This document shows positions 1 to 64,000 of a stretch of 64,000 nucleotides of DNA, piece by piece; positions within the stretch are counted from its first letter, which is position 1; every line of letters begins with the position of its first letter. The DNA is taken from positions 1,414,361-1,478,360 of the forward strand of contig NW_019217784.1 in the NCBI RefSeq assembly GCF_002571385.2, given 5' to 3'. This DNA comes from Stylophora pistillata (Eukaryota). Made by a program: the position numbers and the translations under genes. The notes under the pieces are model-generated. The model worked only from the letters and a program-made list of their open reading frames with translations. It was not told the DNA's origin and made no database searches.

Positions 1-458
1 TGGCCCAGCACACCATCAAATGGGTTACACAAGTGATTATCAAAATCAAATGGCTGCAAAGCAGGAGTCTGATTTGTTTATCGCAAGTATGGTTACATAC
101 AATTAGATGACACATTTAGTTTCTTTACCAATTAAAATTCAAGAAAGAAACTAAACATCAGTTAACCATTTTCCAAAAAAAAACCGTTAACTCAGTGAAA
201 TGAATGACAACAGCCAGTGCATGTGACATGTTCTGTCCACTGACACAGGCATGGCATGTCAACTGTCCCTTTAACTGTCATTTTACACTGTCATAATGCA
301 CACTGGCATGTGACATGTTCTGTCACTGACACAGGCATGGCCGCACACTGTCCTATTAGTGCTGAACTCCGCTGGTGACAACCAATCAAGTTCAAGAATT
401 TTCTTTTAGTTTTCATTAGTGACTGACTAGTATTCATCCTGCAGCACTTGTAAGGGGG

Positions 459-693
459 TAATTTGGATATATCAACAAAGTTGAAATGTTAAATTGGCCA
501 CTGTAACGATTACAAAAGCTGATGTTTCGAGCGTTAGCCCCTCGCTCTGATGAAGGGCTAACACTCGAAACGTCAGCTTTTGTAATCATTACGGTGGCCA
601 ATTTACCATTTCAACTTTGTTGATATATCCAAATTATTTCGTTACTCCCACCGACGCAGCCCCAAACAGTTTCTTTCCAAACTATCAGCCTTT
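459..693. mobile_element. Palindromic non-autonomous element (Penelope-like pseudo-LTR remnant) containing a hammerhead motif
   Basis: Near-perfect inverted repeat 459-636, followed by a tail (CTCCCACCGACGCAGC...AGTTTCTTT). Flanked by similar sequences acttgtaagggg (446-457) and acttataaggag (694-705), a possible degenerate TSD. Confidence 0.7.
544..577 (+). ncRNA. Minimal type I hammerhead ribozyme motif
   Basis: GCT-CTGATGA-A-GGG(CTAACA)CTC-GAAA-CGTC-AGC. CUGANGA core at 547-553, stem II, GAAA at 567-570, palindromic ACGT stem III, GUC cleavage triplet at 572-574, and a 3-bp stem I (GCT/AGC). Confidence 0.65.
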
Positions 694-776
694 ACTTATA
701 AGGAGGGCCTACTTGTTGGTTAAAATGACAATAACAATAATAATAACAGCATAATATTTTAATATAGTTGAAATAC

Positions 777-2306
777 CTTCTCTGTTCCAGGACAAACAGG
801 TAATCCTAAAGTTTAGACATAGTTCTGAAGAATTTTCCCAATGAAAAGGAAAGCCCTGAAAAACAAAAAAAAGTACAAATTCTAACCCTAAGCAAACTAC
901 AACCCTAATCAATTAACAAACTTAAGAAATACAGTAAGTATGTACACATACATGGTTGTTGCTAGCAGTTGCTGATTTGGCATCAAATATGATAACCTGT
1001 TTTCCATAAGATGCTGCAATCTGCCAAAAAAAAATTTAAATCGCAACATATACATAGCAAGATTATGTAACTTCATGTAAACAGATTTAATTGTGTAAAT
1101 ATAATTTACATTCCTATGGTGTGCATAGATCAAGCGTGTGTACTCATTTAAGTGTATCAGAGAGAATTTCTCTTCATACAACACTTATACCACTGTTAAA
1201 GCTAGAGTTGCTCTTTGCTAAGCTTCTTCCAGTTCTAAAGCTTCTTTTATGCTCTCCAAACTTTCTGCATACTTTGTATCTTCAGGGCTTGCTACTGTGT
1301 GATTGTTGGATACCAACCTCTAATAAACTATATCAACTAAATAGGGCATGTTCAACTGAGTGTCACAAGTAATTCTGGATTGTTTTGGTTTTGCTCTATT
1401 TCTAATCTGATTACTCCAGACAACTTGTGCCACTCTCTTAACCGATCAGTTTAAAAACTCAAATCATTCTCAACTTGGTCACACTTTTTTAAGTGCTTCA
1501 GGAAGTTTGCTTGTTGTTATTTAGAGTTCTCAATGGTTCCTGGTGATATTTTCCATGCTATGATTGGCTATTGTGACTAGTTTGGTTTTGGTTTTTACAA
1601 CACTCAATTCAAAATCCCTCCACTGTAACACTGCTTTGATTTGATTCCACAAAAATACCTTTCCATCAGAATCGCAGCAGTCAATACAGCTCACTTCTTT
1701 ATAACCATACAGAGAACCAGGAATAATCTGCACGCGAGTGAAGCCACTCAACAGGATAACAACATCACAGCCAGATGCATAGGCCTTGGATAACAAAGAA
1801 CAAACATGTGTTTGAGGCTATAATCTTAATTCAGTGTTCATGGAATATATTTCATGTCCATCAAAAGCACAAAAAATGTGCTAAGGGCTTCTGTGATCTG
1901 CCTGAACTTCGGCAGTGTCGTTTGAAAAAACATAAACGTTGAGAAATGTGATAGCATTTTAAATGCTTACTGTAACAAAATGCAAAGTTTCAAAATTATA
2001 TATTATCGATCTCTTCAGTCATTCGGTTACGGGCCTATAAATCAGTTTATACATCAATTTACGAGGCATTTTGTAAGACTGAAAATAAAATAAACATTGG
2101 CAATCATCCATAGTGGTTCCATTATTGATATGTTGACATCTGCCATCCTTTGAATTCATTATTTTCTGATCAAAACCGTAAAGCAGTGATTTAATTATTC
2201 AACAGCACTGTACCGTGAAGGGGTGATCATCTACACTGCCAACGGCGATTGCAGCCTTGTCATCGAATGTGTTTGTCGCACCTGTTAATACTTGATGAAG
2301 TTTCAT
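777..2306 (-). CDS. DMXL: DmX-like protein / rabconnectin-3 alpha, first four coding exons (gene continues beyond window start)
   Basis: Exons 2306-2214 (MKLHQVLTGATNTFDDKAAIAVGSVDDHPFT), 1784-1659 (AYASGCDVVILLSGFTRVQIIPGSLYGYKEVSCIDCCDSDGK), 1020-952 (IAASYGKQVIIFDAK...) and 855-777 (GFPFHWENSS...LSWNRE). All junctions are GT-AG and in phase. Closely resembles the N-terminus of vertebrate DMXL1/2 (MHLHQVLTGA...PFTAYGSGCDIVIL...VQIIPG...IAASYG). Confidence 0.92.
1345..1622. repeat. Dispersed repeat family (further copies at ~8928-9125 and ~34175-34390)
   Basis: Shared blocks TGAGTGTC...TTTGGTTTTGC...TGATTGG...TTTGGTTTTGG...ACACTCAATT at three loci. Confidence 0.6.
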
Positions 2307-2487
2307 CTTTAAAATATCAAATCATGATCGTGTTTTGGAAAGAGAACGTCAAATACTCTAGTTCCTGATGTCGAGGATGCCGCCATGTTTGACATGAATT
2401 TGCCTCAACTTGAATGGAGGAATCCGCTGGTTGATCATTGCAGAGTCAGGTTGCTGATCAGCGGTTAATCCCATCAGGGAAATTAAA
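2307..2487. promoter_or_regulatory. Compact bidirectional promoter region between DMXL and DTWD2
   Basis: Divergent ATGs only 181 bp apart (2306 on -, 2488 on +). A YY1-like AACATGGCGG motif lies on the minus strand at ~2380-2389. Confidence 0.7.
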
Positions 2488-5400
2488 ATGGCAGACCAAG
2501 AAGACGGGGAAGATGAAAGCGATTTTTTCCGCAGTTTTGCTGATGTTCCCTTGCATCCTCCGGAGAAAAGAGATATGTGTTCGAGGTGTAAGTAAGTGAA
2601 CTTCCATCACGCTTACTTATTGATATTTCCGTTGTCGCTGATGTGAAGATTGACGCCCAGCATAGTATAGTAGTTAATTTTTATTTTATAAGATCTCGTA
2701 CAAATTAATACATGATTTCCTTAAACTCTTAAAATTTCTCATCTATTTTTAGGAGACCACGTGCAGTGTGTTTGTGCGCTCATTTTCCTACTCATTTTCT
2801 TCACATCTCGACTACGATTCACGTATTGCAACATCCTCGTGAGGTTTGTCCTATTGCTCTGTATCTTTTAAATTATACTTTCAATTGGTTTTCAGAATTA
2901 TTTGGAGGGGGAGCGAATAAAAGCTACTTACTGACGATATTTATTTCATGGCTATATTGCATTGGCGAATAAAAGCTGGTTAATGACGATATTTATTTCA
3001 TTGCTATATTGCATTGGCGATTCTATCGACACAGTAATTTCTGAACTTAACAAAGCTTTAGAGGAGCTTCTGTACTGGTGCAAAACAAACTCCCTTGTGC
3101 CTCATCCAAAGAAATGTGAAGCAATGATCCTCCATCGCGGAAGATTCACTGGCCCATTGAAAGAGTTAACGTTGGCCCAGCACACCATCAAATGGGTTAC
3201 ACACACTCGTCTATTAGGCGTATTGATAGATGATCAACTAAATTGGTCTAAACATGTTAGTGTCGTTAAAAAAGGCTTTGTGGATAAGTTATACTTGTTA
3301 AAACGTGGCAAATTTTTTCCAAAGAATATGTTATTAGACTTGTATTTTAGAATTATTGTGCCGTCGATCGTATATGGAATATCAGTATGGGGAGGTCTCA
3401 GAAATAAGGAAGGTTTTAAGGAATTAGAAGCACTGCATTGTAGAGCTGCGAGAATTATCTTTGAGCTACCTTGGGAGATGTCTAATGCTGATGTTATGAA
3501 AAAGGCTAATTGGTCCCTTTTAGCCTTTATGTATAAAATTAGCTTAGCTAAGCTTATCTATAAAATCCATAATAACCTGACTCCAGATGCTATATCAGCT
3601 ATTATTAAGAACAATGATAACATCAAGCGATATCAACTTAGGAAGAAACTGAAAATTGATTTCCCTCGTTTTAACACCTACTACATGAGGAACTCTGTAG
3701 CTCGTAGAAGAGCAATAGTTTGGAACACGTTGGTTCCTCAACTTAATGACGATATAGACAATGTGAAGCACTATGCGATTATAGCAAGACGATCTAAGGC
3801 TTTGCTACACCTTGATTTCGACTGTATCTCCCCTCAAACATCAACCAGAAGGGAGGAAGACTTTAAGTATAATTGGTGTTAATAATTAGACGATATTATC
3901 GTACCACCTTGCTTTTTAGAATTTTAAGTTTTTATCATTTTAGACTTGTAAATAGTACGTAGAGATATGATTTTAGCTGGGTATATCCTATTTATTCTCT
4001 AATTCATTACTTATCTTACTTAATTATTTAGACACGACCCCACAAGCGAAGTGTCGCTTTAAATACTTATCGTGTATAAATAAAGATTATTGATTGATTG
4101 ATTGATTGCTGCTTATTCCACAATCGATAGCCATTCAAACAACAAAATTATTGAAACCCTCAGAAATATATAGGCTCCCTAACAATTGAGAAACTATGAA
4201 TTCTTGCAAAAACTACCTCCACATGTGATGCAGTTTAAAAATTGCCACCCTCATCATCATCATTGTCATCATCATCATCATTGTCATCATCATTACAGGG
4301 AGTGTTATTGTCACAATGTTACTATTACTCAATATTCCACAATGATGTTATTTGAATTTCATTTACCATCCACATCACTATTTTTGTCATCACCTTGATG
4401 AATATTGTAACTCATAATAACTGCAGTTCACACATACTGTACAAGTATGATTTTCATATATCTACAGTCAATGATTCACCACTTCACAGCTTTATTATGA
4501 ACCAACATAATGACCAGCTCCTATTTGACTTGTTAGCTCAGTTGGTAGAGTAATGCACCAGTATCACAGAGGTCATGGGGTTCAAATCCAAATTTCAGGC
4601 TTTATTCTCACTACTGCTTAAGTAGTGCTCACAACTGCAAAGATTGTTTTCATCTTCATTTCTCAAACTGCAGGTCATACATATGATTTTCATATATTCA
4701 TAGTCATTCATTATAACTCTATAGCACAGGCCTTGTGCATATATGATTGAAAGCAAAACATCAGAATGTTCTTCAACAGAATTACAGGGGAAGGAGATGT
4801 CAAGAATGATACTCCACATGTAAATGTTTTCTGGACGTGCTGCTTTGATCATTGAATGAAGGACATTCCTTTTTTTTCTAGGAATCTAGGCTTTTGACAA
4901 CTGTCCCCCTCCTGGAGGCCTGTTTACCTCCAAATAAAATCATCATCCGACGAGGGAGAAGATTCCACAAGCATGACTGGCCAGATCTTCATGAAATACT
5001 CAACAAGCCAACTACGCTGCTTTTATATCCAGGACCTACAGGTTGGAAGAATATTGTTTATTAACCCTTTTGCACCCAGGATAAACATCTAGAGGTCAAA
5101 TCAAACCTTATCCCTGTATTGATGTTTCATTTTCTTCTCATTACCTTTCTACTTGATCTTGTAGTGATACTGTTATAAGAAATCTTTTTTTGGTTAGTCA
5201 TGAGAGTGAAAGGGTGAATTGCTTTGTTGTATTTCTCTCCTGTGTTGGATGTAGGGGCCTTTGACTGCAGATCAAGAGATCAAAGTTTGCACCAAGTACA
5301 GAGTTTTTGTATTGTGTTGTTAGACAAGACACTGTACCCTTACAGTACTTCTTTCCAATCAGGAGAATGAATGGGCATTGAATAACTGTATGGGATACCT

Positions 5401-7302
5401 AGCACCCTTTTATCTTGGTATCATAGAGCTAGTTGACATTATCATTTGGAATTTTCATCAAACTGACCACATCTCTTTATTTACAGCTGAAAATATAAAC
5501 ACACTGAGTGACTCTCCCTTAGGAGAAAAGTATGATATTATTGTCCTTGATGGGACATGGAGACAAGCCAAGGATATTTTTCATAACAATCCATTTTTAT
5601 GTCAAGCTAGACAGGTAGGTTTTCAAAGGTCACTTTGCAATTTGAATTTTGATATCATAAATTAAAATACTTCAAATGTGTTGTTTATTTTTTATGTATC
5701 CAAATTGATTCAAGGTACAATTAGAACATAATCACATCAGTGAATATGTGATCAGAACCCAGCCTAACAGTAAAAGTTTATGTACAGTTGAAGCCATTGC
5801 TTTGTCATTATCAATTCTGGAGAAAAACGAGGAAATTGCAGAGGTGAGCTCTGATTTTTTCATGACTTGATTGTTTTATGACAAAAGGACTTGACCTGTT
5901 CTATGATGTCCACTGTTTTTCTTTTCTTCTTCTGGAAGGAGTGGGGGAGAGGGGTGGGGGAGAGGGGTTGGGTGGCAGTTAAGGTGAAGTACGTAAGTGG
6001 TGATGCATGGTTAGAATATCATAAATCCTGTAATAAGCCCCCCTGGGAGGGCTTATTAATTTCAGGTTCTTTGGGGGGGTGGCTTAGAACTCAATAAAAA
6101 ACTCAATTTTCTGATCAAACTCTCTCAATTGACCTTGTTTAGCCATGTTCTATTTTTAGTATTGCTCTGTAATTTCTGTATACCATATTCTAATAATACC
6201 AACATGATAACATCGATTAATCAATCGCCATAGTCAATTTTTAACGACAAACCAAAATTTACAGTACCTGACTAAATTTATCATACTTACTGACATGGAG
6301 TGTTATTTTGAATTTTTGTTTTTTCGAGGGAGAGGGGTGGGGGAGGTATTAGAGGGTTTACAGTACTTTTGGATCTTTGACCTTTTTCTATCTTATTCTA
6401 AATCTGTATCTAAGGAAACAATGTACTTTAAGCTAAAGACAACAGGGCATGTTGTCAGCCATGGAGCATTTAACCCTTTGACCCCTAGCACCTTCAAATA
6501 AAGACACTAAAAAAATGATCACCAACTAAAGGAGTTCATAATTGTTAAACAAATTCTCCTCATTAGCGCATCAGGAAATGGATTGAGAATAGTATGGAGA
6601 ATTTGCATACTGATGCTAGCTAGGGTGGAAAGGGTTAAGATTAGTCCACTCTTCAGCAAATTGATATTAAATTCAAAAATGGGTCCAACAACTTCAGCTC
6701 TGAACCTACTCGTGACTTGTGTCTCCTTAGTAGAGCATCGGATCGCGGAATCCGAAGGTCTGAGGTTCGATTCCCAACACGGACTCAGAATTTTTCTCTG
6801 TCCCACGCTCGTGACAAGACGAAAAAAAAAATCTCTCTTCAGTTCATGTCCGAGTTCAAAAATTTAATCCTATGTTTTTATTTTACCAACTACTGCTTTG
6901 CACGTGTTTAGTTTGCAAAGTAAACTCTGTAAGATCCACTGAACTGACCATTGTAAACAACGATTTCTGTGTTGTTTTTTTTTTTTTCCTTAGGCGTTAA
7001 TTCGACCTTTGAGAGCGTTGTGTAAAATACAGTTGGACCATGGTGCTGTGGTACATTTCAGTAAGGAAAATGAAGATGAAATCATGTTAAGAGCGTAAGT
7101 GATCAATCTTGCAAGTTAGAAGTGAAACATAACTTTGCATCAAATTGTCAGTTTATGTTGTCTCCCGAGGGGAATTGTGTGAAAATACAGCGTGAAAATT
7201 GTATTTGCATTTTACTTTTTCTCCTTGAAATCCTTTTTCAGTAAGAGGCAAGAACGAAATCACAAAAAGAAAATGAGTGGATTGAATGAAGAGGAAAGAT
7301 GA
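2488..7302 (+). CDS. DTWD2: tRNA-uridine aminocarboxypropyltransferase 2 (DTW domain protein 2), 7 exons, ~257 aa
   Basis: Exons 2488-2591, 2753-2843, 4882-5041, 5487-5614, 5715-5843, 6994-7094, 7242-7302 total 774 nt in frame. Motifs: CxxCxRPxxVCLC, QHPxE, LLYPG, the DGTW (DTW) motif, YVIRTQP, LCTVEA, RPLRALC. The last exon is less certain because an in-frame TAA lies at 7096-7098 if the final intron is not spliced. Confidence 0.92.
3004..4108 (+). mobile_element. 5'-truncated non-LTR retrotransposon (CR1/L2-like), RT C-terminal region, in DTWD2 intron 2
   Basis: ORF 2962-3882 has LINE ORF2 C-terminal motifs (WCKTNSLVPHPKKCEAM, RLLGVLIDDQLNWSKHV, YGISVWG, RAARII, WN). The 3' end is AATAAA followed by an (ATTG)n tail at 4089-4108. 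Confidence 0.88.
4445..4710 (+). mobile_element. tRNA-related repeat bounded by direct repeats
   Basis: A-box/B-box-like TTAGCTCAGTTGGTAGAG...GGTTCAAATCC at 4533-4589. TATGATTTTCATATAT..A.AGTCA occurs at both ends (~4446 and ~4682). Confidence 0.6.
5061..5218. mobile_element. piggyBac-like MITE, degenerate
   Basis: TTAACCCTTT at the left end and AAAGGGTGAA at the right end. Confidence 0.5.
5245..5400 (+). mobile_element. Degenerate SINE with Nin/Deu-like central domain (related copy at ~39920-40120)
   Basis: TTGTGTTG..AGACAAGACACT....TTACAGTACTTCT..CCA..CAGGAG..TGAATGGG resembles the conserved SINE central domain, recalled from memory. Confidence 0.45.
6470..6638. mobile_element. piggyBac-like MITE
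   Basis: TTAA-CCCTTT ... AAAGGG-TTAA termini, i.e. TTAA TSD with CCC/GGG ends. Confidence 0.7.
6716..6836 (+). mobile_element. tRNA-derived SINE fragment
   Basis: TAGTAGAGCATCGGATCGCGGAATCCGAAGGTCTGAGGTTCGATTCCC (A/B-box-like) followed by non-tRNA sequence and an A-run. Confidence 0.65.
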
Positions 7303-7647
7303 CAAGAACTAAGAAAAGAGCACGGTACAAGGGGAAACTCGTGACTGAGCATTTAGCTCAGGTTTTTCCTTTCACGAGTTTGTATCTGAATGGGCGATTG
7401 TTTCCGTTTCTTGATGAATTCACGGGGTTAAACACACTTCACACTCTCGTTCATACACGGATTCCTGGGCCAATTGAATTGACTCTTTTTAGGTTTCGGA
7501 TAGTGGCTATCGTAGAGCTTCAGGTCTGGATATACAAAAAGCGTCCAAGCTAAGGCGAGAAAGACACGAGGAAACTTCTGAGTACCAACTCATTTTCTTC
7601 GCGGAAACAGTTCTGTCAATCTGACCGTTCATGTGTTTTGAAGATAA

Positions 7648-7742
7648 TTTGGTTTTATCAACTGAGTTTCTAATGTAAATTAGCCTTCTTAAAGAGTTTC
7701 AAAAGCTGACGTTTTGGGGGTTTAGCCCTTCATCAGAGCGAA
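7648..7742 (-). mobile_element. Degenerate copy of the hammerhead-carrying element
   Basis: Reverse complement reads TTCGCTCTGATGAAGGGCTAAACCCCCAAAACGTCAGCTTTT. The CUGAUGA core is intact but the GAAA box has lost its G. Confidence 0.6.
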
Positions 7743-8281
7743 CAGGGAAATTGTGGGTTGTGTTTGGTTTATAAAAAGAAAGATGTGCTTTGTTCACTTT
7801 GTTCATGTGCTTTGTTCATGGTGTACTACCAGATGTCGGTCAAAGACTTTTTGTTACGCTTTCTCTTTGTCCACCTGGTTATCATTAAACCCACGACTTT
7901 CTCGCTGCGTTCATGAAGGCGCGTTCAAAATTTTGCTTTTTTTAACTCGTCTCTGTCCTCTTGCAGAGTAATGTTATAAACAAACTGAAAAATAGTAAAA
8001 CATGTTTACATTTTTATTACAGCTAGTTACATGGCATTAATATTTGTTTCGTATTCATTTAGAGCGTTTTATTTTTAGAAAAATTATAACTAGTTCTATA
8101 TTTGTCTCCTGTCAAACCTCTTAAAAGCCAACAAGATAAAGCGTTGTTTGCACAAGCTTGTCGATAATAAATACTCGAGCACAGTCTAAAGGCAGCCCGT
8201 GTGACCAGGACTGTTGTCAGTGTAAAAGCAAACATGTTTCCTCAGCCACGACCTCTTAGCGTTCATACTTAAAGCAATTTG

Positions 8282-8921
8282 AGTAGTATAGAAATGGAGG
8301 TACCTAGGACAAAAATTTTGTCTTGTTTTTTATTTATTGATTTTTAATGCTATCAATTTTGCTTGGACAAAAATGTTTTAAAAATATATCTAAATTAAAA
8401 ACCAGATAAAATTTTTGTCCTAGTAAATTGATAGAAGTAGAAGAAGACATCTCTATTTATACAGGATAGCCCCTTCAATGTAGTAAACACTTGTATCAAC
8501 GGGGGTCCTGTTACCCACCCATCCCACCCCAGGGGAGGACACCCATCACACAGTAATCTCGTGCGTGGGAAATTAACGTCTCCTACCCCAAACCCTGCAG
8601 GAGACGGGACCTCCATTTATTCGTCCCTATCCGAGAAGACTAGAATATCTAATCATTTCTTGATGTTATAGAAAGGTAGCATATTCTTCTCAATTGTCTT
8701 AAGACCCTGAGTGTTGGTCCGGCCGGGGCTCGAACCCTCGACCTCCCGCACAATAGTCCAGCGCTCTATCCATTGAGCTAACCGGGAGGCGGTTAGCGTT
8801 AAAAATCAATAAATAAAAATAGAGACAAAATTTTTGTCCTACCAAAGTGATAGCATTAAAAATCAATAAATAAAAATAGCGACAAAATTTTTGTCCTAGG
8901 TACCTCCATTTCTATACTACT
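8282..8921. mobile_element. Miniature TIR element with Polinton/Maverick-like termini
   Basis: Perfect 41-bp TIR (8282-8322 / 8881-8921) extending imperfectly to ~74 bp. Termini are AGTAGT...ACTACT. 6-bp TSD AATTTG at 8276-8281 and 8922-8927. Confidence 0.75.
8435..8794 (-). mobile_element. tRNA-derived SINE nested in the TIR element
   Basis: Minus-strand head AACCGCCTCCCGGTTAGCTCAATGGATAGAGCGCTGGAC...GGGTTCGAGCCCCGGCCGGACCA, with a CTT-like 3' tail. The same head occurs at 13642 and 13726. Confidence 0.8.
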
Positions 8922-9128
8922 AATTTGCCGTTGAGTGTCGAAAATATTCAAGATTGCTTCGGTTTTTGCTTAACATTTCTCTGTGATTGGTCCAGAAAAC
9001 TCACGCCATCCTTTCAACTTTTTCACTTTGAGTCTTCATTGGCTAATGCTAATTAAAATCTGTGTTCTGATTGGTCGATGGGATTGCTTTGGTTTTGGCT
9101 TTTCGACACTTAATCGAAGACTGCTCTG

Positions 9129-10388
9129 TTAGTCGGTGATAGCTTTAGCTCTGGAATTATGAGCCTTAGCAATGAGTTCTGAGGTCTTTATAATTCCTTT
9201 ACTGACTCCAACCCCAATTAAGCTCCCAAAGAAACCACCGACCATGGCCCCTACTACAGGCACCGGAATGAGCACCTGCCCCACAATGGTTCCAGTAGTT
9301 CCTCCAATAAACTGGCATCCTGAATCACATAACTTCCGTCTTACAGTGGACTTAAACTGTGAGTTTGTTATCAAACCTTTATCACGCTGCATTTTCGAAC
9401 GCGTGACACTTCCAGCGGTTAGAGCGATGTCGACCAAAACGGATATTGCTATACCCGCCGCAGCTTGTCCTAGGGCCATCGCAGCCGTTTCTATGCCAAC
9501 AGTCGCCGTGCTTTCGGCGGCAGTTGACGTAACCACGATGGCTGTCTCAGTGATGACTTCCTTTACGGTTGCTGCATTCTCAGAGGATTCACCGCTGGCC
9601 ATCATAACATGAGCGCTGATGTCGAGAATCTCGTCAATTGCACGGAAAATTCCTTCAATCTTAGTTTGCCTTTCTTTGACGGAAAGTGGGATATTGAAGA
9701 AGGCTACTTCGAAAAGATCAGCTATATACCCAATGATTAACTCTTCATCGATTTCTAGAGTAATTATCGGCTTGGGAAATTTCTGGGCTAGAACCCAAAC
9801 TTCCAAAGTTGTTACCTTGGAAATCTCCGAACTTGGACGTGGAAAACCAGCAAATGATACCATATCTAATCGCACTTTTATCAAAGTAGTATCTCCATCT
9901 TGATAGATATTTCGAAAGGCCTTCGATCTTTCGCAGTTTCGTAACCATATGAAGACCGGACAATGAGGTTCCAATTTTTTTCTGCCGCTGTCGCTTGTAC
10001 GTTGCATAACATGGTCAGAAATCAAGGTCTGCGCCATTAAAATTCGGTTGCGGTTTACAGGAGTATAGCTTCGCAAAGAATTTCCGTGAAAAGGATCGAA
10101 AGATCGGTCAGCGTTTTCCACGGCTGGAACAAGTGCCGCTGTGTCCTCATCGAAAGCGTTGTTGCACTGTTGTGATAAACGTTGCAACGTCCATTTGTTC
10201 CATGTTTTGTTTTCGTAAACCATAACACATCGTCGGCATGACCTGCTAACTGCAAACTCATCTTCCTTTTCGGCTTCAGCTGGATCAAAGCTTACACCAG
10301 CATCGACAGGCGGTGAGTCCCGTAATAGCGAAAAATCTTCTCTTTTCTTTTTCAAGAATGCTATCACTGAGTTAACCGCTTTCTTCAT
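9129..10388 (-). CDS. Intronless uncharacterised protein (419 aa) with C-terminal hydrophobic glycine-zipper region
   Basis: Uninterrupted 1260-nt ORF with higher GC than its flanks. C-terminal segments AAGIAISVLVDIAL and GGTTGTIVGQVLIPVPVVGAMVGGFFGSLIGVG (GxxxG repeats). Confidence 0.75.
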   Translation of the reverse strand: MKKAVNSVIAFLKKKREDFSLLRDSPPVDAGVSFDPAEAEKEDEFAVSRSCRRCVMVYENKTWNKWTLQRLSQQCNNAFDEDTAALVPAVENADRSFDPFHGNSLRSYTPVNRNRILMAQTLISDHVMQRTSDSGRKKLEPHCPVFIWLRNCERSKAFRNIYQDGDTTLIKVRLDMVSFAGFPRPSSEISKVTTLEVWVLAQKFPKPIITLEIDEELIIGYIADLFEVAFFNIPLSVKERQTKIEGIFRAIDEILDISAHVMMASGESSENAATVKEVITETAIVVTSTAAESTATVGIETAAMALGQAAAGIAISVLVDIALTAGSVTRSKMQRDKGLITNSQFKSTVRRKLCDSGCQFIGGTTGTIVGQVLIPVPVVGAMVGGFFGSLIGVGVSKGIIKTSELIAKAHNSRAKAITD

Positions 10389-22974: not shown

Positions 22975-25884
22975 ATGGAATCTTCGCAATCCATCGCCGC
23001 ATTAGTCGGACTTGGGGTCTTAGTTTTCATCCTTCTTCTCTCTATCGTGGGAATCGTTTACTTCAGGAAATATCTGACGAAAATAAACGATTCGAAAGCT
23101 TCGCGAAAGATAGGAACCTACATTTCGCCCAAAGAACCACCGGAATTCGTTATTCCACCCTATACCCTGATCGCGGATGAAAGCGATGGAGAAACTTTGA
23201 GCGACATAGGAGACTCGAGAACAGACGAGATAGGCGGAAAGTTTACCCCTCCGGCTTTTAGAAGAGCCATTTCAATGCCACCACCATCAGATCAGTCACG
23301 GAATTCAAAACAAGAAATCACTGAAGGACAAGAAGACAGCGGAGCTCCAGCGGTAGGAATAGCAACGACGGAATACCGCCCCCAGTACAGAAGAGCTGTT
23401 TCTCAGTATGTGCCTTACTCAACTCAAACCAAGAGAGAGCCCGTGAAAAAAATTTCGGTTGCTCCGTATGGAAAACTGGAAGTTTCCGTGCATTTTCTGA
23501 CGGCTAAAAAAGTGCTTTTTGTGCAGGTATGTTTGATACTATTGAACAGCTGTTAGAAAAGAGGCTAATTCATTCCAAAAGTCCAATATTAGAGCTGGTT
23601 TTGTTCAGTTGAATTGTTTACCTGTAGACTACAACGCAGGATTTTCCAAACAGATTTGGTGAGTTTAACTTTCTGACAAACTATTTCACACAAATCTTTT
23701 AAGCAATTTTTTTTCAATGAGAGTCTTTTATGGCTTTTTTTTCTTCGTGCAATTTATATTTAATATTGATCAACCTCGGTTTATTGTTTCCTAAAACTTT
23801 ATTTTCCTCATTCACGCCTCCTCAAAATAAAAAAGTTCTACAAGGTGCTCCTTTTGTCCAAAAGGTGCTCGTGAGGGACGTACCTGCAGGACCTAGCCCC
23901 TGGCATCGGGGAAAAGGGATAAATTATGATATCAAAAATAACCTGGAATGTCTTTAGCCCCTAACATGTCAGTTTTGTAACCCCCCTCCTCCCCATCCAT
24001 CGCGCCTATCCATCGGTTATCCATCGCATAACCCCTTAGATTTTCATCACATTCTAAAAGGATTGACATTTGCTTCCCTCGAACATTTCAGAACCGCTCC
24101 TCGTACCCTTCTAATAACTTTCCGAATTTTCCGCATCTTTTCAGGTTAATGGCGCGTTTGATCTTCCTCACGTGCGACTTTCTGGGATCTCTACCCCGTA
24201 TGTCCGCGTACATCTGTTAGCAGGGCAGCGTCACAGGGATACCAGGTCAAACTTCTTGAATCTCGGAACTAACCGAATATGCATGTTTGATCAAATGACG
24301 ATGGAAGAAGCACAAAGGTACGTTTTTCAGTTAAAATGAAATAAGTCCAGATTGTGGCTGAGAAAATCAAAACGGAAAGGAAACAGTACAGAGGAAGTGA
24401 CAACTGGGGTGAGCAAAAAGGACAGGCGCATCAGAACGTAATGAAAGAGAGAAACTTTCTCCTCTCTTCAGAAGGCCCCTGTAAATCAATTTTCTAAAGG
24501 ATTTCCTTGTGACTCTAGAGTTTGTAGAGCAACAGGCCTCTCGATATCAAGGTGTTTTTAGCCGATTACTGGTGATATTTGTTCTTGCCCTTAGCCGATA
24601 TCAGTCAGGAACTTAACCCTCTTTTATGGTTTGTTCGTCGGATTTCACTAAGACATTAAGATCTTCGAATCACTCTGATATTTAACCTACTTTTTATTGC
24701 CGTACGCTCCTCATACTCGCTTTGTGTCAGAAAATATTGTTGTCGTTTTCTACCTTGACAGTTCTACCCTAAAGTTTGTTGTCCTTGACTATGACAAGTT
24801 TTCTCGGAGTGAATTCGTGGCTGAGGTAATGTTGTCGCTTCTCGAAGTGGATTTAGATGAAGGCACCACGTTGTCACTCCACCTGAACTACAAGACCATC
24901 AATGAGGTAAGTGAAGCGTACGGACAAAACCAATTCATCCTAGTTTCCTGCGATTCACTTGCTAGGCCAGTTTTGTTACATTGGCGATACATATTTTTGT
25001 TTGCGCATGTTTCATCTTCCCTTTCGTTGTTGTCATTATTTTCAGTCAGCTGACCGAGGTACCATAACGCTGTCAGTATGTCACCAACCTACTGCTAATC
25101 ACTTACATGTGATCGTTTTGAAAGCAAGTGGACTCCCTCTTCCCAAGTCAGATGCTCCTGGAGGATGTGGTAAATGGTTTTCAACTGATATAGCACGTTT
25201 GATTCTTCTCCTATAAGGCCGGAATTCACTTGTTTGTGACCTCTGCTATATTTTTGTGATCGGTAGTCAGCTACACGAGAATCAGCAATAACAGTCCACT
25301 TTTTTACAGTCAATGGTTTGATCTCAAAATTAGTGTAGTGTAGAGTAGTGTGGTGTGGATTGTGGGGTGTGGGGTGCGGTGGAGCGGCCGGGGAATTTTG
25401 TGTTGGGTTGTAGTGTGGTGTGGTACAGTGCTGTGAGGCGGGTGTGGTGCAGTGCTGTGAGGTGGGTGTGGTGCAGTGCTGTGAGGCGGGTGTGGTGGAT
25501 GCGGTGAGAAAAGATCTGTCGCCAGCGAGAGTAACCCGATCTTGATTCAACATAGTTTAATATAACATTTTCTTATCAGATACCTACGTAAAAGTTCTTC
25601 ACAGCGTTCAGGGCAAAGTTGTTGAGCGCAAAAAGACCAAAGTGGTGAAGAAATCTACTTCACCGGTTTTCAATGAAGCCTTCGTCTTTGATGTAAAAGA
25701 AGACGACTTAAGACGTTCCAGTATCAGTTTTGAAGTGCATCGAGGGGATACAGTGTTAAAAACAGAGAGGATCGGTCATATTACTCTGGGTTTGGAATCG
25801 TTTGGCACTGAAGTACGACAGTGGAATGATGTGATCACGTCACCGCTTAAGAGAGTAACGGAGACACATTTGTTGCATGCGTAA
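22975..25884 (+). CDS. Synaptotagmin-like protein B (N-terminal TM, C2A, C2B), 5 exons, ~432 aa
   Basis: Exons 22975-23526, 24145-24317, 24762-24906, 25046-25169, 25580-25884 total 1299 nt in frame. TM IAALVGLGVLVFILLLSIVGIVYF. C2 motifs: GKLEVSVHF, VLDYDKFSRSE, GTITLSVCHQP, DTYVKV, KKTKVVKKSTSPVFNEAFVF. Confidence 0.9.
25332..25497. repeat. GT-rich simple repeat including a ~24-bp unit
   Basis: GTGTA/GTGTG runs and three copies of GTGTGGT(A/G)CAGTGCTGTGAGG.GG. Confidence 0.8.
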
Positions 25885-26307
25885 GGATGGGAAAAACCGC
25901 TGGCAAGTCCTTGAGACTCGGCAGTACGTTTAAAGCGTACTTTTGGGCTTATCTTTTGTAAACGTTTTCAGAGAAAATTTCTGGAAGAAACATTGAAAGC
26001 TGAACTTTACCACTAGGTTTTGTTCCTTGTTTCATCAATTTATCATTTTCACGTCGAACTCTTCCAAAATTTGGAAACGAGGAAATGTGGAATGTGGACA
26101 AGATATAAACAGACAAAACCTGGATTTCAAACTCATAAAATTTACTTTCCATGGTAATCAAAATTTCAACCGAATTGATCTGTTCAAAATGCCTATTTTT
26201 AAAACTATACTACAAAAGTTCATTATTTGAATATCTAGTGTTATATAAAATGATGCTCACAGTTTATTAAAGTTCAAGAGCATTATTCAATTGATAGAAA
26301 AGTAATT

Positions 26308-26377
26308 TTGGATGGTAAATTGGCCACCGTAACGATTACAAAAGCTGACGTTTCGAGCGTTCGCCCTTCGTCGGAAG
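26308..26377 (-). mobile_element. ~70-bp hammerhead-element insertion with 15-bp target-site duplication
   Basis: Reverse complement reads CCGACGAAGGGCGAACGCTCGAAACGTCAGCTTTTGTAATCGTTACGGTGGCCAATTTACC. Flanked by identical GATAGAAAAGTAATT at 26293-26307 and 26278+100 (26378-26392). Confidence 0.75.
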
Positions 26378-26646
26378 GATAGAAAAGTAATTCTCAATTT
26401 TACGTCAAACTATCCACTAAATTATGTATATAGTTACTATTACTAAATTCTAAATAGAATTGATATCCCAAAAACTATTTTTGAGAAAAACTATTTTAAA
26501 TGCTAGTATTTTAAAAATAAAGGAGACACTTTATTTGTCACTAATATTTTCATGCAGTCTCATACTTCAAATGGATAACTTAATGATTTTTTTAAAGAAA
26601 AATGTTGTAATCTTTGGGAAGAATATTTAACAATTATTCCACAAGC

Positions 26647-26686
<40 letters not shown>

Positions 26687-26911
26687 NNNNNNNNNNNNNN
26701 NNNNNNNNNNNNNNNNNNNNNNNNNNNNNNNNNNNNNNNNNNNNNNNNNNNNNNNNNNNNNNNNNNNNNNNNNNNNNNNNNNNNNNNNNNNNNNNNNNNN
26801 NNNNNNNNNNNNNNNNNNNNNNNNNNNNNNNNNNNNNNNNNNNNNNNNNNNNNNNNNNNNNNNNNNNNNNNNNNNNNNNNNNNNNNNNNNNNNNNNNNNN
26901 NNNNNNNNNNN
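26687..26911. other. Assembly gap (Ns) flanked by repeats
   Basis: Run of N. The right flank 26912-27036 is an inverted copy of 46560-46684. Confidence 0.95.
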
Positions 26912-27375
26912 AAAAAACAAGCGCGCGCGGAAAAATAGTCTTTGCATTTGCTCACGTCAGCAGCGTACACCCATGGGCAAATGGGGGACGCTAAATTGAC
27001 CAATCAGAGCGCGCGCTTTACTTTGGTTATGTTATAATATTTCTTGGTAACCAGCACCTTTAACTCTGATAGTATGGAATTTTTGGATCCACGTTTGATG
27101 TGTTGACCGCAGACGTCAAACCGTGGTTAGCAGGTTGAGGTTATGTCGGAGTTAAAGTTTCGAGATTTTTAGCTTTTAGATCGACGTGGATTTTCAACTG
27201 AAAAAATCAACATTTGAAGTTGAAATACTTCACTTGCACAATGAAATACAAACCTCCGATGAAATCCTATCTTTTTTAGATTTCACAGCACAGATTTCGA
27301 TGTTTGACCCATCACAGGGTGACAATTTTGCGCATTTGTACTGACGCATTGTCAACGTGTCTCATGGGCGACCAA

Positions 27376-29793
27376 TCACATGACAGTAGTGCCATTAGTG
27401 TTCATGGTAGTCATGTTTCCATTTGGAAACCCACCATTGACCCAGTTGCTGGACGAACTTGTCACAACGCTGGTAAGAACCAACATCTCATTCAAAGCAC
27501 TTTCCACCGTATTTCCCAAATTTATTGGAGGAAAGAACAGCGCCTCCACCGTACCAGGACGAATTAAGCGCAAGGAAGGTAGCCTCAGGAGAAGTTTGCC
27601 GAAACGTGTTGGTTGGTTTGGATATTGGGTGCGAATGTAATCTTCCAGTGCACATTGGGTACGTTCTTGGAGACCTTCCACGTGAGTACAGTTGGAGAGT
27701 CCTTGAGAATCTGAAAGCATTCATGAGGAAATAAAACTTCAAGATACAGATACAAGTCAAGCATTTGTCTTTTTGCAGTTAATTGATATGGTAATCAAAT
27801 TGACTTCGACAGTGTGAGACGGTCCAAGTACTTCCGAAAGGGAATCATTTCAGAGTACATTCCTGCCTTTTAAAGAATAAAAAGTACTGTTCCCTACTGA
27901 AAGTGTTCTTATAAGAAATTTTCCCTTAAGAAAGCAGTGCGACTTCGTTTTAAGACCACAGTTTTGTTGCCAAAGCAAAGACGATTACTCCATTTACCTG
28001 GATTAAAAAGAAGAATAGCCTTGAGACAGCAAAACTCTGCAGAATCTATGTGTAAATTTTTAAGCTTTTCGACTTGTTCTTCAAATAATCTAAGATTTTC
28101 TGCAGAATCGAAAGCTGTAATTGGTCCATTGCTGCCTGCTGTTAACATCTCCGTATTCGATGGAGAGGTCAACGCGTTTATGGTCAGCGGCTGCGCCATG
28201 TGAAACGGCGAGCAGTGCTGAGCAGCGTTTAATATGAACAGTTCACTCCAGCACGATCGTAGCAAGATGGATTGATCAGGAAGAGTCAACTCCGAGAAAA
28301 AGGGAATATTCTTGGCCCATTCGGTCATGGAAACCAGCAGTCTGGTGGCAAGCTCGGACGCGCTTTCCAATCCCGCAATATTTGTGGAGATCCCGAGGGA
28401 CTGCTGGTAGCGCGCGATGGTATCGGCTCGAAGCAAGAGAGTGATGTAATTTGAGTAAAAGGACTGGGGATTGCGCATGTCACCAAGGCCCATTTGTAGA
28501 CAGCTTACGTCTGATTGAGTTGTTGAGATGCGACCTTTCTGAACAGCTGTTGGCAAATGGAAAAAAAGTTTAAAAGCGAGCAATGGCAAAATACTTATAC
28601 ACGTTATGTAAAAAATAACTTCAAATAAAAAAATTCTTGTAATGAAGGCTTCAGGATTTAATCCCTTAATTTCCTCTCATTGCAGTCAGCCAACCATAAG
28701 CAATAAAAGTGTATAAACAAACCTTAATCCTCAGTCAAACCCACAATCCTCAGACAAAGTGTAATCAGGAGCCTATTACTTGGAGCGTTCAACTGCCCTT
28801 TGTTAATAAAGGCTGGGCTCAGTATGGGAGTTGAACGCTCCAATGGGTGGGCTCCTGATGTAATACAGATGTGGTAAACACCAATGAACTAGCATCAGTG
28901 CATGTCAGAGAACATTTCAATTTCCTTTTCCACCTTCTTACTATTATGATGCTGTAACTTTATGGCATAATAGGAAAATTTAGCTAACAAAAAGTTACAA
29001 GATTGTCGAGAAATGCGCCGCCTCTCCTTTGGCTATACTCATTCTCATAAATGCCCTACCCCGCGGTTCCCACCCCTCCTCCATTTGGGTTACCTATCAT
29101 GTGAGCAACGGGCCGCTTCTTCCATAATTATACTATATGAATCAAAATCTTCTTACATTTGAAATAATCATGTCCCTGTTATCTTTTCGAAAGAAATATT
29201 GATTGCATATAATACTTGAACCCTATAAGCTGCATACCTCATCACTAGCGCAGCAGTGCACCGAAACGAAATTAAGAAATTACGATTTTTGTCTCCTCTG
29301 TCTTTGACGGGACATTTGTTTTAAAAACCATCTTGGAGGGAGAAAATACCTTAAAATGTCTAGTTCAAAGGTCAAACATACCATCTTTCCTCATTCCAAC
29401 TTTCATACATTTCTTGAGTCTGCAATACTGGCAATGATTCCTGTGTTGGATATCTACTGGACAATTCTTGTATCCCCTACACGTGTACGAGAGATTCCGT
29501 CGAATGCTTCTCTTGAAAAAGCTTTTACAACCTTCACACGTAAAAACACCATAATGCTTCCCAGACGATTTATCTCCGCAAACTACGCATTCAAGGGAGG
29601 GTTTTGGTGTACTAGAACCTTCTTCCGTCTCTGAAAAGTCTCCGGGTGAATAAAACGCGTGTTCGAGAAGAACCGGTGAATCGGCTTCCGCGTTTGAAAT
29701 TTCTGCGCAAGAGCTTTGTGGTTGTGGCAAGCTTGTAAGGGCGTTTATGTTCACGTTTATGTCCGATGCTGCTTCATCGTTGAAAGAGTTCAT
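27376..29793 (-). CDS. NR2F: COUP-TF / NR2F-like nuclear receptor, 3 exons, ~431 aa
   Basis: Exons 29793-29382 (DBD: [35 protein letters not shown]...[13 protein letters not shown]), 28546-27998 and 27710-27376 (LBD: [53 protein letters not shown]) total 1296 nt in frame. Confidence 0.93.
28764..28859. repeat. Small palindromic MITE in NR2F intron 1
   Basis: ATCAGGAGCC...TTGGAGCGTTCAACT pairs with AGTTGAACGCTCCAA...GGCTCCTGAT. Confidence 0.65.
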
Positions 29794-31839
29794 AATAAAC
29801 TTGAACTAAAGGTTAAACAAGTCGCCAACTGGAGGGGTTGGTGACTCTCCTAATACAAATATGAATAACTATTGTTTGACCATGAAGAGAAATAAGCGAC
29901 TTAAGAACAAAAGCAATTAGTCGCCCCTGTCGTTATTATGTAATATTGATTAAGGTACCCGTTAAACTGACAAAGCTTCTGTTTTGTGAGGGTTGAAATC
30001 AGCTGTGGGCTAAAGAGGGGTAGATGGAATCAAAGTAAATGAAGCTTTCAGAAAACTTTTCAAAGCAATAAATAAATCTATTTTTTTTAATCCATTCTTA
30101 TACTTGATTTCTAATCAATGGATTTGAAAATACACTTAATAAGATTTAACACAGTGCACGACAATTTTTATTTTAAATTGAAAAAAATTGAAGCAGAAAG
30201 GCGTTTTCAAAACCTGGTTGAAATCAGCAATGAATACAAGTCTGCTTAAACTGTACAAATTTTGTTCAGCATTTTCAACCCCAAAGTCAAGGACGACTTC
30301 TTTTAGTACTCAACCAGGTATATATAAAGTGCTAAAAGTCAACTGCTTTGGACCAAAGGCCAACTAAAGTGACTGCAAAAAGTGAGCTGAAAAATGTTGT
30401 TTAATATCATATTTTTAATGGAGGAGAAGCTGAAATTTTTAACAGGTCCTATGGCTTCTTTGAATTTCTCGGAACGTTCTGTGTGTTTTATTTGTTTACT
30501 AAATACATGAAAACAAATCTTCTTTCGTTATGGGCCCTGTCAGTGGAAGGTGAAATACTGGTACTTAAATATTTTATAGCTTCAAACAATCTGTGGGAGG
30601 TTGTAAGTAAATTGAATTATATGCTGTGGGCGGCTTGTTTTGAAAAGGGATTGATTGATATGTCATGTCAGAAACTTTATGCTAGCTAAGACATAAATTC
30701 AATTCATTACAACTTGTGTTTTTCCTTTCCTCGCCGGTTGCATTCAAATGGTTTTGTCTTGTTTTCTTCCCTGTGATTGGATCTGGTGAACCGTGAAAAT
30801 TCTGTTCGTCTGAACGATCATGAAGATTTTATTTAGCAGCTGTTGAGAACAAAAAAATTTCTATGATTGCTTAAGTATTGGTCAATCAGCTGTTAAAAAG
30901 GAAGGGAATTGTGTGTTATTTCAAATTGACTAATATATAATGCGCGATCCGAGCGTGCGGTTGGTAACTCTGTATACATGGACTACAGAGAAGTGTAGCT
31001 GACTTATAAAATGCTTTGTTGTGATTTTCTTTTGAAATTTAAGCTGTGTGTGAGTCGGGTGGCATGTTTGTTAGCCCTTTTCTGTGTAGAAATTTGTTAT
31101 GGTCGGGTCATGTAAAGTGTTTTGACTTCACAGTGTACAAACAATAGAATCAAAGACAGTTGAATTGTTTTTTAGATTCAACATTGCCAAACCTTCACTG
31201 ACGCAAAGCATCGAGATATTGCGAGAGCAACATAAACTGCTCAGTCTTTCAGGGTCAGTTTTGTATTGTGTGTTATTGAGTCCGTACATGGAAGACCGAT
31301 CACCGCATGGCTGACAGTATTAAAAAATGCTGTAAGCGTCGTATCTACAAAAAGGCAAGAGAACTGCAACAGAAATTGGGAGGAGAAAACTGATCACTTC
31401 GACTTTATTCAATTCACATCCCAAATACTCACGATACGAGATCTGGTAGATGTGAACATTTTCATTCCCTCTTATGGTTAACTTCGAACTTCGAACTGGA
31501 AGAAAATGAATGCGAAGTAATTTCGTTTCCGGAGCCCTCGGTAAGTACTGGAAGATTGACAAAATAAATCACTATATGCGAGTTATACCACGGATCTAAG
31601 AGTCTTTACTTTTTCAACTAAATAAGGGTATCAAAGACTCTGGGATAGGATTGAGCCCAAATTAAGGGAACGAGAAAGAAAGAGAACTCAAATTCGCACG
31701 TCCTTTCGTATACTGACGTGCGCACGTTTTATTTTGGGCTATGGACAATCGTATCGCTTTAGTCCCAGCGAAACCGTCACAGCAGGACCAGCGAACTGTG
31801 ATCATGATGTATAAGACTTCTTGAATAGCTGACTAAATT

Positions 31840-32790
31840 AACATAAAAGATCCTTTAGACTTCTTTGAACTGCAGCTCGAATATTTTTTAACCTTCACCA
31901 AAATAGTAACGGGTTGAATGAAGAGTTGATAAATGTTATCGTCCAGGAGACTTCAAAAGCAAGAGTAATCGATACAGCTACAGGTGCATGTGTCCATGTC
32001 ACCATGTTGTTGAAAATGAAGAATAGACACGCATGCAGTGGTCATATATGGGAGATAACAAAGCAAACTGATTATGTACAGGTAGAAAATGTCGATAAAA
32101 GAGTTCTTGAGTCCAGTTGATATTCTCATTTGCGCAGTGGATTGAAACACCGTTACCTAATTCCAAACTTAAAGTTGATGATGCCGCACTACACGATAAA
32201 ATTTTGAATACAGGACCGCATTCAGGAGAAGGCAAATGCCGACGAAAGGAGCTGAAAAAAGCTCAAAATATCCATATTTTCAAGCGCCAAGGGAAGAAGC
32301 TACTGAACAAGGAAACCATAGGAAAGCGAAAAAGAAGCAAACTCTTCGTACGGTGACAATCTCATGGTACCTTAAGTGAAGATTTAGAGCCAGGAATTGG
32401 TCTACACTCAAAGACGACACAGTAATGTATGAAGCACCACATAACAAGCTGGACGTAAATCTGCTTGCTTTCCCATGAATTCCAACGAGTGTTGGGTCTC
32501 GATGAAAGTGTTGGTAAATTTTCCATGCGATGTACACAGGTTGTACAATTAAACCAACACAGAGGTCGGTCAGCGCGAGGCTGATCAGTAACACATTTGA
32601 AGGCGTCACTAATGAAGGAGTACGTGCAAATGACACGAGAATCAACAGATTGCCAAAAATGGCTAAAACGCAGAATGGAAAGTTGACAGTGGCGTTTATC
32701 ACGAATGGAATTGAATTGTATCGTTAAACATTTCGCTCCAGGATAATAGTTTGCGTTGAGATATCTGTTAATTTCAGGTGTCCTCGGTGA
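31840..32790 (-). pseudogene. Intronless class A (rhodopsin-like) GPCR pseudogene
   Basis: TM1 GNLLI, TM2 LALTDL..G...QP, TM3 LSVDQFLAL..HLRY, TM6 CYLPY, TM7 INSSFNPLLFW. Contains several in-frame stops (TGA at 32280, TAA and TAG near 32155-32170, TGA in the TM7 tail) and a frameshift near 31970. Confidence 0.8.
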
Positions 32791-33841
32791 GGGTTTTCGT
32801 AAAATACGCGAGATTAACGGCGGGATGTTAGATTTTACGGTCTGGTTTTCGCTTGTTCATAGCACTGAACTGAAGTCAATTTGTGAACAAGATCAGGGTA
32901 GATTGATGTTTCCCTGAATCGTGACAAGGCAAGACACTATGAAGGCAGATAAGTGACACAGCTTCAAATGGTTATTTTAGTTAAGATTTCGACAACAAAA
33001 AAACTCATCGATTGAACAAGCAATAGAAATGAGAATGACCCTTCCAAATGAAAGACAGCCTGGAATTTAATTTCGCCTGTTAGATGATTTTATTATCTGA
33101 ACATTCTGCAATAACCGGTCCTCTGTTCACGTTTCTCATTATGATCTTAAATGCGATACTGGCGAAAAAAGGTGTTTCCCTTACGGGAAATCATTTCAAA
33201 GCAATTTATGTAAAGTGTTAATTATGGCCAACACTTTCCCTTGGTGAGTTCAGTATTAAGTCTTTACAAACTTGCACAAGTTTTCAGTGATTCTTTTTTA
33301 GAAACAGGATGGGTTAACAAAGTGTAATTTAAGAGGCGGAGACTGAAAACATATTTCACTGATATTTTAAATCACAAAGCTATAAAATGAAATAAATTTT
33401 TGCTGTGGCGAAGGCAAAATGAGATATTATAGATAAAAGAAAACCAGCCACAAAGAGAAATCGGAAAAAGAATTGGTGCATGTTCTTTGCTTTCCGTATT
33501 TATGTTCTCTGTGGAAACTACTCTTTCAAAATGAATCATCTCTATATTCTTGGCAAACTAGAGGCATGCATCTCGTCGCAGTTTTGGCTTAAGATTAAAA
33601 CGCCAGTTTTTCTGATATAGTTAAGTGTCAGAAAAACTAAAAGCCTACCTTTCTTGCAAAGGGAATTTAGCAAGACCACGTTGCCAGAAATGTGCGAATG
33701 TATCTTAAAAGAAGACCATTCGCGCGCGCTAAAGGTAGGTAAATGAAATTATACTGACGTCAGCAAACGTACTTTTCTTTATACGTTGCAACGAAGCTTG
33801 CTGTAAAATATTGCCTTGTCGTTCAAGAGCTATAGCTTCAA

Positions 33842-36800
33842 ATGTCCACTAAGAAGAAACACGCTCCGTCTGTTTTACTCACCGACGAAGAAAACGACCT
33901 GATTCGAGATATGTTAGGGCAGAAGAAATATGTGAGTGAATAAGATCGAAGCATTTTTAATGTCGTTTGTGTGAGCTTTTGCAGCCCCGCAGATTTCGCA
34001 GCGAAAATTGTTTAAAGATATCGGTGTATGTTTCAATATCTAGATCAGTAGACATATACGCACAGTTTCCACGGAAAAAGGATATTCTTAATGAAAGGGA
34101 TTTTTTATAAGTAACACAAGAAGGTACTTTTCCATTTACTCGTACCAACAGAGGTCATTGGAGCAAGTTCCCGTTCAGTATCTAAAGTGAGCCAGAATGT
34201 GGGATAGATTTGCTTCAACCTTTATTGAGATTAGTTAGAAAACTCGTACTACCCTCCTGACTTGATCATTTAAGTTTTCCCGAACAACAAGACGTAAGAG
34301 TTAGCTCCTTTTAATACTACTCTGCGGTCTAATAGGCCATTGTGGTCTCTCACTGGTTTTGGTTTCACGACCCTCAATTGAAAAGTGCTCCTTTGTTCTC
34401 AAAGATAACTTGAAACACGCGATAACAAAGTGCGCACACTCTAAGGCCGTTCGCGTTTTGAAAATGTTTAATTCGCCCATTTATTCATCAATTCATTCAT
34501 TTATTTTAAATATTCGCTCGTTGGTCCGTTATTTTATATTATGCATACTTAACTATTCACTCATTCATTCATTTACTTTTCAGTCATTAGCAACAGGCGT
34601 TGTCCAGTTGTACCTCGCACTTCCAAAAGATCGAACACGATGGACTCATATCGTGACAGGAGTAGCATGCCTTGTGAAAGATGGCAACTTAAAGTCGTAT
34701 TTCATCAGAGTTCTGAACCTTATGGTGAGTGCTTTCCATTGACACATGTTATCCCAAGAAAAATTTCGAAAACTATTTCGATTTCTTTAAAATTGTACCA
34801 GGAACAAACTGGAAACGAAATGATTGAAGTGATGGGGAAATTGAGGTGGAGAGAGCTGTTACAAGTACTCGTTCAACCTCCCCCCATCAAAGGCTTTTAG
34901 GCAACTAGTAAAAGTAACACAAAATCTAACATGTTGTGGCCGTTAAGTTGTTTGTTGTTAAAACAGGCATTCAAAGAATACACGCCGTTCCAACTTCCCT
35001 TCTTACATTTAGGTTTTTTTTCCTTATTGTCACAGAGCCAAGAGATTCCATGGGAACAAGAATTGTATAAACAGTTCAAATACAGAGCCGCCACTACGAT
35101 GTTCTATACCTTCAACGCGCATGTGGGTGGTGTGAATTTGTTTAATGCTGAGGCCCTTTTAGGGGTTATTGGGAAATGCAATATCCGGGTGGAAAATTAT
35201 AGGGGTACGGAATACTTTACGAAAAAAATCAACGGGATACGGGATCCTTTAGGAAAAAAATAAACGGGATACGGGATATTTAAAATAAGGATTCTGGGAT
35301 ATCTAAATGTAACTATAGGAATACAAATAACAGGAATTACACTTAACGGGATATGGGATATTTAGGCCAAAAATTACACATAATAAGAGACGGAAGACCC
35401 AGACCCCCGCCTATAGGGTCTCAATGCCTTCTACATTTCTCCTTCTGCAGTTAAACTATAGAACTGAAATTCCTATTGATATAAAATCCGAAAATCTCAA
35501 ATCTGCCATTCCGTCTGGTAGTTGGCTTAAATATTTTTTGATACATCTGAAATCACGGAAAAAAAGTTGGCCTGAAGTATTTTCAAACAGTGTTTTCATA
35601 TTTTTCGAAACTCCCCAGTTCTTTTTAACATTTGTCTAACAAAATTTCAAGTTCATAATATATAGCTTGTGGAATTTGTTGTTAGTGGAATTTGTGGAAT
35701 TTGTTATTAGCTACTGCGCAACGAGATTAGGTGGTTTTTTTTTATGCCACTCTACTCGTTCAGATTACACTCAAAAACACTGAACAGATAAGTATCATCA
35801 AAATTATTAGATATGTAATTTTTTATTTCAGTCTCAAGTGGTTTATTTTTTTTCGGTAGGATTGTCGAGCAGGATTGAATTTCTGTGATGAGTTAGAGGC
35901 AGCTGCTTTTAAGGCAGCGATCAAGGAAAGGATCAAAGATTTCAAACGAAAAAGACAGGGTTAGATCTCTTTTCAAATCGTCGAAAAAAGAGTTTTCTCC
36001 TAAATTCGTTTCCTTATTGCATGATAGCAATGTTTGATATAACTGCAAATCCTAAAAAGGTGGTGCCGAGGGGGGTCTGGGGAGGGCAAAATAACGACAT
36101 CGATATCTTTCTTGTTTTATTAATTGTCAACGTCACTGTTTTCCAGAAATTCCATCGTTCTGATTGATCCTACACCCTCAAGTTTTGATAGTAAATTAGC
36201 TTGAATAAGACCATGTAATTATTCATCAGCAACGCCTAGTATTTTTTCCGTTAAATCGAGAGCAATATCTCCTGCAAGGTTGATCAGTATTCTCTTTCTC
36301 ATTATCTGTCCGCTTGACAGAAAGTGAAAATGCTCGAGAGAGTTGACCCTTTGGTCGCTCGTGGAAGTCAACATTTGACTAAGCATGAGCTTGAAAGTAC
36401 ATGGTCTTATTCGTGCGATCACATTGTATTGTTTTTCGGTTACCTGAATTTCTCCCTTCTCAGAGGCTCGCCAAAGAAAACTTATGGCTCAACAACAAAT
36501 GCAGTTCCAACAAATGCAACAGATGCAGCAAATGCAGCAAATGCAACAGATGCAACAAATGCAGAAACTGCATCAATTGCAACAGATGCAGTCAATGGTT
36601 GGAGGACCGATGGGCCGAGGCGTCCAAATGGTTCGATACCAGACTCTTCAAGGTCACGGCTCGTTTGCTCAGCCAAGACTTATGATGAGACCACAAGGAC
36701 CCCAGATGATGGCCCGTAAGACACATATTTCTTTCATATTGATGCCCCTCACTCCATTTATTACCCTAGTGACGTTTATCAAATATGTTAGTGATCGAGT

Positions 36801-39800
36801 CGACTGAAAAAATTAACTTTTGTAGAGTTAGCCATTGTGGAATTACCAGGCTCCGAGAACAACATTTCCAGAGAGGTCCCGGTCGCATCTCTAGGTATTA
36901 TTGCTTTGAGTAGAACTCTCTTTCAAAGAATACTTAAGGGAAACATTTTTCTCTTCAATTGCAGCTCGCCCTAGGTCACCAATGCCTATGCGACCACAGT
37001 CTCCTCAGGCACCCATGCAAATGCGACGAGGAATGCCAAGAGGAATGGGACCAGCTAGACCCGCCTCTCCCCAGCCTCCCACTCAGCCGGTTTGTTCCAC
37101 TGCGCCTCAGACGAAAAGACCTGTAGAAAACAATCTACAAAGAAGACCACCGCCCCAGACTCCCACCTACGGTAAAGTTAAACTTCAGACGTGATTATAT
37201 TATAAACTTTACCATCCATTTGAAATAGTTTATAACGACAATGACAAAGTAAACCGATCTTTGGCGACAAAGGTCCACACTTAGTTTGCTCTCTTACGTG
37301 TGAATTTACCAGATTACTTGAAGTCATTAAAACACCAAGACTCGTACAAGGCTTCTGTGCAATAAAATTAGCCTTGGGGTCCTTACATATTTCAATTTTT
37401 TTGGTAGATTCTGTTAATCAAAGACCTGAAAGAGCTGCATCAACGAAGCCGATACAGAAGCAAGTAGAAGAACCTATATACGAGGCTATGCCAAAAACTG
37501 ACCAGGCACGAGAGCGAGAAGATGTTTCAAAAAGTGGTTAGTGATGGCAAAATGGGGGTTTGAGATTTTTAACAAGCTCTATCAAATCTGGCCTCCTCGA
37601 TCAAACTTCTACTTCCTCTGATTAAATTATTGTTTTTGCGTCACAGAAGTCGCAGCCAATGCCACTGCAACAGAATCAGTCGCACAGCAGAATATTACTA
37701 CAACCGATCCAGATTTGGACAAGAAATCAAAGAAAGAAAAGAAAGAAAAGAAAGGTGCACATTTAGATGAAACTGCACCACCAAACCGAGTCATGGCATA
37801 AAAGATGAAAGACATTTTAAACCAATTCAGGCAACACGTTTAATTACAGGGATGGCTTTAGCATCAACCACACGAGCGCGTATTTTAACTAAAGAAAAGT
37901 TTTCCCTGTGTCTGCTATGGATCCACGCGTAAATCACTGTTTTTCTCCAAAATAAACAATGTAACAATCAGAAAAAACACCCCCCATCCCCCTCCCCCCT
38001 CTCCATATGGACTAATTTCGTACCCAAATGCTATCGTTTAACCGTAACTGAAATGTAGGGACCTCACAACCGCTTGGCCGTAGAGGGGCTGGGTACGAGA
38101 CCACCGAGGGGCCAGTCTTTCCAAACTCACCTTTCTTCTAAAGTAGATTTGTTATAACAGGTTTCTTTGGAGGCCTTTTCAAGAAAAATACAAAAGAGTC
38201 TGAGGGAAAGTCAAAAGCTAAGGATGCTAAAAAAAACCCGGATCCAGTTTCCGCCCAAAGCCAGGCTGCAAGTCCGTCGCAAGGTAAAGTTGCAATTAAA
38301 GCAAACTGTAATGCTACTCTATATGGTGGGGATGGTAGAAGGTAACAGTGTACAAGCCTCAGCAGTAATTCAATGTTGGACGACAAGATAACAGGAGTGT
38401 AGCATGGTTAAGTTATTCAAAGGCTGTGCTCTCTCCTCGGAGTGTATTTTAAAGCTATCTGAAAAGATAAATTGGTAATTGAAATCTTGAGCCATAAGCA
38501 GAGGAGTTGCAAGCGTTTCAGTGAGTAGATGTTGCCGAAATAAAGTGGAATAACAGACAGACTGTCGACAGACTTTTGCAGTTAGTATTTACAACTGATT
38601 TTAATCAGGAGCCCAGCCCTTTTGAGATTGCATCCCGGTAGATGATGTGAGTACAATTTAGCCGATGATAGGATGAAAGTTTAACGATATGATGTTCGTG
38701 CGTTGTCATTTTACAGAGCCTACTCCTTCGCCACAATCAGCTCCACCACCCACCAAAGCCCCGGGTGCTCCAACATCTCCGCCTGCCTCTATAGCTCCAC
38801 CCCCTCCACCTGCCCCATCTGGTTCGTCCCCAATGGGCCCACCGGGGGTCACAGCTGCGACTCCTACCTTGACACAGGTAGAAGCATCATCCTTCCCACC
38901 TGGGTCAGATGTCGGATCAATTGCTCCACCACCACCTCCACCGCCACCACCGCCACCGCCACTGCCACCACCCGCGCCCCTTGTTCCTCCTTTGATGGAA
39001 TTCCAAATCTCTAATACTATGGAAAACTTTGTGAGCTCAATCGGAGCGGGAGGCGATGAGCCAGCGTCGTTTTTAGACAGTATACTTGCGGGACCACAGC
39101 TTAAAAGGGTCGGTAGAGTGTTTATTTCCGTACTCTTTAATATAGGTAAGGTTTAATTCCTTTAACCAACAAATTAGACAGCGTTGCGGTATTAATACTA
39201 CAATTAAAATTTTGAACTACTATGTAATACTGCACATGTACGACCTGTGCATTTTCGTTGACCATAGCTCCGTGGGAAAGTCACCTATTGCTTTTCTGGG
39301 TTTAAACTAAGCTCGGAAATTTCATTAATTTGTCTGTCTTTCGTCTTTCTTGCGCATTTTTTCGTTCGTTCGATCAAGTCCCCTCGTTCCCTCTTTGTTC
39401 CTTCTTCGTGCGCCCTTTGTTCCTCCTTCATCCCTTCGTTCCTTCTTTGTACCCTCTTTGTTCCTTCTTCGTCCCTTCGTTCCTTCTTCGTTCCTTCTTC
39501 GTTCCTTCTTCGTTTCTTCTTAGTTCCTTTTACGTTCCTCCGCTCCTTTGCTCACTCTTACCTTGGCTCGTTCTTTTACTCGTTCCTTCTTGGGTTTGTA
39601 AATTCATTCAACCATCTACTACGATATTCATTGTTTACTTTGCAGTTCTTGTTTGTCACCAAGTTTATTTGTGTATTCATCTACTGGCGCTTTCAGGTTG
39701 ATAGATCAGCTGCCCCTCCGCCAAAACCCAAAGAAGAATTTACTGGAATGTTGGGAAACTTAGCTCGTGCATTAGATGAAAGGCACAAAGTGATGCATTC

Positions 39801-40466
39801 TTCAGGTAACGTGACCTGGCCTCTTTCCTTTTCGGTCTGACTAATATTTCTTTTGTATCGTACTAATCAGCGGCGATGTCACAACATCCTTTCAATCAGT
39901 ATCATATATTGTGTGTGAGAAATGGTGACCTGATTGTTTGCGCGCTGATTGACCGATAGAAAGGTCTGGGTTCCAGCCGCGGTAGGGGGCATTATGTTGT
40001 GTCAACAATTCCTCTTACAGTCTCTCCTCGAAGTCAATAAGTGTGTGCCGGTACACTTTCGGGGAAATATGAAGAAATGTTGTTGATTAGGCGATAACTG
40101 ACCAGCCTTCCAGGGAGTAATCCTATTACCAACCTGAGTCCCCAAAACCCACGCTACGAACGGCTACCGAGGTAGTCTCGTGTGCATAATCACTCGCAGA
40201 TGGCCCTGGCCATCTACGAGTGTCTTGTTCAGCTCGATTTCCTCTGTTTCCTCGGATACGGTCTTCGATCCTCCTGAGAAGACCTTGAAAGTCGGCTGGT
40301 AATTGAGTCCAAAGTATTGTTTGATTATTCTTCGATTAATAAGTTAATTCCATGGATTTCCTTGTATATATCTCTGTATTGTTTCGTACTTTCCACAGAC
40401 GAAGATGATGATGATGATGAAGACGACGACTATGACGATGATGATGACGAAGATTGGTCAGATTAA
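33842..40466 (+). CDS. WASP/N-WASP-like actin nucleation-promoting factor (WH1, Gln/Met-rich, basic, Pro-rich, WH2-C-A), 12 exons, ~601 aa
   Basis: Exons 33842-33931, 34584-34724, 35036-35122, 35860-35959, 36464-36715, 36965-37171, 37408-37536, 37647-37754, 38161-38283, 38717-39108, 39697-39805, 40399-40466 total 1806 nt in frame. WH1 (VVQLYLA..W...TGVACLVKD...SYFIR, WEQELY, AGLNF.D..EA..F), polyproline, WH2 (FLDSILAGPQLKRV), C (LARALDERH) and acidic DDEDWSD. Confidence 0.88.
35149..35423. mobile_element. Small TIR element in WASP-like intron 3
   Basis: TGAGGCCCT..AGGGG at the left and CCCC.CCTATAGGGTCTCA at the right, with ATGC on both flanks (4-bp TSD) and internal ACGGGATA repeats. Confidence 0.55.
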
Positions 40467-40792
40467 CTCTTTGCACGTCCCCGTGCCGTAGTCGTACTAA
40501 ACATTTTTTAGCCTGATACATTGTTTGTACAACAGAAATGAGTCTCGTATAATTAAAGTCAAACCCAATTCACGGTGAATGGTTCAAGAGACTGACCACC
40601 CTTCCTTCCCTCCCCCCCTTATTCCTATAAACAGCTCTGGGAACGACAAATTCACCACACTGCTGCTGTACTCTGATTGGGGAAAGTGCCTCGTATTAGA
40701 AAGGCGAAGCGTAAGTTCGTTCCTTACGACGTAGTGCCCCTCAACCATCTGTTCTTTTTCCCCACCCCGCCCCAACTTTGTTGCTTAAAAAC

Positions 40793-40903
40793 AATAAACG
40801 TGCGCGTGTCACTCAAATGATAATTTATTTCTGGAACGTAAATGTATGCAGAACTAAAACGATAAACTTTAGGAAAACAAAATTTCGATTACAAATGTTT
40901 ATT
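40793..40903. terminator. Convergent polyadenylation signals of the WASP-like (+) and MEF2 (-) genes
   Basis: AATAAA at ~40793 (+) and TTTATT at 40898-40903 (AATAAA on -). Use of the latter would give a ~2.1-kb MEF2 3' UTR. Confidence 0.45.
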
Positions 40904-41125
40904 GTTATAGAGTACAAGAGAAATCTATCGATTTGAGTATTCTGTTCTGTCAAAAAACACAACCACGCTTCCGCGTTATATATCTTACTTTTAATTGGTT
41001 ATCTAACCGCCTTGACCTAGTTCTCATTCTAGTTACAATTCGGAATACATTGATTTTGTAACTGACTGAGACGTTACGCAGCAAATCCAGTGTGCATGCT
41101 GCGCAGATAGCCATTTCCGAGTCAA

Positions 41126-41161
<36 letters not shown>

Positions 41162-43029
41162 ACCTCTCATGTGACTTCAAGTTTTCATTCGCATTTGCAG
41201 ATTAAACCCATTTTTCATGCGAGTGGTTGAGCACCAAGTCTTGTTTAGAAAAGGGGCCAAACGTAATACAGAAATGGCCTAATCGGGCGAGCAAATCTGA
41301 CGCTTGGGTGCTCTGTTTCAGACCTAAGTTTTCGCGATTTTACATAAGCAGTTTTTGAGGAAAATCTGTTTTTCTTCCTTTTCGGAATCTACAAGGAATA
41401 CGGGCAAATGCTACGTCTTGAGCTAGTAGCTACACCTATCCGATGGCATTATATCTTAGCATTCGACTAAAAAAGGAAAACCGAATTCACCGCTTGAAGG
41501 AAACCTTTCCATGTTTAAATCTCTTGTTTGAAAGCAGTAAAAAAATCTCAGTGTTGACATCCATCGTCCACAACATAGTATAAAACAAAAAAAGGAACAA
41601 AATGTAGATTAACAGGCGCTTAAGTAAACATCCCAAAATACCCTTGCCAAGTCAGACGTTCCAAACGAGTTCTTGAGTGAGCCCTTAACATTTTAAGATG
41701 CAAGACACATCCAGTCAAATTTTCTCGTGTTAGGAATTAAAAAATTAAGCAATTATTCACTACCAATTAACATCACCCTTGCAGAGTTTCATTTCTCCGA
41801 TATAACTTTACATAATTGCACACTTAAGAATATATCAACCGCTAATATACGAGGTGCTATACTCTATCCTTAAAAAATCCCAAGTTATGTCTCACATATA
41901 CTATTAAATGTGAAAATAAACTACGATATTAAGATTTCCAGCTAATAAACCGGAAACTGTCTAAAACAAAATCAGTTTCAAAAGCGCCCTTGGCCCTGCA
42001 AAGCGAATTCAGTATCTAAATTATAAAACTGCCTTTGGCAAAAGACTTGTTTAAATGAAAATACAAAACTACACCGTAGTCAAAATTAACGTTACATTAA
42101 CTTTTTCGTGCTGTGTACAGCCACGCTGTTCTGGTTGCATGTATCTATTGATTATTAAATTTTTCTCAGGGGTTTAAGAGGGGGGGGAGAGAGTAGGAGT
42201 TAATTAATTCTCTATTGAATATATGTTTTTGAGTAATATTTACAAGAAAAAAAAAAAATACCAAATAACAAAAATGTACATATAATCCAAGGCTGCTATT
42301 GAAAGTCACTTTCACCAGACAAAAAAAGGTCTACGTGTTACCCTCCTATAGTTTCGACAAATAAAATTACTATGATACCATTCGATAATTATCAGAAACG
42401 AAACAGCCAAATGAATAACATATAGTACAGCAAAATATTCAAATGTTATCAATTAATCAGTTGTAGGGTGAACTTGCAATAAATACCAATTTTGATGTCA
42501 GATTTTTACGCCTTCGCACAACTACATCTCACATAAACTTCGTAGCTTATTTGACGATGAACCTGATTTTTCTTTTTTCACTTACTTTGTGTCTGGTTCA
42601 GTATTCAAAGCGAACTGAGAAAGTTTTAAGTCTAGGGTACACAGGCAACTCAGCTTATCTTCTTGACAGCTGAGGTTGCACTTTCAAAAATGAGGATGGT
42701 GCCTCCTGAAATGACAGACAGGGAGAATACACTATTCTGCAATGGCTAATATCTTCACATGCGTCTTAAGTTTTTCCCCCTCAGGATATAATTACAATTT
42801 TTATGCTCTCAAGGGGTCAGGTCCTGCCTATTTTACTAAACCGATTATAAAATAGTAAACAGGAAGCAAGAAAAAAAGCTTCCTACAAAATATAATATTG
42901 ATAACAGCCTTGGTGAAGACATGATGCCTGCATCACATTATTAAGATTACTTCTTTTTTGCCAAAAAACGAAAACACGAATAAACCTAAATCATCTATTT
43001 CCTGTATATAAAATTTTCATCCTGCTTTT

Positions 43030-53825
<10,796 letters not shown>

Positions 53826-56800
53826 TTTGTGCTTTGCTTTCTTCGGGCTGTCGATAATTTCTAGTTTTGAAGGGGGGCTCCTGGCCAGAGTTGAACTACA
53901 GTGAGTCCGATCGTTTGAGGCGTCTAGCGCGGTTGATCTGTAAAAATGAACAGATTGAAGCAACAAAGTGAGTTCATTAAATGATTAACAAGTACCAGCT
54001 AGTAGTCTCGCCACTGTCGACAAAGACTGCCTATCAACAACGTTTTTCTCAAGATTCCTACTCGTACAATTTGCGGTTCGTAATGATGGCAGAGTTCGAT
54101 CGTCGTTCTCGTCTGTAAATTGCACTTCAAGATGAACTTACAGGGAAAGAACACTTCTTCCTCCGCTTTCGAAGCGATCTTTCATTGCGTTAAATGATGT
54201 CATGCCGTTTACAATCAGTGATTTTCGCCGGGGATCTTAGCGCGAATGATCTCACTCAGGAAGCATTCCTCACGGAACTTCCACGCTACAGCCACGGAAC
54301 AGACTACTGTGTTCGAAAGCGGTGAGGTTCTCGTCGAAAGCAACGTCCCTCTCTTCACAGAAGTCGAAAACTAAGGCCGGAAACGTTGCTCAATTCGTAT
54401 AATCTTGAACCATGTCCAACGTTCGAGGTCCGCTCGCGTTGAAACTGGACTTTGTTTGTGTAGAGAAAACGATCTTACTTCACAGTCTACGCCATCTTAC
54501 TTCACTTCTCCAAAAATATTTTACACTGGAAATAGTCTGGCAAGATTGGAGATAATATGGCTTGACTTAACAAAGATGAAAGCAACCAAGTTCGCCCGAC
54601 AGATGCATTCAAACATATGTGTACGATGACTCAGTTCCCGCGAAATACACACGAGACAACTACCTTAGTGAATTAAATAACGAACCATACCCTTGTGTTA
54701 TCGCCGCGCGCACATGAAAATTCGTTTATGTGGAATGGACGAAACCAATTTTCCCCCAACATTATGACACGCTTTATATACTTTTGAGATTCGTCGCAAC
54801 ATGAACCTACCAAAGACAACAGTCGAAGATGGCGAGAAAATGTTTCGGTTTTTATATCTTCGCCTGTCGAGACCTGAAACCACGATCGACACTCGGTTCG
54901 AATCAGTTGTCCTTGCAAGATAACATCAACCTTCTTACTTCTGCAGTTAAACGAAACAACAATTGCAAGCAACCTTCGATCGAAGAAAACGAAAGATGCT
55001 ACAAGTAAATCGATTTAGCAAAACATCAGGGAAAACCATGAATCTCCAGACGACAGAAAATTCGCAGGTTACCGCTCAGACATGGCGTAAGCGAAGTCGC
55101 AGATTTCCATGCATCGAATTGTGACAAGATACCATTAATTTTACCTAATTCATTGATAGATTGTGGCAGACCAGGGACTGAAACCTCGAACAAACGACAG
55201 TGTAACTAACAACGGTTACTGCTCTGCATAGGATTGCCTAAAACTGCAAGCGAAAGGGAACGTAATCATCAGCTCTCCACTAAGTCAAAACAAGAATTTG
55301 ATGCCTACTAAACGACCATTTAAACGTTAGGGTGAATAAAATAACCTTTCGAAATCGTAAGGCTATTTCTTTGGCTGTTTATACTTCACTGTAGACGGAA
55401 ATAAAAATTCAAAGATCTATTTTTACCCACCAGTAGATACGCCTTTTCACAACAGCTGCTCTGACAATGTGTATACCATTCGATCTATTTGTGGAACAAC
55501 TTCGAGTGAGAAAAGTGCTCCGGGAATTTGCATTTTGGGAGGGACATGATGTCACTGTGATGTCATTGCACCTTAGGGAGAATTTACCATGCGATCCGAC
55601 GCATCAACCTATAGTCCAATGCTTCCCAAAACCCAGTTTTGGGCGAGATTTCTCTTTCAAATGTTGTAAACAGAGACCCAAGATATAGCTATGCGTGGGA
55701 AAAACATAACAACAAGCTTTATTTTTATAGACTATCAGAAAAAATTTACAGTAAATTAAAGAAACGTGAGTTCGCACATGTAACTCTAGACTCGCTTCCC
55801 TTAAATGGGCCCACAGCTGACAGTCATGTTTATTGGGTTACGATCGAAAAACGACAGATGAATGTTAACATTAAGCTAGTTACTTACCTGAAAAAATTTG
55901 ACGAATTTCTTGTAAAATAGCGCTTAAGGCACCTCGAGATTCCAGAGAAAGCTTAACAACATGCAGCGCAGTCAAGAAAAAAATTCTCCTTGTTGTAGTG
56001 TTTGGTTACTATAGTTGTCGCTGACGTCATTCTAAAGCTTCCTGTTTTCTTTCCCTTTCCAATTTACATGCGGAACAAAAATCACTTTTTTTTCCCCAGA
56101 AATCGAAGAAGAACGCTTCGCTAATGGGCTCTGCTTCCGTACATTTTAAAGTTCCAATTTGTTAGTGCCACGGTGAAAGGAAAGATTCCTAGAAAAGTTA
56201 TTAAAAACAAAAACAAAATCGAAATATTTCGCTCCGGTAACCGGAAGAAGACGGCTAAGGTTGTCAATCCCTATAACTTTCGAACTCACCGCCATCTAAT
56301 TCTTCCCCTTTCCTACTTTTCGAAACACAGGCAATAACGTCAAATCTATGTTCAGACCTGTCAATGGCGTTTCAGTTTTGCGAGCGATCAGTGGTTTATT
56401 TTCCTTCCACTTCTTACATTTGCCTTCTACATTTGTTGTCAAATCCTCCGTTGCAGTAGGGAAAAACCCGACGTGAATTTCAAATGAAACCACATGCATT
56501 TGCATAAAATTTCTCGTTCCTCCGCAAACCGCCGACATCGTCAGCAGACATCAACAGTCACGTTCCCAAACTGAAGTTTCTCTCAACCGACCAAAATATT
56601 TTTTTTTACTTTTTGAAGATTTATCGATTTGGAAGTGTTTATTGAGCTTGTAATCTCTGTTAAGTATTTTGTGATATTCTACCAGAAAATGGGAAATTTT
56701 CGAGATCCCTAGGATATGCGATCTCTCTAAATTTCATTTGCCTGAAGGTCTCACTGTTGTCCCAGCTTTTCGTCACGTGATTTTGTCAATCAAAAGAGCA

Positions 56801-59800
56801 TTTCATGTTGACGGCAATTTTCTAAAATTGAGAGAGAAATCAATTTTTTTTTCTTCTTTAAAGTGCCAAAACTAGGTGTCATTGTTTGAAAATTCATCTC
56901 TCGATTTGAAAGATGTACCTCGCCTGCGTTTGTAGATTCTTACAAGTTCGTTCTCAGTTTTCCCTGAAGGGATCGAAAAACGGCCTTTGGAATATCATGT
57001 CATGTCAGTTGGTTGTTTCAAATTGCACTTTTTAATTTGTTCCACAATATTAGTATTTTAATGTTTATCGGTGGCTGATTCATTTTTCAGAGGGAAAAAT
57101 AACTCGGTGATCTCTGTTCGAAGGAGTTTGTGGAAGATTTTATTCAATATCGACTGGAAATTTTTGAATCACATAAGGGGTGAAATTTGCGATCATTACG
57201 CTGTGGAAACACCAATTTTTGCATACCATTTCAGGCAAAAGGAAGCGATCCAAACTACAGCGTCTCATTCGTTATTTCGCTGCTAAAACCACGACAAACT
57301 TCAGCACCTTTGAAAAATTACATGATCTAGTATGACATCCGCAATCCGCAATCCGCTCTCAGCTGAAAGCGTAGTTTCAGAAGCCCTATAAGCAGACTGA
57401 ATTTTTGTGACCAGTAATAAGCTTTAAATAATTCAGTGCGTAGTTGTACAAAGCTGTCGAACAGCACGTGTGCCTGAAACTTAAGTTTGAACCTTGAGCG
57501 CTCTCAGTCGGGTGTCGATTAAGTAAATGGATCAAGGGCAAGAGTAACATATTTCATCATCTAAATAGTGTCTAACTCTGAGACAAGTGAAAGCTTACGA
57601 AGAATGACAATTTTGACATAATGATCCTTTGTTGTTCTTCTCGACACAACAGGTTTTTTTTTAGTTACAAGGTTGATAGTCAGAGAAAATGATCCAAGTT
57701 TGACTTTTTCGTATCAGTAGGAATAGCGCATTCTTTGACACAGTCGAGATTCGAGAAAGTTTCCTACAAGATGCTCGAAGATGGCTCAGTTCAAGTACAT
57801 CACGCTTTTAATCATCTGCGGCTTCACAGCACATGTTCAAAGGATAAGGTGTGAAATATAATTGTAGCTTCGCCGTTGGATCGAAAGTACCACACATAGA
57901 GAGGAACACAAGAATCCCTCGACAGCTTAGCAGCACTGATACAAAAGAATATGAATTCCGAATAATTCCAAACTGGAACGCATCCTTACTTTTACAGGAA
58001 TCAGCTGAGTAATACGGCGAATTCACAAACACACAAAATTTCAGAATCCGCTCCCTTCGAAAGAAAACTTCTACCCATTGCAAGGTATGTAAATAGGACG
58101 AGGCTGTTTGAACTGAAATATCGTGCAAGAGCTGATATTCGCCAAGAAGGTGTGCACTTGATAATTCGTTCATAATTACATAAACTCAGCAAATAAACGA
58201 GCAACATTTTTTACCCTTTTCAAAACTTTTATCTGACAGTTGAGAAGAACGTGTGCAAAGGAATGGAAAGAGAATCAGCCTGATTAGAGGGTCAAAGAAC
58301 ATACAGTTTAAGAGCCTTCTCAGTAATTGTAAATTGACATTAAACTCATCTGTGATGTACTTACAAAAATAGTTGAAACATAAGATCTACTACTTCAGGA
58401 AGAAACAGGTTAAATTTCGATTTCAATTAGCTAAGACATGCTCCAAATTTTATTATCATTTTTAAAACACATCAAAAGGTTGGGGATAATTCGAAGCTAA
58501 TGTGAGAAAACTTCTTCCGAGATGAAGTGTTTCTAACAAAGCAGTCATATTTCATAATACTGTCGGGCAAGGTGAACATGCTCTGATTCGCTTTCGACCT
58601 TCGCCATAGTTTTTGCCCTAAAAAAAAAACCCGATCGAGAAAGTATCTCGAAATCAAAGACCTCAAACTAGTCACAGACTTCAGATAAGGCTGTATTTAC
58701 TATTCGGAAATGGGATAAAACGTGTTTCATACGATGAAACAACGCTGTTGGCTTTAGAAGAGGTACCATTAGAAAAAAATAGATGTACATTAGGTCGGTA
58801 ACCCGCGTAACTTCGTATAAAATGCAAATAACATACCTTCAAAAGCTTTCATTTCATGTACCTTTTTTTTTTATCTGATTTAAAAAAAAAAAATTAACGC
58901 AACATTTTCATTTACGATGATGAAATAGAATATGTCGTCAACTGCTTATCAAGCAGACACGCAGTTTCTCTACTTAGAGAGAGGAGCTTCGTCTCTCGCA
59001 GACACAAAAAACGCACTTTTTTGTCTATGTACACGTGTTGAAATCAATTACTGCTAATGAATTAGACCACAAAGTCAAACTCTGCCCCAGGATGAGTTTA
59101 CAAATAGCTGCTCTGTTTGAATGATTACATTTTGAAGTTACAAGTTTGATTTATCATGGTCAGCTGCAGCCGTCAAGACCGTAATAGGAGTCAATAAACC
59201 GTGAGGCGTAAATATATCACAGTGAGGTAACAAAGAATAATTCGTACCACCTGAAAATCATGTGAATATTGTCACGCCTTCAGTAAGTGGAATTTCATCA
59301 TGCGAGACTAAATACGGCGTAAAGACAATTGACGAAAATAAATCAGACAACTTTTTCGATTTCAGGTGCGAATGCAAGTAAAATAATTTTATCCCTTTTT
59401 TTTTTACAGCGCTTATACGAGAAAAAAAATGGCAAAACATACCCCGTCGCAAACTTAACCGGGTGAAAATTAACCAGTTAAAATTCAAGCCAAACTATTT
59501 CTCAAAGTATGGACTAAGTCACTAAACAACCTTGAACGCCACTAAGAGCTACGTAGGAGCTACATAATAACAACTTCCAAATCTATCAAGACGAGCAAGT
59601 TTCTCAATCTAGCCAAGAAGCTCCAGTACACCTGAAAAAGCTGTGAAAATCTGGGAGATTCGTAAGATTTGAGAGACATTGAAAGTCGTAGTCAAACGGG
59701 GTATACACTGTATCCCAGAATAACTAAGGCGCATTGACTTCATTTATTATCTGATCCGTCACTTGAGCCTAACCGTGACTAGGCAAATGTTGAAAGCACA

Positions 59801-62800
59801 CAGAGATTGTGAGTTAGAACTACATGGGATATTTTTAACTTCAATATATTTTGCAATTCATTGTAACAGATTAACGCTCATTTAAATCTTTTTAGACTTT
59901 GATTTCAGGGCGGGCCGGGATCGTGGAATTGGAAGAGGGTGTTACCAGCTTTGCAATTCTGAATTATGAATAGGGGGTCAAAAAATGCCAAGAGATTTGT
60001 AATGGAAACGCATACACTGCATTTTTCATTAAAATATGCAATGTAATATTATTTAGTGGGAGATGCCGAAAGCCGAATTTTTCGAACAGTTGCATTGTCG
60101 TGAGAATTGTAAAAAATGTTCATTAATGGACAAAATATACTTGATAGCATTTCATCACGCAGTTTCTTTCAATCCATGTAAGAATATCTGGGGTATAAGT
60201 CCTAATATCGGTCTAAAAATAGAACAATCGAGCTTTCAAAAGATTGTTTAGACAGTCCTTGGAGTTTGCGTCATCTCCACTCTCTTAACGAGTGGAAGGG
60301 ATTATACGAAAATTAGCCAATTTAAATGGCGACAACTGTCTTCTACTCCGGACATGGACTTCGAATTGAAGATTGTGGTATAAATACTCTATACACCTTC
60401 TCTTTGTTCCTTCCATTAACCATTTCCTATTACGCATTCTGAGATTTTTGAACCAGAAAAAAGTTATATTGGTTGCCGCAGTCACAAGTTTTTACTGTAA
60501 CAGATCAAAGCCTATATTTTTACCACTGCTAAAAATTGTCAAGAGTAGTTGAAACTGACGCGAAGTATTACAAATTTAGGGACCTGTTGGTCATTCCGCT
60601 GAAACCAACAGAGGTAAGTAGTAGATGAGGGGGACATTAAACATCTACTGGCGGAAAGTGGAAATCAATCTCCATGACATGTAGAAGTGAACAGCGTATG
60701 TCTTTCATGATTTATCGATCATAATTTAAGAACTTTTTAAACGAAGAATTTAGTCGCTTTTATTGCTGTAAGCCATTTGAAATTAATGTTTGAAAAACTT
60801 CCACGATGAAAGGGCTGGTAATTTGCCAATGGGAACGACACGATTTGTTCCACTTCTTAACCCTCGGTAAAAATTCCACGAATGCCTTTGGTTTTGATTT
60901 ATTACCAGCCTTTTGAAGGGAAAAAACTTGTTAAGAAAACCTTAGCCTTAGTTTTTCTCAACTACATATGATTTTACTGAAGACTTTTAATGGTTCTGTC
61001 CCTTTAAAACCGGCAGAAAAAGTTAAACGGGGTTAGCCTGTTAGCCTGTTTTTTTTTTTTTTTTACTCGAATAAAAAAGGAAAAGGGAAATAACGATAGG
61101 AGTAAAACTGAAAAGGGCTTTAGAGTTAAATTATCACTTTCCGGTTGAGTCTAGATTTCGCGCGTTTTTGTTTTATTTTTTTTTTTTATTTTAAAACTCC
61201 AAGTTAAACATACAAATAACACACGCATGGACAATATTGAGACCAGTTCCGGCGGCTGATAAATGGGGCCATATATTGCTTCTGCAGGGGATAATTTATA
61301 CAAGATAAGCAGAAATAATATGGCTAGTCTCATTAGATGAAACCCTAGACACACACTGAAGGGCGATTCGATCCTCCATCCGGAGATATTTAACAGATTA
61401 TAGTTGGAAAGAGCTTGAGACAAATCTTGTTATTAATTAAGACCAGTAAATTAACGGGAGTGTAACTGGAAAAAATCGCGTTCTGAAAATAGTCTTCGGT
61501 GCTTAGGATATTTTTATGGGCCTATATATAACATGACTGTGCTTTTATAAGTCTTGTTTGTCACGCGACGGTAAAGACAAGATGGTTACCAAAGAATTAA
61601 ACTGGCTTAATTTTCTGATAAAACTGTTTTCAATTAACAGTTAGAAAACTGATTTCTCTTAAGTAAAAATTGTTATTCTGGTTCTAATGCCGCGATCATA
61701 AATCAATAAAACAGATAAGATGAAATTTCCACCTCATGCTTCTGTTCATCTTTGGTTGAAATGATCACTAAAAATTTATTTTTACGGCAGTTTTTCGGTA
61801 AAATCAGATGGTAATTTTTTATCAGATAGAAAGAGGAAATTGGATTTTTTCCCTGTTCGATCTCTACTTATCGCTACACATACACCCGCAATTTGTAAAA
61901 TAAACTTGAGCTAATTTTAGACTCGAACCTTCTATTCCGTCCGTATACAAAGATTAAGATAAATTTACGCATAACAGACCGTCGTTATTTAAAAATAAAC
62001 TGAAAATTAAAAAAATTGAGGACTTACGGTTTAATCAGAAATAATCCCTTCGAGATTTCGAAGAGGCAGCTCTGTGTCTGTGCAGAAATCCGGACTCAGA
62101 TCGTTGTTGTGAAAGGCCAACTTGATGAGCTTCAATGAAGAGGAAATTCAAGGCATAAAAATGTGCTAAGGACACTAGTGTCGACCAGTATAGCACTGAT
62201 GTCACTAAAAAGCCGCTTGACTTTATATAAACGCACTTATGTCAGCAAAACAATGGTTGAGTGGCAGCACTTGATGGGCCTATATTTGCATTCGCACGAG
62301 ACATTTAAATGACGCTGACTCATTGGCTGAATTTATGATTGGCGGTTGCGGAAAGTAACGTCACGAACATTCAACGGAAATAGTTTCGTCTGTAAAAACA
62401 TTCCTCTTGGTATAAACTACCTAAAAAGTCACTCGCTTGAATGAACTTCGAATTATATTCAATACTGTACGTGCCATACTTGGTCAAACGGGCACTGGCG
62501 ATATTGGTGTAAATTTTTCCAACAAATGAGGGTAGCCCCGATCGACATAAATTTCTGTTGGTCAACACCAGATCAGATAATCCCACTAATACGCATTTGA
62601 GACGCATTTTTGACCGATGAACTCAAGTTAATTCATCACTTCCTGTAAATAAGTAATCAAATCAGAAAAAAATGCCCTAATCTGTGAGGGAGATAGAAAT
62701 ACCTCAGGCTTTACTTTATCAATGGTTTTGTGTCCTATTAGTAAAATTTCGAAGGTGAAGTTAGCAAAATATCAGAAGAGGTTAAAACATACATTTTCAA

Positions 62801-64000
62801 CACGATTGTGAATTAAAAAAATCCTTCCCTTACAGAATTTATACCGTTGACATTCATAAGAACATTTATGAGGTATTGCTTGTAAAATCGATTACCAGTG
62901 GCGGACTTAAAAGCTAATTTCCTCGATCTATGAAGCAAAAGAGGCATATACCCTAAAAAAACATCCTTCAGATGTATTCCGAATTCATACGGTCTTCCTC
63001 TTTGGAGATAAAATCTTAAAGTAACATTTACCTTTTCCTCTCAGTCCTCTAGCACAATATAAAAGGGAATTTAGTCCCTTGTTTAAGGCGTATTTCTTTC
63101 CAACGTTTGTTCACTGTGCAAATGATCTCCGTACAAGCGGAGTTTCCGTAAATCATTCGTATCAAGACAGTCAAATATACAATGGTCCTTGCAAACCTTG
63201 AGCAGGTCTAAGGACAACTTAATTAACCGAAGTCAAGATGTCGGGATTTATCGGCTTCTTCGCTGTTCCCCGTTTCCCGCCTTGCACACGGATCAAAGCT
63301 ATACCTCAATTTCATCAAATTCATTAAAAATGATTGATATTCCGGCTATGTACTGAAAGACACATGTACGTGATAAGAAACATAACATGCTTTCATAGTG
63401 CAGTAATATATCTTTCGTTTATTCGAAATTCACGAGTGAAACCGTCAATTCATTTTCATATGATTCAGATGTTATTCGCTGTGACCTGTTGCACAAAGTT
63501 TAGAGAAAAGACTTAATTATGAATTGATTTGCTTGTTCTGTGCGTCTGGTATAAATGTCTTGCCTAGCCGAAGAGTTGTCCCTAGGTAGGATGGAAGACA
63601 GTGGAACGCAAGAAAGTCTTAATTGCCATACCTCGTGAGAACTTGGAAATTTTCTTTCTCGCAGACTTACCGCCAAACGAACGACATCTTTATCTAGTCC
63701 ACAGTCTACCTACTATTTACATTAAGTTGTTGTTGACAATGGGCGACAGAAGTATTGATCGTATATATTCAATAACAAAACAGATTTGAAAAACACCAAT
63801 GGCCGCCTTCATATTTACAAAACGTCTACAGAAGCGCTCGCCTTGAGGCACCAACCATAATGGAAGAAGCCATACCAACATAAGAAGCCTACAAACAAGC
63901 TGCGTGGTGCATTATGGCCTACTAAAAACTTATGAAGAACAAATTTACTATGAATGAATGTTAAAGTGAGCAATACTCTCCAGAATCCGTAGAGGAACTA

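What the first reader, a model, noticed from the sequence alone, without database searches (positions are those of the whole stretch)
459..693. Minimal hammerhead ribozyme at the centre of a 178-bp palindromic element in a DMXL intron
Seen: CTGATGA (547-553), stem II GGG/CTC, GAAA, a loopless palindromic ACGT stem III, a GUC site, and a 3-bp stem I GCT/AGC. The opposite palindrome arm (the DMXL sense strand) carries stem II/III sequence but no CUGANGA core. Known: minimal type I hammerheads with a self-complementary stem III that fold as dimers occur in Penelope-like element pseudo-LTRs and in metazoan retrozymes, including cnidarians, and inverted pLTR arrangements are typical of truncated PLE insertions. 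Inference: this is a self-cleaving RNA-bearing mobile unit. The intact core lies antisense to the host gene, consistent with selection against cleavage of the host pre-mRNA.
Basis: partly seen in the sequence, partly recalled or inferred. Interest (0 to 1): 0.7.

Follow-up and report, generated by a model that had tools for sequence, protein, structure and literature searches.

The report
Penelope retrotransposon remnant with dormant hammerhead
This is one of thousands of back-to-back remnants of a Penelope-type jumping gene, lodged in a gene's intron; its self-cutting RNA motif is likely inactive here, its textbook core likely arose by chance DNA decay, and the family's RNAs show the strand-specific letter changes typical of double-stranded RNA editing.

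Summary
The sequence is as described: a 178-bp palindrome (459-636) and a minimal hammerhead (544-577) in an intron of a Rav1p_C/DMXL-type gene. It is a 235-bp insertion between 13-bp target duplications: a solo pseudo-LTR (541-693, +) plus an inverted, tail-less copy (459-543, -). It derives from a young RT + GIY-YIG Penelope-like element with over 3,400 copies; inverted pairs were the commonest form sampled (21 of 30 arms).

The family core is CCGACGA (U4C; 2,575 exact copies), not CUGANGA. This copy's canonical core most likely came from CpG decay (97 copies with T4, 79 with the mirror change). The long hairpin is predicted to sequester the ribozyme, and no stem covariation was found within the family.

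Pooled family RNA shows strand-specific A-to-G at 9-22% (DNA below 1%), typical of ADAR editing.

Verdict: known kind; PLE origin supported; activity and selection not supported.

The parts
446..458 (+). Left copy of the 13-bp target-site duplication
   Evidence: 11 of 13 letters match 694-706 and both abut the element ends
459..543 (-). Inverted, 5'-truncated, tail-less pLTR arm (family positions 9-93); lacks the catalytic core and the 5' strand of stem I
   Evidence: BLAST 93% to the right arm; 5 of 85 differences from a majority-type copy
541..554 (.). Inversion junction: 4-bp microhomology (541-544 with 551-554; TTCG/CGAA in the family) around a 6-nt loop
   Evidence: Same 8-nt spacer in 9 of 40 palindromes examined, each with different flanks; many more among the first 100 rows
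541..693 (+). Solo pseudo-LTR of a young Penelope-like element (hammerhead + 3' segment + tail)
   Evidence: 97-98% identical to copies that lie 97 nt after the stop of a GIY-YIG ORF; 4 of 151 differences from a majority-type copy, all at CpG
544..577 (+). Minimal type I hammerhead motif: stem I 544-546/575-577, core 547-553, unpaired A554, stem II 555-557/564-566 (fourth pair 558-563 broken by G563A), GAAA 567-570, self-complementary ACGT 570-573, putative cut after C574
   Evidence: Sequence; architecture as in PMC4209133; family core is CCGACGA
637..693 (+). PLE 'tail', present on one arm only
   Evidence: Long arms end at family position 149-153 in 31 of 40 palindromes, short arms at 89-101 in 26 of 40; RNA and DNA loose ends cluster at 636-638 and 694
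694..706 (+). Right copy of the target-site duplication
777..860 (-). Host exon just upstream of the intron that holds the insertion (DMXL/Rav1p_C-type gene; boundaries approximate)
   Evidence: Translation and GT donor; low stranded RNA coverage at 789-850; later exons hit Rav1p_C

Best explanation
This is a target-duplicated, 235-bp remnant of a young Penelope-like retrotransposon, made of one pseudo-LTR and an inverted shorter copy, whose hammerhead motif is likely silent at this locus because the arms are predicted to pair into a long hairpin. Shown: the parent element encodes RT and a GIY-YIG endonuclease; its hammerhead core is CCGACGA (U4C); arms end at two fixed 3' points and mostly begin at the hammerhead's 5' edge; the two arms of a pair share private variants. 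Inferred: the endonuclease nicks both target strands about 13 bp apart, each nick primes reverse transcription at one of two start sites on the same uncleaved RNA, both cDNAs stop near the hammerhead's 5' edge, and they are joined by the 4-bp TTCG/CGAA microhomology, which removes the core from one arm. Inferred: after insertion, methyl-CpG decay turned CCGACGA into CTGATGA and broke one stem II pair. Inferred: when the host intron is transcribed the insert folds as an 85-bp hairpin, the kind of RNA that ADAR edits; editing is shown for pooled family reads, not for this locus.
For: PLE link: ORF ending 97 nt before the motif hits GIY-YIG and RVT_1 + GIY-YIG in one frame. Copy number: 3,756 and 3,437 exact-pattern matches, 0 for the reversed controls. 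Inverted pairs: 747/757 head-to-head matches; 21 of 30 arms picked by a downstream motif have an adjacent inverted partner. Fixed ends and both junction orientations. Arms share 19 non-reference variants against 1.8 expected, maximum 11 in 2,000 re-pairings; one polymorphic site agrees in 36 of 41 pairs against 20.9. Core: 2,575 C4 copies, 97 T4, 47 T7, 79 with the mirror change G5A; 42 of 43 ORF-linked rows are CCGACGA; all 4 differences of this arm from a majority-type copy are at CpG. Fold: whole insert -128.6 (+) and -140.9 (-) kcal/mol, hammerhead pairs below 0.001; a built double hammerhead scores -2.5 against -16.3 for the best dimer fold. RNA: no end pile-up (table 6 empty); eight strand-specific A-to-G sites at 9-22% against under 1% in DNA contigs. 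Literature: inverted 5'-truncated copy and one-sided tail (bioRxiv 2021.04.23.441226); two RT start sites, both strands extended, hammerhead mutants still insert (PMC11167929).
Against: No cleavage assay was run; U4C keeps enough activity in a viroid in vivo (PMC3088659), and a PLE hammerhead is protein-assisted, so RNA folding models may understate activity. The 34-nt motif differs at only one position between the young and the older subfamily while the next 59 nt differ by about 15%, which hints at constraint, but copies were picked by that motif. Standard RNA-seq may lose cleaved products, and table 6 needs a fifth of local depth. Shared arm variants could also come from fold-back synthesis or later arm-to-arm conversion. 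One sampled palindrome has an arm starting exactly at the cut site (L251). Editing reads are pooled over thousands of copies, the DNA runs are not the same individuals, only 40 of 290 difference rows were shown, and no edited site in the distal stem (606-636) reached the shown rows. The two arms of this very locus disagree at the polymorphic site, explainable by CpG decay.
Confidence: 0.85

Rival explanations
1. The unit carries an active dimer hammerhead, and its intact core survives only antisense to the host gene because sense insertions that cut the pre-mRNA are selected against.
For: All core letters are canonical in this copy and lie antisense to the host gene. Minimal PLE hammerheads cleave weakly as dimers in vitro (PMC4209133). 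Frog retrozymes are under-represented in introns (bioRxiv 2026.07.22.740005).
Against: Sense share of family reads at core position 4 is 52%, 47%, 52%; U4 share is 1,491 of 8,366 sense and 1,421 of 8,490 antisense reads. No end pile-up. Hairpin sequesters the stems on either strand. U4 here is best explained by CpG decay. A gene-annotation-based orientation count was not done.
Confidence: 0.07
2. The palindrome is itself a replicating unit (MITE-like or retrozyme-like) that spreads as a ready-made hairpin.
For: The same junction recurs at many loci and arms share variants.
Against: Junctions vary (26 different spacers among the 31 of 40 palindromes where one was read), either arm may keep the core, arm lengths range up to about 1 kb into the ORF, target duplications are PLE-sized, and no tandem array of this unit was found here.
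Confidence: 0.05
3. The second arm is made by the first cDNA folding back on the TTCG/CGAA microhomology and copying itself, not by a second priming on the RNA.
For: Explains shared arm variants and the window's own layout, where the long arm keeps the core.
Against: Cannot give the layout in which the tail-bearing arm lacks the core and the short arm keeps it, seen in about 8 of 40 rows against about 12 of the other kind (counted by eye; sampling not neutral).
Confidence: 0.2

Closest known systems
Minimal type I hammerheads in pLTRs of metazoan EN+ Penelope-like elements (PMC4209133, parts 1-2 of 4 read; PMC7229834, passages: over 6,000 type I motifs in Acropora millepora, most of them minimal)
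   Same: No loop 3, palindromic 15.2-16.2, unpaired base between 9 and 10.1, G10.1-C11.1, dispersed single copies, pairs on opposite strands, parent RT-GIY-YIG ORF.
   Different: Stem I is 3 bp and stem II 3-4 bp (shorter than the schistosome type); the young family majority has U4C, which the passages read do not mention.
Neptune/Nematis-type C-terminal EN+ PLEs (PMC8557442 and its preprint, passages)
   Same: RT, then a CX2-5CxxC linker (CARARCKTC), then GIY-YIG with CCHH-type residues; inverted 5'-truncated copy; tail on one end.
   Different: Tail is about 57 bp rather than 30-40; clade not fixed by a tree; no microsatellite target at this locus.
Poseidon of Anolis, PAc (PMC11167929, parts 1-2 of 4 read)
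   Same: Two RT start sites define the tail; both target strands are cut and extended; no RNA-seq ends at the hammerhead cut site; hammerhead not needed for insertion in vitro.
   Different: Different clade (no linker finger); canonical core; here the evidence is genomic only.
Edited palindromic or inverted repeats: Xenopus Harbinger, lizard Penelope, coral editome (PMC5625713 and PMC5850803, passages)
   Same: Self-folding repeat RNA with many A-to-G sites in non-coding transcripts.
   Different: The passages read do not name the edited repeat families in coral (no repeat annotation in PMC5625713; 'Penelope' absent from PMC5850803).
Non-LTR retrozymes (PMC7229834 passages; bioRxiv 10.64898/2026.07.22.740005 part 1 and passages)
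   Same: Type I hammerhead, PLE-related, present in corals.
   Different: Retrozymes are head-to-tail 220-450-bp repeats with canonical, efficient hammerheads and circular RNAs; this is a head-to-head pLTR remnant with a minimal motif.

Membership tests
EN+ Penelope-like element (pLTR remnant) | Parent ORF with RT and C-terminal GIY-YIG endonuclease next to this sequence | tested here: met
   L221 frame hits RVT_1 (E 6.9e-7) and GIY-YIG (E 2.7e-4, just under cut-off); L004 GIY-YIG above cut-off; motif lies 97 nt after the stop
EN+ Penelope-like element (pLTR remnant) | Partial tandem and inverted 5'-truncated arrangement | tested here: met
   Tandem copies in L217/L218; inverted partners in 21 of 30 arms
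EN+ Penelope-like element (pLTR remnant) | Tail on one end only | tested here: met
   Two fixed 3' ends, positions about 93 and 151
EN+ Penelope-like element (pLTR remnant) | Target-site duplication | tested here: met
   11 of 13 here; 26 of 40 rows gave a flanking repeat of 12 nt or more in a lenient search without a chance control
Neptune versus Nematis clade | RT phylogeny | not tested
   Linker finger and CCHH-type residues seen in the translation exclude Penelope/Poseidon and Hydra by PMC8557442; no reference proteins in hand for a tree
Minimal type I hammerhead | Core CUGANGA, GAAA, NUH | tested here: met
   Met in this copy; not met at position 4 in the family majority
Minimal type I hammerhead | Stems supported by covariation | tested here: not met
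   0-2 two-sided changes per pair among 270 copies. Unrelated families in the genome show the same layout with other pairs (L209; rows), which supports the class, not this copy
Minimal type I hammerhead | Active fold reachable as monomer or dimer | tested here: inconclusive
   Predicted unfavourable, and excluded inside the palindrome; models ignore protein help and tertiary contacts
Minimal type I hammerhead | Self-cleavage after C574 | not testable with these tools
   No end pile-up in four RNA runs; needs a bench assay
Non-LTR retrozyme | Head-to-tail repeats, each with a complete canonical hammerhead | tested here: not met
   Head-to-head arms, one core, no tandem array at the locus
ADAR-edited double-stranded repeat | Strand-specific A-to-G in RNA, absent from DNA | tested here: met
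   Met for pooled family reads at eight sites in three runs of two studies (two of the sites also); not resolved for this locus

The most novel reading that the evidence does not exclude
The most successful young Penelope-like family in this genome spread with a crippled hammerhead (U4C), so the motif would serve as a structural or stop signal rather than a cutter. Its dual-priming insertion would routinely plant perfect hairpins, making it an Alu-like main source of ADAR-edited double-stranded RNA in corals, and CpG decay would restore a canonical ribozyme core in a few percent of copies by accident.
Probability: 0.4. Interest if true: 0.55.

Novelty: new member of a known kind. Interest (0 to 1): 0.3.

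Why it matters
The locus itself is ordinary: thousands of such minimal hammerheads are on record in a coral genome. The family-level data touch an open question, what PLE hammerheads do in vivo. A near-identical, recently expanded family with a U4C core and no sign of cleaved RNA is a natural test that cutting is dispensable. It also warns that a canonical core in one genomic copy can be a CpG artefact, so descriptor-based hammerhead counts both miss the master and over-read decayed copies. The fixed arm ends and shared arm variants give a genomic record of PLE dual priming, and the editing signal names a likely ADAR substrate family in corals.

Tried and rejected
Rfam scan of 1-3000 found no hammerhead family, only weak hairpin matches. 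PDB and Pfam searches with the first host exons found nothing useful; identity came from later exons. My first idea that the left arm had an internal deletion was dropped: the G-rich end is the target duplication. Search for stem covariation within the family was negative. A 135-bp tandem array with a T4 core on another contig (L156) lacks the 5' strand of stem I and looks like a local duplication, so it was not taken as a retrozyme. Lünse et al. 2017 on dimer-cleaving PLE hammerhead variants is not held; I saw only its reference entry, and it may already report U4C. A whole-word search for U4C with hammerhead gave one paper; Penelope with twin priming, inverted and target site duplication gave two unrelated listings; searches on coral or cnidarian editing with Penelope gave no paper naming this family. 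Supplementary figures of PMC4209133 and PMC7229834, which list cnidarian motif families, were not opened and may hold this family. No homolog search, structure prediction or RT tree was run. No orientation count against gene annotation was possible. Sequence and word look-ups in earlier findings were empty.

Full report
Observation. The palindrome runs 459-636, with 85-bp arms that differ at 6 positions. The minus-strand arm begins at family position 9 and so lacks the core. The insert is bounded by a 13-bp direct repeat, 446-458 and 694-706, 11 of 13 alike. The host gene runs on the minus strand; later exons hit Pfam Rav1p_C and yeast Rav1. Calling it DMXL is from recall. Low RNA coverage lies on the predicted exons and on one mate direction only, which fixes the strand convention used below.

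What it is. A DNA search of the own genome with 544-696 gave 1,468 first-look candidates, the best 96-98% identical. Exact patterns count 3,756 hammerhead regions and 3,437 downstream segments, with 0 for the reversed controls. Longer copies continue upstream into an ORF that stops 97 nt before the motif and hits GIY-YIG. One locus holds RT and GIY-YIG in a single frame, with a CxxxxCxxC linker, which by PMC8557442 (passages) points to the Neptune or Nematis type; no tree was made. The right arm is therefore a solo pseudo-LTR and the left arm an inverted truncated copy, the arrangement described for PLEs (bioRxiv 2021.04.23.441226, passages).

How the insertion is built. A head-to-head pattern matches 747 and 757 times on the two strands. 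Of 30 arms picked by a downstream motif, 21 have an adjacent inverted partner; 16 begin within family positions -2 to 11, 12 begin further upstream and 2 downstream (the window's own arm is one of the 30, and some arms are partners). Among 40 distinct short palindromes, long arms end at 149-153 in 31 and short arms at 89-101 in 26; 9 share this locus's junction; either arm may keep the core. Arms of a pair share 19 non-reference variants against 1.8 in random re-pairing (maximum 11 of 2,000) and agree at one polymorphic site in 36 of 41 pairs against 20.9. Inference: both target strands are nicked and prime two RT start sites on one RNA, and the cDNAs are joined by microhomology at the hammerhead's 5' edge. 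This fits the in vitro behaviour of the Anolis Poseidon protein (PMC11167929, parts 1-2). Fold-back synthesis or later conversion remain possible.

The core. Only 438 of 3,756 matches have U at position 4, and about 21 of 30 such loci fetched have the tail of an older, more diverged subfamily (by eye). In the young subfamily, to which this copy belongs by its tail, 2,575 copies read CCGACGA, 97 CTGACGA and 47 CCGATGA; the mirror decay product of the same CpG, CCAACGA, occurs 79 times with a pattern one letter shorter. Of 43 motif rows next to the ORF end, 42 are CCGACGA (overlapping loci repeat some). The right arm differs from a majority-type copy at 4 of 151 places, all CpG, including core positions 4 and 7 and G563, which breaks the fourth stem II pair. 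So the canonical look is most likely accidental. U4C is reported to lower activity considerably in vitro while sufficing for a viroid in vivo (PMC3088659, passage and section 8).

Can it cut? Folding puts the whole insert in one hairpin on either strand, with hammerhead pairs below 0.001; a built double hammerhead scores -2.5 kcal/mol against -16.3 for the best dimer. Among 270 distinct copies no stem pair has more than 2 two-sided changes; copies were selected by similarity, and dead copies decay singly, so this shows no support rather than disproof. Other families in the genome keep the same layout with different pairs. Minimal PLE hammerheads are known to be weak and perhaps protein-assisted.

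RNA. Four raw RNA runs from two studies were laid, three per call; about 2-6% of each run was read. Reads come from the whole family. Hammerhead-sense reads are 52%, 47% and 52% at core position 4, and U4 is as common in sense (1,491 of 8,366) as in antisense reads (1,421 of 8,490). No place with many starts or ends was listed. This argues against strong selection on orientation and against efficient cleavage, within the limits of ordinary RNA-seq. Unexpected: eight sites equivalent to window 578-605 show A-to-G on the transcribed strand only, 8.9-21.7% against 0.1-4.9% on the other strand and 0.17-0.96% in DNA contigs. A>G and T>C reach 1% at 44-49 places each in RNA against 9 and 13 in DNA, on a reference with 67 A and 81 T. 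This is the ADAR signature. Limits: 40 of 290 rows were shown, the DNA is from other samples, and reads cannot be assigned to this locus; host expression in these runs was very low.

Comparison. The motif class, its occurrence in cnidarians, the inverted arm and the tail are all published (PMC4209133; PMC7229834; PMC8557442). Editing of palindromic repeats, of lizard Penelope and of coral non-coding RNA is published (PMC5625713, PMC5850803, passages; PMC9989829 passages added nothing specific). I did not find a U4C PLE family or a named PLE editing substrate in coral in the searches run, but Lünse et al. 2017 and the supplements were not seen. An earlier unreviewed note on this genome describes the same two-fixed-end, back-to-back signature in a tRNA-bearing repeat; it agrees but is not independent evidence.

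Verdict. Observation confirmed. PLE origin supported. Activity at this locus and selection on orientation not supported. New member of a known kind, interest 0.3; the family-level U4C and editing results are the parts worth following.

Noticed in passing
window 26312-26377 (minus strand): Second, truncated copy of the young family with the C4 core, between 14-15-bp direct repeats.
   Followed up: partly
window 7644-7760 (minus strand): Old, diverged copy (79%) with a U4 core, damaged stem II and GAAA, and upstream UTR-like sequence.
   Followed up: partly
L156 (G000:C335:93403-94381): Five 135-bp head-to-tail units plus one more copy, each with a T4 core and stems II/III but without the 5' strand of stem I; looks like a local tandem duplication rather than a retrozyme.
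   Followed up: partly
L209 and rows (C55, C72, C76, C78, C122, C156): Other low-copy minimal hammerhead families with different, well-paired stems and the same GAAACGTC signature.
   Followed up: no
L250/L251: One palindrome whose arm starts exactly at the base after the putative cut site; the junction also sits on a 4-bp palindrome, so it is ambiguous.
   Followed up: no
window 219-341: Two copies of a 37-bp motif about 87 bp apart, in the same intron.
   Followed up: no
window 2913-3020: 52-bp tandem repeat, 2.1 copies, upstream of the host start codon.
   Followed up: no
window 1-100 and 1533-1594: Probable fragments of other repeat families: 1-100 recurs in L151; 1533-1594 draws one-strand RNA reads from other loci.
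   Followed up: no
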